This document shows, piece after piece, positions 1-64,000 of a DNA stretch of 64,000 nt. Every line of letters begins with the position of its first letter. Within the stretch, counting starts at the first letter, position 1. The notes beneath the pieces are model-generated. The model ran no database searches, was not told the origin of the DNA, and saw nothing but the letters and a program-made list of their open reading frames with translations. A program made the translations under genes and the position numbers. The DNA comes from Selaginella moellendorffii (taxonomy: Eukaryota; Plantae; Lycopodiophyta): positions 528,897-592,896 of the forward strand of contig NW_003314306.1 of the NCBI RefSeq assembly GCF_000143415.4. The letters run 5' to 3'.

Positions 1-1128
1 CCTCAAAGTCACACTTAACATGATTACACTACAACCAATCCATATTAAGGATGAAGTTAAAAGTTTGACTCGGCACTACCCGCAATGACTGCAACCTAAG
101 TTCGAAATCACCCACACTCACAACCAGGTTTGCCTCATCCCGTGCACATGCATGTGTACAGCCGTTGCCATAAAGAATGAAAACTGGCTACAACATTCCT
201 AGTTTGATCTGCTCTGACATATTTGGCTCCGCACAAAGCAAGAAGCTTTGAAAACAAATGCCAAATTGTATCACTGACTCAAATGCCCCTTGACAAAGAT
301 GATGCAATTATTAGAAGGCATCATTACAATCGTCGATATATCTAAATGCACATTTAAAAATGTCCGGGAGAACACTCCAATCCCCCTAAGTGGCTGCACT
401 CAAACCATTGTACCACTGCAACACTGTCCTTTAAAGACATATGGGAAACTCATGCAAATGTCGAGTATTATCCCAAGAATGATATATGGCAATCACCATG
501 AAGTGATCAAACCAATAGTACACATCATCCCTAGGATTCCCACGAAAGAACTTCGGCCGAATGTGAAGATTGGCACCAAGAGCAGGAGGAGTTCTCCCAT
601 GTGCTGTAAATGTTGGTATCAACTGAGTTTGGTTGTTTAATTGCAATCACATAGCATCAAGCAATTGCACCAACTGTTACTCCAGAGTCAGAGGAGGAGA
701 TTATTGCTCTACCATGAAGTTGAATGAAAAGGAAAGAGCAAAAAAAGAGAAATGAGAAAGAAAATTTTAAAAGGAAACGGAGATCTAGACAATGGAAAAG
801 TTAGATCTAAACCAAAATCTTAAAAGGAAGAATTAAAGAAAGGAAATGGAAAAAACTAGATTTAGACGATGCAAAAGCTCAATCTAAACCAAAATCCCAA
901 ATCCAAACACCCCTCAAAAACAATGAAAAGTGCCCCTCATCTCCACCAATGTGAGTGTATGGAATATGAAAAAAGAATACAAAAAATATGTATATCAATT
1001 AGCCCAAAAACCCTAACTTATATACAGGAGCGAGTGGTTTGAATTGAAATCAATCCGATGGCTACTAAAATCTCACTATGCTAATATTAGTATACAGCAT
1101 CATAGCCATATACTTGGACCTCATACTA
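1..1128 (-). mobile_element. Degenerate Ty3/gypsy LTR retrotransposon 5' end (LTR ~950-1128, tRNA-Ala-type PBS 931-948, gag remnant); runs off the window start
   Basis: The minus strand reads LTR end ..CACTCACA then TGGTGGAGATGAGGGGCA, complementary to a tRNA-Ala 3' end. ORF 431-646 has a gag-like FRGNPRDDVYYWFDHF..SWD. The same LTR/gag sequence recurs inverted at 9282-10260 and the LTR at 20770-20947. Confidence 0.8.
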
Positions 1129-2264
1129 TTAAATAATAATAAACTACTTTAACTTTAAGTGAAGAATATTTATAAGAATATTATTTATCCTAGGGGAAAT
1201 TTACACCACCAAATTATATATAAACTAGGTCAGGGAGCTTACTATTTTTATAAAGAAACCTTCTTTAATATTTAATCTTTTGTTATAATAATAAGTAATA
1301 ATGCTAAATCATAAAAATTATATAATGAAGTAATTAATAATAGATTTGTATTAATGATGATTAAAGCTTGATTAGACTCAATCCAGAGTTTAAATTATTA
1401 TTTAAAAAATACTATATCATTTTGTGAACTAAATTTCAAAAAAACCGATATCCATTTTTTTATCATAGTTTTTGCTAAGAAACTAAATAAAAAAACAGAC
1501 CCTTTCTTTTCTGGTGAAAAACTCTGTTGGCAATTGCTAGCCATGGATACCAATATTGTCTCTGCTCGGGCCATAAGGACCTCTTGGGAGCATAAAAGAT
1601 CCAGCCACTTGTGCTGTAATAGATTTAGCTCAACTCTATCATATCTTCAGCTTGTTCATTAGGGGTTTTTTTTAGTAAAATTTAAATTTCCAACAGCTTG
1701 AAAGTTTAAGAGGATAAAATTTAGATTAAAAATTATCCTAGAATATACTTGGATGAGTGCCTCTAAAGCAAGAAGTTAGTAAAAAGTGTACAATCTCTCT
1801 GCAAAGTTCAAAACCATTGTCTGAACCATTGGTGGAACTTCTTTAGGATGCTTAGCTTGGACAAGCTTGCCCTTGTAGATGTCCTTAAAGATCATGTAAC
1901 TACACTCTTCCTTGCTAACTCCTTGTTCTCACATGTTTCTTCCTTAAGCTCCAAGAAATACCCATATTCCACATGATCTAGCCTCATCATCCAACTTGAG
2001 GGGCATCTTCTCAAGCCAGATGGTGAAGATCGTGCTGCAAATCACAGCAGTGACTTATCTAGGAGAGCTTCTATCTAAAAGCTGTGTCAATTTTTCTCAA
2101 GCACTCTCTAGCTTTACGATGGCAAGCTTTGCCATTTTTTGCCCTTGCTCTGGGGTCAGCTTCTTTTGAGTATGTTCTTTTCTAATCTACGATATTTGTC
2201 TTCTTTTTATTAGCGAAAACTAAAGTTGGTTCTACGAATAGTTTTAAATTATTTATATGATATT

Positions 2265-4550
2265 CTAGACTCGAAGAGGAGTTTTTCTGTGTGGTAGCTT
2301 CTCAATCTCCGCGCACAGCTTCCCATCCAGCTCCTTCTCGTATCGCTCCACGCTCGCATTGAACGACGTGACTTTCTTGGCTGCCGCTCGCCGGGGTGAG
2401 CTCTCGTCCGTGGTTGTGAAGCACCGGGTGTTCACGCTAGATTTGCTGCTCTTAATCGGCGTCGCTTGCTTAGATGCGGGCTTTGATGGGAATGTTGTAG
2501 CGCCATTTTCGCAAAAGCCACCACTGTTCTCGTCATTCTCAGCTCGCCGCTTCTCCTTCGCATTCTTCCTTGCCGCTTCCATGTCTTTGACATGGCCCTT
2601 GAATTCCTTGTGCACCACGTCCAGAACGACGTCTCCGTATCTATCGCACCAAGACCTGATAAAGTTTTCGCGTTGAATGTTAAAGCAAGCCAGGAGATTC
2701 TAAAGTGGAGGAACTTACTTTGGAAAGAAGCGCATCAGCTCGGACTTATCGGCCGGAAGCCGTGTTGCAATTGCATCTATTTGATCGTTCCTGTCAGCCA
2801 GTTGCAACGAGTTAGCGTCATGATCATTAGTGCTAACTAGAAGTAAGAGTTCTTACGTGAATGTCTGAGTAGAGCTCGTCCTGTTGATCTCACTCCTTAT
2901 ATGCTCAAGCTCCTTTTTTATGTTTTCCCCAAGAACCTGGACCAACTTCGAGAGTTAATGGCATTCAAACAAGAAGGGAGCTACGTACCTTGTCAATATA
3001 AAAGTCGGTAGAGGCTCCCTTGGCTTGGAACTTCTTTTTAGAGCTAGCTTCGACGGGTGTTGCAGCCTTGTAAGGACATTCCAATGTAGACGCGAAGCCG
3101 TTCTTCTTAGAGCACGCTTCAGTGGATGCAGGAGCCTTTGCAGGACTTTCTATCTTGGACATCTTAGAGCATGCTTCGACTGGAGGCTTGGGAGAGCTTT
3201 CCATCGCAGAAAAGAAACCGTTCTTCTTTGAGGATGCTTCGGCAGACGCGGGAGCCTTGGAAGGACTTTCCATCGTCGTAGACACAAACCCGTTCTTTGA
3301 GCATGCTTCGGCAGATGCAGGAGCCTTAGGAGAGCTTTCCATCGTTGAAAAGAACCCGTTCTTCTGAGTGCATGCCTCGGCTGCCTTGGGAGAGCTTTCA
3401 ATCGTAGAAAAGAACCCGTTCTTCTTAGAGCATGCCTCGACTGAAGCGGGAGCCTTGGGAGAGCTTTCAACCGTCGAAAATAACCCGTTCTTCTTAGAGC
3501 ATGCCTCGGCAGAAGCAGGAGCCTTGGGAGAGTTTCCAACCGTAGAGAAGAAACCGTTCTTCTTAGAGCATACTTCGACGGCCTTGGAAGAGCTTTCCAT
3601 CGTGGACACGGAACCGCTTGGAGAGTGGAAGAGGGGCGACCCGCATTGATCCGAGGTATCAAACTCTGGAGGATCTCTGGCCGGACAGTCTCTGGGCCTG
3701 ATAAAGTCCAGTGCGTGAGGAACTCTTCTCTCGTTATTCTTCCCACTGTGCTTGCGACGAGTCATAGCTTCAAACAGGTGCTTCACCGGTGACTTGCTCT
3801 TCGCTACTCTTTGCATTGCCTCGTCCTTTAGCTTCTCCCGAGGGTCATCTCCTGTTGACTCTGCGTTCTTCATCCTTGATCTCACAGGTGAAGTTGGAGC
3901 ACTGGCGGTGGCTGCCGAGCACGACAGGACAATGTCACTAGCATTGATCTCCGCCCCCTGGGCTGCTAGCCTGTAAAGAAGCGACTTCTTCACCGCGTGA
4001 TACTCTTCCTCCGAGATGCATCGAGCGTACAGAAGCTCCTACAAGTGGAAAGACATCACGTAAGTAAGATCATCAAAGAACTCCATCAAGAAAAAAACTA
4101 TACGATCACGCACTCTTAAGAACTTCAGAACAATGAAAAGTACCTGGAGGAACAGAAGCTTGTCTCTCGTGACCTGGGGGTACTCGCCTCCATCGTAGCA
4201 AACATCGATGTTGTCCAGTATCTTCTGGCGAAAGGACGCGACATCCGATTCACTGACCAGTCCCTCTTGGAACAAACCCTTCATGTTGACAAGCCGGAGG
4301 AACATATCCTGCTGCCACTTGAGATTCTCTGCCTGTTGGTGGCTCGCCCTCCTCTCGGCAAGGCCAGGCGTCCATCCCGCGGCATTGTGCCTGGACGACG
4401 AGCATCGCCGCAACGCCGGGACGAAGTTCCGATACATTTCCATGGCGCTGTCCTAGAAATCCAAAACACTGAGCGGATGGATCCCGGCTAGAGCGAAGGG
4501 AATACCTGGATCGCCTTGAATGAATTGCCGCCGCCTCCTCTTACCGACAT
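2265..4550 (-). CDS. Conserved land-plant protein of unknown function, 6 exons (4506-4550, 4144-4452, 2989-4038, 2857-2936, 2719-2790, 2265-2655), with internal tandem repeats
   Basis: GT-AG introns join in frame: MSVRGGGGNSFKAIQ/DSAMEMY..KWQQDMF..RDKLLFLQ/ELLYARCISEEEYH..LAAQGAEI..DFYIDK/VLGENIKKEL../NDQIDAIATRLPADK../SWCDRYGDVVLDVV. I recognise these blocks from an uncharacterised angiosperm family. Confidence 0.85.
3040..3610 (-). repeat. Coding tandem repeat, ~9 units of 54-66 nt (consensus STMESSPKAPASAEACSKKNGFF)
   Basis: Directly visible in ORF 2965-3993 and as repeated GAGAGCTTTC..AAGAACCCGTTCTTCTTAGAGCATGC DNA. Confidence 0.95.
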
Positions 4551-5234
4551 TGTTGCGCGCTGCTCGGAGACAAAGATTTTGCGAGTGATGCCGATGCGCC
4601 GCGGCTGACGATCGATCGCCTGGAACCCCAGCTCAGCGCCTTCGATTCATACGAATCGATCCTTCTTCTCCTCTCTATTCGCGAGGGTTTCCAAAATATG
4701 AGCTTTGCGGCCCAACGGTCATCCCCATCGCAGCCGTCAACAAACCAACGGCCCAGATCTAGATCTTAGATTCCGGAATCAGAGCTTGTCCGCTAGCGCG
4801 GAAAAACACTACTTAAAGACAAAAATCTGAATATTCTTTCTTTACTATACACCAACCAAAACTCGAACAACGAAGAACACAATCCCGTGATCTTCGAGAC
4901 AATCGAAAATTAAAGAGAAAGAGAAAGAGAGATAGAACGAGAGAGTCATCCAAAAGATAGCTAGAGAGAAAAATAAAGATCGAGACGAAAGAACCTCCAG
5001 AGTGTGTAGTGTAATCTTAAAACTTTCCTTCTCGCCACCACCAGCACCACCACGAATTGAGTAAGCGTCATGATCATAGAAATGACAGTTCTTACGTGAA
5101 TGTCTGAGTGGAGTTCGTCCTGAGTAGAGCTGGTCAATCAAAGCCCAAGTCCACTTGCTCGCGAGGAGCCCATGGATTAGCCGCGGAAGTGGCTGGATCT
5201 CCCGGCGATGATTGCATCGCAAAAACACTAAAGG

Positions 5235-6950
5235 CTATAGCTCAAGGTTGGCGAGATGATCATGCCTCGCCCGTTTTAAGACTGCTTGAAATTCTAGAGT
5301 TTTTCTGTGTGGTAGCTTCTCAATCTCCGCGCATAGCTTCCCGTCCAGCTCCCTCTCGGATTGCTCCACGCTCGCATTGTGACTTTGTTTGGCCGGGGTG
5401 AGCTCTCGTCCGTGCTTGTGAAGCACCGGGTGTTCACGCTGGATTTGCTGCTCATTTGCTTAGATGTGATGGCATTGTTGTGGCGTCGTTCTCGCGACTG
5501 TTCCCAGATCGCCGCTTTCTGCTTCGCATTCTTGCTTGCCGCTTCCATGTCTTTAACATGGCCCTTGAATTTCGCACCAGGATGAAAGTTAGCGAAAGAG
5601 ATCTAATGTGAATGTCAAGGAACTTACTTTGGAAAGAAGCGCATCAGCTCGGACTTAGAGCCATGGTGCAATTGCATCTATTCGATCGTTCCTGCCACCC
5701 ATTTGCAATGAGTCAGTGTCATGATCATAGAACTGTCTGCCTGTTGATCTCGCTCAAGCTCCTTAATGTTTTCGCCAAGAACCTGGACAGACTTCGAGAG
5801 TTAATGCACACTCAAACGAGAAGAGAGATATGTACCTTGTCAATATAAAAGTCAGTAGAAGCTCCCCCCTTGGCTTGGAACTTCTTTGTAGAGCTAGCTT
5901 CGACGGGTGTTGCAGCCTTGTAAGGACTTTTCAACGTAGACACAAAGCCGTCCTTAGAGCACGCTTCAGCTGATGGAGGAGCCTTTGCAGGATTTCTATC
6001 TTGGACATCTTAGAGCACGCTTCGACTGATGCAGAGTTCTTCTTTGAGCATGCTTCGGCAGACGCGGGAGCCTTGGAAGGACTTTCCATCATCGTCTGAG
6101 CATGCTTCGGCGGATGGAGGAGCCTTTGGAGAGCTTCCAACCGTAGAGAAGAAACCGTTGGAAGAGCTTTCCATCGTGGACACGGAACCGCTTGGAGAGT
6201 AGAAGAGGGGCGACCCGCATTGATCCGAGGTGTCAGACTCTAGTCTCTGGCACTGATAAAGTCGAGTCCAGTCCGTGAGGAACTCTTCTCTCGTTATTCT
6301 TCCCACTCTGCTTGCAGCTTCGAACAAGTGCTGCACCGGGGACTTGCTCTTCGCTACTCTTTGCATTGCCTCGTCCTTTAGCTTCTCCCGAGGATCATCT
6401 CCTGTTGACTCTGCATTCTTCATCCTTGCTCTCACAGGTGAAGTTGGAGCACTGGCTGTGGCTGCCGGGCACGACAAGACAATGTCACTGGCATTGATCT
6501 CCGCCCCTTGAGCTGCTAGCCTGTAAAGAAGCGACTTCTTCACCGCGGGATACTCTTCTTCCGAGATGCATCGCGCGCACAGAAGCTCCTAGACGTAGAA
6601 GAAAACTATGTTAGCCCAGCGTTCATCAAGAAAATCACGCTCTCTAGAACTTAAGAACAATGAAAAGTACCTGGAGGAACAGAAGCTTGTCTCTCGTCAC
6701 TTGGGGGTACTCGCCTCCATCGTAGCAAACATCGATGTTGTCCAGTATCTTCTGGCGCAAGGACGTGACATCCGATTCACTGACTAGTCCCTCTTGGAAC
6801 AAACCCTTCATGTTGACAAGCCGGAGGAGCCACTTGAGATTCTCTGCCTGTTGGTGGCTCGCCCCAAGCCCAGGAAGACGAGCATCGCCGCAACGCCGGG
6901 ACGAATAGATTTATGACGAACTGATCTGGGAAATACCTGGATCGCCTATT
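5235..6950 (-). pseudogene. Tandem duplicate pseudogene of the 2265-4550 gene
   Basis: Near-identical exon 3 start (6010-6543 vs 2965-3993), but several deletions and frameshifts, loss of the exon 1 ATG region and of the SWCDRYGD segment. The duplicated unit extends to ~7415 (4845-5050 matches 7200-7415). Confidence 0.85.
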
Positions 6951-7439
6951 CTTGCGCGCTGCTAGGCGCCTGTTTTTATGAGTCCGCGATGGCGATCCGC
7001 CGCGGCTGACAATCCATCGCCTGGAACCCTAGCTCAGCGCCTTCGATTCAGACGAACCGATCCTTCTTCTCCTCTCCTTTGGCGAGGGTTAGCTTTTGTG
7101 GCCCAACGGTCATCCCCATCGCAGCCGTCAACAAAACCAACGATCCAGATCTAGATCTTACATTCCGGAAAGACAAAAATTTGAATATCCTTTCTTTACT
7201 ATACACCAACCAAAGCTCGAACAACGAAGAACACAATCCGATCTTCGAGACAATCGAAAATTAAACAAGAGAAAGAGAAAGAGAGAGAGAACGAGAGAGT
7301 CATATCCAAGATCATCCAAGAAGAGAGAAAAATAAAGATCGAAACGAAAGAACCTCGAGTGTGTGTAGTGTAATCTTAAAACTTTCCTTCTCGCCACCAC
7401 CACCACCACCACCAAGTGCGTGTTCTTTCTCTTGTAAAT

Positions 7440-8553
7440 TCACTCTTCCTTCTCGTCGATGCTGGGCTTGATCACCTTGATGTAAGGAAGAAGCCCGAAA
7501 AAATACCGCAGCTCCGGAGACCAATCCAATTGCTGAGCTCTACAAAACTGTAAGAACATGTTGGCGAAGTAGGACGTGAATCCCATCAAGACGTGCCAGA
7601 GAGCGTGGCCCTGGGGATTCACCGGGAGAGCACTGACTTTGCCGCAAAAGTTTCGATCGATCACCCAGCAAAACGCTGCCACCAGCGTCGTGATGATGCA
7701 CCAGCGAGCCAGGCGCCGAGCGGGAGTGCCTTTGGAGTGGATGTAGTACTTGTACATCCGAGGGAGGCACAGCAGCGTCAGGAACAGATAGTGGAGCTCG
7801 AAACCAAGGACGAATCGAAACTGTGAGTGGAGAATCGCAAACACGGTACCGTAGATGAAGAGAAACGTCGGCATTGTGCTGCGGTAGTGCCAGTCCGGGG
7901 AGTAGAGCACGTAGATGTAGAGGAGCATCACCCAGACCATTGGAGTCTCGTCGCTCTGCTGTTGCCTGGAAGAAAAAAAGTTTTGGAACTTAGAACATAT
8001 AGATCTGAAAACCAAAAAGTCCTAGAGATCGTAGGAGTAGAACTTGGCTTAGGAAGAACTGATAAGAGAACGATTGAATCTACTTGAGAAAACTGGAAAG
8101 TAGAAAGAAAGAAAAAGGATCTCTCAAGCTTGGAAAGACTTGAGAGCTAAGAACTTCGAAGAAAGAAAATGGATCGAGAAAACTGGAAACTTAGAAAGAC
8201 TTGAGAGCTGAGAACTTGAAAAAACGAACACGGATCGAGAAAACTGTAACTTAGACTTAGAACTTGAAAGAAAGAAAAAAAGGGAGAAGAAGGGACTAAA
8301 CTTACGCGTGCTGGAGGGTCGCGTGGAAGAGCATGCTCCCGATGCACAGCGCAATTGTGGCGAGGTGGAGGACGCTGAATCGCTTCTCAAATCGCTGGGA
8401 GATTGAGTTGTAGAGGCCAATGAAGGCGAGGAGGATGCACGGCACATTGGACAGCGTGTTGAAGAACTCGGCAATGTAGCGAGAGCGCTCGTAATTCCTC
8501 TCGCACCACTCTGTGCTGGAAGTGATTGCCCCCCAGTAGCCATTTGCTGCCAT
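7440..8553 (-). CDS. ACER: Alkaline ceramidase (CREST family), 2 exons (8306-8553, 7440-7965), 257 aa
   Basis: MAANGYWGAITSSTEWCERNY..IAEFFNTLSN..GSMLFHATL..QQQSDETPM..NPQGHALWHVLMG; GT-AG intron in correct phase. Confidence 0.95.
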
Positions 8554-10987
8554 TCCCCCGCGAAGAACACACACAGCACCCTCGTCGCTCGTCGCTAAAA
8601 AGTTAGGGTTGACATTGTAGCATCGATCGCTCCCTTCTCTACCACAGCTCGCCACACCTGCCGGCAAAATGGATCAAACCCTAGCATCCGGGCCACAGCA
8701 TTCCTGGCAAATCCCCGCGGGAGCTCACAGGAATCCCTGGAGCTGGCGCGGGAGATCTAGAGAGAAGAATAGACCGACCTCGCCATGGCGATGCGCGCGA
8801 TCGATCGTTGGCGGCCGCGGCAGCTGGATCGATGGATCGAGCGATTCCACCGGCGAGGGGCAGGCGCCACGAAATAACGCGAATTGAGGAGGGCAAAGAG
8901 CGCGGTGGAATATCCAACAGACCGGCGGAGGAATATTCCCTTGCGCGGGGTGTCGGTGGTGGTATCTTCACTGTTCATGGATTCTCGGTCCCATATTTCT
9001 GATATCCAAGTGCACAATATGGGTACTTGCAAGGTCTTTTTCTTTCACAAAGTTTGGGGCTGCTGGCTTTGCAGCTGTGGAATTTACTAGCCTTGATCTG
9101 TTTACACACTGACAGAAGGACCTTTAAGTGTCTTTTTCTCTTTATCTTGATCCCACCAATTGAGTAACATGCTCTAGAGTATAGGTGGGTGTTCAAAATA
9201 CATTATTGGTGGAACTAGGTGGCAAGATAATAACAAACTACAGTAAAAATCTGGAAATTAGATTTTTATTAATGTGTGAATTACAATGCCATATACTAAT
9301 ATTAACATCGTGGGATTCTAGTAGCCATAGATTGATTTCTTTCTGGCTCTTCTATATAAACTAAGGTTTTCAAGCTGTTCTCTTTTCATATTTCATACAT
9401 TTAACATTGATGAAGGTGAAGGGTATTTTTGGTCTCTATTTAGGATTTTGGTTTAGATATAACTTTTGCATTATTTAAATCTCTATTTTCTTATAACTTT
9501 TCTCAACTTTTCTTTTGTTTTTTCCTTTTTATTCATCTTCATGGTAGAGTAGCAACCTTCTTTTCCTTTAACTCTAGAGTAGTAGTTAATGCAATTGCTT
9601 AATGCTATATAGTTGCAATTGAACAATTAAATTCAGTTAATAGTAGTATTCATGGCGTGTGGGATAACTCCTTCTGCTCTTGTTACCAATCCTCACATTT
9701 GGTCAGAGTTCTTTCGTAGGAATATTATGAATAATGTGTACTATTGGTTTAATCACTTCACGATGATTGCCATATATCATTCTTAGGATGATGTTCGACA
9801 TTTGCATAAATTTCCCATGTATTTCCAAAAAATGGCATTGCAATAGTACAATGATTTGAGCATAGCCACTCGCGAGGATTGGAGCATTCTCCTGGACATT
9901 TTCAAACATTCATTTAGACACATTGATAATGTCTTTTAACAATTGCATCATTTTTGTCAAAGGGCATTTGAGTTCTTAATGCAATTTGGCGTTAGTTTTC
10001 AAAGCCTCTAGCTTTGTGTGGAGCCAAATATGTAAGAGTGAATCAAGTTGGGAATGTTATGGTTAGCACTTTGTCAAGATCTTGTAGAAATTATGCATGC
10101 ACTTACTCTAACCACCCTTGATGATACTCTTCACTTAACACAATATTATGAGATATTATTTATTCCACTTTTTGCTACATATCCTTTAACTCCACTCTTT
10201 GTGGGAGATGGTCCTATTTCAATGGAGATTGATACTACTGCTGGCCGAGTTTAAGGATAAGGGCGAGCATATAATTGTGGTTGTGATATCTGCTATTAGG
10301 CATATAATGAAGTTAGTCACACTTATCAACATTATCGGCATTTTCCGGATTGGTGACCTCCATTGGTGACCTCTATTGGAGACTTTGGCATTAACAACGT
10401 CCTATTGGTGCTATTGTAAGGGAAGATTTGGATACCAAGATGCTTTTGGGAAACAAGGAGTCATGCAAGTAGCAAAAGGATCTTATATGAATAAGTCAAT
10501 AACCCTTTCACTTTTCTTTCGGGAGCATTATCAAGGGGTTCACTTAATATTAATTCATCTAGTATTTACTTTTCAAGTTCATTCTTATAACAAGAAGTCT
10601 TTTATTATTAGCTCAAGTTTATCATTTTTTGCTTAGCATGTTGCCATAAGTTGTCATTTACATTTATGTTGTGCGACAGAACCAATTTTCATTCTTTATG
10701 GCAATAGTCATACATTGCCATATATACATATATGCACAGGATGAGACAATCCTATGTGAGACACAAATCCTAGAGCCTCAAAAGTGGAGCCAAAAGGGTG
10801 CCATGTGGTAGTGGCCGAAGCAGAAGCTAAATAAACGTAACACATTTGGATTAAAAGCTCTAACTTGAAAAGTCAAGAGCGAGAGTGGAACTCTCAACAA
10901 AATTCTGAAGGAACGAGCATGAAGAGAGCAATAAGTGAGTCTTTAGAAAAAGAACACAAGAGGACCAACACATAACACGTGGGGTGT

Positions 10988-11380
10988 TGAGATGGACCCG
11001 AGATGGAATTTGAGAAGGAATCCGAGATAAACCCGAGATAGAATTTAAGGTGGAGTCCAAAATAGAGTCCGAGATGGATCAGAGATGGAGTCTAAAATGG
11101 AGTCTAAGATGGACTTGAGATGGAGTCCGAGATGGAGTCCGAAATGAGCCCAAGATGGAGTCCAAGATGGAATTTGATATGGACTTGAGATGGAGTCCGA
11201 GTGGACCTGAGATGGAGTTCAAGATGAAGTCTGAGATGGATCTGAGATAGAGTCCAAAATAGACCCAAGATGGATTTTGAGATGGAACCAAGACTAAGAC
11301 TGAGACCGAGACCAAGAACGAGACTGAGTTCAAGTCTGAGACCGAGTCTGAGTCCGAGTCCAAGTCCAAATCTAAGTCCA
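10988..11380 (+). repeat. Degenerate tandem repeat of 12-mer GAGATGGAGTCC grading into 6-mers (GAGACC/GAGTCC), within an unclassified TE-derived segment (~10400-19030)
   Basis: Directly visible periodicity; low-complexity DLDSDS translation. Confidence 0.85.
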
Positions 11381-11648
11381 AATACTAATACAAGCTGTTA
11401 GGTGAAAGCCCAAAGTGATCGTCCCCAAAGGGGGCAGGGCTGCAAAGGGTTCCAAAAGTATAGTAGGGAGAGTATGAAGGTTAGACTCCAATGGAACTAG
11501 TTTGGCCAGGAAAGGCTAGTGTAACCTAGGAAGGTTATACTTATGTGTTGAGTGATGATATATGCACTGAGAAGTCTAAGACTAGAGTGAATACGGACTG
11601 ATAAATAGGGTAATTTGGTGAAGTATTCAAGAGCCAGCTCTAATTCCC

Positions 11649-12738
11649 TATAGCGCATTTTATTTCTGTAGCACATGTGATCATAAGATGAGATTTGGAT
11701 ATATTGTCACTGTGGATCTTTGAAACCTTGGGGGATAAATGGGGATAAAATAGCTACTAAGGGCTCTTTCATCAAGCAATTGCCCTTTTTACCAATTGGT
11801 TTAAAGGGAGAGAAATAAAGTGCGCTACATGTGGTATCAGATAAAATGGCATGGGTTTAATTCTCATTGATTAGTGGCTACTTAAAAATATAATATACCT
11901 TTGAGCAAAATATATTTCTACCCCAAAATTTGAAATCGTTATGTATTGGGCATCCATACATACGTCCTTCCTCTTATGTGGAGTATCTACGGATGAAGGT
12001 ATCCACCGTGGGATTGCAGTACAGAGGGATGACTAGTTGCCTCACATGGAATAGTTGGTCTACACAATGGAAGGATTGGTAAATTCAATGCAGAAATGGA
12101 GGTGTTAATTCCCCTTGGCTCAGTAGGTGTTGTTAGTCAATAGTTAATGAGGACATTGACATCTTTAAGGATCCATGGTGACAATATATCTAACTCTCAT
12201 CCCATAATCATATGGGTTACACTCACCCCCCCCCCCCCCTTCAAAGATGTCAATGTCTTCATTGACTATTGATTAATAACCCCTACTGAGCTAAAGAGAA
12301 TCAATACCTTCATTTTTGCATTGAATCTATCAATCCTTCCATTGTGTAGATCAGCTATTCTGTGTGAGGCAACTAGTCATCCACCCATATTGCAGTTGTA
12401 CAGTGGATACCTTTGTTCGTAGATGCTCCACCAAGAGGAAGGACATACGTATGGATGCCCAATCCATACGATTTCAAATTTACGGGTAGAAATATACCTT
12501 ACTCAAGGGTATATTATATTTTTAAATAGCCACTAATTAATGGGAATTGAACCCGTGCCATTTTCTCTGATACCATATATAGCACACCCTATCTCTCTCC
12601 CTTAAACCAAATGGAAAAAGGGCAATTGCTTAATGAGAGAGCTTTTAGTGGTTGTTTTATCCCTATTTATTCCCTAAGGTTCCAAGGATCCACGGTGACA
12701 GTATATTCAAATTTCATCCCATGATCACATGCATTACA
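11649..12738 (-). mobile_element. TRIM (non-autonomous miniature LTR retrotransposon) with 5-bp TSD TTCCC; 3' LTR interrupted by a second copy
   Basis: 5' LTR ~12578-12738 (TGTAA..), Met-i PBS TGGTATCAGA (12566-12575), ~330 bp non-coding interior, poly-G PPT (12226-12240), 3' LTR pieces 12168-12221 and 11649-11666. TTCCC at 11644-11648 and 12739-12743. Confidence 0.85.
11667..12166 (+). mobile_element. Second TRIM copy (LTR 11667-11829, PBS 11832-11841, interior), truncated before its PPT and nested in opposite orientation
   Basis: TGTAG..CTACA LTR followed by TGGTATCAGA; the interior is the reverse complement of 12241-12575. Confidence 0.85.
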
Positions 12739-13279
12739 TTCCCTTAGAAGATTAAATAGTCAATGCTCCCAATTCAAGTGTGGGTGGCACTTCCTATTTG
12801 AATACCTGGCATGGCTCAACAAAACTTTACCCTAGCCCCATGGATAGGGCACCCAAAGGCAAAAGGTGGGGAGAGTACCCACAAGGCTCATATAGAGCTA
12901 TTGTGTTCCAAAATGTTATCTCGAAATCCCAAACTATGGAAAGGAAGAAGAGTAATCTTATGGTGCAAAGACCAAGGATACAATCACATGGTGAGGAAGT
13001 CCTGGATGCTAGTGGGGCATAATGGTCAGGCTTATGTGCCTTGACCCAATGGCAATATTGGAAAACATGGCTGTGGATGGAAAGGGACTTGATGGGGACC
13101 AAAAAAGGGATATTGAGGCACCCTAAGGATGCTAAGGAATGGATTTGGGATGATCACTCATGAATAGATGACTTAGTCCTTGAGAGATAGGACTGAGATG
13201 TAAGTGGTGTTGGATCATTGGTGTGACAACAGTGAATGGGCATGGCCTTAGCTTAATAGGTTGATATATTAGTGGTACC

Positions 13280-13665
13280 TGTCAAGACCCCCAACAAGAT
13301 CAAGACTAAAAAATGCTAAAGACAAAGAGAAAAGCTAGTGGAAACAAAGAAAAGGCCTTAGACTAGCGTTGATTCATATTGTGGAGAAATGGAACAAGGT
13401 TAACATATATATACTATAGGTTGATGAAGCTCCACCACTCTTGGATCGAGGACGGCCTAAATATAGCTGAGGTTGAGGAGGCGCCACATCAATATCAGGA
13501 ATGTGGCTTGAGACTCAGGAATCGGGAAGTGTCTTGAGAGTCAGGAATAAGGAAGTGTCTCAAGAGTCAGGAATAGGAAAGTGTCTCGAGAATCAGGAAT
13601 GTGGTCTGCAGGTCAGGAATCCGGCAAGAGTCAGGAATGTGGTAAGAATTGGGGGATTCCTGACA
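13280..13665 (-). repeat. 3' LTR of the chromovirus; contains a ~22-nt tandem repeat (GAGTCAGGAAT..)
   Basis: Direct repeat of 18480-18865 with TGTCA..TGACA termini. Confidence 0.95.
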
Positions 13666-13669
13666 GCAC

Positions 13670-16600
13670 TCAAGAATGAGTGGAACGAGGATGTGAATGA
13701 GAACGATGAGGAGGATGAGATGAGCGGCGAGGGATGGGAGATGGAGAAAAAGAATGAGGACTGGGACGACTAGGATAGCGACGGTGGAAGTCCTGAACAA
13801 GGTCAGGAAAATGAATCAGGTTGTCCGCAAGTTCCCAAGTGCATTCTTCAAGCCCGTAACCCTTCCAGTCGACCAGATAGTAGAGTTTAGACCATGAAAT
13901 CTTGGAATCAAGGATGTCCTGAACCTCATACTCAGAGCCATCCTCGAGCTGCACTGGTGGAGGTGGAGGAATGACCCGATTGGGAATAGGATTGGGAATA
14001 TAAGGCTCAAGGAGAGAGGAATGAAAAACGGGGTGAATTTGATATGAGGAGGGAAGTGCAAGGCGATAAGTGACAGGATTAATGATGGCAGTGATAGGGA
14101 AAGGACCGAGGCATTTGAAATCAAGTTTTGGACAAGGCCTGGTGGTGGAGATATTTCGCCTGAGGAGCCAAACTTTATCCCCAATATTGTAAGGGGAACA
14201 ATCCTGACGATGGACATTGGCAAATGTTTTGTGAGATTCCTAAGCACAATGGAGGTGGAAGGAGATGGAGTTGTGGATTTCTTGGAGGTTGGAGACAAAT
14301 GCCTCAGAGCGGGGATTTGAATGAGAGGATTCGGATGGAGAAGGAAGTGAGAGATTGAATCGGGGATTTTGGCCAGAGTTTGCAAAGAAGGGGGAAATTC
14401 GAAGAGAGGAGTGAATAGAGTTGTTATAGGAGAACTCAGCAAGGGGAAGGATATCGAACTAGTTATCCTGATGATAGTTGATGAAGCACCTTAAGAATTG
14501 TTCTAACGTCTGAATTGTTCGCTCGGACTGCCCATCAGTTTGAGGATGATACGCCGAAGAGAGGTTGGCCTTCACTCCAAGCAGCTGCAAAAACCGTTGC
14601 CAGAAATGAGAGATGAACTAAGGCCCCCGATCCGAAACCACATCTGTAGGAATCCCATGAAGTTGAAAAATTTCCCTAAATACCAGTTTTGCCATGTCCT
14701 CGCCTGAAAACTCCTTGGTACATGGCAAGAAGTGCGCCATCTTTGTGAAGCGATCCACCACGACTAAAATGCTATTGAAACCTCCAAAACTCGGAAGATC
14801 ACTCAAGAAATCCATGGAGATGGATTCCCAAGGACCTGAAGGGACTGGAAGGGAACAAAGCAAACCTGAAGGAAGGTGGCAAGGTACCTTATTCCGGGCG
14901 CAAGTGTCACAGGAGGTAACAAAAGCTTTGATGTAGTCGTCCATGTGAGGCCACCAAAAATCCCGTGCAACTAGCTCATAGGTTTTCGCAATGCCGAAGT
15001 GACCAGCAGTCGGGCTATCATGGCATGCCATTAGGACCAACCTTCGAGCATCACCTTCAGGAACGTAAAGCTGCTCCCCACGGTATAATAAGCCATCTAA
15101 GAACTCGAACTCGTCAAATCGCCGGCAGTCAGGAGTCACAGGGTGTCCAGCCTGAAGATGGGGGAAAATGTCACTAGCGAGATCATCGAATTGAAGATCA
15201 TTTCTAATGGCATCCATCAAGGAGGAGTCTTGAGGGGCCAGGGAAATTGCCATAACTTGAAGCCGATCAAGACCGAGGATAATTTGATCCTGTTGATCGA
15301 AGGCAGGATTACCAGGCCTGAGACTGAGATAGGAGCACCTTGAAAGAGCATCATGAAGGCCTTGAAGCTTTCCAGGTCTGTACTTGATAACAAAGTCAAA
15401 CCGACTCAGAAATTGTGCCCACCTTGCTTGACGACGGCTTAAAACTCGGGAAGTGGCAAAGTACTCGAGATTTTTGTGATCTGTCCAGACTGTTGTTTGA
15501 TGGCCCACCCCCTCCAAGAAACGGCGCCACTCTCCAAAGGAATCCACAATGGCAAGGAGCTCCTTGTCGTGGATTTCGTAATTGATCTTTGTAGGCTGGA
15601 ATTTCCGAGAATGGAAAGCGACCGGATGAAGTTCTTGATCCGCTCTGAGTTGAGACAGCACAGCACCGATGGCAAAGTCGGAGGCGTCAGCCTCGATGAA
15701 GAAAGGTTGTGAGGAATCAGCATGGATCAAAACGGGGGCAGAACTGAAGGCTGCCTTGAGTGTGTCGAAGGCATGCTAGGCAGCAGTAGACCAAGAGAAG
15801 GGAACATCCTTGTGAGTGAGATGCGTGAGAGGAAGGACAATGTCAGAGTAGTGATCACTGAATTTGCGGTAGAAGTTGGCGAAGCCAAGGAAAACCTGAA
15901 CGTCCAACATTGATTGTGGAGGCTCTCACTCGAGAATAGTCTTGACTTTGGTAGGATCCATCGTGATACCCTCAGGAGTGACAATGTACCCAAGGAACTC
16001 CACAGACTGCTGATCGAAGGAACATTTCTCAAGCTTCGCATATAGGCCGTGTTCTCGCAGCTTCGCCAGCACCTTGCGTACATGTTCGTCGTGCTCCTCC
16101 TGAGTTCTTGAGTAGATGAGGATGTCATCGAGGTAGACGATCACCATCTGATCAAGAAACTCCCGAAAGACGTCGTTCGCCATGTGTTGGAAAACTGCTG
16201 GAGCATTTGTCAAGCCAAATGGCATGACAGTGTACTCGAAGTGGCCATAGCAGGTTCGGAATGCAGTCTTCCATTCATCACCAAGCCAGATCCGGATTGT
16301 ATGCGCCACAAAGGTCAATCTTGGTGAAGAAGCGGGCACCGCCGAGGTGTTCCAACAAGTCCGAGATCAGGGGCAGTGGATAACGGTTCCAAATAGTCAC
16401 CTTGTTCAAACTTTGGTAATCAATGACTAGCCGCAAACTCCCATCCTTCTTCTTGACAAAGAAGATAGGCGCTCCAACCGGGGACTGCGAATGCTGAATG
16501 AACCCCGAGGCAAGGTTCTCATCCACGTACTCTTTGAGGGCCTTAAGCTCAGACGGGGATAACCCGTAGATAGGTCCTCACGGAGGTGACGCTCCTTCCT

Positions 16601-17438
16601 GTAAATCAATGGGACAGTCATAAGGCTGATGAGCAGGCAGTACACTAGCTTTTTTCTTGTCAAACACATCCCCAAAATCATGATACTTCTCAGGAAGACT
16701 GACAGGAAAGACATGCAAAGCAAAAAGGAAAATAGGTTCTTCATGAAGGAATTCTTTCATAGTGATTGTGGAGATAGGAGGAGGTGTACGACTAAATGGA
16801 ATGATGAGACGAGGATACTATCCAGTGTAAGATGGAAGAGAGGAAAAAGAAGAGGGTGAAAACTTCGTAGAGTCAGGAACAGAACCTCGATTTAAGTTTA
16901 GGGAACTTTTCCTGATTCGGACTCGATGAACAGTAGGGGAAGCCGTGGGAGATGGTGATGTGGGAGAGATGAGTTGTAAGTCCTTCCAACAAATCTAAGG
17001 CTGATGTAGTTGGAACCAAGGAAGACCAAGCACCACAGAAGAGGACTTGCTGTTGATGATGTTGAAGGCGATATCGGTGACGGTGGACCTAATGTGTACT
17101 CGAATAGGCAACGTTTCCCTAAGTCCAGAAGATGGAGACACAAAATGCCCGCCGATGCCTTCAACCCTCAGATCCCGTATGGTAGGAGAAAGAGGAACAT
17201 GATGTCGGGCAGCAAAGTCCGTATCCATGAAGCAGGAAGTTGCACTCGAGTCCAATAGCGCTAAAGCCTTGAGTCCTGATTGTCCGATGAAAGAAAGGAG
17301 ACATGGGACACGGAAGTTGCGAGAATTGGTGGTGGCTTTGATGAAAGGTGGTGAGGAGCTTGATAAGGAAGAAAAGTGATTTTTATTCGGGGAGTCCAAA
17401 TAGATAGCTCCTACTCTGTTTGGACAGGGTCGTTTCCC
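13670..17438 (-). pseudogene. pol: Chromovirus pol (protease, RT, RNase H, integrase, chromodomain), broken by stops and frameshifts
   Basis: ALLDSSAT (protease), [12 protein letters not shown] and [10 protein letters not shown] (RT), EADASDFAIGAVL (RNase H), HDSPTAGHFG..C..C, SMDF, SDRG (integrase), EYEVQDILDS..YYLVDWKGY..TWE (chromodomain); split over several ORFs. Confidence 0.93.
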
Positions 17439-18388
17439 GACTGCAACAGAGGTGGACTTTGAGGCAGAGTGAACTCGAGCAGTCGGGGAGGCTTCTTGGG
17501 ACACACAGCTGCTTTGTGATTAGGATCAGCATAGTAGAGGCAAAGATTATGAGATATTCGATGTTGCTTCTCAGTAAGACTCAACTTTCCTCTAATGAGT
17601 CGGGGAGTACCAGAAATATCCATCAGGACCGGAGCAATAGGTTTAGGACTATGCCCCGAAGACTCAAGTTGGGATTCCTGAGTCTGGGACAGAAAAACAG
17701 CAGCGCGGCGACTTTCTTGACGACGTTCAAAGAGACGATTGTCACATCGAACAGCTTTGTTGATGGCATCCGACAGGTCCTTGGGATCCTCCATGGTGAG
17801 CAACAAATCCTTGACACCGTTGTTGAGGCCGAAACGAAATTGGTCAATCAGGGCCCGCTCATCCCACTGAGTGTCCAAGGCAAGGAGCTGGAACTCTGCA
17901 GCATAGATCGAGGCAAGTTGAGACCCCTGAGAGAGACGTCTCATCTTTGTGGTAGCAGCCCGAACCCGATCCGTCTCGCCAAAACATGCTTCGAGCTTCT
18001 CTTTGAACAATTGAAGATCCATCAGCTCCGGAACCACGACCCCTTTCATGCTCCTCTCCAGAAGAGGAGAAAACCATGACAAAGCTGCACCCTCGAGCAA
18101 CGTCCCAATCGCGCCGATTTGAGACTCGGGAGTGGGGTACCGCCAATGTTGAAGTGCAAAGATCAGCTCCATTTGGTTCAAAAATCCACGAAACTCCGAA
18201 CGCTTGCCTGAAAATTTCACCGGGAAACTCACCTTCGGTTCAGGAACTTTGCTGGATCCTTGAGCCGAAAGTGAAGCAAGCTCCTGCTGCATGCGAAGAA
18301 GGGTCGCCTTCAGCTTGGTATTCTCAGACTGGATTTTTGCAAGGACTTCGGCAAAGAAATCAGGATGGCTTGGAAACTCCATTGGCAA
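17411..18388 (-). CDS. gag: Chromovirus gag (capsid + degenerate CCHC knuckle)
   Basis: PVKFSGKRSEFRGFLNQ..LLEGAALSWF..LSQG..YAAEFQLLA..FRFGL..LCLYYADPNHKAAVC (second Cys mutated). Confidence 0.9.
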   Translation of the reverse strand: MPMEFPSHPDFFAEVLAKIQSENTKLKATLLRMQQELASLSAQGSSKVPEPKVSFPVKFSGKRSEFRGFLNQMELIFALQHWRYPTPESQIGAIGTLLEGAALSWFSPLLERSMKGVVVPELMDLQLFKEKLEACFGETDRVRAATTKMRRLSQGSQLASIYAAEFQLLALDTQWDERALIDQFRFGLNNGVKDLLLTMEDPKDLSDAINKAVRCDNRLFERRQESRRAAVFLSQTQESQLESSGHSPKPIAPVLMDISGTPRLIRGKLSLTEKQHRISHNLCLYYADPNHKAAVCPKKPPRLLEFTLPQSPPLLQSGNDPVQTE

Positions 18389-18479
18389 GAAGAAAGAAAA
18401 GAAAGGGGGAAAAAGACAAAGGCAGTCAAATAATCAAAACGAGCTAAAAGAAAAGCAAAAAGCACAATCTGAATCAAAC

Positions 18480-18865
18480 TGTCAAAACCCCCAACAAGAT
18501 CAAGACTAGAAAATGCTAAAGACAAAGAGAAAAGCTAGTGGAAACAAAGAAGAGGCCTTAGACTAGTGTTGATTCAGATTGTGGAGAAATGGAACAAGGC
18601 TAACCTATATATACTATAGGTTGATGAAGCTCCACCACTCTTGGATCAAGGACGGCCTAAATATAGCTAAAGTCGAGGAGGCGCCACATCAATATCAGGA
18701 ATGTGGCTCGAGACTCAGGAATCGGGAAGTGTCTTGAGAGTCAGGAATAGGGAAGTGTCTCGAGAGTCAGGAATAGGAAAGTGTCTCGAGAATCAGAAAT
18801 GTGGTCTGCAGGTCAGGAATCCGGCGAGAGTCAGGAATGTGGCAAGAATTGGGGGATTCCTGACA
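18480..18865 (-). repeat. 5' LTR of the chromovirus (TATA-like TATATATA ~18606-18613)
   Basis: Direct repeat of 13280-13665, upstream of gag on the minus strand. Confidence 0.95.
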
Positions 18866-21800
18866 ATACCTTTAGGTGTTAGTCATGGGATCGGACACAT
18901 GGAGCACTTGGACCAAGTGCAAAGGTTGAGTGGCACAAATACCATTCTCGAGGTTAGCAAGTCCCTAAATCCAAAGTAGGATTTCTAAAGGTTGTGAGTG
19001 AGACTCCTTTAAGTGGTTGAAGGTGTGGTTAAGTGATTAAAGTAGAATGGAAAATTTATTCACTTACAATTTGGTTATACATGTGGGTGATCTTGAGCTT
19101 GAGTTGTAGTTATTGCAGGTGGTGCCGAGTCAAACTTTTGACTTCATCTTTGGTATGGATTGGTTGCACCATAATCATGCCAAGTGTGACTTTGAAGCTT
19201 CTCCCCTTTGTTTTATACTTCCTTACATATCTTCCATTCTTTTCACTTTTATTCCTTTTTGTCCCTCTACTTTTACCTCTACTTCAATCACTTTTGTCTT
19301 CCCATTACTTCCTTTTATATTTCTGTTTTATTCCTCTCTTCCCTTTTCCGATCCCTTTGATGATCTTTGTGTTGTAATGATTGATTGCCTCATGAAAGAG
19401 TATGCCGATCTCTTTGAATTTGACTTATCATTTGGGGCCAAAATTGCAACACGTGATCCTATTTCAACTGGGGATGCTAGCCTAATCAAGGTTCATGTTC
19501 ATTGTCGGTCACCCAAAGAGATCAAAATTTTACATGTAAATGTCAAGGAGATGTTGGAAAATGGAGTCATTCGAAAGTCACAGAGTTGTGTGAACCTCAT
19601 ATTGTGATAAAGTCTAATGAGAATATTCATTTTTGCATCGACTATCGTTTGTTAAACAAAGTGACGATCCCAGATGTGTACCCTCTTCCTCACATTGCTA
19701 ATTTGTTTGATTAGTTGGGAAGAAGTTATTGGTTCACCAAGTTAGATTTTACTTTTAGTTATTGGCAAATATCGGCTAAAGAAAATATTTCTAAGATTTT
19801 TTTTTGTACACCATTTGGTTTGTATGAGTTCTTAGTGATGCCATTTCCATGATCGACTGCTGACAATAAATAATCAATATTACTTTTGATTACTTAAATC
19901 ACTGAGTGGAAGTTAGTGCTCTTGCTAATGCATTTATAATTGTTATTGGATACTTCCTTCTCAATCAAGTGGTATTCCAACATTCTTGTTTTATGAAAGT
20001 GTGACATATCCCCAATTGAGACATTAAAACTTGAAATGCCTCAGCCATAAATGCGAGATCATTATCCCAAAGAATCCGTTTTAGCATTTATCATCCACAA
20101 TCAGATGGTTTGGTGAAATAGCTTATTTGGACCTTCAAAAAGATGATCGCGAAGTATATGAACTTTCAACATTTGAATTAGGATGATTATTTGTCGTCTC
20201 TTCAGTTATGCATACGTTATAGGGGTGCAGAGTTCTTTTGGTATTTCACCATATCAACTCCTATATAGTCATCATCCAATACTACCAATAAAGTTGGGTT
20301 TACTTTTATGATTGCCACAAGCTGTCAATACTAGGTCGTGGGATCAATATTTGATGAGCATTCTTTCACTTATCCAAGTAGAGTTTGCTAAACATGTAGG
20401 CCACGCATAAGTGGGACAATAATAGCATTACAACTCCCATCATCATCCACCTACGGAATATAAAGTGAATGACTTGGTGTTAGTTTGTTTTTTCAATCTT
20501 ACAATACATGGTTTATCTAAAGGGCTCCTTGTTCAATGGAAAGAACCGTATTGGGTGTTGTGGTAAGTATATGAGGTTGGGCATAATGTTTAGCAAGCCG
20601 ATCCTCCAGAAATTTTGCATGTATAGCAATTAAAATGCTTCATACAAAGGGATCAAGAACAATTGGCACCATCTACAAATCCACTAATTCCTCTTTCTAA
20701 TGTTCCTCTAGATCCTGACCCATTTACAAAAGAATTTTGATGGTTTTCTATCATTCTAAAAGGAGGGGATGATATGAGGTCCATTTATATAGCTACAATG
20801 TCATATACTAATATTAGTGTAATAGGATTTTAGTAGCTATCAAATTAGTTTCAATCCCGACCACTTGCTCCTCTATATAAGCTAGGGTTTTTAGTCTAAT
20901 TAGGATGCACATTTCTGTATTCTCTTTCTCTATTCCATGCACTCATAAGTGTTCATTATTTGTACTAATAAAATTAATAATTTTTAAATTTAACTTCATC
21001 CCCAATGTATTTTTATAGATTTAAAAGATAATGTTTTGAATTTTGTTTTTGGGCCAAATTCTCTAAAATATTCTTTAGATATGTTTTTTCTCCATTTACT
21101 TACAATGTTTCATTGAATCCTTAAATGCTGACCATAGATATAACAAGTTCCTGAATAGCAAAAATAATTTTAATTATAAAGTAAAATCAAGAAAATAACT
21201 ATACTAAAATGCATTATAAAGGCTTTCACAATGTATTAATCTATTTTTGTTTCTCAATATATCTTGTTTTTATAGTTAGAAATCACTTCAAACTCCACCG
21301 TATTATTTACTTTTTAATACTGTTCCTAAGTCTATATTAAATTAATAAATACATCTAATTCTCTAATTGAAATTTGTGTCATGTGTACATGTGGTACTAT
21401 ATTAATATTAACAAGCCTTCTTACACCATCCTCATCACCACCTCCCACTATATATATACAAATCCCTGCCACCATCTTCACCATCTCCACCACCACCATA
21501 CGTGTACTAATCTCCACCCCTAGCATCTCCATTGCCACTTCCTCCTTACTACTACAAGTGGCTTTAGTATATTTATTTCTATATCCCAAGTGCTTACATT
21601 ATAGTCATTACACTAATAATATCATATCCAAAGTAATCTAGGGAACTTAATCATGCAACAGCCAACCCTCTTCACAATTGTTATTGTGGTCTTTGACAAT
21701 GCTTTTTTAGACTCACCAATCACAACATTCTTGTCAAAATCAATAAGTCAACTTGAACATCAATTGGAATAGATCTTTGCCAACAAATGTCTTGAATATC

Positions 21801-23708
21801 CTAATATAGAACTAGGTGAAACATTATAAAATTCAGAGCTTCCTTCCCCCAAGTAAGCCAATTACGGGTGATCACTTGATTGTAGGGCCCTTTTATTATC
21901 CTGACCTACAACCCTTTTGTCACTAAAGAATACTGTAATTAAAACTTCTGGTCAAGAATAATAAGATAAGAAAAGATTCTGTGAGCTGAGAAAGAGCTAT
22001 TGCGATAGTAATGATGTATTGAGTTTTAGTTTGATAGAGCAATTACAATGACCTGATGCCTCTAACACTATCCCACCAAGCTGTAGCACCAGACTTCACC
22101 AACTAGATCTCCAAACCTCTATTCACTTGTCTAGGGGCATAGGGCAGGAGTGTAAGGAGAGGTAGAGATTGTGGACTACCTTTAAAGTAGTGGTGTCAGC
22201 ACTAATGGAGAAAAACAAGTTATTAAGCTTTTCTTTCTCTCTATAATACATTTTATGTATGTAGTTTCAAAGATTAAAGAGGGAGAATCAGAGCATTTAG
22301 TGTTGAATCTAGCAGCATTACCTAATTGAAAGAATTAGCCCCTAAATGAGACTTTGATTCTTGTGGGGATCAAGCAATAGGAACTTGCAAGGATGGTGAT
22401 GATAAGTGGTAAGATAGTGCTAGTTGTTGATATCACTGGACACATCACAAATGCCTACAACAAAATCAAAGACTAAAAGTGGTAATTTAGGAGTGCAAAC
22501 TACCTCACAAGCTGCAACAAATCATACCTCATTGATATTCTTGTTGGAAAATTTGAATGTGGACAATGGAAATGATAGGGAAGGTGACCAAGGTGATTAG
22601 GTATAGGAGTTGGAGTTTAAGAAGCTCAAGGAAGAAAAAAAGAAGAGAATAAGTCAAACACTTTTTGGTGTTCTGAAGGACATGAATGCTCTTATCACTA
22701 GCAAGATTAAATTTATTGCCCTCCAGTAGAAAACAGTGATTTTGATCAAAATGGACAAAGCTGCGTTAAATGCTCAATTCTCATTGGAATTTGAGAATAT
22801 GCCTAACATGATCCTTAGAGAACTAAATGGAGCAGTAGTAAGAGCAACATAATTGTGTGTTCATTAGCCTAGCTCACACTTAATTTCTTCATGTCTTGAG
22901 CATAGGTGCTATGGACAGATTCATGTTAGAATACTGCAATAATGCTTGTTGGAAATGAAAGCTATAAATGAAAAAAAAAAACTTTTATATTGGAATATTT
23001 ATAAGGAACACTTCTTGAAGATCAATTCTTGTTGATGTTTGAGATATTAGAAGCACTTAGTAAGGAAATTATAACATTAGTTGATTGTTTGGTGTTTAAG
23101 TTAACTTTATAAGTTAAATACTTCTTCTCAAGAATACATAATCTCATTAGATCAAGAGAATAATAATATAGTAGCATGACTGGAGGATAAAATATAATCT
23201 GATCCATGTGGCAGCTAATTATCTTTTTTTTTTTGTGAGATTTAAAAATTCTTTGGAATTTAGGCAGGAGAATCAAGAGTGAGGCAATCTAGGGAACTTT
23301 AATGGATTCAAAGAGATCAGCAGCAAAACAAAGAGGTAGCAACAAGTTCTAGACAATAGTCCAGATCATGAGAAATCACAAAAATCTTGGGTTTGAATGA
23401 TAAAAGGGTGAGGATGGAGCAATAGAGGGCCTCACTATTGCCATTTCTGTCATGGCCAAGAAGCTACTAGAAAGGTTGTGTGTAGCATCTTTTGGTGTTG
23501 CGATCTGGTGGGGAGAAATCTTGCTGCAAGAAGACCCCTGGACTGCAATTGGTGGGCCAGACAAGTTCAAGGAGAAAAAGGATTAGCTCAAGCCAGACAA
23601 GCTACACCATATGGATTAAAACTGATTTAAAACTGTTTGCCGCACCCTCCAATGGAAAACCTTTCACAAGCATTATCCTATTTAAAGGTTTGTTCAAAAT
23701 GTAGGTTC

Positions 23709-25093
23709 ATGGCTACTTCTTTGGTCTCCTCTCAATTTGCTGGGGCTCTTGTGGAGCGCGGGTGGTCTGGAAGAATTAGGTCGAAGAGATTCTCGGGCAT
23801 TGTGGCCGCATCGAGGCCTGGAGATTTTGAGAGCGACGGCGAGCTCATCACCAAGCGGCTCAAGGATTTGTCGGTAATGTCAATCTTCTCTAGAAGTACT
23901 TTGAGATTGGGACGGGAATGCAGGATAGCCTATTGCTGCCTCGTGATTTCCTGAAGTCCCTTCCTCGAGATTTGCAAGTGGATGTAAGTCAGTGATCCAT
24001 TTATCGAGTTGTTCCAATTGATCTTTGTTTGGCTCTTCTCTTTTGCTCACAGGTTAACGATGCAGCGTTTGCACTATCCAGAGGTCCTGTTCATCAAGAG
24101 GTGCCCCGTTTTTCTCCTCCTTTCGCTTCTCTTGTTTTGTTCTTTCTAAGACAAAGCTAAGATTTTCTTTAGTGTGGAAGCCAAGTTGGAGAGCTTCTTC
24201 AGCGGCTTTCAAAGGCGTGGGAGCGATCCGACACGGACTCGGTTGGAGAAATTGGCAAGGCTTTCACGGGTTTGGAGGGAGCAATCTCAAAGAGTGGCAA
24301 TGGACCTGGTAAAGTTTTTCAACGTATACTCGTTCTCTTCCATGAGTAACTTCTCGTTTGCTTGTTTCATTCATGCAGCCTTTGGAAGGAGACTGATCAG
24401 AGCTGGGAACTACTTCAAGTCCACAGGACAATATGCTCAGGGCGAATTTCAAGATGTACGCCATCGTTTCGTTTCTTTATTTTTTGCGTGTGTGTGTGTG
24501 TGCGCGCGCTAACAATTTCTTATCAAGTTTGCAGATAGCCAAAGCTCTCTTGGCTCTTGGAGAGGCAGTGGGAGGGCGAGAAGCTCCAGAGACTGACATA
24601 TCCACCATGCCCAGAGTTTTGAAGGTAAAGAAAGAAGAAGCTTTTTTGTTTTTCATAGAAGAACTAGAAACTCGTATACTTCTTCCACGACCAGTTTGGA
24701 ACCTTACAAGTAGCGATCACGCCGGGCAAAGCGTTCACAGGAGCGGCCATTGCCTTGGTTTTCGGGTATGATTTTTGGTTTCTTCTTCACTATCAAAACA
24801 AGCCTCCTTTTTTCTATTTTATGAAGGTTTTTATCATGGCAGCTTGCCGCGGCTGTCAAAAACATTCCAGAGTCTTCCCTGAGCTACGCAAACGACAATG
24901 CTCTAATGGTTGCGGCTGTAAGTCTTTAAAAAAACTTTCCTCGCTTCTCATAGCTCGATTTGCTTTGTTTCTTCCATTTTTCCAGTCTTTGCGGGGAACT
25001 CTGCTTGCGATGGCCTATTCATGTGCTGGTCTCAGTGCATTCTCCACTGTCGGCTTACTCGTCCTTGGCTTCCAGGCCAAGAACAAAGAATAG
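23709..25093 (+). CDS. Multi-exon conserved plant membrane protein, probably plastid-targeted (resembles Arabidopsis At5g37360 from memory)
   Basis: Transit-peptide-like N-terminus; spliced blocks LPRDLQVD/VNDAAFALSRGPV../AFGRRLIRAG..GQY../FGTLQV..AFTGAAI../IPESSLSYANDNAL../SLRGTLLAMAYS..GLLVLG. Confidence 0.8.
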
Positions 25094-25153
25094 AGCTATA
25101 CTATGAGCAAAGGAAGGATCTCTACAATTCAATGTGACCTTTGAACATCACTT

Positions 25154-25225
25154 GTCGTTGTAGTATAGTGGTAAGTATTTCCGCCTGTCACGCGGACGAC
25201 CCGGGTTCGATCCCCGGCAACGGCG
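25154..25225 (+). tRNA. tRNA-Asp (GTC)
   Basis: GTCGTTG/CAACGGC acceptor stem, TCCGC-CTGTCAC-GCGGA anticodon arm, GGTTCGATCC T-loop, TTTTT terminator at 25231. Confidence 0.97.
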
Positions 25226-25334
25226 ACATCTTTTTGCTAAAATCATACTAGTTCTTTTTTTTCTTTGTGGTGTTCTTGAGTCTCGGCCTTTCGTTTTCGC
25301 GGATAAAGCTCCATAATTTTCTTCTTTTCATTTC

Positions 25335-26358
25335 ATGCTTGGAAGAATTGTAGCAGCGCAGAGGCCCATCTCGATTTGCAGCAATGCGAGGTATGATGAG
25401 GAAGAAAGGACGAGCGTGTGGGATTCTTCCAATGTCAAGAGCGTGAGGCATAGAAACAGGGTGAGATTCATCAAAGAGAGCACTTGGAACACCCAAAATG
25501 GCTACTCCAATCGGAGAAGTAAATTCCATGACAATGAAGAGCGCAGCAAGAGATGGGAGTTTCCTCGAGATCAAGAAGATGAAGATTTCGATGATTATGA
25601 TGAAGAGGAGGACGATGAAGAGGAAGAGGATGAAGACCAAATAGATTTTAGAGCAGTAAGTTAAGAACAAAGATTTTTCGTTTTTCGAGATTTTGATGCT
25701 ATGGTTTTGATCTTAGGTGCTTGGTCTGTTTGGAATTGGACTACCAGTGGCGTTCATAGCAGTTCCATGGCTGATCAATCACCCCATGGCTCTCACAATG
25801 GTTCTTGCTCTACCTCCACTGGTCCAGCGGGCTTTCAGATTTGCTGTGGACGTGACGAGCTCGTTCTCAAGATCTCGATCCAGATTTCGAGAAAGATATC
25901 GATCGAGGTTTGCAGGTCCTGCGCGTCGCCGCTATCAAAGATCGAGGACTATGGATCGAGACGAAGAAATGGATCCAAGACATGGAAATGGAGGGATGGA
26001 TCGAAGATATAGAGATGGAGAGCGATCTCAGAGCTATAGAACATATAAAAGAGGTGGTAAAGAGGTGGATCTGGATAGCACGTATACCAGCGATCGAAGA
26101 ACTAGAGGTGGCGATACGAGCGACGATGAGATTGGTGGTGTTAGCTCCTGGGACATCTCGAACGAGAGCAAGGAAGAACAGGGAAGTATGGAGGGATGGA
26201 TTGAGCTGGAAAATGATAGAAAACTGCAATTTCGACGTACCAGAAGAGTAGCAAAAGCACGGATGCGAAGGCTCCAAAGGAGGAAGGACATTTCCTTGTT
26301 CTGGAGATTTTTTCTATCAGCTTTTCCTTTCTTGCGGTCGTGGGGAGGATTCCTGTAG
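25335..26358 (+). CDS. Hypothetical membrane protein, 2 exons (25335-25655, 25717-26358)
   Basis: In-frame GT-AG intron; acidic tract, hydrophobic hairpin GLPVAFIAVPWL, Arg-rich region, C-terminal FPFLRSWGGFL motif. Confidence 0.75.
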
Positions 26359-26500
26359 CATACAAGCAAAACTTATTAGCATGGCTACACAGAGCTTGAA
26401 TCGAGAGAAACTTACTTGTGAATAAGCATACGAGTAGAAGAAATCTGTGAGCACTCAAAAGTAAAAAACGGAGTCAAGGCAAGATGGAAACGTTATCGAG

Positions 26501-29045
26501 TTACCATGAGAGATTCCACAGGGGTGTTGTCGGCCAATATTGCCAGCACGCAGGCCGGTCCCTGGAGATGAGCAGCACCTTGGAACCCGAGTAGTCGAAA
26601 GTTGGACAGTACAAATCATCGCTGCCAATGACTGCCGGTCCGCAAGCTCCGCCAGTCGATGCATCGAACACGAACAAGCCGTTCCCGTTGACAGCCATGA
26701 CCGAGCTTTTGTCTCCCCAAACTTGAGATATTTGCGTGTGTAGATGATGAGAAGAAGCCGACTTTGGAAGCGTGTAGAGCATCATTGGCTGGCCTTTGCG
26801 TATAGACCATTGCTGGATGGTACACTGCGACTTAATCGTGCCTGCCGCGTAGACTGCTTCGCCGTGAGCGTACAGGGAGTGAACGTCCTGACCAAGCGTT
26901 GGAATCTTCACAGCGACTCCTGAAGGGACCCGAAAGTCGAGGATGCTCACAGCTTCTTGAGTCGCAACGACTCCGACGATTCCATCAATGTTCTTAGAGT
27001 TAATCCTGTGGAAGTGTCAGAACGAATCGATAATAGACATCAGAAAGTACGTACCTTTGTCTGACGCCGCCATTGCACTCACCATCGATGTTGTATATGT
27101 GAACAGCTCGAGGAGCATTGCCGGCTAAATCGATGGTGTGGACACACTGAGCTTCTGCATTGGACACGTCCCATGCAGTGACGACTTTATCTTCCACGGC
27201 GATTAGAGTACCCCTGCTCCTCCACTGTAGCGGCGAACTGTAGCTCATAGTTGATGACAGGCATCTCTTTGAATCCCAATTCATGACACGATCACCATCT
27301 CGAATGTCGTAGAGCGTAAGTGTCTTCAGCCCACTGCCTCCACAAGCTATGAGAGGACCACAAGGTGTGTACCACCATAAAGGGAACTCCAGCTCTCCCT
27401 TGGACTCGGAAAACCTGTGGCCTTGAGTGGAGCCTGATCCCAGGGACGAGGTATCCTTTGAAGAGCGTCTAGATTCTGGACTCGAGCTTCTGTTGCTATG
27501 GGGTGTCGTCGGCCAAGATGGGGTCTCGGAACGATACGCAGCTACAGTTTTATCGTAGAAGTTCCACGAACAAAATGCCGGATCAACTGCAGTGCCAGCA
27601 GAAGCTGCCACTACGTATTTACACGAGCGACCATCCATTCCTGCGGCTCTGATAAGCCAGCAATCTCGCCAAGTCGAAGGGACTAGTTCTTCGGGTAGTT
27701 TGTACTGAGATTTCTCCTGCAAATCAAAAAAATCTGAAGCTGTTAGAAAAACCTTTGAATATAAACAACAGCTTACCTCCATATTAGCAACATCGTAGAA
27801 CGAGCAGCTACCATCATCGTGTGCCAAAAGCATTCCCTCTGCTTCGTAGACAAACCATCCCGCCAGCACAGATTTACTTCCGAGCTGACAAAGTTCCGGC
27901 TCCGTGTCGTCTACTGGCAGTTCCAAAGCAGAAACATTCACCGCGGGTACCGCATTCTCCTGGTCCTCGGTAACATCTTCCGACAGGACTTCATCACATT
28001 CAAGACCCACCAGAGCCTCAAAAGCCACGTCCGAGGCAGACGTGTTTGCGCTTTTGTAGCTGCCGGAGGAGCGATTGTCACTTAGTGAATGCCGTCGCCT
28101 CTTCTCCGAAGTCCCAGTACGTATAGTAGAAGCCACGCAGCTCTTTTCCACACTACTGTCGTTCCCACAACGGAGCAAGGGCAGTGCTTTCAATTCTATG
28201 GACGTGGAAGGGACCTTTGCAGCTTGAGAGCACTTCAAGGAAGCCAGAAACTCGTCGGCAACCGTCAGCAAACTCTCGTGCACGGACACCGTGTTGGATT
28301 TCCTGCCCTCCGAGTCTGACTTCTCCTCCAAAGTAACTATCGTAGATTCCTGGGAAAGCCCACAACTCGTCGTGAGCTCCCTCCTCCCTCCCTCGATTCC
28401 ACGGGACACAATTACCTTCTCAATGTTGGAAATCTTGCTCTGGATATCTGTGAGAACCTGGTTGCTCATAGGATGACTCGCGTGAAGGAGCTGCTTTGTA
28501 TCTCTGAGCTCGCTCGCCAACTGCGTGACTCGATCTTCCAGCAACGAAAGCCTTGTGTGTAGCTCGACTGAGAAGAGACCACCTCCACCTTCCTGCTTGT
28601 GAGATTCTTCCTTCACTACTTCTCCTTGTAGTCCAGTCTCTGGAGAAAACTGCTTAGGCTCACCGCTGCTGCTCACAGTGCTACCAGTCTCCTCTTTCGT
28701 TGTGCTTCCCACACTCTCTGGCTTCACACACTTCCCTACTGGCGCTGGCTTCTTCCCCGAGGATGTCTGGCAGTGCACTGGAGCTGGAGAGATTGACCTT
28801 TCCTGTGGACCCTTTCCCGCCCGGAGCTTGAGCAAATCGATTGTCTTCTTCCCGGGCACCACTTTCTCCTGCGATGACGCCGCCTTCCCGGCGCGGAGCT
28901 TGAGCAGATCGATCGTCTTCCTCCCTGACCCTGGCTTCTGCGATTCGATGGGAGGGGGAGAAACCCCAATCAGCTCATCCGGATGAGGAGCAATCGCCTT
29001 GCCGCTCCCTCCGCCCCGCCCTTTCTTCCTCACGATCTGCTGCAT
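26501..29045 (-). CDS. KIN14B-interacting WD40-like protein (At4g14310 family), 3 exons
   Basis: Coiled coil LHTRLSLLEDRV; GWFVYEAEGMLLAHDDGSCSFYD, WRDCWLIRAAG.DG, ASAG, WWYTPCGPL, YSSPLQWR, CPTFDYSGS..LLISRDRPA motifs; introns ~27718-27775 and 27006-27054. Confidence 0.88.
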
Positions 29046-29319
29046 TTCCAATCGCCTGGAGCGCGATTGGAATCTCGATCTATGCTAGGACACTACCTGC
29101 GTACCACAATGCCGATTCGGCCACCGCGGAGAAACCCTGGAGAGCCGATAGAACCCTAGAAAAGAGAATGTGGTACTAGCTGAGAAAATGGCGGGATAGC
29201 GTTTGTAAAGAAGCGGGAAAGTTAATGTCATCCAACGGCTGATATTCCCACACCTGGATGGACGGTGACCCGGACACGGCATATCCCTTTGTGTGATTAG
29301 AAATATTCGATCACTCGTT

Positions 29320-30214
29320 TTAAGTGACCACCTTCGCGACCTTGCGTGGTTCTCTTTGGTTCGTTAAAGGACATTGCATTTCTTGCCAGCTTACGGCAAC
29401 CATTGTAGCACCTGGAAGAACACACAGAGAAAAAAAATCGAATCGCAAAACTTTTGGTAGAAACGAGGAAGAACTTTGGCATGCCAGCGACGCTCACAGC
29501 CGAAACTACGCCAAGTTCGTTCTTTGCAGTGGAAAGATAGTAAGCGCGAGAGTCTCCGAGCGAGATCTGGGAAAAAATCGAGAGAAAACGATCGATCGAA
29601 CAGTGAAGTGACGAGTTTTAGTTACCACTTCCGCTCGAATGATGTCTCCAGGCCGGAACGAAGAATGCATGTCTACTTTGTCGATCTCAGTGAGCCTTAC
29701 ATCCTGTTGTCTTCGCAGAGAGAGAAAATAAAAACCATACAAGTTTGAAGAACATCACGAGAACTTGGAAAGAAATCCTGGTACCTGACTATGCCCGTGA
29801 ATTTCTCCTTCACGGCCCTTGGCCCGACGCAAACGATATCCGCCGAAGCCATTCGTGCCTGGACTTTCGTGATCTACAATCGCAACAAGCAAAAGAAAAG
29901 AAATATCAAAGGAGTTCCATAAATTTCTACCTTGGCAGTGACTGTCGATCCAGCTTCTGGCACTGCGTCCCTCTCCTTCTCCCTGCGAATCTCGATCGTA
30001 GGCCTCTGGAAAGATCTCAGCAGAAATTTCTTCCAGCAAATTCGCCCATTACCAGATCATCCGAGCCTTGTTTCGCCTCGATCAAATGCCGGATCCCGAC
30101 GAGCGAGGCGTAAATCTTACCGTCGTGGCAGTAGGAGCCTCTGCCGGCATTGAATTCGGACGCCAGGCCAAGCAGCTCGCCCGGCGTCCGGAGATCGTCT
30201 TCCCGCTTCGCCAT
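29320..30214 (-). CDS. CSL4: RNA exosome cap subunit CSL4, multi-exon
   Basis: TPGELLG..AGRGSY..IYASL; FTGIVR/QQDVRLTEIDKVDMHSSFRPGDIIRAEV/ISLGDSRAYYLSTAKNELGVV; SWQEMQCPLTNQREPRKVAK. Confidence 0.95.
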
Positions 30215-30336
30215 AGCCACGAAGAACCCTAAACCCCTAGTTATTAACTACGGATAATAAACCAACATTAAAGGCCGAATTTTGCTGATAAAGACATGAT
30301 AGAACCTCCTTAGAATGACTGACTGACAAGAACACA
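30215..30336. promoter_or_regulatory. Putative ~120-bp bidirectional promoter between CSL4 and the NAPE-PLD-like gene, with telo-box-like AACCCTAAACCCCTAG
   Basis: Divergent ATGs at 30214 and 30337; telo-box-like motif at ~30224-30240. Confidence 0.55.
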
Positions 30337-32152
30337 ATGGGAGAAGAAGGGAATACCGATGGCGCTCGCGACGGCAGCTCGCGCGATCATCACCTCGCGA
30401 GGGGGAAGGGATTCTGGAATCCATGGCCATCGTTTGGATTCGAGGGGAATGCGCGAGAGGCGATCGTCATGATGCTCAGGGCAAGGCCGCCTTTCTTTTC
30501 TTTCAATCGATCGATCATTCTTTCCTCGTCTATTCCCCTCCAGGATTTCGATCGCAAGCGCTGCCAAGTGACCGCCGAGGTGCGCGCGAGATTGGGACTG
30601 CGGCCGCTCAGCACAGATCTGGCGAGCATTCGCAGCCCGCCAGAGGAATCGGCCCAGGTATTTCTTGGCAGGATTTGGGAGCCAAGAAGCGTGATTTCTT
30701 GGGAAATTTTCTATGGCAGGTGACATGGATCGGCCACGCGACATTCCTCGTCCAGTTCGATCGTCTCAACATCCTCACGGATCCAGGTGAGCTGCGATTT
30801 CGCTGCTCTTGCCAGAGATTTAACCCAGCGAGAGTTTTCCAGTGTGGTCGGAGCGCTGCTCTCCCTCGAGCATCATTGGGCCGAAACGGTAGTAACAAAT
30901 TTCTTTGTCCTTCTTTACCTTGTGTGGTGTTGCAGTGTGATGCCTGTTCCGTTCCCAATAAAGGAGCTACCTCCCATCGACGTGGTCATTATATCTCACA
31001 ACCATTACGGTACTCTCGAACATCTCGATCGATTTGTTTCTTTTCCTAGCGTTCTCAAGCGAACTTCTTTGAACAGACCATCTAGACGAGACAACCGTCA
31101 GAGCTCTAGGAAACACGCCTCTCTATCTTGTCCCGCTCGGAATAAAAAAATGGTAAGATCTAGCTTGCGTGTAAAGAAATAGTTTTTTTTCTCAGTGATG
31201 GTTTACTGTTGTGACCAGGTTTAACGGAATCGGAATCACAAACGTGGTATGTTTCTCGATCGTTTGTAATTCTCGGGATCCTCTCGTTTGATCATCACAG
31301 GTGGAATTGGACTGGTGGGAAGAACATAAAATACCGTACAGCGGTTCTAAAGTTCTCAAGGCGGTATGCACGCCTTGCCAACATTTTTCTGGTCGTGGTA
31401 TATTTGATCGAAACAAGGTTAGAAAGAACTTAAGTCAGAGCTTTGTAATTATCCTGTTCACCCGTTGCAATGCAGACGCTCTGGTGTTCTTGGGTCATGG
31501 AAGCAGACAAGAGGAAGTTCTACTTCGCCGGTGATACGGGGTTTTGCACTGTTCCTCGGCATAGCGACCACAATGGTGGCGTTCCAGAAACAGGCACAGG
31601 AGGTGGCTAAGTTCTTTCTTTATATTCTTTTCCTCTGTAACGTGCGCTGACTTGACATTGCAGCTCAATTGTCTGTTTGTCCCGCATTTGAAGAGATTGG
31701 AAAACGCTATGGACCGTTTGACTTCGCATTCATTCCAATCGGAGCTTACAGCCCTCGCTACTTCATGAGTCCTATCCACTGCTCTCCAGGTAAATCACCA
31801 ACCAGGATCCGATTGCATATATGTCTTATATATCGATCAACGTTGACAGAGGATGCCGTGGCCATCCACCGAATCGTCAGATCCAAGCTATCAATTGCGA
31901 TGCACTGGGGTCAGTCTTTTCCGATTCTTCTTTTTATTTTCTTTGGCCTGTTGTGAATTAAACTTGATCGCAGGAACGTTTGTTCTGACGGACGAGCCGC
32001 TGCTGGAACCGCCTGCGAGATTGCAGAAGGTCTGTTTCGTGTGAAGTTCTTTTCTCATGTCGTCGGTCTGTTCTGTCCAGGAGCTGGAGAGGTTGAAGAT
32101 AGACGCGTCCGCATTTATCACAATGAAGCACGGCGAGACAAAGTGTATATGA
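30337..32152 (+). CDS. N-acyl-phosphatidylethanolamine phospholipase D (NAPE-PLD/FMP30-like metallo-beta-lactamase), ~13 short exons
   Basis: Spliced product: [143 protein letters not shown]. The HxHxDH zinc motif is intact. Confidence 0.9.
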
Positions 32153-32403
32153 AGTGAATGCCACCTTACAAAGTACTACTGATTCGGTGAGCCGCTCTTT
32201 ATGATTCTATTTCATACGATTTGTATTAGGTGGATAAGTTTCCCGTGAAGCTCTTTACAGTGAGGCGTTACAGGCGCTTGACTTTAGATTCGTGAGAGAC
32301 ATCTATGGGACTAGTTTGTCTCCGGATTCGGTGAACTACTTCTATCATTAAGTCTGGAGATTTTCATTTGGAGCTCTCTACTAGTGAACTATCTGCAGTG
32401 AGT

Positions 32404-32986
32404 ATGATTTACGCGATCCTTCTCTCGTGTGCCATCATCTCCTCGTTCACGACGATTTCTCAGGTACCACTTTCCCTCTCTTAACTTCCAAGTTCTCGAA
32501 TCGTCTCTTTTCCAGGCATGCTCGAAGAAGACCATCATCTTCTACGGACAAAACGTACGCTACCCAGCAAACTCGTCCCAAACCTCCGGGCAGCAAACAC
32601 TGGGAGGAGGATGCCTCGACCTCCCTCCTTACAACCCCGGCTACGCCTCGCTTCTCAGGCAAAAGCTCACGCTTGGGCCGGAGTATAACTCCCCCCAAGT
32701 TGGAATGGACTACGGCGGCTACGTTGCGAGCGGAGCCAGCGTCGCGTTTGGAACCGGCCAGTTTGTTCTCGACAACCATCCTTTGTTCGTGGGGACTCTT
32801 GCCTACAAGAGGCGAAGGGACATCTCGGAGAAAACCATAGCTTTCTCCGTCCGGGTTTATGGCAACGAGAGCTTCCATGGATTTGGAAATGGTACCAGCG
32901 TCACTGTTGCTTCGTACTACTATGGTCTCAACCTCGTCTTTAGATTTGTGATAGATATCTTTAGAAGCGAGTCGTGCATCCTCTAA
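32404..32986 (+). CDS. Secreted, divergent dirigent-like protein, 2 exons (32404-32463, 32516-32986)
   Basis: Signal peptide MIYAILLSCAIISSFTTISQ, GT-AG intron; IIFY, LTLGPEYNSPQVG, GTL and VYGNESFHGFGNG align loosely to dirigent motifs. Confidence 0.6.
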
Positions 32987-33150
32987 ACAAAAATGCTTTG
33001 TTACCTCTCGTTAGAACTTACTTGGTGGAAAGCATAAAGTGTAAACGACTGATTTTTTATATGATCTTCGCTTTGTGTGTCACAACTTGAAATCTTGCAA
33101 AGAATATAAGCGTGAGCCATTGATGATTTTCAAATTTATTGGAGTCCCCT

Positions 33151-33456
33151 TTGTTCTTGAGTTTTGTTACCCAGAAACCTGGAAGAGTAAGTTAAGAAAA
33201 TCTGGAAAGAGAGACAAATAAAACTTGTACCTATCAGCATTTTCTTGCTCAATCCTTGTCTCGTTTTCTGTTCTTTCTCCTTCAAACGAGCCGTGATATT
33301 TGTTCTTGAGTTTTGTTTCCCAAAATCCTGCAAGACTAAGTTAAAAAAAATTCTGGAAAGCCTTGCTATAAACCTGTTCGTCTTGTCAGGAAGGATTTTC
33401 TTGCTCGATCCTTGTCTCTTTTCGTGTTCTTTCTCCTTCAAACGAGCCGTGATATT
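33151..33456. repeat. Tandem duplication of a ~150-bp unit
   Basis: TTGTTCTTGAGTTTTGTT..TTCTCCTTCAAACGAGCCGTGATATT occurs at 33151 and 33300. Confidence 0.85.
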
Positions 33457-33755
33457 TTTCGCTTTCTCATCCCAGAGCCTGCAAATGCGTTTCTCTCAAT
33501 CCAAAACCTTCCAAGAAACAAATCAGTCCACTAAGTAGCACACACTTTGTGCACGAACTGACCAAAAAAACCTCACTCGACATAAAGCCTGTGACCACGA
33601 GAAAACTTTTAACTTACTTTCCACGACGGACGTGTGAAGCTCCCGAAACAAGTACTCCAAACGCATGCCTATCAGTAACAAAAGCATTCCTCACCTAAGA
33701 AATCCCAAGCGCCATTTAAGTCTCCAAAATCCACGTACCTGGTCTGTGGGAAGCA

Positions 33756-36332
33756 ATGGAGCTCAGCTCGTACCAACTCTTCTTTCTCGCAACCGGTTTC
33801 TTCCTCATGCTCGTCTCCGTCGAATCCCAGTCCCAATCCGAGAGCGCGACTTGCAAGGAGCAAGAGATGCTCCTCCTCGTCAACTTCAAGGCCGGCTTCA
33901 CTGACAGCCAAAACATGCTGGTACACTGGAATCAGAACAACACAAACTGCTGCAAATGGAATGGAATTACCTGCGATAGGTACGTACTTCCTTTTCCCCA
34001 GTAGAAAAGATATAACCATCGTCTCACCACCTCGCGGTTCTCAAACAGCCACGGGAACGTTATTTCCATCGACTGGGGCTTCTCCAACTACAACATCGCG
34101 GCCAAGTCGAGAGCTCGCGTAAATGTATTCGTGACGTACCTTCCACAGCTGGAGTACCTTCGTTATCTCGATCTCTCCACGGTCCAGCTCTCCATGGCCA
34201 TTCCTCCGGAGATAGGCTCCATGATGGGTCTCGAGGCTCTTTCGCTGGCGGGGAGCTCACTTATGGGACAGTTGCCGACGAACATCAGCAACCTCGTTAG
34301 CCTGCGGCATTTGGACCTGTCGAGCAATCCCCTCGGCATAAGAATCCCCACAAGCTTGTGTGACTTACAGAACCTTGAGCACCTCTCGCTCAATCACTCC
34401 CAGTTTCACGGTGCCGTTCCGCAGTGCTTCGGCACCGCAATGCCGAACCTGACGTTCCTGGATATGTCAGCCAACAATCTCTTAGGAGTGCCATCGTTTG
34501 CAAACTTGACGCAGCTGAAGTACCTGAACTTGAGCAGCAACATCTTCAGCAGCAAACTCCTGAGAAGTATCTGCGACGCCACCAGTCTCGAGCAGCTCGA
34601 CTTGTCCAGGTCCATGAGCTTGAGTGCCACACTTCCAGACTGCTTCTTCGATCTCACCGCGCTCAAGTATCTGGACCTGTCAGGAAACATGCTCATGGGC
34701 TCAATATCGGACTCCATTGGAAACTTCAAACGTCTCACTTACCTCAGTCTCGACGGGAATCAGTTCACCGGTGGAATACCGTATGGAATCAGCGACCTTT
34801 CCAGTCTCGTCATTCTTGACATGGTGGACATGTTTGACGAAAATGCAAGAACTTCCATCCCTTCGTTTCTTGGAGAGCTCACCAATCTTCGAGTTCTTCG
34901 GCTCAGTGGTCGTGCATGGCGAGGTGCCATTCCCAGCAGTAGCATCCAGAACCTCACCAGCCTGCAGGAGATGATAATTACGACCGCACCTTATATTAAT
35001 GGGCCGCTTCCTTCCGAGCTTGCTGGTCTCACCACCTTACAGACGCTGATAATCACCGGTACAACTGTCTGGGGTAGCATTCCCTCCGAGCTCGGGAACC
35101 TTCCGCAGCTGCGAGTTCTCGACCTCTCAAGCAACATGCTGTCAGGTAGCATTCCTCGGAACCTTGGGAGACTTCAGACGCTTCGGGAGCTCCAACTGGC
35201 ATCAAACAATCTTAGTGGAAGCATTCCCTGGGAGCTTGGAAGTATTCGCAGAGCTTACCTTGTGAACCTGTCAAACAACTCTTTGTCCGGCCAGATTCCC
35301 GACTCGCTGGCAAACATCGCCCCATCAGGAAGTATTGATCTCTCCAACAATCTCTTCACGGGCAGATTCCCAACAGCTCTCTGCCGCCTGGAGAACGTGA
35401 AGCTTAGTAACAACAAGCTTGAAGTACTTGACGGATGGCCATCAATGACTGAAAGGCTCGAGGTGTTGGACATCTCCAACAACAATCTCAGCGGGCCGAT
35501 ACCAAGCTGGCTGTCTCAGCAAAGTGCCTTGGACACGCTGGATTTGTCGCAGAACAACCTCTCTGGAGACGTTCCATCCTGGATAAGCACAGCGACGCGG
35601 TTAACGTCACTTAATCTGTCACACAACCAGCTTACCAACGAGCTCCAGTATCTGCCGATGATCAACAGCGTCGACTTGCATGCCAACCAGCTCAACGGGT
35701 CCTTCACCTTCGACTTCTATCCCGACTCTCTCGAGCGTAGCTTTCTCTTCTATTTGGACTTGTCGGAGAATCAGCTGTCTGGAGCCTTGCCCGCTAGCCT
35801 TCCAACGACGACGGGAAGTCACGAGGTATACTCGTATCTTTCCTTTCTGTCGCTCGCCAGCAACAGTCTAACCGGAACTATTCCTTCCGCCTTGTGGTCG
35901 AACCTGTCGAGCCTCACTGCTGTAGACTTCTCCAACAATCACTTCTCCGGAGAAATCCCGACGGAGCTAGCAGGCCTGGTAGGACTGACGAGTCTCAACC
36001 TGTCTCGCAATGATCTCTCCGGAGAAATCCCAACGAGCATCTCCAACGGCAACGCACTCCAGCTGATTGATCTCAGCAGGAACACACTGAACGGGACGAT
36101 CCCTCCGGAGATTGGTGACCTGTATATGCTCGAGATGCTGGATCTCTCGTACAACCAACTTTCCGGAAGCATCCCGACCGCACTGGACGACCTTCTCTCG
36201 CTCGCGGCTTTTAACGTGTCGGCCAACAATCTCACCGGAGCTATTCCTCAAGCCGGGGGCATCCACAAGTTCCCAGCTTCCAGCTTTGCCATGAATCCTG
36301 GCCTGTGTGGAACACCTCTGCCACCCTGTTAG
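33756..36332 (+). CDS. Secreted plant extracellular LRR protein (RLP/PGIP-like, no TM or kinase), 2 exons (33756-33978, 34049-36332)
   Basis: Signal peptide, LRRNT (C..LL.FK..W..CCKWNGITC), >20 LxxLxLSxNxLxGxIP repeats, ends NPGLCGTPLPPC*. Confidence 0.92.
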
Positions 36333-36486
36333 GCGTACTGGAAGTGTCGGTCGCCTACTAAAAGTCCCTCCATGTCATAAGTCGAGCATTCTTTACCTGC
36401 ACGTAATCCACGCATCGTTTCAGATTATATAAAGTTCCCCCACGTACCTGGTGTGTTCTTCACCGTAATAAATTGCTGTGCCCAGG

Positions 36487-38260
36487 ATGAAAGGGACTCC
36501 AGGTTGCCACAAGATGCTTGGCCGACTCATTCTCCTGCTCGCTCTTTTCACCACCGTGTCACAATCTTGCGACCCCGAGGATGCTCGAGCACTTATAAGT
36601 TTTAAGTCCGGTTTCGTCGACACTGCTGCCTCCCTGTTCTCGTGGAATAACGTCACTGACTGCTGCGGATGGAGCTGGATTACGTGCAACAGGTAACCTT
36701 CGAACTTTATTTCTCTGTCCTTCTGAAGTCCCGTTTCTCTGTAGTGCTGGACGTGTCAACACCCTCAACTTAAGCTCTATAGCCATGTTCTTGAGCAACC
36801 AGCAAGGCCTGTCCGTCATCGCAAACACCATACCGCAGCTCACACAACTGGAATCCCTGGACCTGTCCAACCTCAACGTCTCCAGTCCGATTCCCCAAGC
36901 CTTGAGTTCCCTGCCCAACCTCAAGCTTCTCGCTATGAGCAACTGCAGCCTCTTCGGCCAAGTAGCAAGCTCTCTCTCCGAGCTTCCTCCCGGTCTGACG
37001 TACCTCGACATCTCGTACAACCTCTTCGACGATGGCGATCCGGAAAGCATCACCACGCTCTGCAACCTCCGCAGCCTCGAGCACCTCTTCATGGCGGGAC
37101 TCCCCGGCTTGATGCCCTTCATCCCGTCGTGCATATCCCAGTTGTCCAACCTCACCACGCTGGACTTCTCCTCCAATTCCCTCTCGCAGAGTTTCCCCCA
37201 GGAGCTGTCCAACCTCACGAAGATCACACGCCTGGACCTCAGCAACAACTACTTCTGGGGAAGCCTCGAGCCGCTATGCTCTTTGAGTGAAGTAACTTAC
37301 GTCAACCTGGAGCTCGGCTTTGATCCCACGAACAGCACCACCACTGCTGCTAGTCTGCCCGACTGCATTGGAAACCTCTCCAAGCTCACGGAGCTCCGCC
37401 TCTCAAACTGTTACCTCGTCGGGGAGATCCCATCTTCAATCGGCCAGCTTTCACAGCTTCGCTACCTCGGCCTGGACGGCAACTCCTTCACGACCAGGAT
37501 CCCGGACTCTCTCGGCAACCTCACGAACTTGGAAACTCTTGTTCTCAACAGGGACTCCACCGGCGGCGGCTCCATCTACGGTGACATCCCGGACTCTCTC
37601 GGCAACCTCGTCAACCTCAAGGACTTCGAGCTCTCCAGCGCTCAAGGCGTCACCGGACAGATCCCCGAGAGCTTCCAAAACTTTGAGAGCATCGAGACGC
37701 TCGTCCTTAGCAACCTTGGCATCGGTGGCCGGATTCGCGAGAGCCTCTTCCAGAGATTCTCCAAGCTCGAGTTCCTGGACCTGTCCCAGAATTTTCTCAT
37801 CGGCGCGATACCATCGTCGCTAGGCGCCATGGCTTCCCTCGAGGAGATCTATCTCTACAGCAACAACCTCAACGGCTCCATCCCCGACGCCATCGCCAAT
37901 CTCACCCGCCTCGCGACGCTGGATCTCTCCAGCAATCACCTCGATGGCCAAATCCCCGGCCCAGCGATCGCGCAGCTCACGGGGTTGCAAGTGATGGATC
38001 TCTCCGCGAACGATCTCACCGGAAATATTCCATCGGAGCTCGCGGATCTCGGCCAGCTCGCGACGCTCGATCTGTCCTGGAACCAGCTCTCCGGAGTGAT
38101 CCCGCCCGAAATCCACGATCTCTCATCGCTGGAGTACTTCAGCGTCGCGAACAACAATCTCTCCGGCCCCATCCCGGCGGAGCTCGGGAGCTTCGATGCC
38201 TCGTCCTTCGAGGACAATGCCGGACTGTGTGGATTCCCGCTAGATCCGTGCTCCAGCTAG
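36487..38260 (+). CDS. Second secreted LRR protein (paralog), 2 exons (to 36692; 36744-38260); start may be 36514
   Basis: Signal peptide, LRRNT CDPEDARALISFK..DCCGWSWITC, LRRs, ends NAGLCGFPLDPCSS*; same intron position as the first gene. Confidence 0.92.
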
Positions 38261-39437
38261 AGATGATCCCGGCCAGAGATGGAGAATAACCAGCATAGCA
38301 TCGGCGCTTACCGCTCGCTCAGCGCTTCTTTCTTCCAAGAACCCTAGAAATAGAATCAATCCTTGTCCGCCGCCTAAAACATTTTTGCTCTGCGACTCCT
38401 CCATAATCTTTGATGCATACATTTCGTGGATGAAGGCATAGCGTGCGATCAATCGCCCTAAAGCCTCTGCCTTCGTACTAGCATTGGAGAATCAGGCGCA
38501 TTATAGTGATGCTATATTTCAAAAGAGGAGCTTATATAGACCAACAAGATGATCCATCACTTCTGGAGCATGGAGTATGGAGGTTATAGTTTGAAGATTG
38601 CATGGAGCGTGGAGTAGGACATCGAAGGCCAAGATCAGGAAGACATGGACGACGTCATGACAATGGCAATCTTCTAGCATTTTAAAATCTTTTGGTCTCA
38701 TGCTTTATAGTGAACACTCCAAGACCGTAAACAGTATATGAGCTTTTGCAAGACCATAAACAGTATATGAATGAATGAATATAGTGCTCACAATGGATTG
38801 ATTCAAGTATGTTGCCTCAATTATCTGAAACTTGATGGATGTCTGTCTCTAATAAATACGATAATCTTTCTTTTATAGTGGTTTAGACAAAACTCAATCA
38901 GCCAGATGCATTGTACATTATGATGGTGATGGCTTCAGTGAAGCCAAAGAATTAACTTAGAAAAGCCTAGTATAATTCAAACATTACCATGATCCACTCA
39001 CTTTCTCACTTTCTGCTCAAAAGATCTTTGATCTTAGGTTTGCTACTCAAAATATCTGTAGCATACATGGCAAACTGCTGCTGAAAAACCTCTATTAACT
39101 ATTACGACTTATCGTTATCACCACCCATGTAGGAATCAAAAGACTGCAACCTTCTCACGGGCAGCCCTAGTGGTTGCGTAGAGCTCATTCCTAACAGGTG
39201 TTGAGAAACTTCTAGAGATGCCTTCGACGTGGAGCAGCCTCGGCCTCCAAGAAGCATTTGAAATACAAGAGTCACCCTGAAGTCATTCCTCAGGGTTTGG
39301 CTGTGATATCTTCATTGAAACCTCAGGCAGCAGCTTGCTTGCTCTATTGCTTGGCTCACATTCATCTCCCTGTTTACTGTTCACTCTCGGCTAGAGAAAT
39401 TTCTTCTGTAGTGTGTAGATTTGATACAAGCGCGACA

Positions 39438-40334
39438 ATGGCATCTGCGCTTCTCTCATCATCGTCTTCGTCTGCAGTCGTGTTGAAGCAGCAGCATCTG
39501 GTTCTGTCCAGGCATGGATCCAGTTCCATTGTCTCGTACAGAAGGATTCACCCTCTTGTGTGCAGAGCAACCAAGGTAAAACCAAAGGAGTCTTTGGGCA
39601 CTTGTTCTAAACATCAGCCTGGCCTTTTGCTTTTGTTTTTCGCAGGAAGGAGATTCAGATCAGGCAGCAGCAACATCACCAGTTGAGAAGAAGGTTGCAG
39701 CAGCAAGTCCTGTGACTCCAATCCAGACTCCTCCTCAGCCGAAGAAGCCTGAGGTACTACATCTGCTTCTCTAGAACGGCCATTGCTTAGAATCCTTCTT
39801 CATGGTTGTCTTTTGTCTTTTGTTGGTTGTCCCGCATTTTGTTCTTATTTGCCTCGGACTTCTCTCATTCTCTCAGGTTTGCAGGCTCCAGATCCATAAA
39901 TCATTTCCCTCTTCATTTCTATAGATTCATCTGCTTTGCTCTTCAGATCTCAAAGCTAAGATTCCTTTGTTGGTTTCGTCTTTCAGGCAAGCTTCTCGGA
40001 CCTGTTTGCGTTCTCTGGACCAGTGCCTGAGGCAGTAAATGGAAGACTGGCCATGCTCGGCTTCACCGCCGCCCTCGGTGTTGAGCTTGCTTCCGGGAGG
40101 GGCTTGCTTGGCCAACTCGACAATGGTGGAAGCAGCTATTTCGTTGGAGCAGCCTTGCTCTTCACGCTGGCTTCGTTGGTGCCTCTCTTCCAAGGAGTGA
40201 GTATCGAGAAAGCTTCTGGTGGCATTGGAGGAGTCTTCACTTCCAAAGCTGAGAGATGGAACGGTAGAGCGGCCATGCTTGGACTTGTGGCCTTGGGCAT
40301 CACGGAGTTTGTCAAAGGAAGCCCCCTTATATAA
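39438..40334 (+). CDS. ELIP: Early light-induced protein (LHC superfamily), 3 exons (39438-39575, 39646-39753, 39987-40334)
   Basis: Transit peptide; FAFSGPVPEAVNGRLAMLGF..ASLVPLFQG..AERWNGRAAMLGLVAL. Confidence 0.95.
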
Positions 40335-41086
40335 GAAACCTCTTCGCTATGTAGATGAGATGAGCTCTCACAGAAATCACATGATTAAATGAGAGGGAAT
40401 TTTATTCAAGACCTGGCTTCTGTATAAAGTATGGATCAAACAAGTCTGCATGGCCTGCACAAAATCACTTGCCAGTCTACCAAATCAAATCAAGGAATGC
40501 AACTTCAACACAGCCCCTAATTCTTGCTACTCCAGCTAGTCTTGTAAACTTTTTCAGTGCTATGGAAGTCCACGATGGCGTACCTATGAATCAATATGGA
40601 CCACGAGCCACAAGTGAAGCAGATCCACCGTGAACATAACAACCATAGACTGGTGAGTCGTCGTGGAGCCATACGAGGATGGGAAGCTCTACTTGGAGAT
40701 GGAGAAGTGTGAAAACTCCTCCTCAAGTCTAAAATTTCACACATGCATAGTTATGCCTCAATAGAGTTATAGTTGCAGGTGGAGATCTTGCGATCTTTAA
40801 TGATGAATTGAACACCTTCTTTGTTCTTGAACGTCTGAAAGCCCACCTGTAGTGTGGATGATAAAATACATCCTCTCATATTTGAGATTGAACACTTATC
40901 CTAGAGCAGCAGTTGAGGTTGGGGCTGGCACAAACGCGTTAATTACAACCTGCTTAAAGCATTCATGTCCCAAAATATGAACAAGATCAGTTGATCATCA
41001 AAAGCTCGACTCGGCATGCCTTAATCCCATGCCAAAGCCGAACCCATGCCTGCTTAATCACTAAATAGTAAGCTTGGAAATGGGAA

Positions 41087-43129
41087 ATGGAGAGAGCGCA
41101 ATCCCTGGGTCTCATCGATACTTGCACCACTTTGCCTGCTGCCAGAAGAATCCACGCTCGCATTCTAACCTCCTTCCCAGGCGATATCTTCATCCACAAC
41201 AGGCTGATCGAAATGTACACAAAATTGGGGAGCCTGGACGATGCGACAAAGACTTTCGAGGAATCGCAACGCAAGAATCTATTCTCTTTCGTGCTCATGC
41301 TCTCAGCTTATGCGCGCGCCGGGCAGCTCAATCGCGCTAAATCCCTCTTTGACGCCATGCCGGCGTGGAATCTAGTCGCATGGAATGCGATGCTAACTGC
41401 ATATACCCGTTCTGGGCAACTGGTGTATGCTAGGTCTGTATTTTCAAATATGCCGGATAAAAGTATTATTTCTTGGAACACTATGTTAGCACTGTACTCA
41501 CTGACCGGGGAAATCGACGTTGCCACCGAGACCTTTCTACAAATGCCTTTGAGAGACTTTATCTCGTGGACAACGATGCTTTCTGCATATACGCAAACTG
41601 GGTATTTTGAAGAAGCGGAAATTCTGCTGGACGAGATGCCGCAGCATTCTTTTAACTTGTGGGTATCTGTCCTTTCTTCTTATGCTAAACACAAATTAAT
41701 TAAAAAAGCGAAGAATGTTTTTTCAAGAATGCCGTATAGAAATCTTATTGCTTGTAATGTAATGGTCCTTGCATATGCCCAAAACGGGGATTTTGATGAA
41801 GCTTTTAGTTTTGTAGAAAGTTGCATGCCTGAGAGGGATTTGGTGACATGGACGTCCTTGCTTGCAGCATTGGCACAATACGGTCATGTGGAAGATGCCA
41901 AGCGTGTGTTTGATTCGTTCCCAGGACAAGATTCCATCTCGTGGACCGCAATGCTGACGGCATATGCCCAGAACGGGTATCTCGAAGATGCGAAGCGAAT
42001 GTTTCGTGACATGCCTGAACTGAATCTCGTGTCGTGCAACTCTATGATGGTGGCTTTTGCTGAAAATGGGGAAATTGACTCTGCAAAAGATGTTTTTAAT
42101 AGCATGCCAAAACATGATGTCATCTCTTGGACGTCTATGATGGTTGCTTATACGCAGAATGGTTTCTTAGAAGAGGCGAGAGAAACATTTGATCGCATTC
42201 CTGTGAAGAACTTAGTTTCTTACAATGCCATCCTCTCTGCATATGCCCAATCAGGGAATATCCAAGATGCTAGAAGAATCTACGCTGTAATGCCTCAACA
42301 CACAGTCACGTCCTGGACGTCTATGATCACCGCATTTGCTCAAAATGGTCTTTTGGAAGAAGCAAAGCATGTTTATGACCAAATGGGCCAAAGGGATCTC
42401 ATTGCAATGGCTTCGATGCTTTCGGCATATGCTCAAAATGGACACATTGTCGAAGCCAAGAGATTCTATGATAGTTTTCCAGAATGGAACATGGTATCAA
42501 CTAACACGATGCTTTCGGCATATGCCCAGCATGGCTATCTAGATCAAGCACTTGTTGTCTTTGACAATATGCCCCAGAGAGACGAAGCTACTTGGAATGC
42601 AATCCTGGCAACTTATACTCAGAACGGACATCTTTCAGATGCCAAGAGAATCTTTCACTCCATGCCTAGCCACAATATCATCTCGTGGAATACCATTTTA
42701 GCTGGTTTTGTGGAAAGTGGACAGCCAGCAATGGTGAAAAAGCTTTTCAATGAGATGCGATCAACAATTCATCCGGACAAGGCTTGCTTTGCCATGGTCC
42801 TCATTGCCAGCAGCCAAGATGGCAAAGTTAACAAGGGGATCCAAAACTTTAGAAGCATGGTTTACGACTATGGAATCCAACCTTCGAAGCAGCACTATTG
42901 CTGCATGGTTGATATCCTTTCAAGAGCTCGGCATTTGGATGTGGCAATGGAGCTAATTGAGAGCATGCCTTTTGTTGCTGATGGAGTGGATTGGATGTGC
43001 TTTCTTTCAGCTTGCGGGCGTCAAGCGCATGGTCATGCTGGCTTGAGTGTGGCAAGGCATGCAGTTGAGAAAGACGAGAAAAAAGCAGCGTTTTACGTGT
43101 CAGTGGCAAACATCTACTCAGAGCTTTGA
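41087..43129 (+). CDS. PLS-class PPR protein with a long run of ~31-aa S-type motifs and a truncated E domain (no DYW)
   Basis: Repeated SWTxMLxAYAQNGxxxxAKxxFDxMP; terminal HYCCMVDILSRA..MPF..W..LSAC..YVSVANIY; intronless. Confidence 0.93.
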   Translation: MERAQSLGLIDTCTTLPAARRIHARILTSFPGDIFIHNRLIEMYTKLGSLDDATKTFEESQRKNLFSFVLMLSAYARAGQLNRAKSLFDAMPAWNLVAWNAMLTAYTRSGQLVYARSVFSNMPDKSIISWNTMLALYSLTGEIDVATETFLQMPLRDFISWTTMLSAYTQTGYFEEAEILLDEMPQHSFNLWVSVLSSYAKHKLIKKAKNVFSRMPYRNLIACNVMVLAYAQNGDFDEAFSFVESCMPERDLVTWTSLLAALAQYGHVEDAKRVFDSFPGQDSISWTAMLTAYAQNGYLEDAKRMFRDMPELNLVSCNSMMVAFAENGEIDSAKDVFNSMPKHDVISWTSMMVAYTQNGFLEEARETFDRIPVKNLVSYNAILSAYAQSGNIQDARRIYAVMPQHTVTSWTSMITAFAQNGLLEEAKHVYDQMGQRDLIAMASMLSAYAQNGHIVEAKRFYDSFPEWNMVSTNTMLSAYAQHGYLDQALVVFDNMPQRDEATWNAILATYTQNGHLSDAKRIFHSMPSHNIISWNTILAGFVESGQPAMVKKLFNEMRSTIHPDKACFAMVLIASSQDGKVNKGIQNFRSMVYDYGIQPSKQHYCCMVDILSRARHLDVAMELIESMPFVADGVDWMCFLSACGRQAHGHAGLSVARHAVEKDEKKAAFYVSVANIYSEL

Positions 43130-43149
43130 CGTTAATGAAGGATCGCAAG

Positions 43150-43520
43150 GGAGAAATATACTCGCTGAGAGAAGTCTCTGAACCGCTTTGTTTGTTGTGA
43201 TCGATTTCATGCAGGGCTTGAAGCTGGAGCAGGAGATGCTGGATCACCCGTTGCTTCAAAAGGCAGAGTATGATTGTCAACGTCTCCGTTCCTGTCGTGG
43301 CTTAAACTTGAGGATCAACCATGCAATCGGAAAGGTGATAAGCATGATCCAGGAGCTAAAAGAGGAGTTTAAGCATAAAAAGAGGGAGATACTGTTGTCC
43401 GAAGAAGGCCTCAGAGGCACGAATGGTGTTATGGAGTACCTGGCGGGAATAGAGACATTCATGACTGGAAACATAGAAATGGTCGTGGCAGCACGGCCAT
43501 GGGTTGGATACCTCCACTGA
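43150..43520 (+). pseudogene. Probable C-terminal fragment of a microbial-type (class I) terpene synthase (MTPSL)
   Basis: IDFMQGLKLEQEMLDHPLLQK resembles LEYAxGLDLPxEVxxHPxxQ, and AIGKVISMIQEL.EEF..EYLAGIETFMTGNIE resembles the final helices before WxxxxxRY. The NSE motif and the N-terminus are missing. Confidence 0.45.
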
Positions 43521-43629
43521 TAAACTCCGCCAACTTTTCCCTTGAATAATTGAGTGTGATATCGTGCCTGCTCTGAAAATGAAGAAACTCCCACAAAGCC
43601 ATAAACATGAAATCTCAGCTTGAGAACCT

Positions 43630-43825
43630 GTAAAATGGTTGGGATAATGAGAATATAACTCAAAAGGGATAGAACGAAACTCCCTACACTTGAATATTGT
43701 GGATGCATCCTCTCAGCTCCTAAAAAAGTGGAGCAAGCATTGCATTATGTTGTTCATGCATGATTTCACTCTTGTATGCTTCAAAAAAAGAAAACATCTA
43801 CATACTAGAATGCATAAAAGTATCC
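43630..43825. repeat. Dispersed repeat; inverted copy at ~52090-52258
   Basis: TAAAATGGTTGGGATAA..GAGCAAGCATTGCATTATGTTGTTCATGCATGA matches the reverse complement near 52090-52258 (shared SKHCIMLFMHDF translation). Confidence 0.7.
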
Positions 43826-43949
43826 CTTTTCTTCAGTGCAGGATCATGGGAAAAATAAAGACTCCAAAACAATAAAGGAGTCACAAGATTATCTTCATAT
43901 AATTGAAGTTAGTATTCATGAATTGAAGACTTAAATTAATGACTTTGGG

Positions 43950-45300
43950 AGGTCAAATACAAATGAGGACATGAGTCTTTGAAATGGTAGCCAAAGTTAT
44001 CTTTAATAAATGTTGGAACAAACCCAAGGAGTTGGGGGTGTACTTATTCTCATTATGTTTTAAGGGGCAAAGGTAACCCATAAAAAATGAAAAATAATGA
44101 AGAGTCAGGATAACATTTGTAAAGATGGTCTTTGTGAGTAGAACATAAATACAAGAAGTTATATTCCAATGAATTGATACCTCAAAAATAGCCAAGAGTT
44201 TAAAACCTTATAGGTAGTCAAATTGGCAAAGTCCAAAAAGCTGGATAACTCAAATAAAGTCAAAAATTGATCCTAAAGGACTAATGAAAGCATTTAGACT
44301 AAAGTGTGTTGCACCTTACAAAGAATGGGAAGGATCATAAAATCTAAGTATAAGAATAATGAGTATCTCATTGATGGCAGAATATGCTATACTAAAGTTG
44401 TGGGAAAGATGTTCCTAGAACAAAACAACTTTAGTACAGAATTATGTATAAACACTATAGTGCAATACTAACTAATAGTTGGTATGAGAAATGATTACTT
44501 TGGTTTTGACAAAAACTTAGTGGAAAGTGTTGTAAGGATAAGCTTATAGAATTGATAGTGTGGAGACACTAAATGTGCCAAAATGTGATGTTTTGAAGTT
44601 TAGTTAATAGATTCATGAGAATCCTTTGCCAAAGGAACCCTAATAAAAATGAGAATGACATAGTCTAAGCTAAAAAATATACAGTTAGAGTGTGGTGACC
44701 CAAATAATGATGGAGGTGTGGAAACACTAGCAATGAGTTATAAAACTTGACAACTATAAGGCAACTAAGCAAAATATGCAATATAATTAATTGGATTGGT
44801 AAAAGTTAACTACCTAAAACTTCTTATTAGGATAAAAAAGTTAGATATATCCCTCGAGGGGATAAATTGTTTATGTTGCGATATAATAAAACAATGTCAT
44901 AAAGGGAAATGCTCATTATTAAAGAATGCCATTATTGGGACAACTAAACACTTTAAAATACCAGAAAGTGGTGTTTGATATCATAAGGGCATTAGATAAG
45001 GACTAAGAAACTAAGTCTCTAACAAATAATAAATAGGAGGTGTTATCCAATGTTTAAGGTTGTGGAGACGAAATAAGTCCATTTATCTAAATTGGACAAA
45101 ACCAAAAAAGATTTTAGCAAGGTTAGTAACGAGCATATAAAGGCCCATAAGTAGTAATGTTAATCCTGGTGTGTGGGATTATAAAGTGAGCATATCTAAA
45201 TTGAAAAACCACTCCCTAGGCTATTGGGTAGGTTCAACCTTAAAAATATTTACTAAGGCATGGTAAAAAGTGCAAAGTTATCCTTTTAGCCTGGAAAAGA
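43950..45300 (+). mobile_element. Highly degenerate non-LTR (L1-like) retroelement remnant
   Basis: KCWNKPKELGV resembles the post-RT C.PK..GGLG motif, with a Cys cluster near 44870; AT-rich and stop-riddled. Confidence 0.35.
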
Positions 45301-46779
45301 ATAACTGAAAGAAATATGTGATACCAAAAGCAAGTAATAAACAGAAAGAACCAAACCATAAAAAGCAAAAAGCAAAGCCAAAGATGGTTATGCAAGTTGA
45401 GAGTGGAGAATTAAATGGGTGCTCAAAAGTGCTACTACTGGCAATTATGATGCCATGGAAGGTCTAAAATATAGAATTGTCTATATTAGACCATATGACA
45501 ATTAAAACACTTGCAAAAGGAAAGGCTTTAACAAATTAAGAAACAAAGTCCTTTCAAGGTTCCCAAAAGCAATTCTATGTAAGTTAGTGTTTAAAAAGAC
45601 AAATGTAAATAATTTATAGAACACACAAAATTAGAGTGGCACAACAGAAGTGTGATCTTGAAGCTTGCCATAAAGCGAAGCTATCAAGGTTGGGAAAGTA
45701 GTTCTTAAGTGTTTAATGAGATGGGTTTGAACAAAAGTCGATGGTTAAGGATTTTCATGCTTATACATAAAACCATGTTACACTGGTCGGATAACTTGCT
45801 AAACAAGATTGGCAAGTCGGGGGACCTATGGAATGATATTTCATTTCACTTAAATCTTAACAACAACAATGTTAATGATAAAGTATCACTTCAATGCCAT
45901 CAACATTAAAACAAAGCTAAAAGAAAGCAAGAGTGAATCACTACTCAAAGCTCTTTAACAACCAAGTTAACCAAAGTTAAAAATACATTAGTCAATATTT
46001 GACACTAATCCTTCAACAATACTTAGTTACAGATAACATATCATCAAGGAATGATTCACCACTTCCAAAACTTAATGTAATTTAATACACAGACTAAATG
46101 CAATCAAATAATATTGACAAAGGTAGAGTTGCTATATCAACATAAAAAAACCATATAAATTTAATAACATGATCCTTTGCAACACCATCCAGTAAATAAG
46201 CCCACTGATAAATCTTTATCAAACAAAGTAAGTGTTAAAAGTCATTGACAAAGTCTATAAATAATCACTAGTTGCAAAGCACTCTTTCAACTTATTTTTA
46301 TAAGACCTTAACACTAAACTGATGCAAAGGATATAAAATTGGTTCTTTGCCACCAGATCCAATGGTTCTGCATGCCAATCCGTAGAAGTCCCGTAGGACA
46401 CAGATCTCAGCACCACTATGCGCAATCAAGTGGTACCAGCGCTAGCATGATAGCAGCAGTGGCCATGCAGGCTTTTGAGCAGCTCAACTCTGCCAACCTG
46501 GAAGACTGGTCTGATGTGTTCCATGACAAATGCCACATGAGAGCTAGCAGGCATCTTGTAGTGCAAATGCCGCAGCCAGCAGTCATTCACTAGTGGCAAA
46601 AGTCTATCATCATAAGAGAAATATGGCAAACCTATAAGCCACCAATACTCGTGTGTCCTGCAAAGTCCTAAGGTATCAGGACTTTGTGGGACTCCAACGT
46701 ACTAGGCATTTTGTAGTTAAGGAAGGTAAGCTTGCACCTGCTATAAAAGTTATGCCTTGGACACACTGCTGCACCAGCA

Positions 46780-48203
46780 ATGGATGCGATTCATTCTGAA
46801 TCTCTTCATGACTGCAATCAATTAAGCAGCAGTAGAGTTGTTCAATCTGCCTTCCATGTCATTCGGCCTCAGCACGTTCTACCACCTTCACCTCATTTTC
46901 TCTCAAACCTTGATCTTTGCTACAGCAAGCCTGAATTCTGCGCACTTGTGCTCTTCTTCAGGGATTGCTTCGTCCCTGCCACAGGAGCCAAGAGTTTTCT
47001 AGACAGGCTCAGGTCTTCACTGTCCAAGGTGCTAGTCTTCTATCCTGTTCTCGCTGGAAGGCTCAGGGAAAGCGGGAGTGGAAGGCTCGAGGTAAACATG
47101 AACGGCCAAGGTGTCCACTTTGTGGAGTCAAAGGTGGACGCAAGCTTCCAAGATTGGCAAGACATACGCCAGTGCCCACTAGACATAGATTTATCGCTCG
47201 ACACCGCTGTTGTCAATCCCAGCGATGTTCCTGTTATCAAGTTCCAAGTGACACAGTTTCGCTGCGGGGGCATTGCCATAGCAGTTCATTTCTTGCACAT
47301 TGTCCTGGACGGCTCCAGCCTCTACAGCTTCCTCAACGCATGGACTCAAGTTCACCGTGGAAGCACAATATTTTGTGAGAGCTTTCCAAGAGAACGGGTG
47401 CCCTTGGCTAGGGATCCTCCAATCATTGACGCTGCTGCACCCGACAAGCAAATCGATGCAAGCAACAACACGCCCTGCAATCTGGTGACACTTCGAATGG
47501 AGCAAACCGCAATAGATGCTTGCAAGCGCGAATCTCAACCGGCACCTTTGCCTACAACGGTGGAAAAGCTACGGGCTTTGAGGCAGTGTTGTCGATGCTA
47601 TGGTCGTCTATGCTACGTGCACAGGGAGTTCCGCATTACCTTGACACGTCTCTCTCGTTCCCTGTCAACTTGCGCGGCCCGAAACTAGCACTCGTCCCCC
47701 AAAACTATTTCGGCAATGCCATTGCCATTTGCCAGGTTCATGCGCCTCGAGCTGGTGACATAGTTGCTTCGGACTTATCGTATGCTGCGAATCTCATACA
47801 CAAAGCCAAGACCTCCTGCAATGGAGCATCCGTTCAGAGCATGCTGGACTGGCTGGAGCTCAATCCTGCTCATCATCACAACCAGGAGCTTCACTGGAGG
47901 CGGGGAATTACATCCACGACCATCACCAATTTCCCCATGTATGGTATCGACTTTGGGTGGCGAGGAGGAACACTCTCCCAGCTTTCCTTTCTGCCGAGCA
48001 AAGTTCCACCCTACATGCCATCTGTATGTGGAATGCTGCCCTCGCCAAGACCCAAGTCAATAGAGATTGTCATTGGGCTGCATCACCAGGGCCGAGAAGT
48101 GCTGTTACAGGACCATCTCTTCACACGTTATTTCTCAGCGTCCGAGATTAAACTCTGGACTGGAGAAAGCATATGTAGAGCTTTGAGGAGAGTCCCAAAA
48201 TAG
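46780..48203 (+). pseudogene. BAHD acyltransferase with a single frameshift near 47525-47540
   Basis: LSNLD, YPVLAGRL, QVTQFRCGG, HIVLDG (HxxxD) in ORF 46780-47688; PVNLR..YFGN and DFGW in the overlapping ORF 47520-48203; no intron signal at the junction. Confidence 0.85.
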
Positions 48204-48204
48204 T

Positions 48205-48680
48205 TTTCACTCCCATAAAAAATGCCCCATTCTTAAATCCTTTGTAGCCTCCTCCTTCTGCTGGAACACGGGCTCATTGAGAGGCTGCCCGGCGAAGATC
48301 GCGCCAACGTACAAGATTTGTACAAATCGTTTCACACCATGACACTGTCTCCGTGGCTCAGCTCCACCGTCGTGTGAGCCTAGATCGGGGATGTGCCTTT
48401 GCTTTCAAAGTTAGCCTGCCTTCTCCAGAGTATAAGTGAAGAAGTTGAAGGAAACTGGCATCCGGTTGCATGTTTAAAGTTACGTTGTGGTACATGGTTG
48501 GAGTGCGAGTGTAGACTGTTGAAGAGAGGCCCAGTGATTCTCCAGCTATGACTTTGACACTGGTGCCATCTTTCTCTGCCAATCTTATCCTCGTAGTTTG
48601 GCTTGATTCTGGAATAGAACAACTGCTTGGTTGTTACTCTGAAGCCTCTGAAGAAGCAAAGAGGAAACCAAGGATACTTA
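48205..48680 (-). pseudogene. Pirin-like gene fragment
   Basis: EKDGTSVKVIAGESLGLSSTVYTRTPTMY and FAGQPLNEPV match the plant pirin C-terminal half; deleted and frameshifted. Confidence 0.75.
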
Positions 48681-51340
48681 CATTTTAAACTTGGATGAGA
48701 CATTAATCCAAAAGCTGGAGAACACGCTGTACACCAGTGCTAGCAGGCATCTAGCAGACAACAGTCATCCATTAGTAGTAAAAAGAAGAAAGAAAGATCA
48801 ATACAAGTTTTTTTGTTTTTCTTCCTCAAACCCATACCTTTTATTTGATCCATTCAAGACAAATTTCTGCAGTAAGTGGATAGTTACCTTTACTTCTTAT
48901 TTGATCCATTCAAGGTTAAATTTCTACCATCTATTTCAACAGGCTAGTATAACAGTGGAGAAGTGGGCAGCTATTAAAATTGTGTTTTTGAGTTGAAACA
49001 TTGACAACATTCTTGTTGAGTTTTGAGCAAATTGTTAGTACTCAATTGACAAGTTTTATGGCAAAAAAAACCAATGATTTGGTGGTTGGATTGATTGGAC
49101 AATCCCCCCCTCCTTTAGTTCTTGTGAATTGTGTAAAGGAAAAAGCCTTTGATCAACTTGAGAAAGTCCAAGGTAACTATCCTTGTACTAGGATGAGTAT
49201 TTGCAGAAGCAAGTGTAAGCATGGGTGGTGATGATGGTGAAATTGTTTGAAACATTTTAGCATATAGGAGGTTGGAGCGGCTGGAGAACTGCGATAGCCC
49301 TTGGTGTGATGAGGCAGTTAGTGGGCCAGGGTGAGCTTGTTATGCTGTATAACATGTGAGTTGGGCATGGTGAGCATATGATAGTGGTCAACTGGCGAGC
49401 CCTAACTCATATGAGCCAGGATTTTGCCTACATGGCATTTCCTACCACATACATTCATTCATATACTGTTTACAAGGTTTTGTAGTGCCTCCCAAGAAGC
49501 ATGAGATCAATGATGCTGCAGTGACATATATGCTACATATAATGGGGGAACTTGGGTCTGAATTGAACAGTTCCCAACAGTGCCATACAAGCCCTGGCCA
49601 GTTAAGGTGAATAATTACTAGTGAGAGGGATCAAGATGGCATCAATAACAATAGGGGATGTGGTCTATTTAAACATACTTAGGCCAGTAGAGCATTTCTT
49701 CTTTGTCTTTTTGCCATTCAAACTCTGGAAATAATTTATGTTTTGATTGACATGGCATTTGAAGTGTGATATATAAATATTTCTTGGGAGTTGTGGAGAA
49801 TCTATGCTAAAGGACAATAAAGATCCAAAAGAAATCAATGCGAGAGCTAGTTATAAGAAGGAAGGCAAACCTCACCCCTTTAAGTGATTAATAGTATTTA
49901 AAATGTTTAAAAGTAGTGAAAAGATTATAAATGCTAATGAAATTGCTTTTGGTTTTTAGTGAGTTTTAAAGTGTTTTGGATTATAGCTCATGGTCAGTCA
50001 TTAGCAACAAAGTTAATTTTGTGAAGTAATCTTTATTTTCTTTTCTCACAGCTTACTAGATTCTTACTTAAGCACACACAGAAGAATTTGTATGACACAA
50101 TGCCTCTTGGCATTGATTCTGGCATAGACCTTGCTAAATAAAAAATGCCAAAAAATAGTTGTAAACCCAATTAAGAATACCTTTGCTAAATTTTTTAATG
50201 AATAGGGTTTCTTAAATCATAACCCCCATCCTTTGTATCTGAGGGTCTATGTAACGAAGTTTTCCTGAATTGGGTTCCTCATCAAGCATCTCATCCTTGT
50301 TTACGGTGCAAGATGCTGGACTTCCAGGAAATCCATTTTATGCTTGCGGCAAAGGGAATATCACTGAGTACATCTCCACACTCTTTACAAATACCGCTGA
50401 TGGCTGGGATATAAGAGCTCTCAATCAATTAATCAATCAATCATTGTTTCAATGGTTGAAACAATGGCACAGAGTTATTCACGTTGTTCTGAAGAAATGG
50501 TTTTCACTTATGGATGTCTCCTCCGGGCCTTGGACACTGATGGCAGAGTGGACGGAGATTGAGCACGCCTGGCATAGTTTTGTCGTAATAAGACAAGAGA
50601 TTTATGTTGATCACGATGTATGAAAGTATGTGAAATGTTTTGCTACGTTTGTTTTGTGGTCAAAGAGCTGCCAGATTGAGTGACAATCATCATGAGCAGC
50701 AAAGACAAATTCCAGAAACTACAGAGGCTCACTTGTTGCTTTTGAGGATTGAACTCTTTTGATAAGCTCTTGAAAACTTTTCTAGACAAGAGAACTTGGC
50801 ATGGAAAGTTATGTTTGGTTTTGTCCTTTTTTGTCCTACCAGGACACAGAACTCAGTCATCCTCGAATGCTGCCTCCAAGAGAAAGTTTTCAACAAGAAT
50901 ACTTCTACTGTGCCACCATGACATGATCCACAGATTCACAGGTCTGCGACCAATGACTAAAGGTCTTTACAGTCTTAACTTGACAACACCCAAAGTAGTG
51001 GATTCCACGACCATGACAATGGTCGATGATTCATGTCTCCTCAGTAGACAAGATTGAGCACATCTTTGTGGCGACAAAACAAGAGAGCGTCCCCAGAGTT
51101 TTGTATGCTTGAGCAAGCCAAAGCCATCAAAGTAAGTTTGCTCGCGTTTGTTTTTGTTAGATGTTTAAAGAGGGTACGTGGCTGGATAAACGGGATTGGA
51201 GAGATGTATGAGAAGCTGGGGAATAACTTCTTCAGAAAGAAGAAACTAAGAAGAACGAGCTTCTTTTTTTCGCTCCTTGCATCCCTTTTACAGTACTATA
51301 AGGTTGCTTCTCGCCACTCTTCTACGTGTGATGGCTGCTG

Positions 51341-51760
51341 GTGCCAAAACAGTGGCCACAAGGAATCCTTGCGGCTTATGATGCCTGGGATCCATCACGG
51401 CCCAACCGCAGTGTGGAGTTTCCGTTGCCCCACAAAACAGAAGAATTTCCTCACGCTCAAGTCGTTGCTTCCGCGGGTGGCCTGGTATGCGTCTTCAGGA
51501 CGCACAGGGGATTGGTTGATCCTGTTGATGATGTGTTTCACCTGGTGGTGGGGGTTATGGCATATGGAATGACATATGGAAGGTTGATGGCAAGGGTGGC
51601 TTGGTTCAAAGACCCATAAAGCAATGCTTGATCAAGTGTACAGGCAGTGCTCTGTCAGAATGGTTTTCTGTTGTTCTGTTCATGCAGAGGCCAATCTGGT
51701 GATCTTTTCAGAGACAGGGCTCATGTTTGTTTACGACTTGCCAATCGAGCATTAAGTATC
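51341..51760 (+). pseudogene. F-box/kelch-associated domain remnant
   Basis: LAAYD..LP..VVASAGGLVC motif typical of plant F-box-associated propellers; no intact ORF. Confidence 0.4.
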
Positions 51761-53304
51761 TCATCTTTACTTGTAGGCATGGCGTTTCATTATTTAGCAG
51801 CAGACAGATAAACTCCGAGCTCTTCAACTTTTTTGGTGCTTTCTAACAAATTCATTGAGGCTTTGTTTTCCTTTTTCTAGGCATCAAATTGGGCACTTTG
51901 TCACAGTTTTTCAATGTCACGTACATTCACAGCTTCTGGGGCGATTTTCTTTGTGCTATTAAACACAGAGGTAAATAGAATAAACGTGCTGCAAGTTTTT
52001 TGTTCTAATGCAGACCAAGTTCATGCAGGACTTGCACCACAAGTACTTGACCAATGCAGTCCATCAGTAAGCACCAAAAGAAAGCAAGAATTTTATGCCT
52101 TCTGCTGTCCTTGTGTGTGTAGATGTTTCCTTCTTTGGAGCACACAGGAGGGAAGTCATGCATGAACAACATGATGCAGTGCTTGCTCGACTTCCGCTCA
52201 TTGCTCAAGAACATTAGGAGTTGGGAGGAAACTGTATTCGTTATCCCAACCATTTTACAAGTTCTAGAGCTGAGATCGTAGTTTCATGAGACCGTCTGCC
52301 CCTTACACAAATGCCACTTGAAATCCGAGACTTTTGGACGGCTCTAGATTACAATGGCTATTTTGCATCAACATGTTGAGGGACTATCACGCAGAAGAAA
52401 TTCTCGATATGAATCCGAGCGTGATTTTGATTTATGCGTCCCATGGGATTTTCTTTGTAATTAGCTTCAAACAAGCTGGCACGAAATCACAATTGAAATA
52501 CAATGATCTTTCAGAGTCTTGGTTTTCAAGGGTGGAGGAATCCAACGTGGCCCATGGTACCGTGCCGTTTGCCACGACCATTCTAAATTCCCAGAATGGC
52601 AATTAGAACTTCAACAAAAACCTGCTAAAGTAGAATCAAAACAAAAGGAAAGTGAGTGCATTCCAAGTAATGAGTTGCATGTTCTTCATATTCCAAGTTC
52701 TTGATTCTGTAAGACTTCACATCCTTGGAATTCAGGGAGACTCGCGTGCGCTCAGTCCAGAATGCAACGACAATTTCCTTAAGACGGTCATGTCTGATAC
52801 TTCTTCCTAGCTGTGTCGACCCATGCGTCTGAGCCTGCCATCTGCCTTGCTCCTGCAAAGTGGCGCCGGTTGATGTTGAGGATGCGGCCCATGGCAAAGT
52901 CATTAACTCTGTTTTCCCCAGCAAAGGCAGCAAGCTTATCTCTTGATTGAACTCCTTTGTTTTGTTGGCAGCGTGCTGAGAGCAGAGTTCGAAATCCTTT
53001 CCATGCTAAGACCTAGAAAGAAAAGATTGAGAACAAGAAAACAAGAACCAACCTGGCGAGGTTAAGAATCTCAAGCTTCTCCTCCCTCCCGTGTCTTCTC
53101 AGCAAAAAAGAAACTGATTTTCTTCGCTGGTGATAGAATACATTAGAAATTGATACAACAGAAAAAGATTTGGAAAATCTTTCAGTTGGTTACAAAAAAG
53201 TTTAACAACTTTGTGGTACCACTCCGTGGCGATGCCTTCCGAGGCTTAAGAAAAAATCACGTTGCTCGTTAGTTCCGTCAGATTACCTGTTTACAGTTGC
53301 CAGT

Positions 53305-55993
53305 TTATACATCCAACTCCATTCCTTCCTCATCACCCCAATAGTCTTCCGGTTCAGTAAAGGCTACATCGAAATCTCTTTTCCTCCTAGGCCTGTCCTT
53401 GAACGAGCGATGCAAGTCCAATGCCAGCGCTGTATCAACTGCACATGCCAAGGACTCGGGCTCTCCAACTTTGAATCCCTTGTACACGTCTAGAAAGTTT
53501 ACCAAACTGTCAAAACAAGTTAGCAACGATCACAGTACACAGATGAAGACCACTTACTCCTGAGAAAACAATTGTTTTGCGTTGCCAGCATGAATGATGA
53601 TCTTGAGCTGGGGACCAACACCCCCTGCAGCAGGAATCACCTCAACAGCAGGAGGCATACGCTCCTTGAAGATTGCTGGATACACTACCATCAACCTGAT
53701 AATGCCATTCTTCCACCAGCGGTTACCAACCTCCTTCTTGAACTCTGCCCTCAGTTTCGCTGCCTTGCGAGACCTGAATATGAACTCGGGATTCGTCGTC
53801 GACACGCCCTGCTCGAACTTCTTCTTGTCAAGAAAGTTCAGGAGCCTGAACTGTGCAAAGAGGATCAGCTCCTTGTTGTCTTCCGTCTTCACTGGGATCA
53901 CCAGATCTGGACCTGCTAGGAATTCCGGGTTGAGAACCTTTGCTGTTCCCATCCCACCAGCGAGATAGCTCGTCATTCCCTTGGTACTACACACCAGTCG
54001 AAGGTTGTCTGCTGACCACAACCTCAGCTGCTGGCAGAAGATGTCTGGTAAAGCAGTTGCGCCCTCAAAGATAGGATGATTACTGAACTTGCCAGCCGAA
54101 AGAAAACTGCAAAGAGCATCTGCTGCAGCTATCTCGAGGTTGAATCCCGCCGATTGTGAATTGAGACGATTCATTATGTGAAGGGCGTTGTCCTCACGGA
54201 AATAGTACTCAAGCGCTTCCAACACGAGTGGTTCCTCGATCGTTCCTTCCAGCCCGAACTCTCCCTTATTCACATCAACAGCATCCAAATAAGCTAGCCC
54301 ATGGTGAATCAGCTCGACTTCCTCTTTCCTGATGCAGTAGTACTTTCCAACATATTGGCTTGTCAGACATATCATCCGGCACAATTGGATCAGCTCCACG
54401 TTGTGAATCCGCGGCTGGACCTGGATGCGCTTCAAAACCGTGACGTAAGATCCTTCCGAGTCCTCCTTCGTGAGCATCGATCGGACACTCTTAAGCGACT
54501 CATTGAGAGAGCGTTGCTTTTCCAGAAAATCCTCAAGAACCCGAGCCAGTGGTCTGTATCTCCCTACGAACCTCTGGAGCAACTCTTCATCAACAGTGTC
54601 GTCGACAGCGACAAAATTCTTCATGTACTTGTACATGTCGCCCGTGTCTCGAAACTTGCCGAAGGAATAGAAAGCAGGACCAAGTAGCAGCGGTTTGGCA
54701 ATTGCCGGCGAGAAAACCTCGGTTTCCTTATGTATGACCAAACAAGTAGCCGAGACCAGCAGCTTGGCAGTCACACCTCTGGAAGGACGACTAAGTGCCT
54801 CATACACTTGATGGAACGAACTCCTCATCCCAGTCCCTCTGCCGAAAGGCTTAAACTGATCTTTGTGCAACTCGAAGAGCGCCTGCGCTTCATCCAACAC
54901 AACGACTACATCAGTAGCCATCCCTATAACCTGCTGCCACTGCTCATTGATCTCTTCCTCTAAGGCGTCCTGCCTTGTCACTACACCTAGAGCTTCCAAC
55001 TTGACGAGCAAAGACCCCGTTAAATACTTGCAAATATCCAAGAGCAGCTCGAACGTCATATGCCACGCCTTCCAGAACCAAGCTGCGCAATAATCTCAAG
55101 TCCTCAAACCCAAAGTTACCCTGCGTGTCAGCTACGAAGTAAAGCCCAATTCTCGAACAGAGAAGCTCCAGCAACGTCCTTGTTTTCCCTGAACCCGATG
55201 TGCCCACCACAGAAACCACCGGACCTTTACTGTCTAGCATGTTGCTCAGATCACCAGACTGCGTCAGAAAGCTTGTTCCCAAGCCCGCTAAAAGTAGGCT
55301 GGGCTTCCCGTTCACTGTGGGCACAGCTCCAAGCTGCTTAATAGACTCCCGGGCCTTTTGGATAAAAGCGTCTACGCGGGGGAGAGCCTCGATTAATACT
55401 TCACCAGCAGTTGGAACTATTTGAGCTGCACAAGACAACGCACAAGCTTAAAACGGAATTAAGAAAAACGGCAGAAAAAAAGAGAGTTTTGCAACGAAGT
55501 AAAGCAATGTCTCCTCGGTTTCGAGCTGTGGCAGACTTAGAGCTATGGGATCAATGGCGCAAGCTTTGCAGAGACAAAGAACACAAACAAGGGGTACAAT
55601 GCAAAAGGAAGGACCTCGAGTTTAAAATGAGCGATTGCACAACAAAGAGGCTTTTGCGATTCGAGATGGCAACAAAACAAAGCTCGACATTTGGGGCTTT
55701 TGCGGCAGAAGCAGCTGATTGGGGCTTTTGCAGGGCAAGGCAAGAAGTGTGCATCAAATCTCTTAGATCGCGCATAGCATGTACTTACCATTAGATTTGA
55801 GCAGGAGAAGCTCCTTCTCCCGCAGCTGCTTCTCCTTCTCCCGCAGTTGCCACTTCTCCTCCCACAGATGCCTTTTCTTTTCAGGATCTTTCTCACTCTT
55901 CAATTGTTCTGTCAACTCTTCGATTTCAGTGCCCACAGCCTGGATGGAATGCTCAAGCTCCTGAAGCAAAGAGTCGACATCCAAGGACGCCAT
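53305..55993 (-). pseudogene. Crinkler (CR)-type protein: coiled-coil header + P-loop NTPase + PD-(D/E)xK nuclease; copy 1, frameshifted near 55040
   Basis: Exon 1 REKEKQLREKE coiled coil; Walker A GTSGSGKT, Walker B VVLDEAQ, LLVSAT, GRYR, IEEPLV; nuclease-like GFNLE..P..AGPDLV..LILFAQFR. A 125-nt deletion relative to copy 2 shifts the frame. Confidence 0.72.
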
Positions 55994-56279
55994 CTTTCTT
56001 AGGTTTACGATAATTTTTAATTTTCATAATGTCATATAAAAACTGAGAAAAACTGCCTTATTTTTCAAACTGCAGGAAATAGTCTATGGGTGATGAAGTC
56101 CTCAGGCTCTCCAGCACCTTAGGATGTGAGCATAGCCGGCAAGGAAGAACCAAGTGATGTATTTCGTCGGCTTCCACAGGAGGAAAGCTGGCAGCGTGTC
56201 CTTGAATCAGGTATTTTCTTCGGCCGTGAAAATCATCTTGCAGGGACACTCTGTGGCTTTGAATCTTCGGTTTGATCGC

Positions 56280-57485
56280 AGCCTTGTGGAGCTCTATCTC
56301 CACACCGAGGAGCTGAGTGTGCAGCTATAGGCTCTCACGAGGATTTGTTCCATAGGTGGCCATGACAAGGAAAAGAAAGCAGCGTTTACCACCACCAGCG
56401 ATGAAATGCTGGAGACGCTCAATGCCTTCCCGAAGGGAGCTGACTTGTTGCTCATAAGGTTCACTTTTGCTTTGTTATTTCTCTTTCATTTAACTCATCT
56501 TTCAAGGATCCAGTGTTTGCTCGGATATATGAGCTATATGTGCATATACTGTGCTGATCTAAAGGACCCGCACGGAGAGTTTATTCTGGAGAAAGCATCA
56601 AGGCCACGGCAATCTCAGACAGCCATGAAAAGTAGCTAGAAGGTCCAGATTTATTTTCATCACGTCCTAGACTTCTGTGTGAAATGTCCATCCTCTAGGT
56701 CTGGGCTGGCGTTAATACTCCTGTTTTCTTGGTGGACGTATCATCCCAAATACTGCATACATGACAACAGTTGGAAGTCCTAAAGCATCAAGAGATGTGT
56801 GAGTTTGCCCGGTAGTCTGAACAAGTCAGATGTTCCAATCATCTTGGTGGGGTCTCGCTGCTCCAAACGGAGTTATCTTACCCCTGTTTGGGCTTCCATG
56901 TAGACTGTCTCGTCACCTGACATTGAGCCATTGAAATGCAGAGCTCAAGGCCCACGTCTTTGGAAGCTTTAGTAGGACTTCCAACTGTTATCTTGTATGC
57001 AGCATTTTACATTTGAGATGACACGTCCATCAAGAAAATACTGTCTGGACCTAGAGGATGGAAAGATCACACACAAGTCTGGGATGTGATAAAAGAAATC
57101 CAGACCTTCAACCTACTTCTCATGGAGTTCCCCACTGGCTAAGATTGCTGAGGCCTTGACGCTTGCTCCAGAATAAAGTGTCCATGTGGATCCTTTAGAT
57201 CAGTGCAGTAAATGCACAATTGCATGCCATATCTCCGAGAAAATAAAAAATAGAGCACTTTAAATGCATCCTGGAAAAAAGAAAGAAGGAAAAAAAGTTT
57301 GTTAAAATGAAGGAGAAAATAGCAAACCAACCTTACAGTGAGTAGCTCCCTTCAAGAAATCCTTGAAGTTCTCCATATCATTGCCAGTGGTTGAAAACAC
57401 TGCTTTCTCTTCTTTATCATTGCCACCTATAGAGTCTTTAGCTGCACCTTCAGCTCCTCAGTGTGGAGATAAAGCTCCACAAGGC
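56280..57485. repeat. Diverged inverted repeat (arms ~56280-56790 and ~56965-57485)
   Basis: GCCTTGTGGAGCT..CTCCACAC at 56281 pairs with GTGTGGAGATAAAGCTCCACAAGGC at ~57461; opposite-strand ORFs share CIYC.DLKDPHG.FILE.ASRP. Confidence 0.85.
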
Positions 57486-59154
57486 TCTAAGCACAGTTGG
57501 GATCAAATTGGAGATTAAATACTATTGTATGCAACAAAATTATTTACCCAATCTCATTAGATAGTATTTATTAAGATGTATTTTCTAATACATCTTAATG
57601 TATTACACATGGTTTTCATTTTTTACTCTTAAATGATTTACTAATGTAAACCCTTTGCCAAGGGCAGCAGTGTAAAACATAAGTTGCCATTGAATGAAGG
57701 GATAGAGCTATAAACTCTTCAGTATACATTCAAGGAGTGAATAAATTGAAGTATGAATGACATTGAAACAATTCTAGAATATTTATTATCTTAACACAAA
57801 GACAAATACATAAAATGGAACCAATGTTGGAGTGAATGCTCATACATCCATCCTTACCAGCAAATGTTACGTCATTTAAAAAAGTCAAAATATACCTTTG
57901 TGAAATCTAATGTTACTTTAGTATACCATAGCATAACATGAGAATATGAATATTCCATTAACTAACATGGTATATAACTTGGGGTTAAATCTAAGTTGAA
58001 CACAAACACACAAGTGAAGGGTTAAATTATATTTTAAATTGGTCAATCACTATCCCTACTATAAAGCTAAGATTATCATTTCATGAGATTATTTACCCTT
58101 ACACAAATTTTACTTGAAATCCAAGATTTTTGAACAACTCTCAATTACAATAGCTATTTTGCATCAACATGTTGAGGAACTATCACGCAGAAGAAATCCT
58201 CAATAGGAATCCGAGCATGATTTTGATTTATATGTCCTATGGGATTTTCTTTGTAATTTAAGTTGGCACAAAATCACAATTGAAATACAATGATCTTTCA
58301 AGTCTTGGTTTTCAAGGGTGGAGGAATCCAGCATACCCATGGTACCGTGCCATTTGCCATGACCATTCTAAATTGCCAGAATGGACTTTGATCAATTAGA
58401 ACTTCAACAAAAACCTGCTAAAGTAGAATCAAAACAAAAGGAAAGTGAGTGCATTCCAAGTAATGAGTTGCATGTTCTTCATATTCCAAGTTCTTGATTA
58501 TGTAAGACTTCACATCCTTGGAATTCAGGGAGACTCGCGTGCGCTCAGTCCAGAATGCAACAACAATTTCCTTAATACGGTCATGTCTGATACTTCTTCC
58601 AAGCTGCGTCAACCCATGCGTCCGAGCCTGCCATCTGCCTTGCTCATGCAAAGTGGCACCGGGTGATGTTGAGGATGCGGCCCATAGCAAAGTCATTAAC
58701 TCTGTTTTGCCCAGCAAAGGCAGCTAAGTTAGCAAGGTTATCTCTTGATTGAACTCCTTTGTTTTGTTGGCAAGCTTGATTTGCGTGCTGCGAGCAGATT
58801 TCGAAATCCTTTCCATGCTAAGACCTAGAAAGAAAAGATTGAGAACAAGAAAACAAGAACCAACCTGGCGAGGTTAAGAATCTCAAGCTTCTCCTCCCTC
58901 CCGTGTCTTCTCAGCAAAAAAGAAACTGATTTTCTTCGCTGGTGATAGAATCCATTAGAAATTGCTCCAACAGAAAAAGATTTGGAAAATGTTTCAGTTG
59001 GTTACAAAAAACTTTAACAACTTTGTGGTACACCGCTCCGTGGCACAGACATTAATCTTCTGTGCATTTAAAGACACTGCGATGCCTTCCGAGGCTTAAG
59101 AAAAAATCAAGTTGCTCGTTAGTTCCGTCAGATTACCTGTTTACAGTTGCCAGT

Positions 59155-59956
59155 TTAAACATCCAACTCCAATCCTTCCTCATCACCCCAGTAGTCTTCC
59201 GGTTCAGTAAAGGCTACATCGAAATCTCTTTTCCTCCTAGGCCTGTCCTTGAACGAGCGATGCAAGTCCAATGCCAGCGCTGTATCAACTGCACATGCCA
59301 AGGACTCGGGCTCTCCAACTTTGAATCCCTTGTACACGTCTAGAAAGTTTACCAAACTGTCAAAACAAGTTAGCAACGATCACAGTACACAGATGAAGAC
59401 CACTTACTCCTGAGAAAACAATTGTTTTGCGTTGCCAGCATGAATGATGATCTTGAGCTGGGGACCAACACTGCCTGCAGCAGGAATCACCTCAACAGCA
59501 GGAGGCATACGCTCCTTCTTGAAGACTGCTGGATACACTACCATCAACCTGATAATGCCATTCTTCCACCAGCGGTTACCAACCTCCTCCTTGAACTCTG
59601 CCCTTAGTTTCGCTGCCTTGCGAGACCTGAATATGAACTCGGGATTCGTCATCGACACGCCCTGCTTGAACTTCTTCTTGTCAAGAAAGTTCACGAGCCT
59701 GAACTGTGCAAAGAGGATCAGCTCCTTGTTGTCTTCCGTCTTCACTGGGATCACCAGATCTGGACCTGCTAGGAATTCCGGGTTGAGAACCTTTGCTGTT
59801 CCCATCCCACCAGCGAGATAGCTAGTCATTCCCTTGGTACTACACACCAGTCGAAGGTTGTCTGCTGACCACAACCTCAGCTGCTGGCAGAAGATGTCTG
59901 GTAAAGCAGTTGCACCCTCAAAGATAGAATGATTACAGAACTTGCCAGCCGAAAGA
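59155..59956 (-). pseudogene. CR-type gene copy 2, 3' half (nuclease domain and last exon); the duplicated downstream flank extends to ~58080
   Basis: Near-identical to 53305-54100; 58080-59150 matches 52282-53300. Confidence 0.85.
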
Positions 59957-60129
59957 GAAACTAATTACTATAACAGAATTCTGATCTACTGTTTTAATTT
60001 AATTTTAAAAATATTTCAAATTAGTTAAAATATTATGATTATTTATTAACTATTTTCTTAATCTAATGGTGTAGTAGTTAACTTTCCTTAACGATGTTCC
60101 TATAGCCGTCATACCCTAACCTAAGAAGG

Positions 60130-62120
60130 ATGGCGTCGTTGGATGTCGACTCTCCGCTTCAGGAGATTGAGCGTTCCATCCAGGCTGTGTGCACTAAAAT
60201 CGAAGAGTTGGGAGAACAACTGAAGAGCGAGCAAAATCCTGAAGATATCTGCGGGAGGAGAAGCGGCAACTGTGGAAGAGGGAGCAGCAGCTGCGGGAGA
60301 AGAAGCTTTTCCTGCTCAAATCTAAAAGTAAGTCTTTGATACATTATTCACTCCGCCTGAGCATCTACTAGCCTTGCCCCAGTCATGTACAGATCTGCCA
60401 TAAAAGCCCCAACTGTCGAGCATTGTTTTGTTGCATTGTCCGGTTATGTCACAAAGGCCAGTTCTTTAGTTGCGAAAGCGTTGCAATCCCAACAGCCCCT
60501 CATTTTAAACTTGAGCTACACTTTCATTCTTTTGCATTTTACTCCTTGTTTGTGTTCTTTGTTTCTGATTTTCCCCATCCAAAGCTTGCGCCATTGATCG
60601 CCACAGCTCGAAACCGAGGAGACTGTTTTGGAAGACATTGCTTTACCTCCATGCATGTTCTGCCAAAATTTTTTTCCGTTCTAAGCTTGTGTGTTATCTT
60701 GTGCAGCTCAAATAGTTCCAACTGCTGGTGAAGTATTAATCGAGGCTCTCCCCCGCGTAGACGCTTTTATCCAAAAGGCCCGGGAGTCTATTAAGCAGCT
60801 TGGAGCTGTGCCCACAGTGAACGGGAAGCCCACTTTTAGCGGGGTTGGGAACAAGCTTTCTGACGCAGTCTGGTGATGTGGGCAACATGCTAGACAGTAA
60901 AGGTCCGGTGGTTTCTGTGGTAGGCACATCGGGTTCAGGGAAAACAAGGACGTTGCTGGAGCTTCTCTGTTCGAGAATTGGGCTTTACTTCGTAGCTGAC
61001 ACGCAGGGTAACTTTGGGTTTGAGGACTTGAGATTATTGCGCAGCTTGGTTCTGGAAGGCGTGGCATATGACGTTCGAGCTGCTCTAGCTCAGTCGGTAG
61101 TACGAGCTTCAGTTTTGGCTCGGTTATTTCTACTTAAGCGTTGTCTTGAGATGAAGTTCTTGGCACGGGAATGGTTGCTACTCCAGCTTCTGGGAAGTCA
61201 GTTTGTGCAGGTGGATATTTGCAGGGATTTAACGGGGTCTTTGCTCGTCAAGTTGGAAGCTCTAGGTGTAGTGAGAAGGTAGGAAGCCTTAGAGGAAGAG
61301 ATCTATGAGCACTGGCAGCAGGTTATGTAGTTGTTGTGTTGGATGAAGCACATGTGCTCTTCGAGTTGCACAAAGATCAGTTTAAGCCTTTCGGCGGAGG
61401 GACTGGGACGAGTAGTTCGTTCCATCAAGTGTATGAGGCACTTAGCCAACCTTCCAGAGGTATGATTGCCAAACTGCTAGTCTCGGCTACTTGTTTGGCC
61501 GAACATAGGAACACGGAGGTTTTCTCGCCGGCAATTGCCAAACAGCTGTTATGGGGTCCTGCTTTCTGTTCTTTCGGCAAGTTTCGAGACACAGGCGACA
61601 TGTATGAGTACTTGAAGAAATTTGTCGCTGTCGACGACACTGTTGATGAAGAGTTGCTCCAGAGGTTTGTAGGGAGATACAGACCACTGGTTCGGGCACT
61701 TGAGGATTTTCTGGAAAAGCAACGCTCTCTCAATGAGTCGCTTAAGAGTGTCCTATCGAAGCTCACGAAGGAGGACTCGGAAGGATCTTATGCCCGATTT
61801 TGAAGCGCATCTAGGTCCAGCCGCGGATTCACAACGTGGAGCTGATCCAATTGTGCCGGATGATATGTCTGACAAGCCAATATGTTGGAAAGTACTACTG
61901 CACCAGGAAAGAGGAAGTCCAGCTGATTCACCATGGGCTAGCTTATTTGGATGCTGTTGATGTGGATAAGGGAGAGTTCGGGCTGGAAGGAACGATCGAG
62001 GAACCACTCGTGTTGGAAGCGCTTGAGTACTATTTGCGTCTTCACATAATGAATCGTCTCAATTCACAATCGGCGGGATTCAACCTCGAGATAGCTGCAG
62101 CAGATGCTCTTTGCAGTTTT
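60130..62120 (+). pseudogene. CR-type gene copy 2, 5' half (header + NTPase), inverted and carrying stops and frameshifts
   Basis: MASLDVDS.., GTSGSGKT, LDEAH, GRYR, EEPLV; ends at ..AADALCSF, exactly where the 3' half begins. Confidence 0.85.
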
Positions 62121-62447
62121 GAATACTTTGAATACTTTTATCCAAACTTTATTTTATATTTATCTAATGGTTATGGTAACTAAATACAAAAATAAGTTTT
62201 TTTATACTCTCATACAGAGGAATTTTACTTTCAAACATATTATTTTATAATCACATGGCTTATTAAAGTATGACCAAGTTAAGTTTAGTCAGTTCATTTT
62301 ATGACAGATTAGTTTGTGACTAATCAAAGGCTTTTAGACACTGCTGTGGAGTGTGCTCACCAACTGTGAGCAATGGTGCAAAGGGCTTGGGGGAAGTGGT
62401 GATCTGTTCTGCATTAGCATGGTAATTCTTTCTTAAGTTTTAATAAT

Positions 62448-64000
62448 TGGTATCAGAGGGTAGAGTTCAAGAATCTGCAAGTTTGTTGTTATAGATTCTA
62501 GGGAGGAAGTTACTAATCAATCATCTGTAGAGGCTTGGACAATAGATGAGGTGGTGCTGGAATTGTAAGCCTGCAACAACAATATCGAAACCCTTGAGGT
62601 TGATATGTATGGATTTTTAGCAAACATGTGTGAGTGCATAAAAAAGATGGAGAATTCTTGAGGTGGCAGGAGTTGTGTTATAGATTAAGCTCAGATTCCT
62701 GAGTTTGATGGCACTAATGTCCCTATGGATTGGCTGCACAAAACCTTGAAACTGATCTAGGGTCAAGGATTGCCAGATAAGGATGCATTGATCTTTGTGG
62801 AGGTGGTGCTTAAAGGCTAGGTTACACATTAGTGGACTTGCCTTTTGAACCAATATACCACTGCTAGCAAAGGATCTTTGGTGCTAATTGAATTTGAAAA
62901 AGCTTTCAAGTAGAAATTTGCTCCTTGCTATGATGCTTTTCATGCATGATGCAAGCTTTGGTACTTAAAGCAAGATGATTTGGGCCTAGAAAAGTGTATT
63001 AAGAAGTGCCCAACAACTATACTGAGGAGGTCTAAAAAGATTACTTTATGAATGGCTTACACAACAAAGGGATGCAAAATCACTTGAAAACTTCCAAGGT
63101 AACAAAGTCTTTAGAGAAGCTTTTTGAACAAGTTTTGAACTTAGTGGATGAGGGTGAGCCATGTCCTTAGGACAAGGGTGCCAAACATGGGAGAAGCCCC
63201 TCTCAAGACAAGACTAATGGTGGATGTGGGTATTTGAAGTCTTGTGTGGAGTGTGGCAGCAACGGTGGTCGAGGCAATGGTAAGAAGCCTCAGATTACCA
63301 AGAAAATGCACAACCATTGCCATAAGTGTGGTGAGGAAGGCCATTGGAAAGCAGATTGTTCTCTGTTGAAAAACAAGAACAAACCTTTGAACACAAGTAT
63401 TAGAGCTTTAAGCAGGAAGGTCTAGGAAATGCAACATGAGGAGAATCCAGATAAGAAGTATATCTCTATGATTTCCTGTACATTTAATGGGATTTGGAGT
63501 GATGTTCTTATGGACTTGGCTTCAGAATCCTATGTGATTTGAGTTGAGGGATTGCTAGGAGATCATATAGTGTGCATTTTACTGGATAGTGGCAATTCCA
63601 ACAATTTTATCCCAGTAAAGTTGGTTGAGTACAAGCTGCCAATGACTAAAGTGATTCCTTATAGAATTTCTAGAGTTGCCACCAAGAACCAATAGTGGGA
63701 TGGTGTGGTGCATGACTTATTGGTGAAAGCTGGTAAGTTCACCATGGTGGAAGATTTCTTTTTTGCAAATTTATATCATGTGGACATAATCCTTGGCATG
63801 TCATGGCACATGCATGTTGATCCCAAGATCAAGTGGAGCCTTCAACATGTGAAGCTTGAGTATATGGCATACGTGATATTTGGTTTGGAAGCAATGTTCC
63901 AAGCTTGACTAAGTTGAAGTTGGTAATGTCTTTGAAGAGCACTGTGCACAATAAAGATAATGAACTTTGTTTGATGTATATCTGAGAGTTGGATACATCA
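62448..64000 (+). mobile_element. Degenerate Ty3/gypsy element (Met-i PBS, gag zinc knuckle, protease); runs off the window end
   Basis: TGGTATCAGAG at 62448; CHKCGEEGHWKADC; LLDSGNSNNF and DIILGMSW protease motifs. Confidence 0.8.

What the first reader, a model, noticed from the sequence alone, without database searches (positions are those of the whole stretch)
30337..32152. Intact animal/fungal-type NAPE-PLD gene in a land plant
Seen: about 13 tiny exons, hidden from the ORF track, assemble into a complete MBL-fold enzyme with all NAPE-PLD motifs ([30 protein letters not shown]). Known: this family makes N-acylethanolamines in animals (yeast homolog FMP30), and to my knowledge Arabidopsis has no clear ortholog. 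The insert after GDTG followed by [18 protein letters not shown] reads like fungal members. Inference: either an ancient gene lost in flowering plants or a fungal transfer, implying a dedicated NAE-producing route in this lineage. It sits among ordinary plant genes, which argues against contamination.
Basis: partly seen in the sequence, partly recalled or inferred. Interest (0 to 1): 0.7.

Follow-up and report, generated by a model that had tools for sequence, protein, structure and literature searches.

The report
Spikemoss NAPE-PLD gene, inherited not transferred
This is a real, expressed 13-exon gene of the spikemoss Selaginella moellendorffii for the zinc enzyme that makes N-acylethanolamine signalling lipids in animals; public databases already name it, and it was inherited vertically from green-algal ancestors, not acquired from fungi, and appears to be missing from flowering plants.

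Summary
Observation confirmed. Window 30337-32152 (+) holds a 13-exon, 368-codon gene with 12 introns of 47-67 nt (11 GT-AG, 1 GC-AG). All 12 introns are spliced out in transcript contigs from 4 independent studies. Every exon peptide is an exact piece of the public protein [quoted passage not shown], so the gene is already annotated.

The protein matches human NAPE-PLD (4QN9) at E=2e-84 and 44% identity. The predicted fold matches it at TM 0.75/0.85, and all seven metal ligands are kept.

The fungal-transfer idea is rejected:
- The nearest relatives are a lycophyte, liverworts, mosses, Chlorokybus and Klebsormidium. They form one clade (99/98), separate from the fungal clade (99/96).
- An AU test rejects lycophytes + fungi (p=3e-11).
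- All 12 introns sit at the same position and phase in Marchantia and Sphagnum. Six of Klebsormidium's seven coincide, and none of 14 fungal introns do.

No fern, gymnosperm or angiosperm ortholog surfaced. The one "barley" entry falls outside the plant clade.

The "fungal-like" insert is shared by most non-animal members, and land plants have their own version of it. The catalytic function is inferred, not assayed.

The open literature I searched still says that NAPE-PLD arose in opisthokonts and that plants use PLD beta/gamma.

The parts
30273..30336 (+). 5' UTR, as far as transcript contigs reach. It contains two tiny upstream ORFs (30296-30313 and 30315-30326).
   Evidence: Contigs of X2 and X1 start at 30273 and 30287. 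The uORFs were read.
30337..30480 (+). Exon 1 (residues 1-48), with the start codon and the conserved F-x-NPWPS motif. The donor is GC (a GC-AG intron).
30544..30657 (+). Exon 2 (residues 49-86), a variable N-terminal region.
30720..30786 (+). Exon 3 (residues 87-108 plus 1 nt). It holds the first beta strands of the MBL fold and the invariant D107 (30780-30782).
30843..30888 (+). Exon 4 (residues 109-124), the conserved S-x-R-C-SP...GPKR stretch.
30936..31009 (+). Exon 5 (residues 124-149). It encodes H145 (30997-30999) and H147 (31003-31005) of the HxHxDH metal motif.
31077..31152 (+). Exon 6 (residues 149-174). It completes the D149 codon and encodes H150 (31079-31081).
31219..31246 (+). 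Exon 7, 28 nt (residues 174-183).
   Evidence: The exon has the same 28-nt size in Marchantia, Sphagnum and Ceratodon.
31301..31417 (+). Exon 8 (residues 184-222), with ELDWWE and PCQHFSGR. The metal ligand H211 is at 31382-31384.
31476..31602 (+). Exon 9 (residues 223-265), with FAGDTG and the bridging ligand D242 (31533-31535). The lineage-specific insert starts at 31548.
31664..31789 (+). Exon 10 (residues 265-307). It holds the end of the insert, [15 protein letters not shown] and the invariant H303 (31777-31779).
31850..31909 (+). Exon 11 (residues 307-327), with MHWG. The metal ligand H325 is at 31903-31905.
31974..32029 (+). Exon 12 (residues 327-345).
32081..32152 (+). Exon 13 (residues 346-368) and the TGA stop.
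32153..32400 (+). 3' UTR, covered by transcript contigs at least to 32400. Some contigs remove an optional intron, 32186-32249 or 32186-32259.
   Evidence: tables 5 and 8.

Best explanation
The locus is the single, intact, transcribed NAPE-PLD ortholog of Selaginella moellendorffii. It encodes a 368-residue soluble or peripheral metallo-beta-lactamase-fold enzyme with a two-metal (zinc) centre. By homology, the metal-activated water attacks the phosphodiester of N-acyl-phosphatidylethanolamine and releases an N-acylethanolamine plus phosphatidic acid. The gene was inherited vertically. It was already present, with much of its present intron structure, in the common ancestor of Klebsormidium, Chlorokybus and land plants. 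It is kept in liverworts, mosses and lycophytes and appears to have been lost before or within the seed-plant lineage. Shown here: the gene model, its splicing and expression, its identity with the public protein, the fold, conservation of the catalytic residues, the phylogenetic placement and the shared introns. Inferred: the substrate, the products and the physiological role.
For: Gene model and splicing: (12 of 12 introns removed in contigs from 4 studies). Identity with NCBI 'NAPE-PLD [Selaginella moellendorffii]'. Family: Pfam Lactamase_B_2, E=4e-40. Human NAPE-PLD 4QN9 at E=2.2e-84, aligned over residues 25-366. AlphaFold model pLDDT 92, with 4QN9 as top fold hit at E=2.8e-37, TM 0.75/0.85 and 44% identity; the next MBL protein is at 2e-15. 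The human Zn ligands H185/H187/D189/H190/H253/D284/H343 align to H145/H147/D149/H150/H211/D242/H325, all kept and invariant or nearly so in 55 homologs. Vertical descent: the top hits are Diphasiastrum 69%, Marchantia 67%, Riccia 65%, Ceratodon 64%, Sphagnum 63%, Chlorokybus 60% and Klebsormidium 56%, ahead of fungi at 52% or less. In the tree, lycophytes get 97/81, embryophytes 100/100, streptophytes 99/98 and a separate fungal clade 99/96. An AU test rejects lycophytes + fungi at p=2.9e-11. All 12 introns share position and phase with Marchantia and Sphagnum, 6 of Klebsormidium's 7 coincide, and none of the 4 + 10 fungal introns do. Plant context of the window. S. moellendorffii contains arachidonic and juniperonic acids and juniperoyl-ethanolamide (PMC5264637), so there are NAE products for such an enzyme to make.
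Against: No enzyme assay exists for any plant member, so the substrate is inferred from 44% identity to the human enzyme. Residues lining the mammalian lipid cavity and bile-acid sites were not compared because the structure paper is not held. Human Q320 is I302 here. The deep backbone of the tree is unresolved: the streptophyte clade carries the same type of insert as fungi and many protists, and lacks the insert-free form seen in animals. A very old transfer or ancient paralogy therefore cannot be excluded. Gymnosperms and some ferns make NAEs of C20 acids without any ortholog having surfaced, and seed plants make NAEs by other routes, so the enzyme is not needed for NAE formation in general.
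Confidence: 0.82

Rival explanations
1. The gene entered the lycophyte lineage, or land plants, by horizontal transfer from a fungus.
For: On exons 10-11 alone, the best-scoring named representatives were chytrids and Mortierellomycota. The protein has an insert after GDTG at the same site as fungal members.
Against: With the full protein, ten streptophyte sequences outrank all fungi. They form a clade at 99/98 outside the fungal clade at 99/96. Forcing lycophytes together with fungi costs 98.7 lnL units, p-AU 2.9e-11. All 12 introns are shared with liverwort and moss, 6 are shared with Klebsormidium, and none with Basidiobolus or Gonapodya. The land-plant insert has its own signature. The early fungal ranking came from a short 81-residue query searched against 50%-identity representatives.
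Confidence: 0.01
2. A very ancient event placed an insert-bearing, fungal/protist-type copy in the streptophyte ancestor. This could have been a transfer between early eukaryotes or the sorting of two old paralogs, one insert-bearing and one insert-free. In that case the gene has been vertical within streptophytes but has not come straight down from the first eukaryote.
For: Insert-free forms (a vertebrate, KSB1 and Calditrichaeota bacteria, an MMETSP protist and P0364) group at 99/96 away from the insert-bearing forms (fungi, streptophytes, a red alga and several protists). Opisthokonts are thus split across the two types, which simple vertical descent does not predict.
Against: The backbone nodes are unresolved. 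Only one animal sequence was included, and the red-algal branch is very long (1.94). The root is set on the bacteria by choice.
Confidence: 0.12
3. The protein belongs to the NAPE-PLD family but has a different main substrate or role in plants. It might act on other phosphodiester lipids or in organelle phospholipid homeostasis, as has been discussed for yeast Fmp30 (my own recollection).
For: No plant member has been assayed. The plant proteins carry a lineage-specific 22-32 residue insert next to the bridging Asp. Human Q320 is not conserved. Seed plants make NAEs without this gene, and that activity is attributed to PLD beta/gamma (PMC10108025).
Against: All the metal ligands, plus D107 and H303, are conserved, and the protein is collinear with the human enzyme along its whole length with a near-identical fold. 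There is no transmembrane segment or obvious targeting peptide: the maximum 19-residue hydropathy is 1.28. Yeast and nematode members of the family do produce NAEs (PMC2691958 and PMC4244089, abstracts).
Confidence: 0.18
4. The gene is a contaminant, an assembly artefact or a dead gene.
For: None was found.
Against: It is flanked by plant-specific genes on the same contig. It has Selaginella-style 47-67 nt introns, is spliced in 4 studies without mismatches, has an intact reading frame and catalytic residues, and shares its intron positions with other land plants.
Confidence: 0.005

Closest known systems
Human/mammalian NAPE-PLD (PDB 4QN9, 8P90)
   Same: The two proteins are collinear over about 340 residues at 44% identity, E=2e-84. 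They share the MBL fold (TM 0.75/0.85). The HxHxDH motif and the H, D and H metal ligands are the same, as are the D147 and H321 equivalents. Both carry the [21 protein letters not shown] and HWGT motifs.
   Different: The plant protein has a 22-residue insert (247-268) between GDTGFC and VCPAFEEIG that the human enzyme lacks, and a shorter, unrelated N-terminus. Human Q320 is Ile here. The bile-acid and dimer sites were not compared. The gene structure is 13 tiny exons.
Orthologs in Diphasiastrum, Marchantia, Riccia, Sphagnum, Ceratodon, Chlorokybus and Klebsormidium (several already named NAPE-PLD by NCBI)
   Same: They are 56-69% identical and form one clade at 99/98. Land-plant members share the GDTGFC-TV..HxGGVP insert. 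Intron positions and phases are identical in Marchantia and Sphagnum (12 of 12), and exons 3-7 and 10-13 have the same sizes.
   Different: Selaginella introns are 47-67 nt, against 100-2700 nt in the bryophytes. The algal members have the GDTGYRSVP form of the insert and fewer introns.
Fungal NAPE-PLD homologs (yeast Fmp30 family; chytrid, Mucoromycota and Dikarya proteins)
   Same: They belong to the same family at 45-52% identity, with an insert at the same site and the same catalytic residues.
   Different: They form a separate clade (99/96), share no introns, and have a different insert signature, YRSVP...LPxCPAF. Yeast Fmp30 is described as a mitochondrial membrane protein (my own recollection), whereas no transmembrane segment is predicted here.
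Plant HKD-type phospholipases D beta/gamma, the enzymes usually credited with NAPE hydrolysis in seed plants
   Same: They are proposed to carry out the same reaction, NAPE to NAE + PA (PMC10108025).
   Different: The fold and mechanism are unrelated: they are C2/HKD PLD-superfamily enzymes, not di-zinc MBL enzymes. No PLD domain is found in this protein.
Bacterial MBL-fold hydrolases of Marinimicrobia, KSB1, Calditrichaeota and Fidelibacterota; more distantly T. maritima TM_1162 and UlaG-like proteins
   Same: The first group are full-length homologs at 44-51% identity. The distant ones share only the MBL core.
   Different: Their function is unknown. Those whose motif could be read (KSB1, Calditrichaeota) lack the insert, and the bacteria were used as the outgroup in the tree.

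Membership tests
NAPE-PLD family (zinc metallo-beta-lactamase-fold phospholipase D) | Metallo-beta-lactamase fold (alpha-beta/beta-alpha sandwich) | tested here: met
   Pfam PF12706, E=4.1e-40, covering 103-326. The AlphaFold2 model has pLDDT 92 and pTM 0.92. Foldseek's top hit is 4QN9 at E=2.8e-37, TM 0.75/0.85.
NAPE-PLD family (zinc metallo-beta-lactamase-fold phospholipase D) | Binuclear metal site: the HxHxDH motif plus a distal His, a bridging Asp and a C-terminal His (human H185, H187, D189, H190, H253, D284, H343) | tested here: met
   These positions align to H145, H147, D149, H150, H211, D242 and H325 (alignment; residues checked). They are invariant or at least 90% conserved in 55 homologs. 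The list of human ligands comes from my recollection of the 4QN9 paper, which is not held.
NAPE-PLD family (zinc metallo-beta-lactamase-fold phospholipase D) | Full-length collinearity and specific similarity to characterised NAPE-PLD, and not to other MBL subfamilies | tested here: met
   4QN9 scores E=2.2e-84 against the next PDB family at 3.8e-06. In the fold search the gap is 1e-37 against 1e-15. The Atlas's nearest cluster is 'NAPE-PLD', chordates, score 0.97.
NAPE-PLD family (zinc metallo-beta-lactamase-fold phospholipase D) | Other residues reported as needed for activity (human D147 and H321, from mutagenesis; my recollection) | tested here: met
   D107 and H303 are present and invariant in 55 homologs. 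The neighbouring human Q320 is I302 here.
NAPE-PLD family (zinc metallo-beta-lactamase-fold phospholipase D) | Placement in a tree together with named NAPE-PLD orthologs | tested here: met
   The protein lies in a 35-row eukaryotic group that also holds a vertebrate NAPE-PLD and the fungal homologs, inside a streptophyte clade at 99/98.
NAPE-PLD family (zinc metallo-beta-lactamase-fold phospholipase D) | Hydrolysis of N-acyl-phosphatidylethanolamine to N-acylethanolamine + phosphatidic acid | not testable with these tools
   This needs a recombinant enzyme assay or knock-out lipidomics. No report for any plant member was found in the library.
NAPE-PLD family (zinc metallo-beta-lactamase-fold phospholipase D) | Hydrophobic substrate cavity, homodimer and bile-acid activation sites of the mammalian enzyme | not tested
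   The structural paper is not held, so the residue lists were not available to compare.
HKD phospholipase D superfamily (plant PLD beta/gamma) | Two HxKxxxxD motifs and a PLDc domain | tested here: not met
   Only the Lactamase_B_2 and Lactamase_B_3 domains were found. The protein is not a member, although the proposed reaction is the same.

The most novel reading that the evidence does not exclude
The MBL-type NAPE-PLD is not an opisthokont invention. It was part of the ancestral streptophyte lipid-signalling toolkit, is still the working NAE-forming enzyme in bryophytes and lycophytes (lineages that also keep C20 polyunsaturated acids and anandamide-like amides), and was lost on the way to seed plants, where HKD-type PLDs took over. 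That would give plant NAE biology a genetically tractable, animal-like biosynthetic step, for example in Marchantia.
Probability: 0.55. Interest if true: 0.55.

Novelty: already known. Interest (0 to 1): 0.35.

Why it matters
The gene itself is not a discovery. RefSeq already calls this exact 368-residue protein NAPE-PLD, and the Marchantia and Klebsormidium orthologs carry the same name.

What seems not to have reached the literature I could search is the evolutionary picture. Reviews still state that NAPE-PLD "arose in opisthokonts" (PMC10894036) and that plants make NAEs through PLD beta/gamma (PMC10108025). The results here show an expressed, catalytically intact ortholog that has been inherited vertically, with its introns, from streptophyte algae through liverworts, mosses and lycophytes, and no seed-plant counterpart was found.

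The lineages that keep the gene overlap with those that keep arachidonic-type fatty acids and their ethanolamides (PMC5264637). That makes a concrete and cheap experiment possible: knock out or assay the Marchantia or Selaginella enzyme and ask whether an animal-like NAE route operates in early-diverging land plants.

Tried and rejected
1. Exon-by-exon Pfam scans gave only sub-threshold MBL hits (13-23 bits against cut-offs of 24-27). They fit the family but decide nothing on their own.

2. The exhaustive representative search used the uninterrupted exon 10 - intron 10 - exon 11 reading (81 aa). It found 967 family members but no plant protein among the top 150. Its fungal top hits briefly favoured the transfer idea, but that ranking was an artefact of the short query and the 50% clustering.

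3. A 20-sequence profile search was swamped by fungi. Its only green-lineage row was "Mesostigma", which later turned out to be chytrid-like.

4. The Diphasiastrum gene locus was not on record, so intron comparison within the lycophytes was not possible.

5. The human NAPE-PLD structure paper is not held, so the cavity and bile-acid residues were not compared.

6. Nine literature searches found no paper on a plant, bryophyte or lycophyte NAPE-PLD gene. Two of them were badly targeted.

7. NCBIfam gave only a sub-threshold generic "metal-dependent hydrolase" hit.

8. Contamination and pseudogene readings were considered and rejected.

10. The exons were never joined into one sequence for any tool. 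Whole-length work used the public protein P0296.
Full report
**Observation**

I read window 29800-32800 directly and built the exon model by hand and by script.
- The gene runs from the ATG at 30337 to the TGA ending at 32152 on the + strand.
- It has 13 exons of 28-144 nt, 1107 nt in all, giving 368 codons plus the stop.
- The 12 introns are 47-67 nt long. Eleven are GT-AG and intron 1 is GC-AG.

No exon is long enough to stand out in an ORF list, so "hidden from the ORF track" is a fair description.

**Exon-by-exon rule**

- Single exons give sub-threshold but consistent hits to the Pfam beta-lactamase-superfamily domains.
- Exon 8 hits human NAPE-PLD (PDB 4QN9) at E=8e-4, and exon 10 at E=5.5e-14.
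- Intron 10 is 60 nt with no in-frame stop. Window:31666-31908 is therefore one uninterrupted reading across exons 10 and 11, and I used it as the query for the exhaustive representative search.

Later searches returned the public protein P0296. One search shows that each in-frame exon peptide is an exact, ordered substring of P0296, with exactly one residue left over at each of the seven split codons and nothing missing at either end. P0296 is therefore this gene's product, and all whole-length analyses used it.

**Expression and splicing**

Sampled 31-mers of window:30200-32400 occur at shares of 0.38-0.48 in about 20 small runs from 10 studies. That share is roughly the exonic fraction of the stretch.

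I laid four runs from four studies on the stretch. Their contigs skip exactly the 12 predicted introns (63, 62, 56, 47, 67, 66, 54, 58, 61, 60, 64 and 51 nt) and show no base differences. The records do not state that these libraries are RNA. However, intron-less joined forms of twelve consecutive introns can only come from spliced transcripts. The gene is therefore transcribed and spliced as modelled.

**Host and context**

P0296 is named by NCBI [quoted passage not shown]. An earlier follow-up on another piece of this genome independently reached the same species (s1-405337).

The neighbouring genes are typical of land plants:
- an At4g14310-type propeller;
- two plant-type LRR genes;
- a 680-residue single-exon PPR protein;
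- a BAHD acyltransferase;
- a Ty3/gypsy element;
- an alkaline ceramidase;
- immediately upstream and head-to-head, the exosome CSL4/EXOSC1 gene.

Contamination is excluded.

**What the protein is**

- Pfam finds Lactamase_B_2 at E=4e-40.
- The protein aligns with human NAPE-PLD over residues 25-366 at E=2.2e-84. The next PDB family is at 4e-6.
- An AlphaFold2 model built on a 55-sequence alignment has pLDDT 92 and pTM 0.92.
- The model's best structural match is 4QN9, at E=2.8e-37, TM 0.75/0.85 and 44% identity. That is more than twenty orders of magnitude ahead of other MBL-fold proteins.

The seven human metal ligands are H185, H187, D189, H190, H253, D284 and H343 (listed from my recollection of the structure paper, which is not held). 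They align to H145, H147, D149, H150, H211, D242 and H325 in the plant protein. D147 and H321 align to D107 and H303. All of these are invariant or at least 90% conserved across the 55 homologs.

No transmembrane segment is predicted.

The most likely mechanism is therefore that of NAPE-PLD: a di-zinc centre activates water to cleave the phosphodiester of N-acyl-PE, giving an N-acylethanolamine and phosphatidic acid. The fold and the catalytic residues are shown here. The substrate and products are inferred.

**Origin**

The short exon 10-11 query first returned chytrid and Mortierellomycota proteins, and a fungal-dominated profile search returned mostly fungi. This looked like support for a fungal origin.

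Searching with the gene's own protein reversed the picture:

| Hit | Identity to P0296 |
|---|---|
| Diphasiastrum (lycophyte) | 69% |
| Marchantia (liverwort) | 67% |
| Riccia, two species (liverworts) | 65% |
| Ceratodon (moss) | 64% |
| Unnamed EukProt transcript (P0298) | 64% |
| Sphagnum (moss) | 63% |
| Chlorokybus (streptophyte alga) | 60% |
| Klebsormidium (streptophyte alga) | 56% |
| Unnamed EukProt transcript (P0156) | 50% |
| Fungi | 52% or less |
| Marinimicrobia, KSB1, Calditrichaeota bacteria | 51% or less |

P0156 also scores above the fungi but does not join the streptophyte clade in the tree.

A 41-sequence maximum-likelihood tree (LG+C20+F+G4 PMSF, careful search) gives these supports (ultrafast bootstrap / SH-aLRT):

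| Group | Support |
|---|---|
| Lycophytes | 97/81 |
| Mosses | 100/98 |
| Liverworts | 100/99 |
| Embryophytes | 100/100 |
| Embryophytes + Chlorokybus + Klebsormidium | 99/98 |
| Fungi (a separate clade) | 99/96 |

Forcing the lycophytes together with the fungi costs 98.7 log-likelihood units, p-AU = 2.9e-11.

**Intron positions**

I mapped six homologs exactly onto their own genomic loci and placed all introns on a common alignment.
- All 12 Selaginella introns lie at the same column and phase in Marchantia and in Sphagnum. Exons 3-7 (67, 46, 74, 76 and 28 nt) and exons 10-13 (126, 60, 56 and 72 nt) have identical sizes in all three.
- Ceratodon shares nine at exactly the same position, plus one that is 2 columns off in the poorly aligned N-terminus.
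- Six of the seven Klebsormidium introns coincide with Selaginella introns.
- None of the four Basidiobolus or ten Gonapodya introns coincides.

The gene, with much of its intron structure, therefore predates land plants. A fungal transfer into lycophytes or embryophytes is refuted.

**The insert after GDTG**

Residues 247-268 are indeed absent from the human enzyme. Tabulating the tree taxa shows three states:

| State | Where it is found |
|---|---|
| No insert | the vertebrate, KSB1 and Calditrichaeota bacteria, an MMETSP protist, P0364 |
| GDTGYRSVP...LPxCPAF insert | fungi, Chlorokybus, Klebsormidium, a red alga, several protists |
| GDTGFC-TV-x-x-S-[DE]-H-x-GG-VP insert | only the embryophyte clade |

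The insert is thus an old feature of most non-animal members and does not mark a fungal origin.

In the tree the insert-free and insert-bearing forms separate (99/96 for the insert-free group), which splits the opisthokonts. The deepest history, whether ancient paralogy or very early transfer, is unresolved. I carry it as a minor rival.

**Distribution**

No fern, gymnosperm or angiosperm protein ranks with or above the fungi.
- The only seed-plant-labelled entry is UniProt F2E5V4 "Hordeum vulgare predicted protein". It has the GDTGYRSVP-type insert and lies outside the streptophyte clade, so it is most likely a non-barley cDNA.
- NCBI holds hundreds of angiosperm proteomes, so absence from angiosperms is well supported.
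- Absence from ferns and gymnosperms is only weakly supported.
- No Physcomitrium patens protein appeared either. I could not follow this up.
- Non-opisthokont members do exist outside the green lineage. One is the red alga Cyanidiococcus. Others are protist transcripts from MMETSP and EukProt.

**Literature**

Nine full-text searches found no paper that describes a NAPE-PLD gene in Selaginella, Marchantia, mosses or streptophyte algae.
- A 2024 paper repeats the view from McPartland et al. 2006 that "NAPE-PLD arose in opisthokonts" (PMC10894036).
- A 2022 plant paper attributes NAPE hydrolysis in plants to PLD beta/gamma (PMC10108025).
- Gachet et al. 2017 (PMC5264637) found arachidonic and juniperonic acids and juniperoyl-ethanolamide in S. 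moellendorffii, so plausible products exist in this species.
- Subscription papers and theses are not covered by the library, so a prior mention elsewhere cannot be excluded.

**Verdict**

This is a genuine, intact NAPE-PLD ortholog in a land plant, and the "ancient gene lost in flowering plants" reading is the supported one. The fungal-transfer alternative is rejected.

The gene is already annotated under this very name in public databases, so I rate it "already known". The remaining interest lies in the under-reported evolutionary pattern and in an untested but readily testable function.

Noticed in passing
P0067 (EukProt 'Mesvir1', Mesostigma viride); not in the window: The only Mesostigma homolog nests inside chytrid fungi (99/99), next to Gonapodya, Rhizophlyctis and Synchytrium. 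Its best hits are chytrids at 48-50%. It is probably a chytrid contaminant of that assembly, or a transfer.
   Followed up: partly
P0303 (UniProt F2E5V4_HORVV); not in the window: The 'Hordeum vulgare predicted protein' of this family lies outside the streptophyte clade and has the GDTGYRSVP-type insert seen in fungi, streptophyte algae and protists. It is most likely a non-barley sequence in the barley full-length cDNA set.
   Followed up: partly
window 29506-30220 (-) and 30247-30357: The exosome CSL4/EXOSC1 gene (Pfam ECR1_N and EXOSC1) lies head-to-head with the NAPE-PLD gene. Transcript contigs of the two genes overlap at about 30273-30292. One contig shows a minus-sense (CT..AC) junction from 30247 to 30357 that reaches into NAPE-PLD exon 1. 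This suggests a shared bidirectional promoter and some antisense overlap.
   Followed up: no
window 30296-30313 and 30315-30326 (+): There are two tiny upstream ORFs (5 and 3 codons) inside the transcribed 5' UTR of the NAPE-PLD gene.
   Followed up: no
window 32186-32259 (+): Some contigs remove an optional GT-AG intron in the 3' UTR, of 64 or 74 nt. One contig continues about 600 nt beyond 32400 towards the downstream gene, which starts near 32400 and has no Pfam family.
   Followed up: no
one search hit list: No Physcomitrium patens protein appears among the close hits, although Ceratodon and Sphagnum orthologs do. This points to a possible lineage-specific loss in a moss that is reported to contain anandamide.
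   Followed up: no
P0001 (405 aa representative); not in the window: The top hit of the representative search is a protein containing two tandem copies of the C-terminal half of a NAPE-PLD homolog. It is probably a gene-model or assembly artefact.
   Followed up: no
window 7440-8012 (-), 13816-18388 (-), 41087-43126 (+), 46780-47685 (+): Other genes in the window are an alkaline ceramidase exon, a Ty3/gypsy retroelement (gag, RNase H, integrase), a 680-residue PPR protein and a BAHD acyltransferase.
   Followed up: no
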